Shown: positions 1 to 23,494 of the stretch, one piece after another
Layout: each line of letters begins with the position of its first letter
Numbering within the stretch: the stretch's first letter is position 1
The notes under the pieces: generated by a model
The model's input: only the letters and a program-made list of their open reading frames with translations
Told to the model about the DNA's origin: nothing
Database searches by the model: none
Position numbers and translations under genes: made by a program
IMG/VR virus record: IMGVR_UViG_3300025597_000613
Span: 1 to 23,494 of that record
Strand: one strand, 5' to 3'
Source of the DNA: a virus
Taxonomy: Duplodnaviria > Heunggongvirae > Uroviricota > Caudoviricetes
Length of the DNA: 23,494 nucleotides

Positions 1-345
1 GATGCCCCTTTTCTTCAGCTCTTCGGATGCATCTCCCCATTTGTGGTCGCACCCGAAGGTGTAGAAACGAAGCTTGCCGCCCCAATAGTCACTGATCATC
101 GAATAACCGGTGCCATCGTGCATGAAGAAGAGTGTGGCGCTGACCACCGGGGAAAGCGGGTCAGCGGGATCGCGCATTTGGCGGAATTGGTATGCACGGG
201 CATGGTAGGTGAAGAACATGCTCTTCGCAAATTCCTTTTCCGAGAGTTCACGCCAGCCCGGCGGAAAGTCATTGGAGCCACCAAATTTCTCGGTGTGTTC
301 CTTCTGCTCCGCAGCAGAAAACGAATGGAAGTCTTGGAAGTACAT
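1..345 (-). CDS. hypothetical phage protein, 3'-truncated by window edge (MYFQDFHSFSAAEQKEHTEKFGG...)
   Basis: ATG at 345 with AGGA SD, downstream of promoter 376-404; open for 115 codons to the window edge; absent from ORF track because no stop. Confidence 0.8.
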   Translation of the reverse strand, partial: MYFQDFHSFSAAEQKEHTEKFGGSNDFPPGWRELSEKEFAKSMFFTYHARAYQFRQMRDPADPLSPVVSATLFFMHDGTGYSMISDYWGGKLRFYTFGCDHKWGDASEELKKRGI

Positions 346-375
346 GATTCCTGGTCTCTGTGTTGCAATAGTGCT

Positions 376-404
376 ATATTAACTGACAGGGATAATCCTG
401 TCAA
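376..404 (-). promoter_or_regulatory. sigma70-type promoter TTGACA-17-TAATAT with inverted repeat TGACAGG-N6-CCTGTCA
   Basis: Hexamers and spacing read directly; near-duplicate of 1001-1030. Confidence 0.8.
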
Positions 405-410
405 CCATTG

Positions 411-974
411 TTACACTTTTGCAGCGAAATTTTCAGCTCGACGCTGCCGTTGATAGAGAAGAGATTCCCATCTATCCGCAAGAATCATTTCACCATAACG
501 ACTTACAAAAGTACCGAAGGTGTTGATTCGGCGGTGGTTGATGGGGGCTTCATGTTTCCTGAGTAGTGTCTTCATGGCAGCCACCGGCCAGGCACTCTCA
601 AGAATCACGGGAGGAATTTTTCGAATTTTTGCTTCCAATGCATCGCCGTCTTTATCATCAAGGATGACCTGCACCGCGTTGAAAGTTTCTTCGTCTTCCT
701 GGTATTGGAAGGTCTTGAAAACATGAGTGAATAATGCATCGGTTGCTTTGTCGATTGCATCATTCATTGAGGGATTGTTCTTACCGGTAATCTCGTAATA
801 CCGGCGCCGGTTCCTGACAGCAGCAATCACCTCATCATAGAGGCGAATAGCTTCTTGCAGGTAATCATTCGGATTACTTTCCGGCAACGGAGAGATCGAA
901 GCCAGTGCCGGCATGGAAGCTGCTGCCGCGGTAACCAGGGTTATCCGGAGAAAATCACGACGATTCAGTTCCAT
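411..974 (-). CDS. hypothetical protein with twin-arginine (Tat) signal peptide
   Basis: N-terminus MELNRRDFLRITLVTAAAASMPALA matches (S/N)RRxFL plus h-region plus AxA; AGGA SD. Confidence 0.8.
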   Translation of the reverse strand: MELNRRDFLRITLVTAAAASMPALASISPLPESNPNDYLQEAIRLYDEVIAAVRNRRRYYEITGKNNPSMNDAIDKATDALFTHVFKTFQYQEDEETFNAVQVILDDKDGDALEAKIRKIPPVILESAWPVAAMKTLLRKHEAPINHRRINTFGTFVSRYGEMILADRWESLLYQRQRRAENFAAKV

Positions 975-1000
975 ATCAATTCCTGTGTTGCAGTAGTGCT

Positions 1001-1030
1001 ATATTAGCTGACAGGATTGCTCCTGTCAGC
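1001..1030 (-). promoter_or_regulatory. sigma70-type promoter CTGACA-17-TAATAT within 10-bp inverted repeat GCTGACAGGA-N4-TCCTGTCAGC
   Basis: Sequence; homologous to 376-404. Confidence 0.75.
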
Positions 1031-1042
1031 CTCTGTTACACC

Positions 1043-1339
1043 TTACATGAACAGATGGAGCACCCAACCACTGGCAAGAGCCATAGTGGAGTAGGTCAGA
1101 CTGAAGATCAGCGCATTGAGCATCGCCTCAGACGGACTCTCGAATTCTTGCTTGACATATTGCACAGTGAGGAAGTGAGTCACGATGCTCAGCCCGATGC
1201 CTTGCAGGAAGGTAATCGCCGGCAGACCGAAAATCGGAGACACGAACCATCCCCAGAGCACCGACAGAACGAAGCCGCCGTAGATGGAACTGAGGATGCT
1301 GCCGACCATGAACAGAAGGAAGCCGATAAAATAAACCAT
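1043..1339 (-). CDS. small multi-pass membrane protein
   Basis: About three hydrophobic segments; GAAAGG SD. Confidence 0.8.
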   Translation of the reverse strand: MVYFIGFLLFMVGSILSSIYGGFVLSVLWGWFVSPIFGLPAITFLQGIGLSIVTHFLTVQYVKQEFESPSEAMLNALIFSLTYSTMALASGWVLHLFM

Positions 1340-1348
1340 GATTGCCTT

Positions 1349-1789
1349 TCAGGTGGGTTGGTTGACGAGGAGTTCATGCAGAGTGCCCGCCGCCTTCCGG
1401 CGCCGCACTTCGCTCTTGGAGATCTTGAATTTGGCAGCAATTTCATCCACCGTACCCATCTCGTGGGGCTTGTTGGATTGGCGCAATTCTTGTCGAATCT
1501 TCTCGAACTTCTGCTTTTGCGCCATTACTTCTTCCTGCTCAGCCATACGGAAGATGAATTGAAGGTCGCTGCGAATTCGTTCCTTGGCGTAAGCCAAGTT
1601 GGAAACGGTACGCGCATCGGTCTTGTATTCTTCGCCGACCGGTTCTCGATGGTGACCGGTCCAGAAGAAAGTCTTCAGAAGGATGTCGTCGAAATGACCG
1701 GTGAGTACCAACGCTACCGTTTGCGGATTACGAAAATCCAGCGTGTCGGCAAAGATGGACAGGCCTACAAGAATGTCTTTCATGTGCAT
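1349..1789 (-). CDS. hypothetical protein with C-terminal HTH-like motif
   Basis: TVDEIAAKFKISKSEVRRRK resembles a helix-turn-helix; promoter 1811-1839 upstream. Confidence 0.7.
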   Translation of the reverse strand: MHMKDILVGLSIFADTLDFRNPQTVALVLTGHFDDILLKTFFWTGHHREPVGEEYKTDARTVSNLAYAKERIRSDLQFIFRMAEQEEVMAQKQKFEKIRQELRQSNKPHEMGTVDEIAAKFKISKSEVRRRKAAGTLHELLVNQPT

Positions 1790-1810
1790 GTGGTGTGTTG
1801 CAATGACTCT

Positions 1811-1839
1811 ATTATGCGACAGAGGATGGAATTAGTCGA
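1811..1839 (-). promoter_or_regulatory. sigma70-type promoter TCGACT-17-CATAAT
   Basis: Spacing and intergenic position; shares downstream TTGCAACA with promoters at 376 and 1001. Confidence 0.6.
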
Positions 1840-1840
1840 C

Positions 1841-2077
1841 CTACTTTTGAAGTTCAGACAGCCCCTGGCAGTGTATGCAGCGTCTGCACCCCTGCACTGC
1901 CTCGCGCCGCGCTAAGGGGATTTTATCCCCGCAGTCGACGCATTCCTCCAAGCTAAGGCCCGTGGGCATGGCAGCGCGAACTCGGGCAATTGCATTATCG
2001 TTGAGATGGAGGGCGTGCAATTGCCCCATCTCAGATTCTTCGATGTTGGAATGCTGAACAGACTCGATTTCGATCAT
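1841..2077 (-). CDS. traR: TraR/DksA (YbiI-like) C4 zinc-finger RNA polymerase modulator
   Basis: CVDCGDKIPLARREAVQGCRRCIHCQ is the DksA/TraR C4 finger; AIARVRAAMPTGLSLEEC resembles YbiI. Confidence 0.9.
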   Translation of the reverse strand: MIEIESVQHSNIEESEMGQLHALHLNDNAIARVRAAMPTGLSLEECVDCGDKIPLARREAVQGCRRCIHCQGLSELQK

Positions 2078-2307
2078 GCTTGTTGGTCAGGCAAATAGAC
2101 CATGTAGGTGCATTTTCCATTCACGATGTGATAGAGGGCACGAATCCCCTTGCCCCACATGGGATGGGAATGAAGAAATTGTGCCATCGGAAGAGGCAGT
2201 TGTGCTTTCCGGTAGCACGAATCGTGACCTACACCGAATACCGACTGTGTTTCATTTGTAGGTTTCCCACACTTGAAACACGGTTTGGTCGGTATGCTAT
2301 TCGACAT
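2074..2307 (-). CDS. hypothetical protein, CxxC...HxxC possible zinc binder (start MSNSIPTKP)
   Basis: Start reassigned to ATG 2307, overlapping the upstream stop. Confidence 0.65.
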   Translation of the reverse strand: MSNSIPTKPCFKCGKPTNETQSVFGVGHDSCYRKAQLPLPMAQFLHSHPMWGKGIRALYHIVNGKCTYMVYLPDQQA

Positions 2308-2548
2308 CGGCTTCTTCCACCACAGAGAAAAGTTCTGCGAACTTCTTGTGAGGCATCTGCTCCAGCAGGGAGATTTGCTTCGGATCCAGCAGATCGATTG
2401 ACGACACCATATCGAAGAGCGCTTCTTGCACATCTAGGTTATGGAGGTCAATGGGCTTGGATGCCCGCCACGGCGTGCTCATCCACGAATTGAATTCTTC
2501 GAAGGTGGCAGTATGTTCGACGCCTTGGAATTGGAACCTGATCTGCAT
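2297..2548 (-). CDS. hypothetical protein (start MQIRFQFQG)
   Basis: Start reassigned to ATG 2548 downstream of promoter 2576-2604. Confidence 0.7.
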   Translation of the reverse strand: MQIRFQFQGVEHTATFEEFNSWMSTPWRASKPIDLHNLDVQEALFDMVSSIDLLDPKQISLLEQMPHKKFAELFSVVEEADVE

Positions 2549-2575
2549 AGTTACGGTTGGTTGGACAATGGTTTT

Positions 2576-2604
2576 ATTATTGCAGGATGGGCTTGTTCTG
2601 TCAA
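2576..2604 (-). promoter_or_regulatory. sigma70-type promoter TTGACA-17-AATAAT
   Basis: Sequence. Confidence 0.6.
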
Positions 2605-2891
2605 CGGCCAGGAGAAGACCGGGTCTCCACGGAACCGGAAATACGAAGTGGCTTTTCGGCGGGCATATAGACAACGCGACCATTCTTCCGGATGAAGATT
2701 TCATCACCGTTATCCAGGGTGATGATGGTACCATGTGTATCCAGTGACATCTTCACGGTACCGTAGTGATCAAAGGATTCGCCGAGCACGATTTCGATAC
2801 GTTCCCCGGGACGAGCATCGACTGCAAGAAAAGGCTTATTGGTAGCCTTGATGATTTGCTTCGAATCAGTATCAAGAAGCCTAACATCCAT
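2601..2891 (-). CDS. hypothetical protein
   Basis: ORF with AAGGA SD, fits operon tiling. Confidence 0.75.
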   Translation of the reverse strand: MDVRLLDTDSKQIIKATNKPFLAVDARPGERIEIVLGESFDHYGTVKMSLDTHGTIITLDNGDEIFIRKNGRVVYMPAEKPLRISGSVETRSSPGR

Positions 2892-2900
2892 GTTGAATCC

Positions 2901-3137
2901 TTACTTGGAGGGTTGGTTGAATTGCACGCCGACCGAAGGCCGCATAATCATTGCGGCGTCAGTCTGTTCGTGAACCACTATCAGCACAAGATGCTGGGCA
3001 GTGATATTCAGGATGTGCGGTTTACCATTCGGGTCAGTGTATGCCACTGAAATCGTATCTCCCGACTCCAGAGAAACAGTGGCATTTTTGATGTTAGCGT
3101 CTCTGGAGACTTCGACAAAGCCAGCTTTGATTTTCAT
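2901..3137 (-). CDS. hypothetical protein
   Basis: ORF abutting upstream stop. Confidence 0.75.
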   Translation of the reverse strand: MKIKAGFVEVSRDANIKNATVSLESGDTISVAYTDPNGKPHILNITAQHLVLIVVHEQTDAAMIMRPSVGVQFNQPSK

Positions 3138-3560
3138 TTAGCTACCCATTCCAAAAGTGATTCTCATTTGTGTCGCATCGATGTTGATGACTTCGAAGTA
3201 CAGGTCGCTGAAATCGTGGCCCCAGATGCCATACGGGCCATCGGAACTTTGGCGGTTGAGCATGCCCGGAATATGACCCGGATTACCGGCAGTCTGTTCC
3301 TCTTTCTCGTAGATGTATTCGTAGTCGGAACGCGCCAGCACTAGAATGTCTTCGCCGGTAAACTCGGGCATCAGAAGGTGCTTGAAAGATGCCACACGTG
3401 ACAAAGGATAATCGTAGACGAACGTGTATTCGCCTGACAGCCCCAGGGGATTTTGAAGCTCAGACACATCATCCCATTCACCGCGCTCGGGGTCGTTCTT
3501 AACGAAACTGGCGGCGTGGACGTTACAGCAGATTCTCATGATTTGATTTGCCTTTGACAT
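3138..3560 (-). CDS. conserved-looking phage hypothetical protein (GPYGIWGHDFSDLYFE motif), probably leaderless
   Basis: ORF; ATG 6 nt downstream of the -10 box. Confidence 0.8.
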   Translation of the reverse strand: MSKANQIMRICCNVHAASFVKNDPERGEWDDVSELQNPLGLSGEYTFVYDYPLSRVASFKHLLMPEFTGEDILVLARSDYEYIYEKEEQTAGNPGHIPGMLNRQSSDGPYGIWGHDFSDLYFEVINIDATQMRITFGMGS

Positions 3561-3566
3561 GTGTCT

Positions 3567-3595
3567 ATTATGCTGTTGGGCAGGCTTAATGTCTA
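3567..3595 (-). promoter_or_regulatory. sigma70-type promoter TAGACA-17-CATAAT
   Basis: Sequence. Confidence 0.7.
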
Positions 3596-3606
3596 CCGCT
3601 TTTTGA

Positions 3607-3774
3607 TTAGTTGACTACTACGATAGATTTATCCCAATCACCATCGAAGGGATCTCGTTCAATTTCCGAACTCACATCGTTTACCGGTTTGTATCCACCA
3701 GTGGGGCTTGGAATCTTTACTTCCTTATCGTGGTCTTCCTGTTGCAGTAGTTCGATAAGTTCGCGGACGTTCAT
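3607..3774 (-). CDS. small hypothetical protein (MNVRELIELLQQEDHDKEV)
   Basis: Start reassigned to ATG 3774, downstream of the terminator; typical phage M.V.ELIE.L N-terminus. Confidence 0.75.
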   Translation of the reverse strand: MNVRELIELLQQEDHDKEVKIPSPTGGYKPVNDVSSEIERDPFDGDWDKSIVVVN

Positions 3775-3790
3775 GATGATTCTTTCAGTC

Positions 3791-3813
3791 GAAAAGGGAC
3801 CCAGGGGTCCCTT
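3791..3813 (-). terminator. intrinsic terminator AAGGGACC-N4-GGTCCCTT followed by U-run
   Basis: 8-bp stem plus UUUU on minus strand. Confidence 0.75.
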
Positions 3814-3817
3814 GTTC

Positions 3818-3950
3818 GATGTGGTGTACGGTAGATTTATATACCGGACTTCTACGCGGGCCAGAACTTGCTGGGCATCACCACACACCACTAAACACTA
3901 TGAGGGCAGTGGAAGGACGACCCTTCCTGTGACTCCCTGCCCGAACGGCC
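3818..3950 (-). ncRNA. candidate structured RNA (bulged hairpin plus three-way junction) between gene stop and terminator
   Basis: Stems GGGCAG/CUGCCC, GGAAGG/CCUUCC, UGUGGUG/CACCACA, CCAG/CUGG, CGGUA/UACCG paired by eye. Confidence 0.45.
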
Positions 3951-3953
3951 GCC

Positions 3954-4355
3954 TTAGGCCGCGACTTCTTCAGCCGCGATCGACAGGCGCTTGTCGCCGT
4001 TCTTCAGCTCGCCGGCCTTCAGGATCAGCAGCTGGGCGGCGCCCTTGCTGATGCCTTCGGCAACCACACGACCCGAACGGGTGTTGATCACCGTCACCGG
4101 GTTTTCCACCGGACGACCACCCTTCTTGTCTTCCGGACGGCCCAGGCCCTCGACGGACTTCGGGTCAGCCACACGCTGCATCTTCAGCGCGTGGTTGTAG
4201 TGCGTGGCCGCCGACGCGACGCTGATGCCGAACTTCTGCACGGCGCCATCCATCACCTTGGCGCGGAACGCGGTGCCGTCCAGTTCGCCGGCAGCGAACA
4301 GGGCGAGGTACTTGGCGAAGCGAGCGTTGACGTAAGCGCGGATACCTTGGGTCAT
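3954..4355 (-). CDS. basic DNA-binding-like protein, paralog of 14236-14685
   Basis: FRAKV..KFGISVASAATHYN motif and KKGGRP; strongly GC3-biased codons; start ATG 4355 (alternative 4379). Confidence 0.85.
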   Translation of the reverse strand: MTQGIRAYVNARFAKYLALFAAGELDGTAFRAKVMDGAVQKFGISVASAATHYNHALKMQRVADPKSVEGLGRPEDKKGGRPVENPVTVINTRSGRVVAEGISKGAAQLLILKAGELKNGDKRLSIAAEEVAA

Positions 4356-4434
4356 TTGAGTCTCTCTTTCTGCGCACATAGCGCGGTTGGTTGGGGTTGT
4401 TATGCGTGCGTCCTTGTTTGCAGCGCATGTCGTT

Positions 4435-4463
4435 ACTATAAGGCTAGGGAGGTTTTGCGTCAA
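4435..4463 (-). promoter_or_regulatory. sigma70-type promoter TTGACG-17-TATAGT
   Basis: Sequence. Confidence 0.8.
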
Positions 4464-4522
4464 TGGGTTTTTGGTGGATTAGATGTAACAGTTCCTGTTG
4501 TAAAATGGCTACATATCATAGA

Positions 4523-4554
4523 AAAAGCCTACGGGTTTTACGCCGTAGGCTTTT
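4523..4554. terminator. bidirectional intrinsic terminator AAAAGCCTACGG-N8-CCGTAGGCTTTT
   Basis: 12-bp inverted repeat with A/T tracts. Confidence 0.8.
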
Positions 4555-4582
4555 GGTCTTGGTGAAACCAGTAAGTTAGTGC

Positions 4583-4828
4583 TTACGCAAACAACTTGCC
4601 CTGATAACCGAACACGTCACGACGCGATACGGCATATGCGGTCTTGCCCTTTGTGTTCACAGACTTACGAACCTTCAAACCGTTTTGGCGAAGATCTGTC
4701 ATGCGAGCACGAAGATTTTGAATGCCAAAGGTTTCACGAGCTTGAGCTGCGGAAAGTTCCTTACCTGTACCGCGTAGGTACTGTTCCAAGAAAGCCACTT
4801 GTGTGGTTGTCAATGTTGTAAATGCCAT
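4583..4828 (-). CDS. small winged-helix DNA-binding protein
   Basis: ELSAAQARETFGIQNLRARMTDLRQNGLKV followed by beta-wing; AAGGAG SD. Confidence 0.8.
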   Translation of the reverse strand: MAFTTLTTTQVAFLEQYLRGTGKELSAAQARETFGIQNLRARMTDLRQNGLKVRKSVNTKGKTAYAVSRRDVFGYQGKLFA

Positions 4829-4854
4829 TATAGGACTCCTTATAAAGTTTCGTA

Positions 4855-4883
4855 ACTTTACATGAAGTCCTAACGAATGTCAA
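4855..4883 (-). promoter_or_regulatory. sigma70-type promoter TTGACA-17-TAAAGT with two inverted TWACGAA boxes
   Basis: Sequence; boxes at 4845-4856 and 4871-4877. Confidence 0.8.
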
Positions 4884-4915
4884 CCACGGTGTCAACCGGT
4901 TTTATTGCACAAATA

Positions 4916-4952
4916 GGAAAACCGGGGGCCAGTTTCTAGCCACCCGGTTTCC
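4916..4952 (-). terminator. hairpin GGAAAACCGGG...CCCGGTTTCC, likely terminator
   Basis: Long inverted repeat ending the unit started at 5127-5155. Confidence 0.55.
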
Positions 4953-5120
4953 GTCTTACCACGTTAGTTTTTCCTTTGATCCAAACCTTTTGTTGGGCCC
5001 AACTCGGGTTTGGTTGCTTCGGCCATGAATGCGTCCACTCAGCGGACCTAAGCCTTATTTACAGTTCTATATCACTTTCCATTTTGTTCCTTTTGGACTG
5101 CGGTGTTTGTGTTCCGCAGT
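4916..5120 (-). ncRNA. candidate ~200-nt small RNA with own promoter and terminator
   Basis: Promoter 5127-5155, 5' hairpin ACUGCGG/CCGCAGU, only 7- and 20-codon ORFs inside. Confidence 0.4.
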
Positions 5121-5126
5121 GTCATT

Positions 5127-5155
5127 ATTATGTGGCATGCTGTGGATTTAGTCAA
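5127..5155 (-). promoter_or_regulatory. sigma70-type promoter TTGACT-17-CATAAT
   Basis: Sequence; immediately after terminator 5160-5184. Confidence 0.75.
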
Positions 5156-5159
5156 CAGG

Positions 5160-5184
5160 AAAAAGAAAGTGCCCCGTAGGGCAC
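5160..5184 (-). terminator. intrinsic terminator GTGCCC-N4-GGGCAC plus U-run
   Basis: Stem plus UUUCUUUUU on minus strand. Confidence 0.75.
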
Positions 5185-5311
5185 CAAAGGTCGGTTGAAA
5201 TTGTGCAGAATATGACCATCTGCCGGGCTCCTCTTTTTGAGCGCCCCCAATAAACCACTCTGTAGGATTCATCCCAGCCTACAGATTAGGGATAGTTTCT
5301 CTGATTACCCC

Positions 5312-5515
5312 TTAGCGGACTTCTTTTTCGAAGAAGCCGTTGTAGACCCGATCTTCAATGTCCTTCATGGACATATGAATACCGGAGTACATCTGCCAAT
5401 CATCTGTATTCCAGTCGGAACGGTATTCAACTGTCCATTCGGAATATTCTCCATCCAAAACCTCGAGTTTTGCACGGACACAGGGACGATCAACGAAATA
5501 AACGTAATGAGCCAT
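5312..5515 (-). CDS. hypothetical protein
   Basis: ORF in operon tiling. Confidence 0.7.
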   Translation of the reverse strand: MAHYVYFVDRPCVRAKLEVLDGEYSEWTVEYRSDWNTDDWQMYSGIHMSMKDIEDRVYNGFFEKEVR

Positions 5516-5517
5516 TC

Positions 5518-5706
5518 TTACACCCTTATAGATTTTTCAGTGGAGAGTAGAAATTGACGCGCTGCCTCTTCTACCATCTTTTGGTATTCTTCTCCGTGGG
5601 CACGCTTGTCACCACTATTCCAGTTATCGGGGCGATCATCGATTGGTGCAGCAGATGCAGCCTGGATGAATGCCAGTGCTGCGATTGAGATGAAAAATTT
5701 TTTCAT
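5518..5706 (-). CDS. small secreted protein (Sec signal peptide)
   Basis: MKKFFISIAALAFIQAASA signal peptide. Confidence 0.7.
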   Translation of the reverse strand: MKKFFISIAALAFIQAASAAPIDDRPDNWNSGDKRAHGEEYQKMVEEAARQFLLSTEKSIRV

Positions 5707-5709
5707 AAT

Positions 5710-5883
5710 TTATTTTCCATATTTGCTGAGGCAGAGATATCGATCGTCGGGAATCTTCATCTCCTTGGCAGCGGCCACACAGGTTTTTTCGGTTGCAAAA
5801 TCACCAATGGGTCGCCAGTCATAAGGATACCGTGCATGTATCGGACTGGCAACCAATGTCCAGATAACAAGGATGTAATTCAC
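5710..5883 (-). CDS. small phage protein missed by the ORF track (MNYILVIWTLVASPIHARYPYDWRPIGDFATEKTCVAAAKEMKIPDDRYLCLSKYGK)
   Basis: GTG start with AGAGG upstream; 57 aa, hydrophobic N-terminus, two Cys; exactly fills the gap. Confidence 0.75.
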   Translation of the reverse strand: MNYILVIWTLVASPIHARYPYDWRPIGDFATEKTCVAAAKEMKIPDDRYLCLSKYGK

Positions 5884-5898
5884 CTCTACACCTTCACA

Positions 5899-6105
5899 TT
5901 AGAAGACTCGAAGATTGCGACTACCGAATTCTTTCTCCAGCTCGGCCATTACCACACTAACAGCCTGAGCATTGAAAGAATCACCGGTCTGCATCAGCCC
6001 CTCGCCCTTAAGGGCACGCAGGCGAAGCCTGGCCCGTACCAGTGCGGTCTCCGCACGGTTGAGATCTTCGTATGCCTTGTCGATTTCCTGTTGAGTACCT
6101 TGCAT
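5899..6105 (-). CDS. hypothetical coiled-coil protein
   Basis: ORF with AAGGA SD. Confidence 0.75.
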   Translation of the reverse strand: MQGTQQEIDKAYEDLNRAETALVRARLRLRALKGEGLMQTGDSFNAQAVSVVMAELEKEFGSRNLRVF

Positions 6106-6125
6106 GATTTTCCTTTCTGGAATGA

Positions 6126-7274
6126 TTAGGCCTGCACATCTACACCGCGACGTGCAGCCTCAGCCTTCTTCTTCTCCAGCAGGCGCTTGAACTTGGCCTC
6201 CTTGGTGAGACAGGTAGCCTCGGCCATCTCGAGCCAGTGCTTGGGATCTGCCTTCACGAAGTCAGCAATCTTCTTCGCCTGACGCAGCGACAGTTCGCGC
6301 AGGTACTCCTGGTTGTCGATGATGAAGTTCTGGATCATCTTCTCCTCGCCATTCTCGAAGGCATAGTTGTTGAACATGCCATCGGAAATGACCTGCTTGA
6401 TGCGCAGGATCTTATCGCGAGTGGAAGTGATCTCCAGATCCAGGTAGTGACAGCGAGACATGATGGCTTCGAGGTGCGCACTGATACGCGAACCACGTGC
6501 AATCGTGCGTTCGAAGTCGATGTTGGACAGGAACATGATGCCACCTTCGAAGTCGAATTGGCTGTCAATGTCCATGCCTTGCAGCACCTTGGACTCCTTG
6601 TTCCAGCAGATGCGGCGCTTGTCACCGGAGTTGAGCGCACCCTTCAGCAGGGAGAGCGACTCCTCCTCGAACAGCACACCGTCACAGTCATCGAACACCA
6701 GCACCTGGCCGGGATGACGATTGTAGTACAGTTTCTGGTAGAGGCCCAGCGAAGAGACGCCGCCCGTCACGATTTCGTATTTGGGATTTTGACCCTTCAT
6801 CGTGAGGAACATATTGGCAGCCTCGAGCTGCTTTTCGACGCCGAACGACTTACCGATGCCCGGGGGACCCGACACCACCAAGCCGCGCACGACACCTCGC
6901 GCAACAGCATCAGCGATGCGGTCGAGCATCAGGAACGTCTCGCGAATGCGCTCCATTGCCTCGTCTTCGGTCTCGGTCTCCATGAAGAGACGCTCGTAGT
7001 CCGTGGAATCGGTTGCGCTGTCATCAAGCTTTTCTTGACCAGGAACCACGACGTGGGCGGGAAGATCGGCGCCGGTAGCATCCACCAGCTTGAAGTGATC
7101 TTTCTCGACCTGGATGCGCTGCACCGGCGGAGTACCAGGGTCCGGATTCGGATTGCGAATGGTAACGTAGCCACCACGCGCACCTTCGACGTAGCCCTTG
7201 ATCAGATGGAAAGTGCCACTGATCTCTTTGCCACGATAATGACCCTTGGTGATTTGAACTTGGATTGCGCTCAA
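6126..7274 (-). CDS. phage AAA+ family ATPase (TTG start at 7274)
   Basis: Walker A VSGPPGIGKS, Walker B LVFDDCD, sensor-1 FLSN, SRC Arg-finger; AAGGAG SD 7 nt before TTG; upstream ATGs fall inside the promoter. Confidence 0.9.
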   Translation of the reverse strand: MSAIQVQITKGHYRGKEISGTFHLIKGYVEGARGGYVTIRNPNPDPGTPPVQRIQVEKDHFKLVDATGADLPAHVVVPGQEKLDDSATDSTDYERLFMETETEDEAMERIRETFLMLDRIADAVARGVVRGLVVSGPPGIGKSFGVEKQLEAANMFLTMKGQNPKYEIVTGGVSSLGLYQKLYYNRHPGQVLVFDDCDGVLFEEESLSLLKGALNSGDKRRICWNKESKVLQGMDIDSQFDFEGGIMFLSNIDFERTIARGSRISAHLEAIMSRCHYLDLEITSTRDKILRIKQVISDGMFNNYAFENGEEKMIQNFIIDNQEYLRELSLRQAKKIADFVKADPKHWLEMAEATCLTKEAKFKRLLEKKKAEAARRGVDVQA

Positions 7275-7305
7275 ACGAGACTCCTTTGTTGTGTGTTGAG
7301 CCATT

Positions 7306-7334
7306 AGTATAGCGAACTTGACCAAGTTGGTCAA
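7306..7334 (-). promoter_or_regulatory. sigma70-type promoter TTGACC-17-TATACT with palindrome CTTGACCA-N3-TGGTCAAG
   Basis: Sequence. Confidence 0.85.
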
Positions 7335-7357
7335 GCACTAAAGAAGGCTTAGGATGG

Positions 7358-7687
7358 TTAGGCCTTCAGGATGATGCAGAGTTGGTACTCAGAGCCCGTC
7401 CAGGGCCCATTCTTGGCAAAATAGCCGCCGATATAGGTTTCCCCGAAGTATTCCTTCAGAAGAGACTCCATCTTCTTCTGTACTTCTTGGGAAGCATAGA
7501 AGACATTGTCGGCGCGCCAGAGCTTCAGGCGCCGCGTGCCATTCTTGCGGACCTGGGTGAAGATCTCATAGCTGTAAGGACCCTTGAGCCCAACCTTGTC
7601 CATAGCCATGCGGAGTTTACCCGACAAGGTATTCGGCATGCAATACATACCTGATAGGGGCCTGGCCTTGATGACGTAGATGCTCAT
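7358..7687 (-). CDS. hypothetical protein
   Basis: ORF, ATGA overlap, GGAGG SD. Confidence 0.75.
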   Translation of the reverse strand: MSIYVIKARPLSGMYCMPNTLSGKLRMAMDKVGLKGPYSYEIFTQVRKNGTRRLKLWRADNVFYASQEVQKKMESLLKEYFGETYIGGYFAKNGPWTGSEYQLCIILKA

Positions 7688-8091
7688 GCTTCCTCCAGAA
7701 GGACTTTCGGTGCAGCCGCAGCAGCCTGTTGGCGCTCACGATAAACAACGATGTCCGCCATGATTTCGAACTTAACCCGTTCCATCAGGGAGACGGCCTG
7801 GTCTTCAGTGTATCCGACGCGCCATTGGCCGCAATTGGTATAGAAACGGAAGTGTTGTTTTCCGCCGACCTTGCAGTAAGCGAAGATGTCGGCACTGTAA
7901 TCCTTGGCGCACGACTTAAGATATGCCTTGCTGAGCAGATAGCGTGCAGCCTTTCTACTCTCCATATCTTCGATTTCGCGCACCTTGGACAGAAGGTAAT
8001 CGCGCATCAGGGATTGAAAATCCTGCGGGATCTCAAACCACAGACCACCGGTGTGACGACGATCTTGCGCACCGAGGAAGATGTATTGCAT
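7684..8091 (-). CDS. hypothetical protein
   Basis: ORF downstream of promoter 8120-8147. Confidence 0.8.
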   Translation of the reverse strand: MQYIFLGAQDRRHTGGLWFEIPQDFQSLMRDYLLSKVREIEDMESRKAARYLLSKAYLKSCAKDYSADIFAYCKVGGKQHFRFYTNCGQWRVGYTEDQAVSLMERVKFEIMADIVVYRERQQAAAAAPKVLLEEA

Positions 8092-8119
8092 TTCGAACTC
8101 GCTTTGTTACTATGCCTCT

Positions 8120-8147
8120 ATTGTAGCAGCCTATTCCTGCTCGTCAA
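8120..8147 (-). promoter_or_regulatory. sigma70-type promoter TTGACG-16-TACAAT, spacer palindrome AGCAG-N7-CTGCT
   Basis: Sequence. Confidence 0.7.
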
Positions 8148-8610
8148 CCTCTTGAGAAACAAGTTTCGCAGCCACGTAGGGTTTTTCTCGCAGTTCCTGG
8201 AACTTGAGATGCTTGGCAGGAATTTCACCTTTGTAGTCATCTGAAATTAGACTTTGAACAGCGAGTTCGTTTCCGTCTGCATCCACAAAGACGCCGAAGC
8301 CGTAGGGAAGATGAACGACACCGGTGGTGCGTGCATGGTTAGGTACCATGAATTCATAACCCTTGTAATTCAGGATATAGAAGTTATCGGCAATGAATTT
8401 CCAGATCGCCGGCAGCAGGTGCTCATCATCCGGATGAATACGGAATTCATCCCGCGTGGAACCACTATCGAGGAGATGAACACTCATCCATCCGTCATCC
8501 TTGTGGCTAACCTTACTGCCAGGAAAGACGGTGAAATACATTTCCACACGAGCACCGAGCATCAGCGCAGTCAGATGCTCGAATGAGAGGACGTGGTAGA
8601 TATTTTTCAC
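8131..8610 (-). CDS. hypothetical protein
   Basis: ORF, ATGA-type overlap. Confidence 0.8.
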   Translation of the reverse strand: MKNIYHVLSFEHLTALMLGARVEMYFTVFPGSKVSHKDDGWMSVHLLDSGSTRDEFRIHPDDEHLLPAIWKFIADNFYILNYKGYEFMVPNHARTTGVVHLPYGFGVFVDADGNELAVQSLISDDYKGEIPAKHLKFQELREKPYVAAKLVSQEVDEQE

Positions 8611-8801
8611 AGTTGCACCGAATACTTCTGCTGAAGTTCCTTCAACTTCTTCTCTTCATCAGACCAGTATTTGTTGGCCTTCTCATGGGCAGCCGGGCTG
8701 ATGGAATCACCGGCGCCATGCTGCTTTCCATCCTCGACGTGGATACTGGCACAAACCATCAGCCAGGCTAGATCTTCACGCGAAATCACCACAAAATCCA
8801 T
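8607..8801 (-). CDS. hypothetical protein
   Basis: ORF with GAAAGG SD. Confidence 0.7.
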   Translation of the reverse strand: MDFVVISREDLAWLMVCASIHVEDGKQHGAGDSISPAAHEKANKYWSDEEKKLKELQQKYSVQL

Positions 8802-8821
8802 TTTATGCCTTTCGGTAAACT

Positions 8822-9085
8822 CATTGCGCCCCGCCCCGTTAATTCGAGCTATATATCCTTAAGGGATATCCAGGCCGTGAAACCTGCAGGTTAATTCCTG
8901 TATTGTAAGCCCCCTTCACGAGAGGCTTGCGGGGTGCAATGAATTCGTTGGAGCACATAGTCCTGCATCTGCGTGGAAACAGTTCCGAAAATGGCATTGA
9001 ACCAGGTTCGTTCATTCACCAAAATCGGTTGGTCTTCTGCCCGCACCTTCCGGGCTGCACCATGCAGGACTATGTGTTCCGCTGA
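8822..9085. ncRNA. candidate two-domain structured RNA or ssDNA element; each domain is a long basal stem closing about four hairpins
   Basis: 13-bp stem 8822-8834/8929-8941 and 19-bp stem 8950-8968/9062-9080, with internal hairpins; minus-strand promoter just upstream. Confidence 0.55.
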
Positions 9086-9091
9086 GCCTCT

Positions 9092-9119
9092 ACTTTAACA
9101 CATAGTAATCCTGTGTCGA
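9092..9119 (-). promoter_or_regulatory. sigma70-type promoter TCGACA-16-TAAAGT
   Basis: Sequence; same -10 as promoters at 4855 and 14756. Confidence 0.55.
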
Positions 9120-9142
9120 CCGGTAAAAGAAAGCCTTCCTAC

Positions 9143-9214
9143 TCATAGCGTCATACTTGTAAAACAGTAGATCCTTCCGATAGTCTCTACTGTTTTACAA
9201 GTATGACGCTATGA
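9143..9214. repeat. perfect 29-bp inverted repeat with 14-nt loop
   Basis: TCATAGCGTCATACTTGTAAAACAGTAGA at 9143-9171, reverse complement at 9186-9214. Confidence 0.95.
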
Positions 9215-9238
9215 CACCGGAAACCTCTACCTCTTCAG

Positions 9239-9263
9239 TGTAACAGTTGTAACTAAATGTAAC
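9239..9263 (+). repeat. three TGTAAC direct repeats
   Basis: Starts at 9239, 9248, 9258. Confidence 0.6.
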
Positions 9264-9519
9264 AACCATCGATCAAAGTATCCCGTAGTCACTCATCCTA
9301 TGTTATAATTAGCCGACGGTTCGAACAGCGTATCTGGGGATGGTGGCCCCATGGCTGGTTCACGGTCCAATGAAGATCACATCACCCAATCTCAAGTTTG
9401 TTGGGCCCAGAGGTTGCCTCCGGTTAAATTTTCCAGCTGAGGTATTCACCTCTTTTCACCAAGGTCAAACAGGGTCTGTGCGCCTGCGTGACGGCATAGA
9501 AAATCTGTGCGTAAGAATT

Positions 9520-9590
9520 GTTACGAAATGTAAAAGATGTAACGAAATGTATCTTCGTTACGAAACTTACAACAGTAACGAAATGTAACA
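9520..9590 (+). repeat. four iteron-like direct repeats GTWACGAAAYKTA
   Basis: Starts at 9520, 9539, 9557, 9575 (period 18-19 bp). Confidence 0.85.
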
Positions 9591-9607
9591 GAAAAAGAAT
9601 AGAAGGT

Positions 9608-9853
9608 CTATTGAAATTTTTTGCTGAAGCCGCGGTTCCGCCGCGTCATTTTCACATCAATGGGAAATTTAAGTTTGAGTAATATCACTTCCTCTTCCTT
9701 AAGTTTTGCCCTGATGCGATATCCCTTACCGTCGCCTTTAATCTGACTGATAAATTCTTTTCGATTTATGGCCACCAAGGCATTCATAAACTGCAAATAA
9801 TGCTCTGCCGGAATTTGAATAATTCGTGAATAAGGTTTGTTCGATGTAGTCAT
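9608..9853 (-). CDS. small protein, paralog family A
   Basis: C-terminal YRIRAKLKEEEVILLKLKF. Confidence 0.8.
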   Translation of the reverse strand: MTTSNKPYSRIIQIPAEHYLQFMNALVAINRKEFISQIKGDGKGYRIRAKLKEEEVILLKLKFPIDVKMTRRNRGFSKKFQ

Positions 9854-10158
9854 TTTATATTATCTATCTTATTCACTGAAAAGAAATCAAATGCTAATTT
9901 CATAATAGCACACTCCGATTCAGTCAACTCTACTTCTACCATAAAGATATCTTCACCGCCATAACCACCCGGAAGAATGAATTTGAGTTTTTCTCTTGTT
10001 CGGTCAAGATTTCTGAGCATATCGAAAAATCTTTCCTTATCTTTAGAATTAAACACCATTGAATATAGTTTTAATTCTGAATCTTTGTTTTCCGTATGCA
10101 TATGCAAGCGCGTTTTCTGTGTAGGATTTTCCCGCAGGATTTGGAGATAAAATTCCAA
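9850..10158 (-). CDS. small protein, paralog family A
   Basis: FMVEVELTESECAIMKLAF. Confidence 0.75.
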   Translation of the reverse strand: MEFYLQILRENPTQKTRLHMHTENKDSELKLYSMVFNSKDKERFFDMLRNLDRTREKLKFILPGGYGGEDIFMVEVELTESECAIMKLAFDFFSVNKIDNIK

Positions 10159-10192
10159 ATCTGAGATTGAAAATTAGATTTCCAAATTAGGC

Positions 10193-10432
10193 CTATGGAT
10201 TGAATGTCATTTCATGCTTTAATTCCACACCGGGAATTAACTTTAGGAATACCACTTCTTCATCAGTTAGTGGCGACATTATATCGAGTCTGAATTCTGG
10301 TCCATCCTTTGCAAAGGGTTTGGAAATTAATTCAGTTGAGTGAATCTTATCCTTCACAATGGCACTAATCTGACCGAAGAGATCATCGGTATAATCAAAC
10401 CTTATTTGATATATTTTTGTTGAATGTTTCAT
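10193..10432 (-). CDS. small protein, paralog family A (start MKHSTK)
   Basis: PLTDEEVVFLKLIP. Confidence 0.75.
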   Translation of the reverse strand: MKHSTKIYQIRFDYTDDLFGQISAIVKDKIHSTELISKPFAKDGPEFRLDIMSPLTDEEVVFLKLIPGVELKHEMTFNP

Positions 10433-10616
10433 ATGTGCCAAATGCTAAGATTGCATATTCAAGGTCATCATCGTGTAGTAATATATCGATGTATGAATTA
10501 TTAGTTCTCGAAGAAGCGACATGCCATATGTCTGTGGTATATGGTAAATGAGACGCCCAGGAGCGCATGCGCTGCGCTTCCAAAAGATCTGAAAAACAGA
10601 ATCTATATCTCTTCAT
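10395..10616 (-). CDS. small protein, paralog family A
   Basis: YIDILLHDDDLEYAILAF. Confidence 0.75.
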   Translation of the reverse strand: MKRYRFCFSDLLEAQRMRSWASHLPYTTDIWHVASSRTNNSYIDILLHDDDLEYAILAFGTYETFNKNISNKV

Positions 10617-10815
10617 GTCTTATAATCTTAAATTTTAAAGAGAGTAGGATAAATTCATCTTCCTCTGAATATATCTTAAATACATAATTCATATCCAGAG
10701 TTCCCTTGCCGTTCTCCACAAAGGTAAGTCTTATGAATTCTGCCGAATTCCCTACAGCATCCTTAAAGGAATGCATATCGGTATCACCACTGAGAAGAAT
10801 TGAATACTCTTTCAT
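10603..10815 (-). CDS. small protein, paralog family A (start MKEYSI)
   Basis: YVFKIYSEEDEFILLSLKF. Confidence 0.75.
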   Translation of the reverse strand: MKEYSILLSGDTDMHSFKDAVGNSAEFIRLTFVENGKGTLDMNYVFKIYSEEDEFILLSLKFKIIRHEEI

Positions 10816-11044
10816 GCTTTTCAATCTTTTCAAACTTGGCACCAGCAAGCTTCAGGATTGTTACTTCTTCATTGTTTAGATATGCGTCGATATAATCGGC
10901 TTCTAATCGAACATCGTAAAGACCGTATCGTAAAGATTTGCGATGTTCTTTCATGCCATCAAGAATCTTCATGAATCGAACAAATTCAAATTTACTGATT
11001 GCAAAACGGCATCGATGAGGTCTTTTATCGTTTGTTTTATGCAT
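10784..11044 (-). CDS. small protein, paralog family A
   Basis: YIDAYLNNEEVTILKLAG; start uncertain. Confidence 0.7.
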   Translation of the reverse strand: MHKTNDKRPHRCRFAISKFEFVRFMKILDGMKEHRKSLRYGLYDVRLEADYIDAYLNNEEVTILKLAGAKFEKIEKHERVFNSSQW

Positions 11045-11226
11045 AGGTTTTGAAATCTAAGTTTGAGATCTAATAGTTCTTCTTCGGTAAGATCGATTTC
11101 GTAAATATAACACATGCCATCGAAATTAACTATCTTCAGTGTATCGGCGTGCATTGATTTTATATAGATGAGAAAGGATTCTCCCCTCTCAGCATCCTCA
11201 CTACCGTACTTGAAGAAATACTTCAT
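10969..11226 (-). CDS. small protein, paralog family A
   Basis: YIYEIDLTEEELLDLKLRF; GAGG SD. Confidence 0.8.
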   Translation of the reverse strand: MKYFFKYGSEDAERGESFLIYIKSMHADTLKIVNFDGMCYIYEIDLTEEELLDLKLRFQNLCIKQTIKDLIDAVLQSVNLNLFDS

Positions 11227-11410
11227 TATACCTCTGAATTCTCATTAATTCGATATTAAGCCGCAAGGGTAGTAGGTCAATCTCGTCTACAAGGCAGTAC
11301 ACGGAAGACCCGAATGTGGTATACATTTTGCCTAATTCCCGCAAATATTCCTCCGCCCTTTTACGGTCTGCCATCGTTTTAAAGTGCAGCATAAAGTGTC
11401 TATTTTCCAC
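11201..11410 (-). CDS. small protein, paralog family A (divergent)
   Basis: VYCLVDEIDLLPLRL; GTG start. Confidence 0.65.
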   Translation of the reverse strand: MENRHFMLHFKTMADRKRAEEYLRELGKMYTTFGSSVYCLVDEIDLLPLRLNIELMRIQRYNEVFLQVR

Positions 11411-11412
11411 AG

Positions 11413-11625
11413 CTATCTTAAGGTAAATTCCGTGCCATACTTGACACGCAAGAAAGACAAAAAGTCTTCCTTTATATTTGCCCTGACCAAAACATATCCG
11501 GTGCTTTCAGAACTATCCACAGGAGAGAAGGCATGCTCCACAGATTCGGGATATACTCCTTCGGCCAACAGATCCTTCACCAATTGAGTGGCAAGGTGTA
11601 TCGTATCTACCTTTAATGTTATCAT
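11413..11625 (-). CDS. small protein, paralog family A
   Basis: YVLVRANIKEDFLSFLRVKY; TGATG overlap. Confidence 0.75.
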   Translation of the reverse strand: MITLKVDTIHLATQLVKDLLAEGVYPESVEHAFSPVDSSESTGYVLVRANIKEDFLSFLRVKYGTEFTLR

Positions 11626-12176
11626 CACAAAACTTTTTCAAAATCCTTGGTATTTTGCGTAGACTCAAAATAGTGATTCTGTAGGATAGAACTAATAATC
11701 ATTCCGGCAATGACAATGATCAGTGGCACCACGAATAGATAGATATTGAGTGCGCCGATAAAGTAACCTGCTACTCCACCGAGGCCGGTACACAGTGCAA
11801 AAATGGCACGAGAGATATTTTTTCTACCTCTTTTAATTTTTTCAGCCATGGCTAGATCCTTAGCACATTCTGATTCGACCTTTTTGAGGTAATCCTCTGG
11901 ATCCCATCCTGTGCCATTGAACCTGATATTTGAATTCAATGAGGCAAGACGATTTTCTCGGGAAAATGAGAGATTGATAAGTATAGGCTCCACAAAACCG
12001 AAGATCCTGCACTTATTCATAATTTCGCTTTTTTTGATTTCTTTTCTATTGGCTACATTATCTAGAAATCTTTGTCGAGTATCCACGACAGTCATTTCAT
12101 GCCAGCCACCAAGCTTTTCAATAAGCTGGTTATATGGTATGCGTGATAGTGTCTTGAAGGTGTCTTCTTCAGTCAT
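11625..12176 (-). CDS. paralog family B protein with C-terminal transmembrane hairpin
   Basis: MTEEDTFKTLSRIPY...GTGWDPEDY plus two hydrophobic helices. Confidence 0.8.
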   Translation of the reverse strand: MTEEDTFKTLSRIPYNQLIEKLGGWHEMTVVDTRQRFLDNVANRKEIKKSEIMNKCRIFGFVEPILINLSFSRENRLASLNSNIRFNGTGWDPEDYLKKVESECAKDLAMAEKIKRGRKNISRAIFALCTGLGGVAGYFIGALNIYLFVVPLIIVIAGMIISSILQNHYFESTQNTKDFEKVL

Positions 12177-12369
12177 AGTTCACCTTTTTGGATTCTTGAA
12201 TATATTCGGACAATTTCCAATTGTGTGTCTTTAGAAAATCTCTTAGATCTGGCATGGAAAGTATTCCGGCATAAGATGTGCCGAACCTATTCATTACCAT
12301 TTCCCTCATACGAAGAATGGAAGGGCGCAAAAGCGCCCTGAATGTGTCATCTTCTGTATATTCTCTCAT
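12169..12369 (-). CDS. small protein, paralog family B
   Basis: TEDDTFRALLRP...HNWKLSEY. Confidence 0.8.
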   Translation of the reverse strand: MREYTEDDTFRALLRPSILRMREMVMNRFGTSYAGILSMPDLRDFLKTHNWKLSEYIQESKKVNYD

Positions 12370-12584
12370 TCTTTACTGTGGTGTAGATTCCAGGCAAGTA
12401 CAAAGATAAACAGAATAGAAATTCCGACGAGCACCCAGAAAATTGCTGCACCGAAGAAGACATATAGCACACCGAGGATGCTACCGATAATCACACCCAC
12501 AAGGCAGCCGCCAGCCAGCGCGCCACAAAGGATGCAGGCTTGCTTCAGTGTACCAAGTAACGAATCCGACAGTCTCTTATCCAT
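12366..12584 (-). CDS. small membrane protein
   Basis: Two long hydrophobic segments; GAAAGG SD. Confidence 0.75.
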   Translation of the reverse strand: MDKRLSDSLLGTLKQACILCGALAGGCLVGVIIGSILGVLYVFFGAAIFWVLVGISILFIFVLAWNLHHSKE

Positions 12585-12684
12585 TATAAACCTTTCTCGA
12601 TATTGTGTTTAGTTGACTGTTGCATTGTAGTGCGAATCGTGTAATTTTACACGGTTGCGAGCCGCTAATTTGTAATAAGGTGTC

Positions 12685-13155
12685 TTATTCCAGGAAAGGG
12701 ACTTCCTCAATTCGCCAGTTCGAATGCGAGTCGGCATACATCCATTCCTGTTCTTCGGATGTGAAGGTAGATTTCTCAGCGTTATAATGGGCCATTCGGG
12801 TTTTGCCCCAAGCAACAACCGGCTGGAGTGCATCAGACTGCATTTTATCATTTTCTGCCCGAAGTCTTTTTCTTTCATCACGCATTTCTTGTGTGATGTC
12901 TTTTTCCTTGATTCCATCAAAGCTCGGAATCTTATGTGGCTTGTGTGGTTTTATCGCAGGCTTTGGATTAGATTCTCCCCAAATTTTCATTCTATCTTCG
13001 ATAATTTGTCGAACTTCCTGGCCTCTAGCAAACAGGCGGCGCCGCCCTTCAACGTAGACTTCTAATTTATTCTTATCAAATGAACTTTGGACAGCGCAGG
13101 TCTGTGCATCGTCATAGGAACCAGTGTCGTACATGACAACATAGATATTTTTCAT
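12685..13155 (-). CDS. hypothetical protein
   Basis: ORF with AAGGA SD. Confidence 0.8.
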   Translation of the reverse strand: MKNIYVVMYDTGSYDDAQTCAVQSSFDKNKLEVYVEGRRRLFARGQEVRQIIEDRMKIWGESNPKPAIKPHKPHKIPSFDGIKEKDITQEMRDERKRLRAENDKMQSDALQPVVAWGKTRMAHYNAEKSTFTSEEQEWMYADSHSNWRIEEVPFLE

Positions 13156-13244
13156 TCGTGATAGGTCCTTGTATTTGTTTAGTGTCTTGTTATGTTGACC
13201 CTAGTTGCCCTAAAAAAAGGGCGCAAAATGCGTAAATCCGGTGT

Positions 13245-13622
13245 TTAATCGCCATTGTCTTCTGGCCCTTGTATGCCGGACAATACCTGCTGGTATTTTG
13301 GGATGGCCGCGGTGTTGAGTCTATCCATGAGGAAGATTGGGTGGCCTAGACGTTGATTATTGAGTTGTTCGATAAGTGGCGGCGCACCAGTTGAATTACT
13401 AAGCACTGGTGAAGGTACCGGCAAGCAGGGTTTGAGCTCTTTTTTCCAGGATGGAACTTTGTGATCACCGGTGGCACTGTTCCAGAAGGCATACCATTCT
13501 TCAACTGATACCTTCATAGTCTTATCGTCCAGCTCACTAGCAAACATATCTAGCTCTTGTAACATTTGCCAATAATGATCCCTCATGCGCTCAATATAGC
13601 GCATATCCGAAAGTTTATTCAT
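13245..13622 (-). CDS. hypothetical protein (start MNKLSD)
   Basis: Start reassigned to ATG 13622 overlapping the upstream stop. Confidence 0.7.
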   Translation of the reverse strand: MNKLSDMRYIERMRDHYWQMLQELDMFASELDDKTMKVSVEEWYAFWNSATGDHKVPSWKKELKPCLPVPSPVLSNSTGAPPLIEQLNNQRLGHPIFLMDRLNTAAIPKYQQVLSGIQGPEDNGD

Positions 13623-14127
13623 TACCGAGCCCCTTGAAAGAACGAGTGAATGCAAGATGTGCAACACCCACCATATCCATAGATTTTACCGGAGGAACAA
13701 ATTGTGCCACCGCAGTCCATTTATCATCTAGTTTGTATTTGTATTCCAGCGCACCGATAAAGCTAATTTTTCTACCGTCATGGATCATGGAATATCCTGT
13801 ACCGGCACCAGCCACAACACCAAAGCTATCAGTGATCATCCATTCCTTGGCCAAATAGAAAGTGGGGCGATTATAGGAGTTATGGTATCCACCTACTTCC
13901 CAACCATTGTTGAACTTATACCCTAGTCCGAAATTATTGTTGTTATAGGATTGCATAGTGACATCAACCTTGGTGTAATTCAAGGAAGGGTCGTCATACA
14001 CATAAAGGGTTCGTGTACGGTGCTCGTGTTCCGATTTACTATGAATCGAGAAGGTGTGAAATACCAACTCATCGGCGTGTGCAACAGAAGCAACCGACAA
14101 CAGAAGCGCAGGAATAATGTATCGCAT
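13615..14127 (-). CDS. exported beta-barrel protein, PagP-like (lipid A acyltransferase fold)
   Basis: Signal peptide; SIH...YNNNNFGLG...GYHNSY parallels PagP WH...YNERPWGGG...KDSW; alternating beta-strand pattern. Confidence 0.6.
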   Translation of the reverse strand: MRYIIPALLLSVASVAHADELVFHTFSIHSKSEHEHRTRTLYVYDDPSLNYTKVDVTMQSYNNNNFGLGYKFNNGWEVGGYHNSYNRPTFYLAKEWMITDSFGVVAGAGTGYSMIHDGRKISFIGALEYKYKLDDKWTAVAQFVPPVKSMDMVGVAHLAFTRSFKGLGNE

Positions 14128-14145
14128 ATGTATCTCCTTACACCT

Positions 14146-14174
14146 ATTATAGAGTAGGCCTACATAATGGTCAA
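14146..14174 (-). promoter_or_regulatory. sigma70-type promoter TTGACC-17-TATAAT, spacer palindrome GTAGGCCTAC
   Basis: Sequence. Confidence 0.85.
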
Positions 14175-14189
14175 GGTAAAGGTATAGAT

Positions 14190-14216
14190 AGAAGAACAGG
14201 GCCCTGTGGGCCCTGT
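14190..14216 (-). terminator. intrinsic terminator ACAGGGCCC-N3-GGGCCCTGT
   Basis: 9-bp GC-rich stem followed by UUCUUC, after gene 14236-14685. Confidence 0.7.
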
Positions 14217-14235
14217 GTCTCAGTGCGCGCCTGGA

Positions 14236-14685
14236 TTAGGCAGCAGCTTCGGCCGGAGCAGCCGGAACTTCGGCAGCCGGGGTCTCGGTGTTCACGACCA
14301 CAACCGGGGCAGCTTCAGCAACCGGAGCCTTGTCCTTGTTCTTCGAACCAGCCGGACGGCCACGCTTGCCGGTGCCAGTCTTGACCTTTTCCTTCTTCGG
14401 ATCACGGCCCAGCTTGACGGTGGCGTCAGCGGTCTCGGCGTCCTTCTTCGCGGCGTTGTACATCGTCGCAGCGGAAGCAACCGACACGCCCAGATCAGCT
14501 TGGATCTTGGTCAGAACGGCAGCACGGAATTCCTTGTTGGTGGCGAACTTGCCAGCAGCGCGGTCAGCCAGCGCAGCAACGAAGATTGCAACAGCCAGCG
14601 ACTTCTTCGAAGGGGCCTTCGGAGCGGCAGCGGCTTGGGTGGCTTCTTGAGCCGGGGCGGTATTTTCAACTTGAACTTGAGTCAT
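14236..14685 (-). CDS. Ala/Lys-rich histone-like protein with AT-hook, paralog of 3954-4355
   Basis: KRGRPAGSKNK AT-hook; FRAAV..LGVSVASAATMYN; GGAG SD; GC3-biased codons. Confidence 0.85.
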   Translation of the reverse strand: MTQVQVENTAPAQEATQAAAAPKAPSKKSLAVAIFVAALADRAAGKFATNKEFRAAVLTKIQADLGVSVASAATMYNAAKKDAETADATVKLGRDPKKEKVKTGTGKRGRPAGSKNKDKAPVAEAAPVVVVNTETPAAEVPAAPAEAAA

Positions 14686-14755
14686 GTGTTTTCTCCAGTG
14701 AGTGTGTGTTTACGTTTACGATCATTGTCTGGGCTATCCCAACCAACGCAGTGCT

Positions 14756-14784
14756 ACTTTAGCGCAGTCCATCCGCAGTGTCAA
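14756..14784 (-). promoter_or_regulatory. sigma70-type promoter TTGACA-17-TAAAGT
   Basis: Sequence. Confidence 0.8.
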
Positions 14785-15023
14785 CCTCTGGGGCCAACCA
14801 CAATAAAGTCACTATCATTAGTTGCATGAACCCACCGCGAAGCCTTGTCGTCCTGTCCCTTACCAATCGGGGCAACAAACAGCCAAGGGCCTGCCTTGTT
14901 AGGGGAAAAGAGAACGGTGGAGGTTTCGGCCAAGACATGCCAATCGGATCCGTGTTCACGAACTCGATTCTTGCCTTTTTGGCTGATACCTTGCAGTTTG
15001 ATTTCTTTCCCCAAAAAACTCAT
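14781..15023 (-). CDS. hypothetical protein (start MSFLGKEI; ISQKGKNRVREHG motif)
   Basis: Start reassigned to ATG 15023 with AAGGA SD. Confidence 0.8.
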   Translation of the reverse strand: MSFLGKEIKLQGISQKGKNRVREHGSDWHVLAETSTVLFSPNKAGPWLFVAPIGKGQDDKASRWVHATNDSDFIVVGPRG

Positions 15024-15040
15024 GATTATTTCCTTTGGTA

Positions 15041-15328
15041 CTACTTCAGAAAGGCATTGTATGCCACCGTCTTCAGTGAAATACCTTTTTCGATTCCGGA
15101 GATAAATGTATTCATCTCCCCTGCTCCCAGGCGAGGAGACCATTCTACCTCACCACCCGACGGACTAATGATCTCACAGATCATATATCCGCAGTCATTC
15201 TTATCGAGATAGAGATGACCGACATTCATCTGATTCGACATTGCACCCGGATCCCAGCGAAGGACGGGGCGACGAAGAATCTGGTTAAGCCAGTTCATTC
15301 GTTCAGTTAGTGACTTCTTGGTGGCCAT
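15041..15328 (-). CDS. hypothetical protein
   Basis: ORF in operon tiling. Confidence 0.8.
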   Translation of the reverse strand: MATKKSLTERMNWLNQILRRPVLRWDPGAMSNQMNVGHLYLDKNDCGYMICEIISPSGGEVEWSPRLGAGEMNTFISGIEKGISLKTVAYNAFLK

Positions 15329-15569
15329 AAATTTCCATCAGTTTGAAATGATCTAGCATATCCATAATAATGGAGAAGTCATCCAGGCTCACCGGTGCCG
15401 CAGTGTCTTTATCGCGCCATCCGAGTGACTCGATTCGAACCCACACCTTCTTCTTACCGGGGCGACGAAGAATCCAATCAAGGAATGTCTGATTGTATTC
15501 GATAGCCAGTTCTTCATTGCCATCCTCGTTCGAGGTGGCATGGAAGACACTTCTCCAGTTTCTGATCAT
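15303..15569 (-). CDS. hypothetical protein
   Basis: ORF, ATGA overlap, GAGG SD. Confidence 0.75.
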   Translation of the reverse strand: MIRNWRSVFHATSNEDGNEELAIEYNQTFLDWILRRPGKKKVWVRIESLGWRDKDTAAPVSLDDFSIIMDMLDHFKLMEIYGHQEVTN

Positions 15570-15799
15570 GCAGTGACCTCTTCGTCTTCATCATCCAGGT
15601 CGGCAATGATGGCATCGACGTTGATGCCTTTCAGCTTGCGTCGTGCAATGATGGTCTCCATCGTCACAGGACGAACTTCCCACAGCGGGCAGCTCTTCAC
15701 ATTGCAGGCCTCGACCTGAGCGCGCCACGAACCCGGCGCAGCATGGTCATAGGTGCAATCCTTGCACTTGGCTTCGACACATTTCTTCAGGCTTGCCAT
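15566..15799 (-). CDS. small zinc-binding phage protein (CxxC...C-x4-CPLW..RP)
   Basis: KCKDC...EACNVKSCPLWEVRP; AAGGAG SD. Confidence 0.8.
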   Translation of the reverse strand: MASLKKCVEAKCKDCTYDHAAPGSWRAQVEACNVKSCPLWEVRPVTMETIIARRKLKGINVDAIIADLDDEDEEVTA

Positions 15800-15823
15800 A
15801 ATAGCTCCTTAGTTGATTTATGT

Positions 15824-15852
15824 ATTGTAGTGCCGAGAGTGCTTCCTGTCAA
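15824..15852 (-). promoter_or_regulatory. sigma70-type promoter TTGACA-17-TACAAT
   Basis: Sequence. Confidence 0.85.
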
Positions 15853-15853
15853 C

Positions 15854-16018
15854 TTAAATGCCAAGCTTAATGGTATGGATGACAGCGCCGATGACGAGTC
15901 CGGTGACAAGGCCACTGACACCAATATATCGAGGATTCTCTGCCTTAATCATCTCGAAGATAAAGATTCCGAGATTACAGACAAGGAGGAAAAGGCCGAA
16001 TGCAAGATAAGGAGTCAT
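15854..16018 (-). CDS. 54-aa two-helix membrane protein missed by the ORF track (MTPYLAFGLFLLVCNLGIFIF...)
   Basis: ATG overlapping upstream TGA; hydrophobic; stop at 15854. Confidence 0.75.
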   Translation of the reverse strand: MTPYLAFGLFLLVCNLGIFIFEMIKAENPRYIGVSGLVTGLVIGAVIHTIKLGI

Positions 16019-16173
16019 ACAATCCCCAGTAGTAGAATTCGAAGGATGACAGCGGTCATGATTCCAAAACTGAATGCAGATATCACAGACATCAGCAATT
16101 GCTCATTGTATACCCAAAAGATTAGGCAACCGAGCAGTGTCAGCCACAGAAGAATCACAATTATGGTAAACAT
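16015..16173 (-). CDS. 52-aa two-helix membrane protein missed by the ORF track (MFTIIVILLWLTLLGCLIFWVY...)
   Basis: GAGGA SD, hydrophobic, fills gap. Confidence 0.75.
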   Translation of the reverse strand: MFTIIVILLWLTLLGCLIFWVYNEQLLMSVISAFSFGIMTAVILRILLLGIV

Positions 16174-16179
16174 AAGTCC

Positions 16180-16482
16180 TCAGTAGATTAGATAATGTGA
16201 AACCTTGCCATTGACAAGTTGAACGTGGGCCTTAGCCCATTTTCCTCGCCATGCCGATTTATGATATTCACATTTCGGTGTAGGTTCCTTATTAGGGCAG
16301 TGACCATCCTCGAGATGGTTGAACTCCCAGGAATAGAAACCTTGTGCATTCTTCAACCACCGATACCAAAGTGTGGCTGTCTTAATGCCATTCAGTTCAT
16401 TGTATGCATTCTTGTAGAATTCTTCGATCTTGCCTGCAAGTACCGATTTTGAATATTCTAGTTGTTGTTCAAGGGTTTTCAT
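16180..16482 (-). CDS. hypothetical protein
   Basis: ORF in operon tiling. Confidence 0.75.
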   Translation of the reverse strand: MKTLEQQLEYSKSVLAGKIEEFYKNAYNELNGIKTATLWYRWLKNAQGFYSWEFNHLEDGHCPNKEPTPKCEYHKSAWRGKWAKAHVQLVNGKVSHYLIY

Positions 16483-16897
16483 TTTTGGCTTCTACAGGAA
16501 TCTGATTACGAATCAGGAGTCGTTTCCAGGAAGCCCAGAATGCCGAACCAATATCCAGACTGACATAGTTCGAACCTTGCATTCCCTGTTCGCTATATTC
16601 AACATCCTGAACGGCCCGGCGCGAAAGTCCGAGTTCACGGAGACCCTTCTTGAATTCACGAAGCCAGAGCTTATCGGTGTAGATAAGTCCATGGCCGGCC
16701 ACATTCCAGGACCCTACAGTGAACCCATGATCGTCGAAATAAGCACGCAGTTCACCGTAGAATTCATCGTCAGGAAACATTACCAAACTATTGAATCCGA
16801 TATCAAGTTTCTTGATGTGGACTTCTCGTTCTTCCTGTGACCAATAACCCTTACCGTTGGTATGGGTGATAATGTTGGTGTCGACGTGCTTTTTCAT
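16469..16897 (-). CDS. hypothetical protein
   Basis: ORF, ATGA overlap. Confidence 0.8.
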   Translation of the reverse strand: MKKHVDTNIITHTNGKGYWSQEEREVHIKKLDIGFNSLVMFPDDEFYGELRAYFDDHGFTVGSWNVAGHGLIYTDKLWLREFKKGLRELGLSRRAVQDVEYSEQGMQGSNYVSLDIGSAFWASWKRLLIRNQIPVEAKNENP

Positions 16898-17277
16898 TTG
16901 TTGAATCCGTAATGGTTGGGAAGTTGACCAGTGCTATCAATCTGCTTAAATTCTCGCTTACGAGGCTGCGGTTTCCTGATGAGTTTATAACCCAATTTAT
17001 CTGCCGCCAATGCCATAAGGCGAAGTTCACGCTCCGGTGACAACCGGTGATTGCTATGACTATCACTGTGTGACAGCGGGGCCATACTTAGGTAATCGAA
17101 GATGGCTAGAGTCTGGGTACTGGTATGCGTGCATTCGACGACACGACCCCCGTGAAATTGACTTCCGTCCTGCCCTGCCTTATTCATGGCCTCGGCAATC
17201 TTTTGCCCAAGGAAGGGATCGCTTTCCCATTCATGGCAGAGATCATTATTGAGGATGACTACGGTGCGGTTACCCAT
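16894..17277 (-). CDS. hypothetical protein
   Basis: AGGAG SD, downstream of promoter 17297-17324. Confidence 0.8.
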   Translation of the reverse strand: MGNRTVVILNNDLCHEWESDPFLGQKIAEAMNKAGQDGSQFHGGRVVECTHTSTQTLAIFDYLSMAPLSHSDSHSNHRLSPERELRLMALAADKLGYKLIRKPQPRKREFKQIDSTGQLPNHYGFNK

Positions 17278-17296
17278 GTGTACTCCTGATTCAATA

Positions 17297-17324
17297 ATTA
17301 TAGCACCTGCTATAAAAACGTCAA
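17297..17324 (-). promoter_or_regulatory. sigma70-type promoter TTGACG-16-TATAAT overlapped by palindrome TTATAGCA-N2-TGCTATAA
   Basis: Sequence. Confidence 0.8.
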
Positions 17325-17327
17325 GCG

Positions 17328-17375
17328 GAAAAGAGAAAGCCCTGCAACCGGGACAGTTCCGGACTCAGCAGGGCT
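17328..17375 (-). terminator. terminator-like hairpin AGCCCTGC...GCAGGGCT plus UUCUCUUUU
   Basis: 8-bp outer stem, U-rich tail. Confidence 0.65.
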
Positions 17376-17880
17376 CACCGTTATGACCGTTGTTGGCACC
17401 GGATGCAGTACCAATCTCCGACACAGTACCTTCTATGTATTCACTAGATGCTCTCACCTCAGGGATGAGTATCCAGCTTTCCTCCAGTATACTCTGCGTC
17501 TATCACCAAATTATACTCTAATCAATATATGCATTGCACCCCGCAAAATCGGGCAAGCAAGTGGCCGGGATTCTTAGGCCCCTAACAAAAAATTATGAAA
17601 GTAATGTAAGTTTCTTTGGATATATCTCCTCAAGCCGATAAATCGGGTCAAAGATCTATCATATCATTTATGTAACGTTAATTCCATCGGCACCCGCCCT
17701 GTTGGACAGAAACCAAGTGGGTTGCACCTCTCAGTACAATACGGCTCAGTGAATGGCGAGGATTAGCTCCCGAACTACAATCCTACAAGCCATTCACCGG
17801 AGATTTGAGTTTCCCTTTCGGGCACAGATTTCTCTATGTCATCAGCACTCATCTTCTCCGACCGTTTCGTCCTTCTGAAC
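17328..17880 (-). ncRNA. candidate large structured RNA region (~550 nt)
   Basis: No credible ORF; nested stems with GNRA tetraloops and G-U pairs favouring the minus strand; 3' terminator. Confidence 0.5.
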
Positions 17881-17883
17881 TCG

Positions 17884-18072
17884 TCAGTTGTACAAATTTT
17901 CAAGCAGTAGATAAAGAGCAAAAAGAGTATTTAGAACAGGGCACAGAATCAAGAACATAGCAAAAATTCTTTCCTTCATGGTGAAGGGGTAACCCATTTC
18001 CACCCCGGCTCTATACTCCTTTGCAAGGAGCAAGGCCAGAACAATAACGGAAAGGATATACGCTGCAATCAT
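17884..18072 (-). CDS. small membrane protein (start MIAAYIL)
   Basis: Two hydrophobic segments, CPVLNTLF motif. Confidence 0.7.
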   Translation of the reverse strand: MIAAYILSVIVLALLLAKEYRAGVEMGYPFTMKERIFAMFLILCPVLNTLFALYLLLENLYN

Positions 18073-18105
18073 CTCAAGCTCGCTGTGCAATGCTTAAATA
18101 CTACT

Positions 18106-18280
18106 AAAAATCTGCCTCAGTTGCAAGCATCCGAGGTCTAGTATTTTTCAACCCTTCGGTTTAGCCTGGGAATTCAACCCAGCGACAAAAGAACGATGTA
18201 AGCCTTTCACTTACCTGCCCGCAAAATTCCCTGCGTTTTTTGGGTGGGACGCAGAGATACGCTTTCGCGTAGCCTTTAGA
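18106..18280 (-). ncRNA. candidate structured RNA with GAAA tetraloops and terminator
   Basis: UACGC-GAAA-GCGUA, GUAAG-UGAAAG-GCUUAC, CUGGG-UUGAAUU-CCCAG, terminal CCUCGG/CUGAGG plus U-run. Confidence 0.45.
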
Positions 18281-18377
18281 ACTCACGCTTCGGTCTTGAA
18301 CCGAACATCAAACGGACTTCAGGCATGCTTGCAGGGCCCTACGTCAAATCTCGTCTGAAGCATCCCCATTCGTGAGC
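18281..18377 (-). other. tRNA-like element (acceptor stem and canonical T-arm, no D-stem, extended central arm)
   Basis: GCUCACG/CGUGAGU; UUCGG-UUCAAGA-CCGAA; GCUUCAG/CUGAAGU; no encoded CCA. Confidence 0.45.
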
Positions 18378-18382
18378 ATATT

Positions 18383-18455
18383 TGGCGTCTTCTTGCAGGC
18401 CTTGAACCTACCAGTGATACATCATTAACGATCAAAGTGTTCCAACCTAGAAGAC
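18383..18455 (-). pseudogene. degenerate tRNA with encoded CCA; anticodon not assignable
   Basis: GUCUUCU/AGAAGAC-G-CCA; T-arm GUAGG-UUCAAGG-CCUGC; poor D-arm and irregular anticodon arm. Confidence 0.5.
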
Positions 18456-18466
18456 AAATTTGAAAA

Positions 18467-18537
18467 GTCCCACGGGGAGTCGAAACCCCAATCGCGTTAT
18501 TTTAAGAAGCGCGACGTCAACCTTTAGATGACAGGAT
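18467..18537 (-). pseudogene. degenerate tRNA-like sequence
   Basis: D-like CAUCUAAAGGUUGAC, UCGCG/CGCGA stem with 13-nt loop, GGGG-UUUCGACU-CCCC; weak acceptor stem. Confidence 0.35.
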
Positions 18538-18563
18538 GCAGCCCGTTCATCTACGACGGAAAC

Positions 18564-18704
18564 TTACAGGGTACGACAGAAAGAAAAGTGGGGCCGACCC
18601 TACGGCGCTGGGGATAACCCATCTATTCTCTTCCGATTGCAACAGAACTTGGAGAAAGTGGCATTTGCATCTACCCGAATCCCCTTGTCTATCGCCCCCT
18701 GTAA
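18564..18704 (-). ncRNA. candidate ~140-nt RNA closed by a long basal stem
   Basis: UUACAGGG/CCCUGUAA plus GCGAUAGA/UCUGUCGU; inner GGGGAU/AUCCCC and GCCG/CGGC; weak promoter upstream. Confidence 0.5.
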
Positions 18705-18719
18705 ATTCCCAACAATCTT

Positions 18720-18748
18720 ATTTTGCTGTATTAGCAAGGATAGGTCAA
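18720..18748 (-). promoter_or_regulatory. weak-consensus sigma70 promoter TTGACC-17-CAAAAT with spacer palindrome TTGCT-N5-AGCAA
   Basis: Sequence; precedes the RNA cluster. Confidence 0.45.
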
Positions 18749-18759
18749 CTGGTGCTATA

Positions 18760-19155
18760 CTAAATGTAGAGACAGTGAATAAATTCCTTCAATGCCACAC
18801 GCTCTTCCTTTGAAAGTTTTTCAAAGGTTTCTTTAGCTAGAATATATCTTTTTGCCTTAGCATCTTGTTCGACTTGAATTTCTTTTAGTTTGCCTTCGAT
18901 GTTTTCAATTTCCCATTCATCAGATTCATAATGAATTTCGTCATCGTAGAAACCGTTTTGTTCATCGTTGAAGACAAGCTTAGGACCTATAGCGGTTAGG
19001 ACGAGATGGGAGGAAACACCGAGCTTTTCGGCCAGTACCTGTGCTTCAAGCATTCTCTTAGGAATACTTTTCCTAAATTCAGCCAATGCGAGCTCAGCCG
19101 CCGCCTGTTCAGCAGCCAACCTTTCAGCTTTTTGTTCTTTGGTCTCTTTAGCCAT
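18760..19155 (-). CDS. hypothetical protein, probably leaderless
   Basis: ORF; ATG 6 nt after the -10 box. Confidence 0.8.
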   Translation of the reverse strand: MAKETKEQKAERLAAEQAAAELALAEFRKSIPKRMLEAQVLAEKLGVSSHLVLTAIGPKLVFNDEQNGFYDDEIHYESDEWEIENIEGKLKEIQVEQDAKAKRYILAKETFEKLSKEERVALKEFIHCLYI

Positions 19156-19161
19156 GAGACT

Positions 19162-19190
19162 ATTTTATGTTGAGTAAGTTTGGTTGTCAA
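19162..19190 (-). promoter_or_regulatory. sigma70-type promoter TTGACA-17-TAAAAT
   Basis: Sequence. Confidence 0.85.
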
Positions 19191-20419
19191 TAGGCGTAAC
19201 GACGCGCAGTGAGATAATTCTTTCTCATCCAATGATTGACTGCATGCATTTCTTCGGGTCGTGCCTGCCGGTTAGCGAAACCGCGAATTTGTATCACTTC
19301 GCCGTTCTCGTTGATTTCGAGAGTGAGCGCACGTTCAAAAGCAATCGATTTCTTCGGTTGATGCCTCTTCACGCTCCAGATGCTGGATTTGCCACTAACG
19401 CATTTTTCTTGATAGCTATAGACACAGTGGTGCATAGCCGTCCCCTCAGCCGCCAGATCCTTGCTGGTCTTGATCTGAGTGAAAGACCATTTGTTTCCAG
19501 GCATGCCATCGAGCTCGAACTCATCATCCGCAATAGGAATGCCCTCCCACCTGGCATCGCCCATCCTTTTCACGCGGGCGAGTTCGTAGTGCCAATCTTG
19601 CATTTGGCGACGCAGAGATTGGAGGTTACGGCCCCTCAGGCTATAATGCGTCTGTTGGATACGTGCCCGATTATCGCAGTGAATGAAATAGTCGATAAGG
19701 TCATTCATCTCCTGCAGAGGGATTTCGTTGCTGCAGAAGAATTGAATAACTTCTCTCCAGATGTTACGTTCCAGCCAGGTAATGCCGGGGAAATCTCGAA
19801 GCTTAGACTTCATCACGCGAGTGCGAATTCCCAGGTCCTGGGTATGATTGGTGGCAATGGCGAAGATGATCGCCTCCCTGAAATCGGCATCTACGGGGCA
19901 GTTCAGGAAAGTGTGAGTTTCTTGTTTAGAAAGAATGCCTTTGGTGTGCTCTTTGTACAGGGAACCACCAGAAGCGGCAGTGATAAACCATTGCCGGCGA
20001 AGACGAATTTCTTCGGCAGACACACGAACAATATCTTGTCGCGCCTGGCGCCGCTCCCACCAATGTTGTCGTAGATTGGTATTACTGACAATTTCTTGTT
20101 CCAGATACCAGCATTCCTGCAGGTAGGAAGGAACCTTGTACTTACCGAAGAGATGCGTGGCAACTGCCAGCGTAATTTTTCCACGATCCTTCGTTCGAAG
20201 GGAACGATTGAAGGTGCTAATCTCACGGATACGACGATCGCCATAGTCCAGGATAAGCTTCTGTGCAATGTTCTCGAGGGAATTTTTCATATCTTCTTCC
20301 AGCTTCTTAGCTTCATGGCTTCGGATGGAAGAAGACAGCATCGCCTTGGTTCGTGCCTCAATGGCCTCCTGTTCACGGAGACGTTCTTTAAGACCACCTT
20401 GATGTTTTTGTTTTGCCAT
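19187..20419 (-). CDS. PcfJ-domain protein, probably leaderless
   Basis: C-terminal QIKTSKDLAAEGTAMHHCVYSY...SIWSV...TLEI...IQIRGFAN typical of PcfJ-like domains. Confidence 0.85.
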   Translation of the reverse strand: MAKQKHQGGLKERLREQEAIEARTKAMLSSSIRSHEAKKLEEDMKNSLENIAQKLILDYGDRRIREISTFNRSLRTKDRGKITLAVATHLFGKYKVPSYLQECWYLEQEIVSNTNLRQHWWERRQARQDIVRVSAEEIRLRRQWFITAASGGSLYKEHTKGILSKQETHTFLNCPVDADFREAIIFAIATNHTQDLGIRTRVMKSKLRDFPGITWLERNIWREVIQFFCSNEIPLQEMNDLIDYFIHCDNRARIQQTHYSLRGRNLQSLRRQMQDWHYELARVKRMGDARWEGIPIADDEFELDGMPGNKWSFTQIKTSKDLAAEGTAMHHCVYSYQEKCVSGKSSIWSVKRHQPKKSIAFERALTLEINENGEVIQIRGFANRQARPEEMHAVNHWMRKNYLTARRYAY

Positions 20420-20424
20420 ACCTT

Positions 20425-20453
20425 ATTATGTAGGTATTTATGATAATGGTCAA
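20425..20453 (-). promoter_or_regulatory. sigma70-type promoter TTGACC-17-CATAAT
   Basis: Sequence. Confidence 0.8.
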
Positions 20454-20464
20454 CCAGGAAATTA

Positions 20465-20704
20465 TTATTTTTTCTTGCTTAGATGATAGGCCATCATACT
20501 TTTTTCATATTCATCCATCCTCCATCCGTGGAATGATAGGATGATTTCTACATCGTTCCTTGATGCACCGGGACCGGTGTTTTTGTAATAATTTGTAACA
20601 ATCTCAAGCATCCTATCAAAGGGAAGGCGCTTTAGTATACGAAAAGTATCTTCGGGTGTATTAGCGGGTTCGCCATACTTTGGTATTGGTGGAATCTTAG
20701 CCAT
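20465..20704 (-). CDS. small protein, paralog family B
   Basis: TPEDTFRILKRLPF...HGWRMDEY; TGATG overlap. Confidence 0.8.
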   Translation of the reverse strand: MAKIPPIPKYGEPANTPEDTFRILKRLPFDRMLEIVTNYYKNTGPGASRNDVEIILSFHGWRMDEYEKSMMAYHLSKKK

Positions 20705-20934
20705 CAATCAAATCCAGCATTTTTAGTAGATGCCCGATAGAATTCATCTTTCGTCCATCCGATGGTCTTGAGAGCCTCTATTGCACCATCCACCGTGAAA
20801 CCATTATCTATAACCCTATTCCATGCAATACATGCCTGTTCGAATGTTCCACGTCGGAGTCTTCTAAAAAGTTCATCTTCAGAACTAATGGTCGCCGATT
20901 GTAGTGATCTATTTTCCGACATACATCGCACCAT
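20704..20934 (-). CDS. small protein, paralog family B
   Basis: SEDELFRRLRRGTF...IGWTKDEF; start may be 20922. Confidence 0.75.
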   Translation of the reverse strand: MVRCMSENRSLQSATISSEDELFRRLRRGTFEQACIAWNRVIDNGFTVDGAIEALKTIGWTKDEFYRASTKNAGFD

Positions 20935-21023
20935 TTGTGGTTTGGTTCTTACGGACTGCAGGATGTTTTCACAGAGCCCTTGTCTGCCTTCTTGTTAGGA
21001 CGACAGATACCGGCCTTCCCACC

Positions 21024-21227
21024 TTAAAATCCCCTACAAGAACTGTAGTCTCCTGCCTTGTAGCGTTCATCTAAAAAGTCATTATAGTCCCATCCATAGC
21101 GTCGGACAATTGCAGCCTCTCCCGGATAACTGTCTGAACCGGATGACCTTGATTCACGATGAAGGATAGCTTTCAGCTCTTGAAAGGTTACTTCCCTCTT
21201 CAACACACGAAAGGTAATATCATCCAT
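21024..21227 (-). CDS. small protein, paralog family B (start MDDITF)
   Basis: DDITFRVLKREVTF...YGWDYNDF; AAGG SD. Confidence 0.75.
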   Translation of the reverse strand: MDDITFRVLKREVTFQELKAILHRESRSSGSDSYPGEAAIVRRYGWDYNDFLDERYKAGDYSSCRGF

Positions 21228-21516
21228 AGGCACCTTTAATGATCTTGCCTCCAAGGAAATTAGATCTCCAGATCTCATTGTTAAGATCATTGGAACTAAA
21301 TGTAACATCAGGATCGGCATCCATTGCGTTAACGAAGTCAATGTAAGACCAACCATGAGATTCTATCAACTCAGCATTACCTGCTGCGACCGCACCACCA
21401 AGAGGAGTCCTGTCGGCACAGAGTATGAAGAGTTGCCTAAAGGGCATTCTTTTCAGAGCGAGGAAAGTATCCTCTTCAGACCTGCACTGGTTCGAATTCG
21501 ATGGTGTTGACATCAT
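21220..21516 (-). CDS. small protein, paralog family B
   Basis: SEEDTFLALKRMPF...HGWSYIDF. Confidence 0.8.
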   Translation of the reverse strand: MMSTPSNSNQCRSEEDTFLALKRMPFRQLFILCADRTPLGGAVAAGNAELIESHGWSYIDFVNAMDADPDVTFSSNDLNNEIWRSNFLGGKIIKGAYG

Positions 21517-21859
21517 TTAATTTCGCCCAGAAGCGAACTGCTTGACGAGGGACCCTATATTCTTGTCCATTATGGTAATGTTCGATTCGTGGATTCGTGC
21601 GGCGATTTTTCCAAAGGAATGTTACCGAATCGAAATCATCTTTACCCTTGCGAATATAGATGCGATCAATTTTCAAGATTTCGCCGGCCGGAATAAGAAT
21701 TTTTGTCGGCGGCATATCATTATTCCACCGCTTTGGATCAAAGCCCGGAATTTCTAAATATTCGAAGATGGTCGAGTTTCGGCTCTCGTCCTGAATAGTA
21801 GGTTCCCAGTCTGCTAGAAGCCTGAGTTCATCACCAACAGAAGGAATGTAAAGTTTCAT
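21476..21859 (-). CDS. conserved-looking large-phage hypothetical protein (MKLYIP...DRIYIRKG motif)
   Basis: ORF, ATGA overlap. Confidence 0.8.
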   Translation of the reverse strand: MKLYIPSVGDELRLLADWEPTIQDESRNSTIFEYLEIPGFDPKRWNNDMPPTKILIPAGEILKIDRIYIRKGKDDFDSVTFLWKNRRTNPRIEHYHNGQEYRVPRQAVRFWAKLNDVNTIEFEPVQV

Positions 21860-21978
21860 AGGCTCACCAGTCTATTGAAGGGAGGAAGACTACCAAATTT
21901 ACGATAATGCTCAATGAGATGCTTAGGGGCATCGATGATCATTACCTGTTGGCCGGGGTATGAAATCTCAATCTTCAT
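21856..21978 (-). CDS. 40-aa hypothetical protein (start MKIEISY)
   Basis: Start reassigned to follow the upstream stop at 21983. Confidence 0.55.
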   Translation of the reverse strand: MKIEISYPGQQVMIIDAPKHLIEHYRKFGSLPPFNRLVSL

Positions 21979-21982
21979 AGGT

Positions 21983-22237
21983 TTATCTTGTTGTAGTATC
22001 AATACCGAAGTTTTCGTATATTCTGTGCTTTGGTTTTGCATTTTTGACAATTAGGGCCTTAGAATGAGTTTTTGCATCTTCCAGGAGTTTCTTAGAATAC
22101 TCGTCGGCGGTCCATCCATGTTTTTTGAGAATTTTAGGAATATCTGTTAGATTCTTAGTGGGCGAAGATTCCATAATTCTTTTCAATTCACGGAAATCCG
22201 TCCTCGTCAGAACTCTATATGTATCATCCTCATTCAT
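21983..22237 (-). CDS. small protein, paralog family B (start MNEDDTY)
   Basis: NEDDTYRVLTRTDF...HGWTADEY. Confidence 0.8.
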   Translation of the reverse strand: MNEDDTYRVLTRTDFRELKRIMESSPTKNLTDIPKILKKHGWTADEYSKKLLEDAKTHSKALIVKNAKPKHRIYENFGIDTTTR

Positions 22238-22257
22238 AATTTCCGTCTGTAGTATAA

Positions 22258-22473
22258 CTATTTTAGAGCAGAATGGTGAACTTCGCAATTGGGAAAATAG
22301 AGTTTGAATGCAATAGCATCCTCGGCAGTTGCATCATTCACCATGAAATGATAAACATATCCTTGCCCACTACCGTAGCTTGTTGATCCACAATAATGGT
22401 ATAGCAATTCATGTTTCTTCAACCATTGAACAATGGGATCACCGGGTTCTTTTTCCGGAATATCGATCTGCAT
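22258..22473 (-). CDS. small protein, paralog family A (dispersed member)
   Basis: YVYHFMVNDATAEDAIAFKLYF. Confidence 0.8.
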   Translation of the reverse strand: MQIDIPEKEPGDPIVQWLKKHELLYHYCGSTSYGSGQGYVYHFMVNDATAEDAIAFKLYFPNCEVHHSALK

Positions 22474-22631
22474 TATCGTCGAGACACGACGAGGAAGAAG
22501 ATCATCATCACAATCATCAACGGCCAGAGTAGGCCCCAGATTGCACCGAAGAATGGATTATCACTGAAGCTACCACCTGCGGTTGCGAAAGCGCCTGCAA
22601 ATACAGCAATGACTAGATAGATTGTAAGCAT
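22473..22631 (-). CDS. small membrane protein (start MLTIYLV)
   Basis: Two hydrophobic helices, WGLLWP motif. Confidence 0.7.
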   Translation of the reverse strand: MLTIYLVIAVFAGAFATAGGSFSDNPFFGAIWGLLWPLMIVMMIFFLVVSRR

Positions 22632-22726
22632 GTTGACTTTCTGTTGATGTGGGCCTTCCACCCACTTGTGACCCTTAAAAAATTCAACATTTGTTGAATA
22701 TTGCCGTTGTCCTACCAGCAAGTTCT

Positions 22727-23019
22727 TGGTGCCCGAAGCGGGACTCGAACCCGCATGTCTTTCGACGGGGGATTTTCTTACCACTATGACTTTCATCACC
22801 ATTTCTGTTTGTGGTCTGGACTATATCTTCACCTTTGCTTGTGCTTTAGGTGTTTGGGTATCTAGTCTCTACGGCGCTCTGGAGTTAACCAGTTCCCTCG
22901 GTGTTGCCATCAGCATTATCTGTTAAGGTTTCACCGATATCCCCAAATCCACTTTATAAGTTTCCCTATAAAGGCTCAGTTTTCAAAGTCCCCTGTGTAT
23001 ACCATTTCACCATCCGGGC
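22727..23019 (-). tRNA. trnL: tRNA-Leu(UAA), intron-containing (exons 23019-22986 and 22776-22727), CCA encoded
   Basis: Spliced product: acceptor GCCCGGA/UUCGGGC, D-arm GUG/CAC, anticodon arm GGGGA-CUUAAAA-UCCCC, long variable arm, T-loop UUCGAGU; 84 nt. Confidence 0.92.
22777..22985 (-). mobile_element. group I self-splicing intron (209 nt, no ORF) inserted after U34 of tRNA-Leu(UAA)
   Basis: P1 CUU/GAG with U-G at the splice site; P2 with GAAA loop; P4 UCGGUG/CACCGA; R GUAGAGACUA; S AAGAUAUAGUCC; P9 GAAA; terminal G. Confidence 0.92.
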
Positions 23020-23494
23020 GTTAATTTTTTCTGCAATTTTACAGCTCTTTCGTAATTACCACCTTTTGCTGCTAATCCTACGCTCTGCAATGCTTGCCTT
23101 ATATTACTATGAGATTGCAGTGCAGTCAAAAGTTCCTCGTCAGACACTTTCTTTTTTCCGGGATTTTTATTTCTACCCCTGAATGTATCTGTCTGAGAGT
23201 GGCAATTAGGGCATAACCATCTTAAATTTTCTTTTCTATTATCAGTTCTTTTACCATTTATGTGATCGAGTTCGAGAACCAGGTGTTTATTTTTCCAACC
23301 AATGATTCCGCAATCTTCGTCACTACATTTATATTCTAATATATTAAAATGATGAATATATTTTCTTAGGAATTCGCTACCCCAATGGGTATTTTCTTTA
23401 AAAATTTCCTCTTCAGTGTATGTAGTTGCCCCCTTATGAGATATTCTATCTTTTATCTCATCTGGTAATGAATGGTAATCATATCCTCTATGTG
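23007..23494 (-). CDS. HNH homing endonuclease, 5'-truncated by window edge
   Basis: LELDHINGKRTDNRKENLRWLCPNCHSQTDTFRGRN followed by VSDEELLTAL...VGLAAKGGNY helical domain; stop TGA at 23009-23007 inside the tRNA gene. Confidence 0.9.
   Translation of the reverse strand, partial: HRGYDYHSLPDEIKDRISHKGATTYTEEEIFKENTHWGSEFLRKYIHHFNILEYKCSDEDCGIIGWKNKHLVLELDHINGKRTDNRKENLRWLCPNCHSQTDTFRGRNKNPGKKKVSDEELLTALQSHSNIRQALQSVGLAAKGGNYERAVKLQKKLTPGW

Follow-up and report, generated by a model that had tools for sequence, protein, structure and literature searches.

An apparently uncatalogued family of tRNA-sized structured RNAs with a covarying loop-loop contact in jumbo phages

The stable RNAs of phage tRNA clusters have been a standing question since species 1 and 2 of T4, and GOLLD is likewise located near phage tRNAs. 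Abundant intergenic RNAs have been reported from PA5oct, a jumbo phage related to the one described here (PMC7318152). Three traits define the YrlA RNAs, namely a T arm, a Ro-binding motif near the 5' end and a location next to Ro60 (PMC4201824). Here, a locus is described that a preliminary description, made from the sequence alone, had likened to the YrlA architecture.

The window, i.e. the whole stretch of 23,494 nt that was analysed, is the first 23.5 kb of a linear 211,620-nt virus record that is ~55% complete; this source record is a 212-kb jumbo phage fragment. Its AAA gene (6126-7334) shares 43% identity with the counterpart in Pseudomonas phage PA5oct and 62-70% with those of uncultured phages whose complete genomes are ~365 kb. 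The minus strand carries nearly all of the window's genes. Both domains under study (Table 1) lie inside an 800-nt non-coding block, 8801-9608, in which a 29-bp palindrome and short repeats are found as well and over which neither a tRNA (ARAGORN) nor an Rfam family was detected. Elsewhere in the window, the non-coding blocks 17277-17890 and 18090-18760 have homologs in another contig (L160; ~70-74% identity, E 6e-26 and 1e-10); they have no Rfam match and are further candidate structured RNAs. At 22795-23492 lies the core of a group I intron (46.9 bits) together with an ORF for an HNH endonuclease (23007-23492), and the intron apparently interrupts a tRNA-like gene near 22726-22795.

Table 1. 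Features of the locus, in window coordinates
Feature	Position	Strand	Description
64-aa ORF	8607-8801	-	Directly downstream of domain 2; not a constant neighbour in homologs
Domain 2	8819-8944	-	126-nt RNA module with six-way junction; closing stem 8944-8929/8834-8819 (9+6 bp, one mismatch) plus five hairpins
Hairpin H5	8835-8848	-	Most conserved sequence of the family; A-rich hexaloop; common to long and short forms
Hairpin H4	8853-8869	-	5-nt loop, N+GNRA-like in most homologs
Hairpin H3	8871-8886	-	6-nt loop 8881-8876, kissing partner of H1
Hairpin H2	8887-8900	-	A-rich hexaloop resembling that of H5
A-rich linker	8901-8906	-	6 nt; conserved, found in the short form too
Hairpin H1	8907-8928	-	6-nt loop 8920-8915, pairs with H3 loop
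Domain 1	8950-9080	-	131-nt RNA module; 19-bp basal stem, three arms; 8 compensatory pairs between two alleles
Short hairpin P4	8969-8982	-	One compensatory pair
Long arm P3	8985-9028	-	Invariant 7-nt loop 9009-9003; contains the bases earlier mistaken for a T-loop
Arm P2	9031-9061	-	Invariant 7-nt loop 9050-9044
Promoter	9092-9119	-	sigma70-type, extended -10; score 9/12, TG present; predicted start ~9085, at the 5' end of domain 1

Fold, strand and covariation of the two domains

The proposal of two closed multibranch domains holds, since on the minus strand both fold far beyond chance (z -7.5 for domain 2 and -5.4 for domain 1; 0 of 200 shuffles). The 19-bp basal stem of domain 1 was recovered (8950-8968/9062-9080), albeit closing three arms instead of four hairpins. 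For domain 2, a 13-bp stem with four hairpins gives way to five hairpins on a closing stem of 15 bp, in which a 1x1 mismatch separates 9 bp from 6 bp.

Searches of IMG/VR and JGI contigs by BLAST, with a covariance model and with two motif patterns yielded further full-length copies of domain 2, and the window copy was aligned with 11 homologs using MAFFT (58-99% identity). These 12 copies represent about seven lineages, so that all cell counts given here overstate independence: 98.8% of pair cells hold, against only 38-47% in slid controls; 31 of the 48 pairs show two-sided change (0 of 500 shuffles); and the 6-bp kiss between the H1 and H3 loops is complementary in 12 of 12 copies, with 72 of 72 cells paired, seven different loop combinations and all six pairs changed on both sides. 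Judged from these sequences, shared ancestry alone cannot account for the seven matched loop pairs. There is no conserved ORF. The covarying structure, together with the lack of an Rfam match, upholds the earlier suggestion of a candidate new ncRNA.

The strand, previously called ambiguous, is minus. Among the predicted pairs of the 12 domain-2 copies there are 66 G-U and 5 A-C on this strand, an excess that settles the orientation and speaks for RNA rather than DNA. Furthermore, in L117, one of two Logan contigs (L117 and L123) that carry the same locus, both folds are kept via compensatory changes and the element folds well solely in the window's minus sense.

In domain 1, eight covarying pairs are spread across three arms and the three terminal loops are invariant, in a comparison that comprises two alleles only. 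The P2 and P3 loops are complementary over 4 bp, which suggests a possible second kiss. Searching with a model of domain 1 yielded no additional copy in 11 related records or 16 loci, nor in five cultured jumbo phages, where the searches ran without a positive control; its stem pattern gave 116 chance matches in viral contigs, in coding DNA.

A promoter-like site is indeed present upstream of domain 1, as previously noted, but on count alone such sites are not above chance (10 found versus 10.1 expected). The site at 9119-9092 is similar to other promoters of the window and recurs at the corresponding position in L117, where the -10 box is better; transcription would start from it. The placement invites the idea of a riboswitch-like or attenuating leader for the downstream operon, with the promoter directly upstream and, as the preliminary description stated correctly, the ATG at 8801 ~20 nt past the end of domain 2. 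The idea is more plausible for domain 1, which sits at the predicted transcription start and whose invariant complementary loops resemble the loop-loop clamps of aptamers; with two alleles known, domain 1 could be a cis-acting leader. Against this, there is no terminator between domain 2 and the 64-aa ORF and no alternative fold was seen, Rfam offers no match, and in L117 and L123 the gene after domain 2 encodes 115 aa and replaces the window's 64-aa ORF. Because a different gene follows in L117, no fixed link exists between the element and the 64-aa ORF; where the 115-aa gene has relatives, they lie in gene-dense surroundings too tight for the element. Domain 2 often controls no gene by position. 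A leader is consequently an improbable reading overall, and the earlier notion of a gene-specific riboregulatory leader finds no support for domain 2, whose downstream gene varies even among the closest relatives and which elsewhere ends before the next promoter.

Distribution, mobility and the short form

The window and L117 are 90% identical over domain 2, 78% over domain 1, and 75% and 46% over the flanking ORFs; domain 2 is thus better conserved than the ORFs that adjoin it. L123 is a mosaic, window-like upstream and L117-like from within domain 1 onward. The recombination crossover falls at 9048-9110 of L123, in the 5' strand of domain 1, with L117-type domains and the 115-aa gene beyond. 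In L117 a third, possibly structured segment of ~90 nt follows domain 2 (L117:1966-2058); it is also present in L123 and is missing from the window.

Beyond these two closest relatives, domain 2 is accompanied by neither domain 1 nor origin-like repeats; it lies mostly near tRNA genes, and at five loci a tRNA gene is 230-724 nt away. Encoding in or beside tRNA arrays is true for most homologs, though not for the window copy. In contig L159 domain 2 is found downstream of a histone-like gene and upstream of a promoter, and no domain 1 exists anywhere in that complete 369-kb genome. In L243 and L238 domain 2 is preceded by different long-stem modules, the various copies stand before unrelated genes, and in other phages the element terminates just ahead of the following promoter. 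The 8819-9080 region is therefore two independent modules on the minus strand and not a single RNA, so the one combined architecture once proposed separates into its parts. Comparison of the copies establishes the folds of both domains and the strand, as well as the loop-loop pairing of domain 2 and its mobility as a module among tRNA arrays and operon ends. As a separate observation, another unannotated long-stem module with a near-identical core is present at L238:901-995 and L243:5171-5274, directly preceding domain 2 in the latter.

The same distribution bears on the suggestion of a DNA-level single-strand origin or primase signal (ssi/sso type), in which the palindrome and repeats would form a replication origin with the domains. 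The locus does adjoin the 29-bp palindrome and short direct repeats, and these are conserved in L117. Yet the palindrome/repeat block is absent from all 19 other domain-2 loci, the homologs sit among tRNA genes, and the G-U pairs on one strand only, the GNRA-like loops and the maintained loop-loop kiss are typical of RNA; this is the least probable of the alternatives. The palindrome itself (9143-9214) is a perfect 29 bp in L117 via compensatory changes, with conserved core and loop; together with the repeats (9240-9590) it may constitute an origin or genome-end element in its own right.

In four contigs (L241, L244, L245 and L251) many array modules, tRNAs included, are enclosed by 12-22-bp stems. 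By analogy, the long basal stems may be a device for processing or packaging that these arrays have in common. In L245, 15-19-bp inverted repeats flank tRNA genes at 18-127 and 2536-2638, an arrangement that suggests a stem-based processing scheme. It might be supposed that the modules are nothing but cis-acting processing or stabilising elements, i.e. nuclease-resistant spacers or signals that shape tRNA and operon transcripts. Their position at operon heads, at operon ends and between tRNAs fits, as do the long closing stems common to other array modules, but a signal of this kind needs no six-way junction, covarying tertiary contact or invariant loops, and we regard the proposal as rather unlikely.

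The family is not universal. It was not found in two complete related genomes, nor in the cultured jumbo phages PA5oct, GAP32, XacN1, RsoM2USA and Atu_ph07, and so is not essential to the group. GTDB genomes gave no match to the domain-2 pattern, two over-strict domain-2 patterns returned zero matches, and whole-region blastn against cultured phages produced chance-level matches only. Matches to a one-mismatch H5 pattern in other genomes were rejected as non-homologous.

A short form of ~75 nt was nevertheless found in 22 records, in cultured Klebsiella, E. coli and Erwinia jumbo phages. It has three hairpins and comprises the inner closing stem, H1, the A-rich linker, H4 and H5, without H2 and H3. 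In phages 121Q, RaK2 and K64-1 it lies within tRNA clusters; in 121Q it occupies the 90-nt gap from tRNA-Met to tRNA-Asn. Against the long-form model it scores weakly (16-20 bits, E 5e-4 to 5e-3), and the probable link between the two forms is supported by their shared H5, linker and stem order alongside this weak score. Two annotated ORFs overlap short-form RNAs and are probably mis-calls: RaK2 ORF220w (L261:1413-1598), on the opposite strand, and a 35-aa ORF of Erwinia phage Hallingskeid (L254:2905-3012). In Klebsiella phage KP13-7 an unannotated group I intron (104 bits; L252:2659-2907) interrupts the tRNA gene that immediately precedes the short-form RNA.

The short form has no loop complementary to H1, and this matters for the possibility of self-assembly, in which the H1 and H3 loops of domain 2 would pair between molecules to give dimers or rings, like phi29 pRNA or the GOLLD and ROOL oligomers. 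Perfect 6-nt complementarity is kept while the loop sequences vary freely; intermolecular kissing is the mechanism of pRNA (PMC4201828), and ornate phage RNAs oligomerise (PMC12286853). As the cultured-phage form dispenses with H2, H3 and the complementary loop, the kiss is not the core of the family, and a rough estimate of geometry would permit it inside a single molecule. Self-assembly is on these grounds unlikely.

Proposed processing and role

The best explanation, and in our judgement a probable one, is that the locus holds two small tandem RNA genes on the minus strand whose products are cut from a precursor as stable, trans-acting RNAs. The promoter at 9119-9092 would transcribe both modules as the head of an operon, and the modules would be excised in the manner of phage tRNAs. 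Their long outer stems may serve as processing stalks, a reading adopted because tRNAs and other array modules are enclosed by similar 12-22-bp stems; where the short form lies between tRNA genes, it could be released by ordinary tRNA processing. Transcription, release from a precursor and function are all steps that we infer. The rivals fall roughly in the order oligomer, cis processing, leader, Y RNA and DNA origin.

As to function, the most likely reading, held tentatively, is a compact tRNA-sized RNA that binds protein as a decoy or scaffold. It is favoured because the conserved core consists of the junction, the linker and the H5 loop, with the kiss dispensable. The H1-H3 kiss of the long form would act as a structural clamp that the short form manages without, and the partner would probably be a host or phage tRNA-handling protein or nuclease.

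With more reserve still, domain 2 possibly defines a new class of phage RNAs, tRNA-sized and with a biochemical task of their own, which come in a minimal version with three hairpins and a more elaborate one locked by the kiss. If so, it might for example act as a decoy for a tRNA nuclease with which the host fights phages, or as a scaffold that assembles itself, and this would be directly testable in E. coli phage 121Q. The family combines a well-supported fold, a covarying tertiary contact and small and large versions. Furthermore, unlike most metagenomic motifs, it occurs in cultured E. coli and Klebsiella phages, whose annotation omits it or wrongly lists a short ORF in its place, and tests of expression, structure and knockout are therefore straightforward.

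Comparison with known RNAs

Rfam searches of the window and six homolog loci, at gathering and E-value thresholds, gave nothing over either domain, as the preliminary description had anticipated in seeing no family match; among the riboswitches no aptamer model matched, and no expression platform was apparent. Searching the full text of papers for the conserved motif returned one unrelated match; the supplement of PMC10690425 (10,000 viral structured RNAs) lies outside this comparison, within which domain 2 is apparently an uncatalogued structured RNA family. A tRNA or tmRNA cloverleaf with D and T loops is not indicated either, ARAGORN and Rfam being negative and a terminal CCA absent.

The likeness to YrlA seen earlier is confined to a long terminal stem with a multibranch head, in a phage that encodes a Ro-like protein and RtcB. 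On this basis domain 1 or 2 might be a divergent Y RNA for the Ro-like protein (DUF2828, PHROG 850), which is annotated as an RNA-binding protein and encoded at contig positions 206803-208248. The YrlA features themselves are lacking. The supposed T-loop at 9004-8992 is no T arm: its five central bases make up the 3' side of a stem that shows three compensatory changes, and the T-loop sequence is missing from the L117 homolog. The 5' Ro-binding motif is absent from both strands of the window element, with one internal, non-conserved match in L117. YrlA has a Ro60 ortholog on its own strand no more than 4 kb away, whereas here the DUF2828 gene is at least 12 kb off even with the contig ends joined. 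The YrlA Rfam model did not match, and a PDB sequence search gave no link between the DUF2828 protein and Ro60. A Y RNA is thus very improbable. Taken on their own, the RtcB ligase gene (contig positions 57423-58616) and the DUF2828/PHROG 850 gene resemble an RNA repair set.

phi29 pRNA (PMC4201828) is similar in its ~120 nt, long closing helix and two loops of covarying complementarity. The two complementary loops are a property of the long form only, the short form lacking the second. pRNA has a three-way junction and domain 2 a six-way one, there is no Rfam match, and the phage type is unrelated. GOLLD, ROOL and OLE (PMC12286853) are likewise ornate multistem ncRNAs with loop-loop contacts, of 500-800 nt compared with 75-130 nt here; neither an Rfam match nor a length above 500 nt was found. 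The abundant orphan intergenic RNAs ncRNA001 and ncRNA002 of PA5oct (PMC7318152) match neither domain model; they show that RNAs of this kind exist, not that this family does.

Closest in kind, without a match to the domain-2 model, are T4 rnaC (species 1, 139 nt) and rnaD (species 2, 119 nt), which by annotation are multibranch RNAs of similar size from a phage tRNA cluster. Unlike domain 2, they have an arm with a tRNA-like 7-nt loop, tRNA-like ends, another helix order and no loop-loop complement. Domain 2 is accordingly a variant among the orphan RNAs of phage tRNA arrays.

Follow-up and report, generated by a model that had tools for sequence, protein, structure and literature searches.

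The gene-free stretch described here, part of the window (the whole 23,494-nt stretch of phage DNA that was analyzed), encodes a real, conserved folded RNA on the minus strand, in which a ribozyme of a known class, the hammerhead, is fused to an uncatalogued structured RNA. A sequence-only reading had noted a hairpin resembling domain V of group II introns; judged from its bases, this "domain V" belongs to a type I hammerhead ribozyme, as its 3' half. The hammerhead fold is very probably genuine and under selection.

Folded RNA in a gene-free region of a phage genome

The window is the start of a virus record of 211,620 bases that is rated 55% complete. The tail sheath of this genome shares 54% identity with those of the Pseudomonas jumbo phages PA5oct and Paride, which suggests that the source is a PA5oct-like jumbo phage. 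The genes surrounding the RNA element lie on the minus strand, and on this strand the region was more stable than its shuffles (z of -2.99, 0/100), with no folding excess over shuffles on the plus strand (z of -0.94). The stretch had been read as free of ORFs, and its minus strand indeed contains none of 50 amino acids or more. All of the helices named in that reading were recovered on the minus strand where it had placed them, and the branched domain (17798-17860), the long hairpin (17749-17797), the GAGA-capped hairpin (17722-17739), and a TATAAT (17510-17515) are all present. The 5' boundary had been misplaced: the element begins at 17893, where the 5' half of the hammerhead starts 13 nt beyond that boundary, so the hammerhead core (17881-17887) had been cut off. 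No Rfam model matched the region at E values up to 5, and the check that had been proposed for GOLLD, ROOL, and group II introns returned no matching model in the window or the homolog loci. The proposal of a large structured noncoding RNA (ncRNA) in a phage RNA cluster, with no catalogued match, is supported by the Rfam searches of the window and homolog loci, and covariation is present among the collected homologs in the hammerhead stems as well as in the 3' RNA helices.

A type I hammerhead with a long structured stem III

The hammerhead is made up of the following parts, listed in the direction of transcription.

17881-17893, minus strand: 5' strand of stem I (17888-17893) and core CUGACGA (17881-17887)
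17865-17880, minus strand: stem II, of 4 bp with the loop AGAA, and GAAA (17865-17868)
17861-17864, minus strand: 5' strand of stem III, covarying
17798-17860, minus strand: branched domain within stem III, not conserved and variable in length
17749-17797, minus strand: long hairpin within stem III, whose asymmetric internal loop (17781-17789 opposite 17757-17762) is conserved
17733-17745, minus strand: 3' strand of stem III (17742-17745), U16.1 (17741), A17 (17740), 3' strand of stem I (17734-17739), and U1.7 (17733), all previously read as the 5' strand of domain V

The GAAA of the core is followed by CGG, whose stem III partner is the CCG at 17742-17744, and stem III bears a folded insert of 115 nt consisting of the branched domain and the long hairpin. 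The predicted cleavage site is 17740/17739, after a GUA triplet on the minus strand. Searched with the full hammerhead descriptor, the 211-kb genome gave one match, and 150 dinucleotide shuffles gave none. Rfam hammerhead models had no match in the window, and Hammerhead_3 reached only an E value of 1.8 in two homologs (23 bits versus a threshold of 48.5); the models miss the element because stem III carries a long insert. The branched domain contains a second CUGAUGA, but a second working hammerhead there was rejected, as it lacks stem I and its core is mutated in the near-identical locus L122. Cleavage of other sites in trans was likewise rejected, a scan for sequences like the cut site having given 13 scattered loose matches and no exact repeat.

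Conservation of the hammerhead among homologs

Twenty-two distinct full-length homologs were found, all in phage-type contigs; 20 loci were used for the counts, and 2 were held out. Apart from L122, they are 46 to 59% identical to the window, and they cluster into about 15 groups at 80% identity. Four came from contigs encoding relatives of the neighboring PcfJ-like protein, with the RNA sequence playing no part in their selection, and further ones came from patterns built solely on the downstream RNA. Most were found by motif patterns, which biases the conservation upward. Copies found by the downstream motif alone had the hammerhead in all cases where the contig was long enough, as did the held-out members found via the kink-turn (k-turn) motif, and every copy long enough to judge begins with a hammerhead.

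The CUGANGA core between stems I and II was present in 20/20 loci, across which the UA of the cut site was invariant, in keeping with the A15.1-U16.1 pair and the NUH triplet of hammerheads, and compensatory changes occurred at pairs 3 to 6 of stem I and pairs 2 to 4 of stem III. Of the three helices, stem I is the one with the open ends, as in type I hammerheads. U1.7 was retained in 19/20, and loop II ended in A in 16/20. Hammerheads are known to form a tertiary contact between stems I and II through U1.7 and an A, and these two positions would fit that contact. The GAAA is contiguous in the window and 15 others, while four copies have two hairpins between A13 and A14, and three copies have an additional U following A9. 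The core of L345 (2236-2090, minus strand) is GUGAUCA, a G3-C8 swap of the C3-G8 pair; C3 and G8 of the hammerhead are reported to pair and covary (PMC3088659). The stem III insert ranged from 38 to 151 nt among the homologs. The branched domain of the window resembles the twin-hairpin unit of the four copies and, from this likeness, may be a relic of it.

Outside this set, a generic search for long-stem-III patterns returned only ordinary hammerheads, an exact pattern of the branched domain had no match, and neither did a BLAST search of GenBank phages. No copy of the RNA family was found in phages FLC9, PA5oct, Phosso, Atu_ph07, SCTP-2, or Vibrio 2.275.O, where the weak matches inspected were unrelated and mostly coding sequence. 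The core pattern had 0 matches in GTDB genomes, and the k-turn pattern gave two matches there, both in Synechococcus and unrelated.

Structure and conservation of the 3' RNA

The predicted 3' product extends from 17739 to about 17331 (approximately 407 nt; 306 to 486 nt in relatives) and contains the following features.

17722-17727, minus strand: alternative partner of the stem I 3' strand, closing the first hairpin of the released RNA
17684-17721, minus strand: bulged-C hairpin opening with a conserved CCCWCU motif, assigned partly by inspection
17532-17646, minus strand: conserved core, comprising a hairpin (17635-17646), a near-invariant GGA/UCC hairpin (17616-17629), an A+U hairpin (17582-17610), a GGG/CCC hairpin (17567-17582), and a bulged-C helix (17532-17563)
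17501-17531, minus strand: variable A+U-rich linker with the unconserved TATAAT (17510-17515)
17420-17500, minus strand: k-turn domain, with a long-range helix (17494-17500 with 17420-17426), the k-turn itself (UGGAG at 17482-17486 with CAUAGAAG at 17430-17437), and a variable hairpin (17443-17477)
17393-17414, minus strand: 3' hairpin of variable sequence
17329-17374, minus strand: terminator-like hairpin and pyrimidine tail, missed by a simple scanner

The predicted product would be a free-standing RNA, and covariation shows that it is structured. In the core alignment, 84% of cells pair and 12/26 pairs have a compensatory change, which exceeds all 500 shuffles and all slid controls; relatedness inflates these numbers, and single helices nonetheless show clear swaps. 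The best-conserved features include the CCGGCCACU motif opening a bulged-C helix, the GGA/UCC hairpin, and the k-turn. The k-turn, a 3-nt bulge followed by G-A and A-G pairs between C and NC helices, was found in 19/19 copies with compensatory flanks; its four purine-rich pairs were invariant (19/19), and a C:G pair became G:C in L127. On the C side, most copies have one C-G pair and then a purine-rich loop. The terminator-like hairpin was found in all full-length homologs. L132 is without the k-turn domain and L128 without the first hairpins; therefore, not every part of the 3' RNA is essential. The folding z scores of the 3' products were modest (0 to -4.5; -1.5 for the window). No Rfam family matched the 3' product, likenesses of the RNA to group I introns, RNase P, tmRNA, and the hairpin ribozyme found no Rfam support, and no L7Ae, Ro60, or reverse transcriptase (RT) genes were found in this genome rated 55% complete.

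The TATAAT had been suggested to split the element into two RNAs. A promoter scan found no -35 element, and the hexamer lies in the A+U-rich linker and occurs in 8/20 homologs at scattered places; an internal promoter at 17510-17515 was therefore rejected. The division into two RNAs itself is predicted, but by self-cleavage at 17740/17739.

Alternative pairing of the stem I strand

The GAGA-capped hairpin assigned to domain V is real, but as an alternative pairing that replaces stem I. Stem I had a computed probability of 0.98 when the transcript ended at 17728 but of 0.09 when it extended to 17700; among the loci, this probability was 0.8 or more in 16/20 nascent transcripts and 0.25 or less in 17/20 full precursors. 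The calculation ignores tertiary contacts, and the fall could partly reflect transcript length, since longer RNAs give more chance competitors. Most copies have a matching strand, ending in CAA, immediately ahead of the conserved CCCWCU motif. Roughly half of the homologs show strong re-pairing at this downstream site, and the others form only 3 to 4 bp. Because stem I is likely in nascent transcripts and unlikely in full ones, the folding model suggests that cleavage would be cotranscriptional and followed by a strand swap.

The ncRNA operon and neighboring genes

Five features flank the hammerhead-led RNA in the window.

19187-20419, minus strand: PcfJ-like gene
18720-18748, minus strand: promoter-like site of the upstream operon units
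18140-18750, minus strand: upstream operon units, comprising a long-stem RNA, tRNA-shaped elements, and a CCCACCCAAG motif RNA
17884-18072, minus strand: 62-amino-acid hydrophobic ORF, matching no known family and terminated by the UGA within the hammerhead core
17297-17324, minus strand: sigma-70-type promoter of the next gene (11/12), directly after the terminator

The upstream units include a degenerate tRNA shape and a tRNA-like RNA with an acceptor stem and T arm, and none of them matches Rfam. The motif RNA with CCCACCCAAG and GUGGAAGGC loosely recalls twister. ncRNA-like units of the same kinds stand in the same order upstream of the hammerhead in many loci. The hammerhead-led RNA closes a conserved ncRNA operon, as the hammerhead directly follows the ncRNA units in eight loci; an ORF intervenes in others. 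Optional structured units come and go between the operon RNAs (L122, L126, L127, L131, L156, L166, and L345), and a 151-nt insert in L122, at about window position 18163, is flanked by a short direct repeat.

Promoter-like sites resembling that of the next gene come after the terminators of the homologs. L150 and L128 retain an intact hammerhead even though a promoter-like site stands only about 40 nt (L150) or 140 nt (L128) upstream. L145 and L155 have a long ORF within the hammerhead (L145:4065-4898 and L155:1767-2426, both minus strand; probably also L134, upstream of 4247), upstream of which a broken 5' half is left; a replacement for it, carrying a longer stem II, overlaps the end of the ORF. 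The inserted protein of L145 matches homing endonucleases, and that of L155 is GIY-YIG-like by eye only. Homing at a ribozyme site is possible. Because the hammerhead has been kept despite nearby promoters and ORF insertions, these loci indicate that selection favors a precise 5' end made by the ribozyme.

The five closest relatives of the PcfJ-like gene among those examined with long flanks (L125 to L128 and L179) are within about 5 kb of the RNA, and no copy was present within the flanks examined of L129, L180, and L182. Ribosomal L12-like genes are found near the RNA operon in L125, L126, and L179. Elsewhere in the window, a tRNA-Leu(UAA) is split by a group I intron (22727-23019 and 23007-23492, both minus strand; RF00028, 46.9 bits) and directly follows an HNH endonuclease ORF; group I matches also occur in L131, L134, and L179.

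Proposed processing and alternative explanations

We consider it probable that the type I hammerhead (17733-17893) and the 3' structured RNA (17739 to about 17331) form one transcription unit. The hammerhead, with its long structured stem III, would fold during transcription and cut after the GUA at 17740/17739. From established hammerhead chemistry, the upstream product would be expected to carry a 2',3'-cyclic phosphate and the downstream RNA a 5'-OH. Once made, 17722-17727 would re-pair with the freed strand, a computed exchange that would favor product release and disfavor re-ligation. The released RNA, with its k-turn, would end at the intrinsic terminator; we infer that it is transcribed and stable. 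The ribozyme would thereby give the 3' RNA an exact and probably decay-resistant 5' end and detach it from upstream ncRNAs, small ORFs, or inserted endonuclease genes. Such 5'-end maturation is the likely role of the hammerhead. What the 3' RNA then does is a guess: we lean weakly, at somewhat less than even odds, toward a trans-acting RNA that binds proteins during infection as a stable scaffold or decoy, rather than catalyzing a reaction or regulating in cis.

Alternatively, the product might be a single large RNA or ribonucleoprotein in which cleaved and uncleaved forms coexist and the hammerhead serves as a regulated or reversible switch, its stem III internal loop docking on the 3' domain or binding a ligand or protein. 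A simple processing ribozyme has no need of the conserved internal loop, and in full-length precursors the alternative pairing outcompetes stem I. We nevertheless regard a switch as unlikely, as the insert varies from 38 to 151 nt, no covarying contact was found between the insert and the 3' RNA, and nascent folding strongly favors the ribozyme. Similarly doubtful is a combined proposal in which the 3' product is a phage RNA of a new functional class, dependent on the ribozyme-made 5'-OH either as an RtcB substrate or as a self-assembling scaffold or anti-defense decoy, and its amount is set by the hammerhead and the conserved stem III loop acting as a regulated switch.

Production of the 5'-OH for ligation, with a phage RtcB joining it to the cyclic-phosphate end to give circles or rejoined RNAs, appears quite improbable. 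This genome does encode an RtcB RNA ligase (57426-58553, minus strand), and RtcB is present in 2/5 related records, including the sole complete one; however, the gene is 40 kb distant, amid unrelated genes, has an ordinary RNA repair role, and is linked to this RNA by none of the findings, and the 3' end is a terminator, with no second ribozyme found there. Less probable still is a cis-regulatory leader or attenuator of the downstream gene. The RNA does end in a terminator, relatives of the same downstream gene follow in 7 loci, and by inspection a GGC-GGAG in several homologs could pair with the terminator 5' strand as a second k-turn-like helix, but this antiterminator pairing fails in the window, the downstream genes differ between loci, and the downstream gene has its own strong promoter past the terminator.

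A circularly permuted or degenerate group II intron, with the hairpin at 17709-17747 as domain V and the downstream RNA as domains I to III, has almost no probability: introns with D5/D6 in front do exist (PMC8637638), the 5' end to be released mostly reads UUGUG, which approaches GUGYG, and the domain V string is locally present in the window, yet its bases make up the GUA triplet and the 3' strands of hammerhead stems III and I, and covariation links them to the 5' half of the hammerhead. RF00029 matched neither the window nor the genome (E of ≤10), no Rfam group II model matched the window or 19 homolog loci, and domains I to III, a domain VI with a branch A, and a GUGYG start were not found; no RT is present in the genome rated 55% complete. 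Among the homologs, AGC was kept in 4/20, and there was no domain V pattern or GNRA-capped domain V in any. Compared with group II and circularly permuted introns, the likeness is a local one, due to chance and confined to the window, as the triad, bulge, GNRA cap, and domain VI are unconserved in the family.

Comparison with known RNAs

The window family shares with type I hammerheads (RF00163, clan CL00010; PMC3088659) the strand order, the CUGANGA and GAAA core, the NUH site, the 4-bp stem II, and the C3-G8 pair. In contrast to them, it has a folded stem III insert of 38 to 151 nt with a conserved internal loop, it has core variants (the extra U after A9, twin hairpins between A13 and A14, and G3-C8), and its position is constant, at the front of a single large ncRNA, whereas the known ones flank changing genes. 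Bacterial and phage type I hammerheads have been proposed to cut phage polycistronic RNA (Perreault et al. 2011, PMC3088659), and hammerheads that may cut phage transcripts are already known (PMC3088659, PMC6765202). For most self-cleaving ribozymes of bacteria and phages, the biological purpose is still an open question (PMC6765202). A hammerhead tied to the 5' end of one conserved ncRNA in every complete copy offers a concrete, testable purpose. It also reveals a hammerhead form missed by Rfam, and its natural core variants (G3-C8 and extra hairpins) are usable for enzymology. A literature search of incomplete coverage, with two motif catalogues outside it, found no description of this RNA family, a so far uncatalogued group of large RNAs from PA5oct-like jumbo phages.

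GOLLD, ROOL, and OLE (PMC12286853) are likewise hundreds of nucleotides long with covarying helices, and GOLLD and ROOL share the phage or tRNA-region setting. The window RNA is smaller than all three and less rich in invariant bases, it carries its own 5' ribozyme, and no pseudoknot was found in it; the covariance models of GOLLD, ROOL, OLE, and HEARO gave no match. The k-turn has the same signature as those of RAGATH-18 and drum (PMC8191799), with C:G at -1b:-1n, A:G at 3b:3n, and G:U at 4b:4n, and it is predicted to fold in Mg2+ alone. Unlike RAGATH-18 and drum, to neither of which there was an Rfam match, it makes up a single domain within a larger RNA. None of the homolog loci was seen to have a TnpB-like gene next to it.

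PA5oct represents the nearest cultured phage group, and its orphan ncRNA001, ncRNA002, and ncRNA004 are abundant and 236 to 619 nt long (PMC7318152); none of the three matches the window RNA family in sequence or motif. An unannotated 900-nt gap of PA5oct shares sequence blocks with ncRNA004 (L321:5300-6230 and L322:417-1035). Both the gap and ncRNA004 contain a GGAUGAWGCUCUGG...GAAAC string that by eye resembles a hammerhead variant and is unrelated to the window family.

Follow-up and report, generated by a model that had tools for sequence, protein, structure and literature searches.

That small stable RNAs can lie within phage tRNA clusters has been known since T4. An ORF-free stretch in the genome of an uncultured phage holds several RNA elements that look like broken tRNAs, and the question it raises is whether these are dying tRNA genes, cutting signals for their neighbours, baits for a tRNA-binding factor, or RNAs with a task of their own. 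The window, that is the whole stretch of DNA analysed here, is 23,494 nucleotides long and forms the opening 23.5 kb of an IMG/VR virus record of 211.6 kb with an estimated completeness of 55%. The source virus is an uncultured jumbo phage, and its nearest cultured relatives are the PA5oct-like phages, at about 43% protein identity. The answer that we consider probable is that the locus is an operon, conserved among jumbo phages, of independent small RNA genes, here called LS, A, B and C, with a lineage-specific element B' added, and that A and B are mimics derived from tRNAs.

Layout of the array

The array occupies the minus strand of a 670-nt gap without ORFs, with a 131-aa ORF (18760-19155) on one side and a 68-aa ORF (17884-18090) on the other. 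The original prediction, made from the sequence by itself, described the region as an operon of structured RNAs, and this description holds: five elements follow one another on the minus strand behind a promoter, in the predicted order LS RNA, tRNA-like A, B', tRNA-like B and C RNA, with no ORF among them. The promoter (18720-18748, minus strand) is sigma-70-like, with TTGACC and CAAAAT separated by 17 nt, and has 9 of 12 matches in the promoter scan. Its assignment is strengthened by the relatives, where near-consensus promoters occupy the same position, before LS RNA or A (L007, L009, L011, L013, L015, L016 and L019). LS, A, B and C lie no more than a few nucleotides apart, with no promoter between them, and strong compensatory base changes are seen in each of the four across the relatives. 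The proposed terminator is the least certain part. A hairpin with a 6-bp stem, a 10-nt loop and U5 can be read from the sequence at 18106-18136 (minus strand), but it is weak and was not called by the terminator scan. It overlaps a promoter-like site (18098-18126) of the 68-aa ORF. This ORF is membrane-like and separates C from the hammerhead region in the window (17859-17910).

Detection by tRNA and RNA family searches

With default settings ARAGORN found no tRNAs in the window and 11 elsewhere in the genome. It called A or B in none of the 33 relatives, yet it found the true tRNAs nearby, and its tmRNA search over the genome found none. Rfam gave no match in the window at the gathering threshold, including GOLLD, ROOL and the other catalogued large phage RNAs. 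At E<=10 the region 17800-19000 gave two irrelevant weak matches only, and no tRNA, tmRNA or Y RNA. When the ARAGORN threshold was relaxed, four tRNA-like matches appeared on the minus strand between 18158 and 18558. Relaxed matches are common, 139 in the genome; four on the same strand within 450 nt form the densest cluster in the 211-kb record, and 0.017 such clusters are expected genome-wide. A scan of this kind had been proposed together with the original prediction; it gave nothing at the default threshold and, at the relaxed one, a cluster beyond chance. The fourth match (18158-18227) was rejected as a tRNA-like unit: its apparent arms are the hairpins P4 and P5 of C RNA, and its apparent acceptor is not conserved. 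The single-sequence folding z-scores of the array elements are modest, -1.2 to -2.0. For annotation, the consequence is that tRNA finders miss A and B at default thresholds and mislabel them as odd tRNAs at relaxed ones.

Relatives and their distribution

A homologue of the upstream protein gave two related loci, L004, which is a near-identical sibling, and L007, in which the protein is 46% identical; searches with three single window proteins gave no useful relatives. In L007 the promoter is followed by a long-stem RNA with a different yet complementary closing stem, and then directly by a copy of B with 74% identity, in which the changes in the acceptor and T stem are compensatory. A search pattern built from two blocks common to the window and L007 found 14 IMG/VR loci and about 40 metagenome loci, with 34 distinct B sequences among them. 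B is present in 52 loci, each with exactly one strong match to the covariance model of B (R1), and A is present in 34 loci as a single copy; both are always on the array strand. The covariance model of A (R2) gives one copy per genome. All in all, the array is found in about 50 uncultured jumbo-phage contigs, and the recurring order is promoter, LS RNA, A, B and C RNA, often followed by a hammerhead and a larger RNA. Genes for tRNA-Arg(UCU), tRNA-Met and tRNA-Leu(UAA) lie upstream of the array on the same strand, both in the relatives and in this genome. Since this synteny is kept, the loci are orthologous and belong to a tRNA/RNA region of the phages. The families, their structures and their conservation are direct observations in these loci, and they define two tRNA-derived RNA families and two companion families with clear structures in dozens of uncultured jumbo phages, with no match in Rfam.

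The modules are also found apart from one another. B lies directly behind an ORF in L014, L017, L025 and L046, A lies directly behind a promoter in L009, and a complete 385-kb IMG/VR phage has C RNA behind an ORF (L102:1150-1300) with neither A nor B at E<=0.1. The solitary C RNA of L102 implies that the modules of the array are inherited independently.

Outside these contigs the searches were negative. In a blastn search of 50,697 cultured phage records neither the region nor a typical B had a match, with the limit set as high as E<=10, and R1 found no B in PA5oct, RaK2, GAP32, Atu_ph07 or XacN1. Matches of R2 with 18-20 bits in these five phages were rejected as A, as they sit in a coding region or in a true tRNA-Asn. 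Five pattern matches among 185,579 prokaryote genomes were chance matches and were rejected by the model. The window and L004 have 0 differences in 597 positions over the array, which is weak as proof of selection, the divergence between the two being patchy and some ORFs identical as well.

Structure of B

R1 places B at 18280-18377 on the minus strand with 85.5 bits, in agreement with the D-armless element that was predicted at 18281-18377. The 5' part consists of a 7-bp acceptor stem, a linker (A)AAU and then GGGGAUGC (18360-18367). The core is an irregular hairpin, helix X, built of an outer stem, a 5' bulge or small hairpin, an inner stem, and a 3-bp stem that closes a 13-nt loop, CCCUGCAAGCAUG (18324-18336). 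The 3' part continues with UG, a canonical T arm (18289-18305), a bulged G and the 3' strand of the acceptor. In B and B' alike the T stem is 5 bp long and its loop reads UUCRAGA, and the extra purine that was predicted between the T stem and the acceptor strand is real in both of them; this bulge before the 7-bp acceptor is kept in 32 of the 34 distinct members of the B family. The discriminator is U in the window and variable in the family. The family structure contains no D stem and no anticodon arm.

In an alignment of 18 sequences, 93% of the cells are paired, as compared to 30-44% in slid controls, and 16 pairs have changed on both sides (0 of 500 shuffles reached as high). The covariation spans the acceptor, T and helix X helices. 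In addition, AUGC follows GGGG in 33 of 34 distinct members, and GCAUG follows CCUGCAA in all 34; the sole exception is a change of C to U, by which a G-U pair is kept. Neither AUGC nor GCAUG was required by the search pattern, so the constancy of these two is genuine. For AAUGGGG, CCUGCAA and the T loop, which the search patterns did require, part of the constancy is there by construction. RNAalifold independently proposes that AUGC of the linker pairs with GCAU of the loop. Together with helix X, this predicted pairing, both sides of which never vary, may form a pseudoknot. An extension of it, by GGG with the three pyrimidines after the loop, was also considered, but the competing 3-bp stem that closes the loop explains the covariation better. 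B is a functional RNA kept by selection and not a decayed tRNA, because covarying helices and strictly conserved motifs are maintained across phages with a neighbouring protein that is only 46% identical.

Structure of A

A degenerate tRNA had been predicted at 18467-18537. The element exists, but the borders were wrong, and the conserved unit is 18464-18565 on the minus strand (R2, 96.1 bits, E 1e-17). Its 8-bp acceptor-like helix pairs 18558-18565 with 18464-18471. There are no nucleotides 8-9. The D-like stem has 3 bp, and its first pair, at the position of 10:25, is G-C in 20 of 20 sequences. Into the D loop a covarying hairpin, hp1 (18525-18553), is inserted, with a conserved 15-nt loop, and a GG-containing remnant of the D loop comes after it. 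At the place of the anticodon arm stands hp2 (18492-18514), with 7 bp and a U-U closure as compared to the 5 bp of an anticodon stem, and with the loop C-U-U-N-N-A-A. After hp2 come two U, a 4-bp T stem in a T arm at 18474-18489, a 2-nt spacer and the 3' strand. The T loop is 8 nt in the window and in most members, and 7 nt in some.

Although the stems differ, hp2 folds in all of 23 distinct members. The central triplet of its loop varies among the orthologues (UUU, UGU, UAU, UUA and UAA, the last being that of the window). For A as a whole, 88-91% of cells are paired against 39-67% when slid, 13-15 pairs have changed on both sides, and 0 of 500 shuffles reached pair counts as high; the D-like stem and hp1 are among the helices with compensatory changes. 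A rod-arm tRNA mimic about 124 kb into the genome was rejected as a second member of the family, since R2 finds a single copy and the two sequences differ. The single-sequence minimum free energy fold has the same four-way junction as the family model. A is thus a cloverleaf with a D-loop hairpin, and it is a functional RNA rather than a decayed tRNA, because its non-tRNA regions covary across the relatives. It is most likely not a decoder, given the over-long arm, a triplet that varies among orthologues, and the lack of a call by ARAGORN at default settings.

These observations support the original prediction in that the elements are not working tRNAs, B having no anticodon arm and A an over-long arm with a variable triplet, and also in that the acceptor/T-arm minihelix is the part of the tRNA that is kept. 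They do not bear out a decay of the D and anticodon arms. In A and B these arms are replaced by structures that covary or are strictly conserved.

The short element B'

B' (18383-18455, minus strand) was predicted as a degenerate tRNA ending in CCA, and the borders are exact; the element ends in GCCA. It has a perfect 7-bp acceptor, a reduced core, a T arm and a bulged A. Apart from B, it is the only R1 match in the 211-kb record, with 23 bits and an E-value of 3e-4. True tRNAs fall below the E=1 line on R1 in this genome, and in T4 they reach about 10 bits or less. B' has the bulged purine and the UG ahead of the T stem in common with B, and its linker is similar; the conserved 13-nt loop is absent from it. 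It is present only in the window and in the near-identical L004. A directly adjoins B in 27 of 34 loci, and an 80-nt filler between the two occurs in the window only. B' may be a lineage-specific short duplicate of B, either young or decaying.

LS RNA and C RNA

LS RNA was recognised in the original prediction as a long-stem RNA at 18564-18704; the RNA is there, but its closing helix is longer, and the element covers 18558-18710 on the minus strand (RNAalifold, 12 relatives). The closing helix comprises 26 bp in the family and carries many compensatory changes. In total the family structure has 32 pairs, 13 of which have changed on both sides. Inside it are a hairpin with a hexaloop of the UGCAA type and a conserved GUUGCA block. 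Shortly downstream of the hexaloop lies UUGCAG, which is complementary to it, and judging from this complementarity the two could form a pseudoknot.

The GAAA-rich RNA, predicted at 18106-18280, is likewise present, but with family borders at 18141-18279 (C RNA, minus strand; RNAalifold, 9 relatives). The family has 15 distinct members, and the structure has 35 pairs, 13 of them changed on both sides, in at least five hairpins. The parts are a GAAA-capped hairpin, a hairpin with the loop UCCCACCCAA.., a GCGGGCA block and the hairpins P4-P6. Two strings in C RNA, UCCCACC and AAGUGAAA (18231-18254, 18198-18214), resemble bacterial 5S rRNA. The fold is different, however, and there is no Rfam 5S match, and the likeness is probably a coincidence.

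A motif containing UGCA recurs in apical loops of the array, in the LS hexaloop CUGCAA (18660-18676), in the hp1 loop of A (18532-18546) and in the 13-nt loop of B (18324-18336), and these loops may carry a putative common binding site. We also considered a kissing contact between the hp1 loop of A and the linker of B; it fits the loop types of the window and of L016, and not the other loop types.

The 8 nt at 18558-18565 belong to two helices, in LS to the 3' end of the closing helix and in A to the 5' strand of the acceptor-like helix. Since this strand is common to both, the two helices compete for about 7 nt. The LS closing helix is far more stable, so the helix of A may not be formed in the precursor. 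The competition could reflect an order of processing or a switch.

Alternative explanations

The simplest alternative is that the three tRNA-like elements are functionless genes on their way out by neutral decay. That neither ARAGORN at its default nor Rfam recognises them is what decay would predict. It is nevertheless refuted for A and B, and as an account of all three elements it is highly improbable: conservation of the stems in relatives had been named beforehand as the observation that would separate function from decay, and dozens of divergent contigs have kept A and B, with compensatory changes and strict motifs that are foreign to tRNAs. Decay could be conceived of for B' only, which is confined to one lineage, has a minimum free energy fold that is not a cloverleaf and ends in GCCA as real phage tRNA genes do; against this stand its perfect acceptor and its score on the B model, well above that of true tRNAs. 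Almost as improbable is that A, though not B, functions in decoding as an unorthodox tRNA for ANN or UUR codons. A has the four-way junction, the invariant G-C pair of the D-like stem, a GG in what is left of the D loop, and loop positions that resemble U33 and A37-A38, but its triplet differs among close orthologues, its arm is 7-8 bp long, nucleotides 8-9 are missing, the T loop is mostly of 8 nt, and CCA is not encoded as it is in the true phage tRNAs. The UAA triplet of the window would furthermore duplicate that of the nearby tRNA-Leu(UAA).

Two other explanations, both of which we regard as unlikely, give the elements a function. According to the one, A, B and B' act purely in cis, like t-elements or mascRNA, and do nothing else than direct the RNase P/Z cuts by which LS and C mature. 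The three elements do sit exactly between the other RNAs, separated from them by 1-3 nt, the minihelix is their best-kept tRNA feature, and a hammerhead would have the equivalent role after C RNA in relatives. For such a task the minihelix would suffice, however, and the 8-nt and 13-nt motifs and helix X of B would be left unexplained, as would hp1, the D-like stem and hp2 of A. A and B also occur beside ORFs or promoters without LS or C, just as C occurs without them, and it is because the modules occur alone and the core of B is strictly conserved that punctuation cannot easily be the whole explanation. According to the other, A is a bait for anticodon nucleases such as PrrC, RloC or PARIS AriB-type enzymes, and B titrates another tRNA-binding factor. 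The loop of A is of the type found in ANN-reading tRNAs, and its central triplet evolves fast among orthologues, as would be predicted from an arms race. On the other hand, the triplets include UAA and UUA and fit no single target, and the arm exceeds an anticodon stem by 2-3 bp, which may block recognition. Since B has no anticodon loop, an anticodon-nuclease decoy is conceivable for A only.

A model for the array

If the array is, as we believe, an operon of independent small RNA genes, the following course of events can be imagined. The single sigma-70-type promoter would transcribe the array as a precursor, in which A and B keep the acceptor/T-arm minihelix and have the rest of the tRNA replaced by structures specific to each family. 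RNase P, 3' trimming, CCA addition and T-loop modification require no more of a tRNA than the acceptor/T-arm minihelix. We infer that A and B are processed and stabilised by the host tRNA pathway because this minihelix is what remains of the tRNA, and a role in trans is inferred along with it. The tRNA-maturation machinery of the host would cut at the tRNA-shaped ends, which would free and stabilise A and B, and the same cuts would fix LS at its 3' end and C at its 5' end, while the hammerhead further downstream would do the equivalent job there. On the strength of this likeness to a tRNA end, A and B are probably excised by the host enzymes that trim tRNAs. That A and B keep the acceptor/T-arm end and have strict motifs in place of the decoding half points to a tRNA-processing pathway put to a non-translational use.

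Some observations speak against excision in this form. The 3' CCA is encoded in all 11 true tRNAs of the phage that ARAGORN finds (genome positions 27048-28867 and 197878-206748), but among the tRNA-like elements B' is the only one to encode it (18383-18385), A and B being without CCA, and no gene for a CCA-adding enzyme was found in the 211-kb fragment, which represents a record that is 55% complete. Furthermore, the bulged purine of B and the 8-nt T loop and missing nucleotides 8-9 of A could impair recognition by RNase P.

Once matured, A and B would act on their own by means of their remodelled bodies. B would display GGGGAUGC and the loop CCCUGCAAGCAUG, possibly paired with each other, and these would most likely bind one conserved protein or RNA partner. 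A would display the rod-like hairpin of the D loop and the over-long arm with its loop of the tRNA-Lys/Thr type. Our best guess is that the bodies of A and B may bind a single conserved partner. A bolder version of the same idea, which is possible but doubtful, is that A and B represent a class of phage-encoded, non-decoding tRNA mimics that enter host tRNA maturation by the acceptor/T-arm handle and capture one host or phage factor with their conserved UGCA loops. The captured target may then be an immune nuclease directed at tRNAs, a factor of tRNA modification or of translation, or a protein by which the array is assembled into an RNP. At about 100 nt, RNAs of these families lend themselves to assays of RNase P cleavage and CCA addition, to pull-downs and to tests against defence systems.

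Comparison with known systems

The closest known analogues of A and B are the species 1 and 2 RNAs of T4, which are not homologous to them. T4 rnaC (species 1, 139 nt) and rnaD (species 2, 119 nt) are small stable RNAs directly behind tRNA-Arg on the same strand in the T4 tRNA cluster, and the 3' end of rnaC has a canonical T arm and an acceptor-like strand. A and B resemble them in being located near phage tRNA genes and in having tRNA-like ends. In the T4 region 69000-74000, however, the models score no higher than on true tRNAs, R1 with at most 10.3 bits and R2 with at most 11.4 bits, and T4 has no equivalent of the core of B or of the LS and C RNAs. The function of the T4 species 1 and 2 RNAs was unknown as of 2022 (PMC9697503).

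The tRNA-like domain of tmRNA shares the topology of B, with an acceptor and a T arm, a D arm reduced to a loop, and a long helix in place of the anticodon arm. B differs from tmRNA in being 98 nt long and in having no tag reading frame, no G3-U70 pair and no series of pseudoknots. YrlA, a bacterial Y RNA that is bound with Rsr/Ro60, is a non-coding mimic of the tRNA elbow found in bacteria and phages near RtcB, but its RNA ends close the Ro-binding stem and not an acceptor. A gene with a TROVE domain (PF05731) was searched for in the 211-kb record, 55% complete, and gave no match.

In plant mitochondria, t-elements are tRNA-shaped units in longer transcripts that are cut by RNase P/Z and define the ends of neighbouring RNAs (PMC1920247). 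The array resembles these and mascRNA in having tRNA-shaped units inside longer transcripts. They differ in being eukaryotic or organellar and in lacking a conserved core specific to a family, and the modules of the array also occur alone. The tRNAs of T5 and of mycobacteriophages with altered anticodon loops escape tRNA-targeting defences. Like A, these are phage-encoded, lie in tRNA clusters and have fast-evolving anticodon loops. They are canonical and chargeable, however, whereas A carries a hairpin in the D loop and too long an arm, and B is without an anticodon.

Additional modules next to C RNA and B

In L004 (3994-4170) an extra folded-RNA module of 151 nt is inserted after the position corresponding to 18163 of the window. 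On either side of it stands a direct repeat of 24 nt, formed by the last hairpin of C RNA (18139-18163 in the window). It appears that the window has lost this module by a deletion mediated by the repeat, because a homologous module sits at the same place in L014 and L102. A short form of C RNA, without the last two hairpins, runs into the hammerhead core in L011, L016, L021, L034 and L048. Another recurrent ORF-free module, absent from the window, adjoins B in L046 and L073; it starts with GAUAUGUGAC, ends with AAUUUAAUGUCAC and contains the conserved block GGUGCAUGUGGGCCC.

What the first reader, a model, noticed from the sequence alone, without database searches (positions are those of the whole stretch)
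22727..23019. Phage tRNA-Leu(UAA) interrupted by a compact group I intron at the cyanobacterial/plastid trnL site
The 209-nt intron lies between U34 and A35, with the same CUU...GAGCCUU P1/P2 start as the cyanobacterial and chloroplast trnL(UAA) intron. It is close in size to the small Azoarcus tRNA-Ile intron. tRNA introns in phages of non-cyanobacterial hosts are rarely described. Splicing would gate supply of the UUA-reading tRNA and hide the anticodon loop in DNA and precursor RNA from nucleases (inference). Standard annotation would miss or mis-call this gene.
Basis: partly seen in the sequence, partly recalled or inferred. Interest (0 to 1): 0.8.

Follow-up and report, generated by a model that had tools for sequence, protein, structure and literature searches.

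The report
Self-splicing intron in phage leucine tRNA
A giant uncultured phage carries a leucine-tRNA gene split in its anticodon by a small group I (self-splicing type) intron, with a selfish DNA-cutting enzyme gene butted against it; the mechanism is well known, but this setting in a phage tRNA gene is common in public data and I found no paper describing it.

Summary
On the minus strand the 5' exon is 23019-22986, a 209-nt intron is 22985-22777, and the 3' exon with encoded CCA is 22776-22727. Joining the exons gives a normal long-arm tRNA-Leu(UAA).

The intron matches Rfam Intron_gpI over its full length (46.9 bits, E 1e-10). That is just under the gathering score, so default Rfam and ARAGORN both miss it. 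Covariation across 41 relatives supports P1-P9, the U.G pair at the 5' splice site and the terminal G.

This is the classical Leu.3Ug type. It is not rare: 109 of 120 IMG/VR contigs sharing its core motif carry it inside a tRNA gene (102 of the 113 mapped, the window and three GenBank phages included, are Leu(UAA)). Cultured Agrobacterium phage Atu_ph07 also carries one, unannotated.

Homologues sit inside or beside 39 of 109 intron-bearing phage loci, against 1 of 120 intronless ones.

The best reading is a selfish self-splicing intron partnered with a homing endonuclease. I found no support for a regulatory gate or a nuclease shield.

This scan has reported the same class before on other DNA. 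It is a new member of a known kind.

The parts
22986..23019 (-). tRNA-Leu(UAA) 5' exon, 34 nt: acceptor 5' strand, D arm, anticodon stem 5' strand, C32 U33 U34
   Evidence: In-silico splicing and the ARAGORN call. Exon bases CUU pair with GAG of the intron to form P1.
22777..22985 (-). Group I intron, 209 nt, no ORF. P1 22988-22984/22979-22975; P2 22973-22965/22960-22952 (GAAA loop); P3 22947-22942/22858-22853; P4 22937-22932/22903-22898; P7 22869,22867-22863/22823-22818; P8 22852-22848/22834-22830; P9 22814-22811/22784-22781; P9b 22799-22795/22790-22786 (GAAA loop); terminal G at 22777.
   Evidence: Rfam RF00028 at 46.9 bits, E 1e-10, full length. Helix map. Covariation on 41 relatives. The minimum-energy fold recovers the tRNA arms and P2, P3, P4, P5, P6, P8 and P9.
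22727..22776 (-). tRNA-Leu(UAA) 3' exon, 50 nt: A35 A36 A37 A38, anticodon stem 3' strand, 13-nt variable arm, T arm, acceptor 3' strand, A73, encoded CCA
23007..23494 (-). 3' part of a free-standing HNH endonuclease gene. The whole gene is genome 23609-23007, 200 aa. Its last four codons and the TGA stop lie in tRNA positions 1-13.
   Evidence: ORF. PHROG HNH families at 1e-30. Pfam HNH_3 and HNH fall just under their cut-offs. The zinc cysteines and the H...N...H motif are invariant in 8 homologues. The same overlap with the tRNA occurs in 7 IMG/VR loci.
22677..22699 (-). Weak terminator-like element just after the tRNA: an A+T-rich 7-bp hairpin followed by a run of T
   Evidence: Read directly from the sequence. 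It was not reported by the consensus scan, which requires 3 G-C pairs. This is inference only.
23101..23129 (-). Sigma-70-like promoter match (TTGACT, 17 nt, TAATAT) inside the HNH gene, about 80 nt upstream of the tRNA
   Evidence: The number of such matches in the region is no higher than in shuffles, so this is only a candidate.

Best explanation

Inferred mechanism, from the established group I pathway: the precursor folds so that exon bases C32-U33-U34 pair with GAG of the intron (P1, with a U.G wobble at the cut). A free guanosine bound in P7 attacks after U34. The terminal G (22777) then takes the same pocket, and the exons are joined to give the loop CUUAAAA. RNase P and 3' trimming finish the tRNA, which reads UUA and UUG.

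The intron is best seen as a selfish passenger that costs the phage little, not as a regulator.

Its spread and retention are probably tied to the abutting free-standing HNH endonuclease, which is a relative of the HNH enzymes encoded inside longer trnL introns. That enzyme would cut intron-free trnL alleles in co-infecting relatives. Repair would copy the nuclease gene, the tRNA and the intron together, and the intron would protect its own copy by splitting the target. This is collaborative homing.

Because the HNH reading frame ends inside the tRNA, RNase P cleavage would remove its stop codon and so keep nuclease levels low.

Shown here: the anatomy, the fold covariation, the homology and the statistical linkage. 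Inferred: splicing itself, the HNH target, mobility and the RNase P effect.

My odds: real intron-split tRNA-Leu 0.95; self-splicing 0.8; HNH partnership 0.5.
For: - Exact exon and intron borders, and a canonical spliced tRNA-Leu.
- A full-length Rfam group I match at E 1e-10.
- On 41 relatives, 85% of pair cells are paired, against 32-43% when partners are slid. There are 373 double-sided changes against 119 in shuffles. The U.G pair at the splice site holds in 41 of 41, and P7 is invariant.
- No core helix of the window's copy is broken.
- It aligns with genuine cyanobacterial trnL introns and with bacterial Leu introns at this site.
- The HNH motif is intact and conserved.
- Full-length HNH homologues overlap the 5' end of intron-bearing trnL genes in L009, L100, L080, L036, L010, L069 and L089.
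- An HNH homologue lies inside the intron or within 1 kb in 39 of 109 intron-bearing phage loci, against 1 of 120 intronless loci of the same tRNA family. Fisher p is 9e-14.
- The 688-756-nt trnL introns encode homologous HNH proteins.
- Intron-free alleles of this tRNA family are abundant in IMG/VR, as expected for a mobile intron.
- There is precedent for tRNA maturation cutting off a homing-nuclease stop codon: T4 segB (PMC2330249).
Against: - There are no RNA data.
- The Rfam score is under the gathering cut-off.
- The window's intron belongs to a small divergent clade whose nearest relatives (L155, L002, L022) have no HNH nearby. The loci that share its HNH-tRNA module carry the majority type of intron. 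So intron and nuclease have not always travelled together.
- A homologous HNH sits 6 nt upstream of an intronless tRNA-Leu(UAA) in the T4-like Shigella phage CM8. This nuclease family can therefore persist without any intron and may target something other than the intron site.
Confidence: 0.8

Rival explanations
1. Adaptive reading: the intron is kept because splicing gates the supply of the UUA-reading tRNA, or because it hides the anticodon loop from host anticodon nucleases.
For: This is the only tRNA-Leu found in the 212-kb record. That would suggest tRNA damage matters to this phage.
Against: UUA makes up 15% of Leu codons (12 per 1000), with no sign of special demand. Anticodon nucleases act on mature tRNA, and the spliced product has an ordinary CUUAAAA loop. 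Intron-free alleles of the same tRNA family are at least as common in phages. The tight linkage to HNH genes is the signature of a selfish element.
Confidence: 0.1
2. The HNH endonuclease is an independent free-standing homing gene of the SegB/F-Tfl kind. It targets the tRNA region and has no functional tie to the intron, which merely hitch-hikes in the co-converted flank.
For: A homologue lies upstream of an intronless tRNA-Leu(UAA) in the T4-like phage CM8, and upstream of another tRNA in LR756508. GenBank records label relatives 'F-TflIV', one of the T5 homing endonucleases, whose ORFs lie in the T5 tRNA gene cluster. The window's intron type differs from the type found in the loci with the most similar HNH-tRNA modules.
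Against: The presence of HNH is strongly skewed towards intron-bearing loci, 39 of 109 against 1 of 120. Homologous HNH genes also sit inside trnL introns.
Confidence: 0.3
3. The intron is a decayed ribozyme or depends on proteins, so the gene is a tRNA pseudogene or needs a protein factor to splice.
For: The Rfam score is 3 bits under the gathering cut-off. The clade sits on a long branch.
Against: Every core helix is intact. The window keeps all 59 invariant columns of the 41-sequence alignment. The U.G pair, the terminal G, J8/7 and P7 are canonical. The exons are undamaged.
Confidence: 0.07

Closest known systems
[quoted passage not shown]
   Same: The same insertion point, CUU/...g/AAAA. 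The same P1 (CUU with GAG). The same start GAGCCUU, P2 with GAAA loop, AAGUG. The same conserved core. Shown by alignment with Brasilonema, Leptolyngbya and Pelatocladus introns and with 51 bacterial Leu introns at this site.
   Different: It lies in a phage genome. It is shorter (209 nt against 272-330 nt in the cyanobacterial examples) because P6 and P9 lack extensions. Its P7 and J8/7 follow the GUAGAGACUAGA...AAGAUAUAGUCCAG type seen in phages, Proteobacteria and Acidobacteria, not the cyanobacterial type. It belongs to a small divergent clade.
Azoarcus tRNA-Ile(CAU) group I intron (IC3, about 205 nt; from my own knowledge)
   Same: Compact size. GAAA tetraloops on P2 and P9. A minimal periphery. 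It sits in a tRNA anticodon loop.
   Different: A different tRNA and a different loop position (Ile2.5Ug in Williams 2020). I made no direct sequence comparison here.
[quoted passage not shown]
   Same: An ORF-less intron with a free-standing homing-type nuclease gene directly beside the interrupted gene, and strong statistical linkage between the two.
   Different: The host gene is a tRNA, not a protein gene. The nuclease frame overlaps the tRNA 5' end. Neither the target site nor the immunity of the intron-bearing allele has been tested.
T4 SegB and the T5 F-TflI/II/IV free-standing endonucleases in phage tRNA clusters (PMC2330249)
   Same: A homing-type nuclease gene embedded among tRNA genes. 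In T4 the stop codon of segB is removed during tRNA maturation, which is analogous to the overlap here. GenBank labels homologues of the window's HNH 'F-TflIV'.
   Different: SegB is a GIY-YIG enzyme. No intron is involved in T4 or T5.

Membership tests
Group I intron (Rfam RF00028) | Match to the covariance model of sequence and core structure | tested here: inconclusive
   Full-length match at 46.9 bits, E 1.1e-10, but the gathering score is 50.
Group I intron (Rfam RF00028) | U at -1 forming a U.G wobble in P1, and a terminal G before the 3' splice site | tested here: met
   U34 (22986) pairs with G of GAG. The terminal G is at 22777. The U.G pair holds in 41 of 41 relatives.
Group I intron (Rfam RF00028) | Core helices P3-P8, including the P3/P7 pseudoknot, supported by covariation | tested here: met
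   85% of cells are paired, against 32-43% when partners are slid. 36 of 59 pairs show double-sided changes. P7 is invariant.
Group I intron (Rfam RF00028) | Guanosine-dependent self-splicing | not testable with these tools
   This needs in-vitro transcription or RNA reads.
tRNA-Leu(UAA) 'Leu.3Ug' IC3 introns | Insertion between anticodon positions 34 and 35 of tRNA-Leu(UAA) | tested here: met
tRNA-Leu(UAA) 'Leu.3Ug' IC3 introns | Sequence homology to established members | tested here: met
   Alignments A2 and A3. On the tree it falls among tRNA introns, in a divergent clade of 4.
tRNA-Leu(UAA) 'Leu.3Ug' IC3 introns | The peripheral architecture of subgroup IC3 | tested here: inconclusive
   P2 and P9 carry GAAA loops and no extra domains are seen. 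No subgroup-specific model was available. The IC3 label rests on Williams 2020 citing the intron database.
Bacterial-type tRNA-Leu | Cloverleaf with a long variable arm, A73 discriminator and UAA anticodon | tested here: met
   ARAGORN drawing of the spliced product. Charging by LeuRS cannot be tested.
HNH (His-Me finger) homing endonuclease | The beta-beta-alpha-metal motif with catalytic His/Asn and zinc cysteines | tested here: met
   PHROG HNH families at 1e-30. Pfam HNH_3 scores 21.7 against a cut-off of 24.8. C95, C100, H116, N128, C133, C136 and H137 are invariant in 8 homologues.
Collaborative homing pair | A free-standing nuclease gene next to an ORF-less intron, linked across genomes | tested here: met
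Collaborative homing pair | The nuclease cuts the intron-free allele at or near the intron insertion site, and the intron-bearing allele is immune | not testable with these tools
   This needs purified protein and cleavage mapping.

The most novel reading that the evidence does not exclude
The HNH gene and the ORF-less intron form a collaborative-homing pair acting on a tRNA gene. The block of two small ORFs, HNH and intron-bearing tRNA-Leu entered this phage by replacing a resident tRNA-Leu gene. It left that gene's first 17 nt stranded 1.2 kb upstream. The nuclease is held in check because RNase P maturation of the tRNA removes its stop codon.
Probability: 0.35. Interest if true: 0.55.

Novelty: new member of a known kind. 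Interest (0 to 1): 0.45.

Why it matters
A 2014 review of bacterial group I introns stated that all phage introns then known lay in protein-coding genes, even though phages carry many tRNA genes (PMC3984707). This locus and its more than 100 relatives in public viral contigs show that this is no longer so. Phage tRNA-Leu(UAA) genes often carry classical anticodon-loop introns.

Default tRNA and Rfam annotation miss them, so phage tRNA inventories and codon-supply analyses undercount. In the cultured jumbo phage Atu_ph07, a 'hypothetical protein' is annotated partly over the unrecognised gene.

The recurrent pairing with one HNH family, found inside the intron, upstream of it or downstream of it, gives a natural series for studying how introns and homing nucleases come together.

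This particular instance adds one more member and a tidy example of a nuclease frame overlapping a tRNA. It does not reveal a new mechanism.

Tried and rejected
- **Near-identical relatives:** megablast of the whole window against GenBank phages found nothing.
- **Close relatives of this intron:** exact-motif scans of IMG/VR found only the LR745208 twin.
- **Intron origin or host clue from the nearest intron:** the nearest relative, L155 in a Bdellovibrionota MAG, lies on an ordinary chromosomal contig. Only 8 of 301 genomes of that phylum match. So no origin or host could be inferred. The polymerase is closest to phages of rhizobia and enterobacteria at about 40% identity, which is only a loose hint.
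- **Recombinant intron:** I considered that the window's intron joins a 3' half of the majority type to a foreign 5' half. The alignment shows differences throughout, so I dropped this.
- **A broken HNH gene behind the 17-nt stub:** I looked for one upstream. A stop lies 4 codons upstream in that frame.
- **tRNA 5' stubs in the relatives:** none were found in the loci with an upstream HNH.
- **Further group I introns in the record:** none were found.
- **Subgroup classification by cmsearch:** no subgroup models were available.
- **Literature:** seven searches for a described group I intron in a phage tRNA found none.

Full report
**What is there.**
On the minus strand of the window, ARAGORN with default settings finds no tRNA. 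Rfam at gathering threshold finds nothing. With permissive settings, Rfam's Intron_gpI model matches 22795-22995(-) over its whole length (positions 1-253) at 46.9 bits and E 1.1e-10, three bits under the gathering score.

Reading the flanks gives a 34-nt 5' exon (23019-22986), a 209-nt intron (22985-22777) and a 50-nt 3' exon (22776-22727) that ends in an encoded CCA. Removing the intron gives an 84-nt RNA that ARAGORN calls tRNA-Leu(UAA). It has a 7-bp acceptor stem, G18G19, the anticodon loop CUUAAAA, a 13-nt variable arm, a normal T arm and A73. With introns allowed, ARAGORN miscalls the locus as tRNA-Gln(UUG) with a 210-nt intron at position 39.

**The genome.**
The window is the first 23.5 kb of a 211,620-bp linear IMG/VR virus record, estimated to be about 55% complete. 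It is 42% G+C and holds 11 further tRNA genes near both ends. It encodes a family B DNA polymerase, a tail sheath, RIIA, a ribonucleotide reductase and a Lon-like protease.

The polymerase is closest, at about 42% identity, to the jumbo phages Sinorhizobium phage Phosso and Agrobacterium phage Atu_ph07, and then to 350-380-kb coliphages. This is a jumbo myovirus. A proteobacterial host is only a loose inference.

**The fold.**
I mapped P1 to P9b on the window's sequence. P1 is exon CUU paired with intron GAG, with U34.G at the cut. P2 is a 9-bp helix capped by GAAA. P3, P4, P5/P5a, P6/P6a, P7 (the P3/P7 pseudoknot) and P8 form the core. P9 closes two small hairpins, both capped by GAAA. The intron ends in G. 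The minimum-energy fold of the whole precursor recovers the four tRNA arms and nearly all of these helices.

On an alignment of 41 non-redundant relatives inserted at the same site:
- 85% of pair cells are standard pairs, against 32-43% when partners are slid by 1-3 columns.
- 373 cells carry changes on both sides, against 119 in shuffles.
- The U.G pair is present in 41 of 41.
- P7 is invariant, while P2, P3, P8 and P9b covary heavily.

Nothing in the window's copy is broken.

**Relatives.**
A blastn search of GenBank phages found weak matches in huge phages. ARAGORN with introns allowed showed that three of these lie in tRNA genes:
- tRNA-Leu(UAA) in the 735-kb LR756501.
- tRNA-Leu(UAA) in cultured Atu_ph07, with a 278-nt intron. 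It is unannotated, and a 'hypothetical protein' CDS overlaps part of it.
- tRNA-Ile(UAU) in the 485-kb LR745208, also split between positions 34 and 35.

Of these, 109 lie inside an intron-split tRNA. Adding the window and the three GenBank phages gives 113 mapped cases, and 102 of them resolve to tRNA-Leu(UAA) split at site 3 with U at -1 and a terminal G. Intron lengths cluster at 191-218 nt, with a second group at 688-756 nt.

It gave 51 Leu(UAA) introns at site 3 (mostly Pseudomonadota and Acidobacteriota), 34 Met(CAU) at site 2 and 17 Arg(CCU) at site 5. These are the classical types catalogued by Williams 2020.

Genuine cyanobacterial trnL introns, fetched from four genomes, align with the window's intron and share its start AACUGAGCCUU, P2, AAGUG. 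They are 60-120 nt longer in P6 and P9.

On a tree of 83 introns, the window's copy falls in a small, well-separated clade (SH-aLRT 99). Its companions are a chromosomal tRNA-Leu intron of a Bdellovibrionota MAG (77% identity), the LR745208 tRNA-Ile(UAU) intron, and an IMG/VR intron in a UCA-anticodon tRNA. One intron lineage thus sits after CUU in tRNAs of different identity.

Directly upstream lies a 200-aa ORF (genome 23609-23007, minus strand). It has an N-terminal cysteine cluster, an HNH core and a C-terminal ...IRQAL..VGL..KGGNY... module. It matches PHROG HNH families at 1e-30. Its zinc and catalytic residues are invariant among homologues. Its last four codons and its TGA stop are tRNA positions 1-13.

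Full-length homologues (41-50% identity) end at tRNA positions 18-21 of intron-bearing tRNA-Leu genes in seven IMG/VR loci. The exons of several of these are also the closest to the window's. Other loci carry a homologue just downstream. The 688-756-nt introns encode homologous HNH proteins with the two modules in the opposite order.

Counting gives a clear contrast:
- 39 of 109 intron-bearing phage loci have a homologue inside the intron or within 1 kb. Only one has a homologue farther away.
- Only 1 of 120 intronless loci of the same tRNA-Leu family has one within about 1 kb.
- Fisher p is 9e-14.

This is the pattern expected of a homing endonuclease tied to the intron.

Two facts temper it. 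The window's nearest intron relatives have no such gene nearby. And the T4-like Shigella phage CM8 has a homologue 6 nt upstream of an intronless tRNA-Leu(UAA). Some GenBank records of related phages label theirs 'F-TflIV', after one of the T5 homing endonucleases, whose ORFs lie in the T5 tRNA gene cluster.

**A stub.**
At 1,205 nt upstream of the tRNA (genome 24224-24208, outside the window) lies a 17-nt copy of the tRNA's 5' end, with 16 of 17 bases identical. The number of such matches expected by chance is 0.01. Between the stub and the tRNA lie two small ORFs and the HNH gene.

This fits the entry of a nuclease-plus-tRNA block into a resident tRNA-Leu gene, as earlier notes of this scan proposed for other genomes. 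It is a single observation, and the relatives lack it.

**How it most likely works.**
The intron most likely self-splices by the standard two-step guanosine pathway. Functionally it is a near-neutral selfish element.

The HNH enzyme probably drives the inheritance of the whole block by cutting intron-free alleles in co-infecting relatives, while the intron protects its own copy. This is collaborative homing as described for phage protein genes (PMC3984707).

Because the nuclease frame ends inside the tRNA, RNase P cleavage would strip its stop codon. This is the same negative control proposed for T4 segB (PMC2330249).

All of these steps are inferred.

Gating of UUA decoding and shielding from nucleases find no support. 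UUA is an ordinary codon here. The mature tRNA is ordinary. Intron-free alleles abound.

**Novelty.**
The kind is well known. The setting is not in the papers I could search:
- The 2014 review says that all phage introns then known lay in protein genes.
- Devoto 2019 says that introns in phage tRNAs had not been reported, and the ones it describes are not group I.
- Williams 2020 surveyed only bacterial and archaeal assemblies.

Yet the element is common in public viral data, and this scan has already reported the same class, including the pairing with HNH, on other DNA. I therefore rate it a new member of a known kind, of moderate interest.

Noticed in passing
L263:1209-1225 (genome 24208-24224, minus strand; 714 nt beyond the window's end): A 17-nt copy (16 of 17 identical) of the tRNA-Leu 5' end lies 1,205 nt upstream of the real tRNA, at the start of a 93-aa ORF (phrog_9722). 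The number expected by chance is 0.01. It may be the stranded 5' stub of a resident tRNA-Leu that was replaced by an incoming block of two small ORFs, the HNH gene and the intron-bearing tRNA.
   Followed up: partly
L004:1245-1606 (MF403008.1 complement 112890-113251, Agrobacterium phage Atu_ph07): This cultured jumbo phage has an unannotated tRNA-Leu(UAA) split by a 278-nt group I intron. The 'hypothetical protein' CDS AUZ94936.1 is annotated over part of it. It is a ready experimental stand-in.
   Followed up: partly
L002:1427-1713 (LR745208.1) and L022:725-1004: The same intron lineage as the window's sits between positions 34 and 35 of a tRNA-Ile(UAU) and of a UCA-anticodon (opal-reading or Trp-like) tRNA, in each case after CUU.
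   Followed up: partly
IMG/VR loci such as L015, L026, L039, L050, L094, L120-L122: About 20 of the 102 intron-split 'tRNA-Leu(UAA)' genes give spliced products of only 73-78 nt with no long variable arm. Their amino-acid identity is therefore unclear.
   Followed up: no
Bacterial loci with 630-740-nt tRNA introns (for example L132, L143, L153, L176, L177, L187): In bacterial genomes the HNH-like coding sequence inside long trnL introns is on the strand opposite to the tRNA in 11 of 12 cases. In phages it is co-directional in 12 of 13.
   Followed up: no
L392:1483-2184 (Shigella phage CM8, MK962750.1): A homologue of the window's HNH lies 6 nt upstream of an intronless tRNA-Leu(UAA) in a T4-like tRNA cluster that also holds a SegB-like gene. 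Related records label the HNH 'F-TflIV'.
   Followed up: partly
genome 203368-203461 and 205448-205530 (outside the window): ARAGORN draws a 94-nt tRNA-Ile(UAU) with a long extra arm and an 83-nt tRNA-Thr(UGU) with an oversized variable region. Both are unusual for these isotypes.
   Followed up: no
L005:1501-1556 (crAss-like phage cr111_1, MT774387.1): The same P7/J8/7 core motif occurs in an unannotated gap between a GIY-YIG intron endonuclease gene and the replicative helicase gene. It is probably a group I intron of a protein gene. ARAGORN found no tRNA there.
   Followed up: no
window 19187-20419(-), 6126-7334(-), 13615-14127(-): Other ORFs in the window: a 410-aa PcfJ-like protein, a 402-aa phrog_1250 protein with a weak AAA_16 match, and a 170-aa protein matching a PagP-like PHROG. 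The rest are mostly small minus-strand ORFs with no family match.
   Followed up: no

Follow-up and report, generated by a model that had tools for sequence, protein, structure and literature searches.

The window analysed here is a stretch of 23,494 bp, bases 1-23494 of a 211,620-bp IMG/VR virus record with an estimated completeness of about 55% (CheckV); the sequencing runs that contain the record's sequence came from activated sludge and wastewater. Near the end of the window, on the minus strand, an HNH endonuclease gene runs into a tRNA-Leu(UAA) gene that is split by an ORF-less intron. The part of the HNH ORF inside the window (23007..23494) is open at the window end (23492-23007) and continues to an ATG at genome position 23609, so that 115 nt of its start lie beyond the window, and the complete ORF encodes a protein of 200 aa, denoted P0001. 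The 5' exon of the tRNA (22986..23019, minus strand) is 34 nt long and ends in GGGGACTT. It is followed by the intron of 209 nt (22777..22985, minus strand), located between U34 and A35, and by a 3' exon of 50 nt (22727..22776, minus strand) that begins with AAAATCCCC, includes a long variable arm and ends in CACCA with an encoded CCA. The HNH ORF and the tRNA overlap by 13 nt (23007..23019, minus strand): the final four sense codons of the ORF and its TGA stop fall in the acceptor/D-stem part of the 5' exon, the stop codon (23009-23007) corresponding to tRNA positions 11-13. A preliminary description of this locus, made from the window sequence, had proposed a free-standing HNH gene abutting an intron-split tRNA, its stop 13 nt inside the 5' exon and about 20 nt from the insertion site of an intron that encodes no nuclease. 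This anatomy was borne out, the distance to the insertion site being 21 nt and the intron containing no ORF of at least 30 aa on the tRNA strand.

The tRNA-Leu gene was found by ARAGORN in intron mode together with manual joining of the exons; default ARAGORN, and Rfam at its gathering threshold, missed the intron-split gene in the window. The ARAGORN intron-mode call for the window copy was tRNA-Gln, which we rejected, as the joined exons (23019-22986 and 22776-22727 of the tRNA 23019->22727, minus strand) fold as a canonical tRNA-Leu(UAA). The intron scored 46.9 bits (E 5e-10) against Rfam Intron_gpI, for which the gathering score is 50. Alignment with 35 relatives yielded a consensus fold that comprises the tRNA stems, P1 and P2-P9, with compensatory changes in 50 of 68 pairs. 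All 36 sequences have a U.G pair at the 5' splice site, and the last base of the intron is G. The 209-nt insert is thus identified from its sequence and fold as a group I intron in tRNA-Leu(UAA) (IC3, CUU/AAAA site). It resembles the known tRNA-Leu(UAA) group I introns in the CUU/AAAA site, the U at -1, the terminal G and the compact ORF-less core, and differs from them in that the present copy resides in a phage, with HNH genes inside or beside the intron. The sequence GACTT|AAAATC is unchanged in the 36 intron-bearing alleles, whose tRNA bodies are of long-arm and short-arm types.

Further introns were observed in other tRNA genes. The same intron also occurs in UAA tRNAs with a short variable arm (class I type; L036, L052, L057, L070, L091, L133 and L138); these carriers and the long-arm tRNA-Leu have only the GGACTT/AAAATCC arm in common, as if the arm alone sets the insertion site. 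Another group I intron, about 235 nt long and unrelated to the first, splits the tRNA between A31 and C32, 3 nt to the 5' side of the canonical site, at L153:1698-2023 (Rfam Intron_gpI 46.5 bits, below the cut-off of 50), L160:2093-2419 (61.4 bits) and L016:3179-3498 (54 bits). Its -1 nucleotide appears to be A, versus the usual U, and the upstream HNH ORF crosses the whole 5' exon and continues into the intron for about 40 nt. At L158:2131-2286, a tRNA-Leu(UAA) beside an upstream HNH gene carries a 71-nt insert at U34/A35 that gave no Rfam match. A group I core needs more length than this; the insert may be what a collapsed intron has left behind, and the tRNA would then be inactive. In the cultured Agrobacterium jumbo phage Atu_ph07, a 278-nt group I intron splits a tRNA-Leu(UAA) that lacks an annotation and has no HNH gene nearby (L144 c(2459-2820), corresponding to NC_042013.1 at about 112890-113251), where a small 'hypothetical protein' is annotated over part of the gene. 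A blastn search of the 3.8-kb region against cultured phages returned short matches to the intron core only, and a crAss-like match proved to be a different intron, located in a helicase gene. A single metatranscriptome contig matches the 5' part of the intron and 30 nt of the 5' exon exactly and ends short of the HNH gene; the contig, which DNA carry-over could explain, gives no sign of splicing or of transcript ends.

P0001 matched PHROG 14736 (E 2.7e-30) and PHROG 10822 (E 2.7e-28), and scored slightly under the Pfam cut-offs for HNH (19.9 bits versus 21.4) and HNH_3 (21.7 versus 24.8). Positions conserved without exception in an alignment of 67 homologues are C95, C100, H116, N128, C133, C136, H137 and five N-terminal cysteines. 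The protein is laid out as an N-terminal Cys-rich zinc ribbon, an HNH core at about residues 93-140 and a C-terminal three-helix module at 152-196. An AlphaFold (AF2) model built from the 67-homologue alignment reached a pLDDT of 88; an earlier model from 8 sequences (pLDDT 62) was discarded. Residues 71-150 of the model align weakly with the HNH domains of ZRANB3, Gme, GVE2 and McrA (Z 3.7-4.7), and residues 151-200 align weakly with three-helix DNA-binding modules (Z at most 4.8). Z-scores of this size, up to 4.8, are only compatible with an HNH domain and a three-helix DNA-binding module, and a Foldseek search of the PDB with the model returned nothing at E <= 0.001. To judge from its conserved residues and gene neighbourhood, the window ORF is the gene of an HNH (His-Me finger) endonuclease of the free-standing homing type. 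Two shorter HNH paralogues occupy genome positions 201418-201029 and about 205443-205054, within a tRNA cluster at the far end of the record; one overlaps a tRNA-Val by 1 nt, its stop codon reaching the first base of that gene, and the other lies just downstream of a tRNA-Thr.

Upstream of the HNH gene, a strong AGGAGG ribosome-binding site stands 5 nt before the ATG. A palindrome, TTTTAAGTTAAAA, occurs just past the window end (genome 23645-23657) and nowhere else in the 211-kb record, and is followed by a GATAAATA box (genome 23625-23632), which is -10-like and resembles the T4 late promoter. Both elements lie inside the 53-nt spacer before the HNH ATG and are kept as a pair in the cassettes of unrelated phages. 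In HNH genes of the upstream lineage the palindrome, TTTTAA(G/C)TTAAAA, stands 52-53 nt before the ATG, and it was found 47 nt before the ATG of one intron-encoded HNH. Its half-site, TTAAAA, equals the anticodon-loop sequence, and the ligated exons match at 10 of 11 positions. I-TevI is subject to autorepression, and by likeness to it the palindrome could be an operator that mimics the target of the nuclease. A scan for sigma-70 promoters and terminators gave nothing above chance, and apart from the palindrome no duplicated piece of the tRNA turned up in front of the HNH gene.

Relatives of the locus were sought by HNH protein in cultured-phage records, IMG/VR and a large protein collection (851 matches), yielding 20 non-redundant full-length contexts, the window included. 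In all 20 a tRNA-Leu abuts the 3' end of the HNH gene, with the anticodon UAA in 19 and UAG in one; judged from these neighbourhoods, the association of the HNH family with tRNA-Leu(UAA) is far beyond chance. Relative to the tRNA 5' end, the position of the HNH stop codon ranges from 68 nt ahead to 71 nt beyond; the ORF extends 10-71 nt into the tRNA in 13 of the 19 non-redundant relatives. Overlap of ORF and tRNA is the rule in this lineage and is best read as tight packing. The carriers include the huge phage LR756508.1 and the T4-like coliphage ACG-C40, one of more than 200 phage records with an HNH homologue. The ACG-C40 homologue, 48% identical to the window HNH over 125 aa, carries the annotation 'similar to T5 TflIV', and its gene stops 6 nt short of a tRNA-Leu(UAA) that has no intron and heads the tRNA cluster.

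The preliminary description had put the HNH gene and the intron forward as candidate partners in collaborative homing, for which co-occurrence across related phages was to serve as a check. An intron was present in 12 of the 20 HNH contexts, and these introns are of two kinds: ten contexts carry the canonical intron at U34/A35 (the window, L004, L005, L007, L008, L013 and L154-L157) and two the unrelated group I intron 3 nt upstream (L153 and L160). One context has the 71-nt insert at the canonical site (L158), and seven have no intron (L002, L003, L006, L011, L012, L151 and L159). L153, L154 and L160 have the SleB-like hydrolase gene upstream in common, and L151 has the tRNA-Arg/tRNA-Met neighbours. 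Among such syntenic relatives, with HNH proteins 61-68% identical, the tRNA has no intron, another subtype, or the unrelated group I intron 3 nt away. Even relatives at the same position thus differ in intron state; the HNH lineage is tied to the tRNA-Leu and not to the intron. HNH remnants, the last 25-60 codons, stand beside tRNA-Leu genes both with an intron (L016, L019 and L023) and without (L021/22), and such decay remnants beside the tRNA are expected in a homing cycle.

The reciprocal analysis started from the introns. A pattern made from the 3' core and the splice site was searched in IMG/VR, yielding at least 120 viral stretches, and the intron loci were then screened for HNH genes with ten queries and for tRNAs with the intron mode of ARAGORN. 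Among the matches listed, a related HNH gene lies inside the intron at about 29 loci (introns of 660-1090 nt), abuts upstream as in the window at 9, lies about 220 nt downstream on the same strand at 8, is convergent and touches the tRNA 3' end at 8, and is farther off at 4; at about 62 loci among the matches listed, HNH was not found. In a tree of 36 introns, those with an upstream HNH are interspersed with HNH-less ones (7 changes for 9 rows, a value reached in 93 of 500 shuffles), and the window intron is closest, at 71% identity, to introns without an upstream HNH. Thus the part of the earlier proposal that concerns anatomy stood, an ORF-less intron beside a free-standing HNH gene, and the part that concerns co-occurrence did not: with full-length HNH genes and remnants occurring with and without an intron, and about 62 of at least 120 intron loci having no HNH nearby, the two elements are distributed largely independently, the pattern that the preliminary description had named as refuting its proposal.

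Other nuclease genes may accompany some of these introns. Long tRNA-Leu introns of 628-768 nt in L055, L087, L100, L122, L143 and L043 gave no match to the HNH queries and may carry a different nuclease family. In the HNH-less tRNA cluster of L024 (oriented), an ORF at about 3570-4150, which precedes the intron-bearing tRNA-Leu by a few hundred bases, contains a ...YFPDFYLPDKNIYVEVKGYKTERD... motif that resembles Vsr/DUF559-type endonucleases and may represent another kind of free-standing nuclease.

DNA similarity from carrier to carrier extends from about 50 nt before the HNH ATG to the tRNA 3' end, with unrelated flanks, and delimits a promoter-HNH-tRNA(-intron) cassette of about 1 kb that is common to otherwise unrelated phages. 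The HNH gene lies outside any intron or intein and has the sporadic, cassette-like distribution of a free-standing homing gene. The identity of L008 and L013 is 94-100% in the final 130 nt of the HNH gene, in the 5' exon and across most of the intron, versus 36-56% in the middle of the HNH gene, a mosaic that resembles a recent conversion tract with the tRNA at its centre. L024 and L029 share a tRNA-plus-intron unit, 91% identical, that starts 7 nt before the tRNA, and L024 has a tRNA-Gly at the position of the HNH gene of L029. A search for an empty site by way of the upstream neighbour gene returned five loci, with no synteny, tRNA-Leu or HNH, and no closely related genome with an empty site for the window phage was found. 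The DNA runs examined held no variant without the HNH gene or without the intron, and no contigs with a joint that removes either.

A profile of the 45-aa C-terminal module of P0001 picked up the module at the C-terminal end in some of the intron-encoded HNHs (E 5e-20 to 1e-10) and at the N-terminal end in most intron-encoded and downstream HNHs (E 1e-9 to 1e-5); it had no match in the tRNA-Val- and tRNA-Thr-adjacent HNH paralogues of the same genome. This shared module is the best indirect sign that the upstream, downstream and intron-encoded HNHs may all read tRNA-Leu DNA. In a quick maximum-likelihood tree of the HNH proteins, the upstream lineage, the T4-like gene and the two paralogues of the window genome fall on one side, and the intron-encoded and downstream genes on the opposite side (SH-aLRT 93, not starred). 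The intron-less L006 and L011 are nested among intron-bearing carriers. Since the tRNA-Leu neighbours the HNH gene in 20 of 20 contexts, homologous HNHs lie inside the intron and on both flanks, and the 45-aa module is shared among them, trnL DNA is the likely target of the enzyme.

The reading that we prefer, and to which we give about an even chance, is that the window carries a free-standing homing cassette whose HNH enzyme would be directed at tRNA-Leu, the intron being a passenger, often present but assorting on its own, that would be co-converted (trans-homing). The anatomy, homology, cassette boundaries and distribution are as observed, and from them we infer cleavage, its site, gene conversion and regulation as follows. 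In a mixed infection, the HNH enzyme would nick or cut the tRNA-Leu(UAA) region of a phage without the cassette, and repair from the carrier genome would copy the HNH gene together with the adjoining tRNA gene. The HNH-tRNA junction is 34 nt away from the start of the intron, which would therefore be co-converted whenever present, in the manner of mobE and the nrdB intron; this spacing is within the distance given for trans-homing (PMC2790892). The intron would not be an obligatory partner of the HNH gene, and it may also confer immunity on its own allele. The HNH ORF has no stop of its own before the tRNA, so RNase P processing of a joint transcript would remove the stop codon, and the loss of the stop codon would probably keep expression of the nuclease low. 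A limit on expression by RNase P and the stop codon was proposed for T4 segB (PMC2330249).

The closest parallel to this trans-homing is T4 MobE, a free-standing HNH endonuclease that mobilises the adjacent nrdB intron, whose own I-TevIII is defunct (Wilson & Edgell 2009, PMC2790892). As there, a free-standing gene of the HNH family stands beside a group I intron without a working nuclease, within co-conversion distance, and upstream transcription and tight control of expression, here predicted, would be further likenesses. In the window, the likely target gene is a tRNA gene instead of nrdB, and the HNH ORF overlaps it. MobE nicks away from the insertion site of its intron. Free-standing nuclease genes embedded among phage tRNA genes also recall T4 SegB and T5 F-TflI/II/IV: segB has its stop codon where a tRNA is processed, and the F-Tfl genes of T5 are in a tRNA cluster (PMC2330249). 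SegB belongs to another nuclease family (GIY-YIG), T5 F-TflI/II/IV are HNH enzymes, and no intron is involved in T4 or T5. Homologues of the window HNH in T4-like phages are annotated F-TflIV-like and abut tRNA-Leu(UAA), a link to T5 F-TflIV that is made by annotation.

Three observations fit an anticodon-arm target rather than a mere passenger intron: the two introns beside related HNHs, the shared module, and the intron-less HNH-linked tRNA-Leu(UAA) alleles, 5 of 6 of which deviate from GACTT/AAAATC, at pair 30:40 or 31:39, with such variants in L151, L012 and L159. They point towards strict collaborative homing as the preliminary description envisaged it, a possibility that we hold only tentatively. 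The HNH enzyme would then cut uninterrupted tRNA-Leu(UAA) at or next to U34/A35, the intron would split the site and immunise the genome, intron and HNH gene would spread together as partners, and intron-less carriers would escape through substitutions in the anticodon stem. The same intron also houses genes for relatives of the HNH, and these enzymes must, by the logic of intron homing, target the intron-less site; the 45-aa module connects the window enzyme to them (E down to 5e-20) and is not detected in the tRNA-Val and tRNA-Thr paralogues. Two unrelated group I introns (34/35 and 31/32) split the loop beside closely related HNHs, introns are present in 12 of 20 HNH-linked tRNA-Leu genes, and the TTAAAA half-site with its match to the ligated exons may mark a target-mimicking operator. 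The invariance of GACTT|AAAATC in the 36 intron-bearing alleles, in very different tRNA bodies, would also suit a nuclease site, but these exon bases may serve the ribozyme rather than nuclease recognition.

Strict collaborative homing is, however, difficult to reconcile with L006, where a full-length HNH gene with all catalytic residues coexists with two uninterrupted CAGACTTAAAATCTG anticodon arms in one contig. Seven HNH lineages have no intron, more than 200 T4-like phage records among them, the introns with an upstream HNH do not cluster, the window intron being nearest to introns without one, and the upstream lineage stands opposite the intron-encoded and downstream HNHs on the protein tree. 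For HNH nickases such as I-HmuI their own intron-plus DNA is a substrate as well, and if this were true of the window enzyme, self-immunity may be unneeded. The model for collaborative homing is F-CphI with the ORF-less psbA intron of cyanophage S-PM2, according to accounts of that system (Zeng et al. 2009, cited in PMC2790892; PMC6083498). The present locus is like it in having a neighbouring free-standing nuclease gene beside an ORF-less intron, and in that homologous nucleases are free-standing in some genomes and intron-internal in others, the predicted intermediates. It differs in the enzyme, F-CphI having an Endo VII-type catalytic motif and the window enzyme an HNH motif, and in that the case for cleavage at the insertion site and immunity of intron-plus DNA, which define that system, is here weakened by the intron-less carriers.

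A wider scenario, which we regard as speculative and rather unlikely to hold in full, would make the anticodon arm of phage tRNA-Leu(UAA) a long battleground of one HNH family, with the stages coexisting today: upstream free-standing genes, downstream free-standing genes on either strand, intron-encoded genes and decayed remnants. The two introns would each have been recruited as an immunity device, and the nuclease would be held in check by a target-copying operator, with I-TevI-like autorepression, and by removal of the stop codon by RNase P.

Both a co-opted role and a relic are less likely than trans-homing or strict collaborative homing. Co-option, which we consider improbable, would have the HNH enzyme promote recombination or segmental amplification of the tRNA region, as is reported for SegB in the evasion of a tRNA-targeting defence, or attack the tRNA-Leu gene of the host, the intron being irrelevant. 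According to one report, SegB amplifies anti-defence tRNA loci (PMC13096335), three HNH paralogues in the genome lie in or beside tRNA genes, and the position of the HNH gene is conserved among syntenic relatives; but a cassette-like spread across unrelated genomes, with remnants so frequent, typifies a selfish element and not a fixed useful gene, and no defence system is tied to the HNH gene. Least probable by our estimate is an inactive or decaying relic, its adjacency to the intron reflecting the independent preference of both elements for tRNA clusters: Pfam scores below curated cut-offs, remnants in relatives and, weakly, the missing HNH coverage in one RNA run would suit it, but the 200-aa ORF is intact, has AGGAGG 5 nt before its ATG, retains all residues invariant in 67 homologues and gives a model with a pLDDT of 88.

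Intron-split phage tRNA-Leu genes escape standard tRNA and Rfam annotation. To our knowledge, free-standing nucleases that mobilise nuclease-less introns are known from a few protein-coding phage genes only (psbA, nrdB and DNA polymerase); the pathway of the T3/phiI DNA-polymerase intron, a further parallel to collaborative homing, is said to have been described by Bonocora and Shub in 2009 (cited in PMC2790892). All phage group I introns known by 2014 were in protein-coding genes, according to a review of that year (PMC3984707), a 2020 preprint mapped introns of the present type in bacterial genomes only, and our literature searches returned no description of an HNH/intron-split phage tRNA-Leu system. 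The same interplay of nuclease and intron would here take place at a tRNA gene. Its natural sample is rich, with at least 120 viral contigs, T4-like coliphages and Atu_ph07, and with related HNH genes both within the intron and at each position about it, so that the proposed route from a free-standing nuclease and a bare intron to a mobile intron becomes testable by comparison and by cleavage assays.
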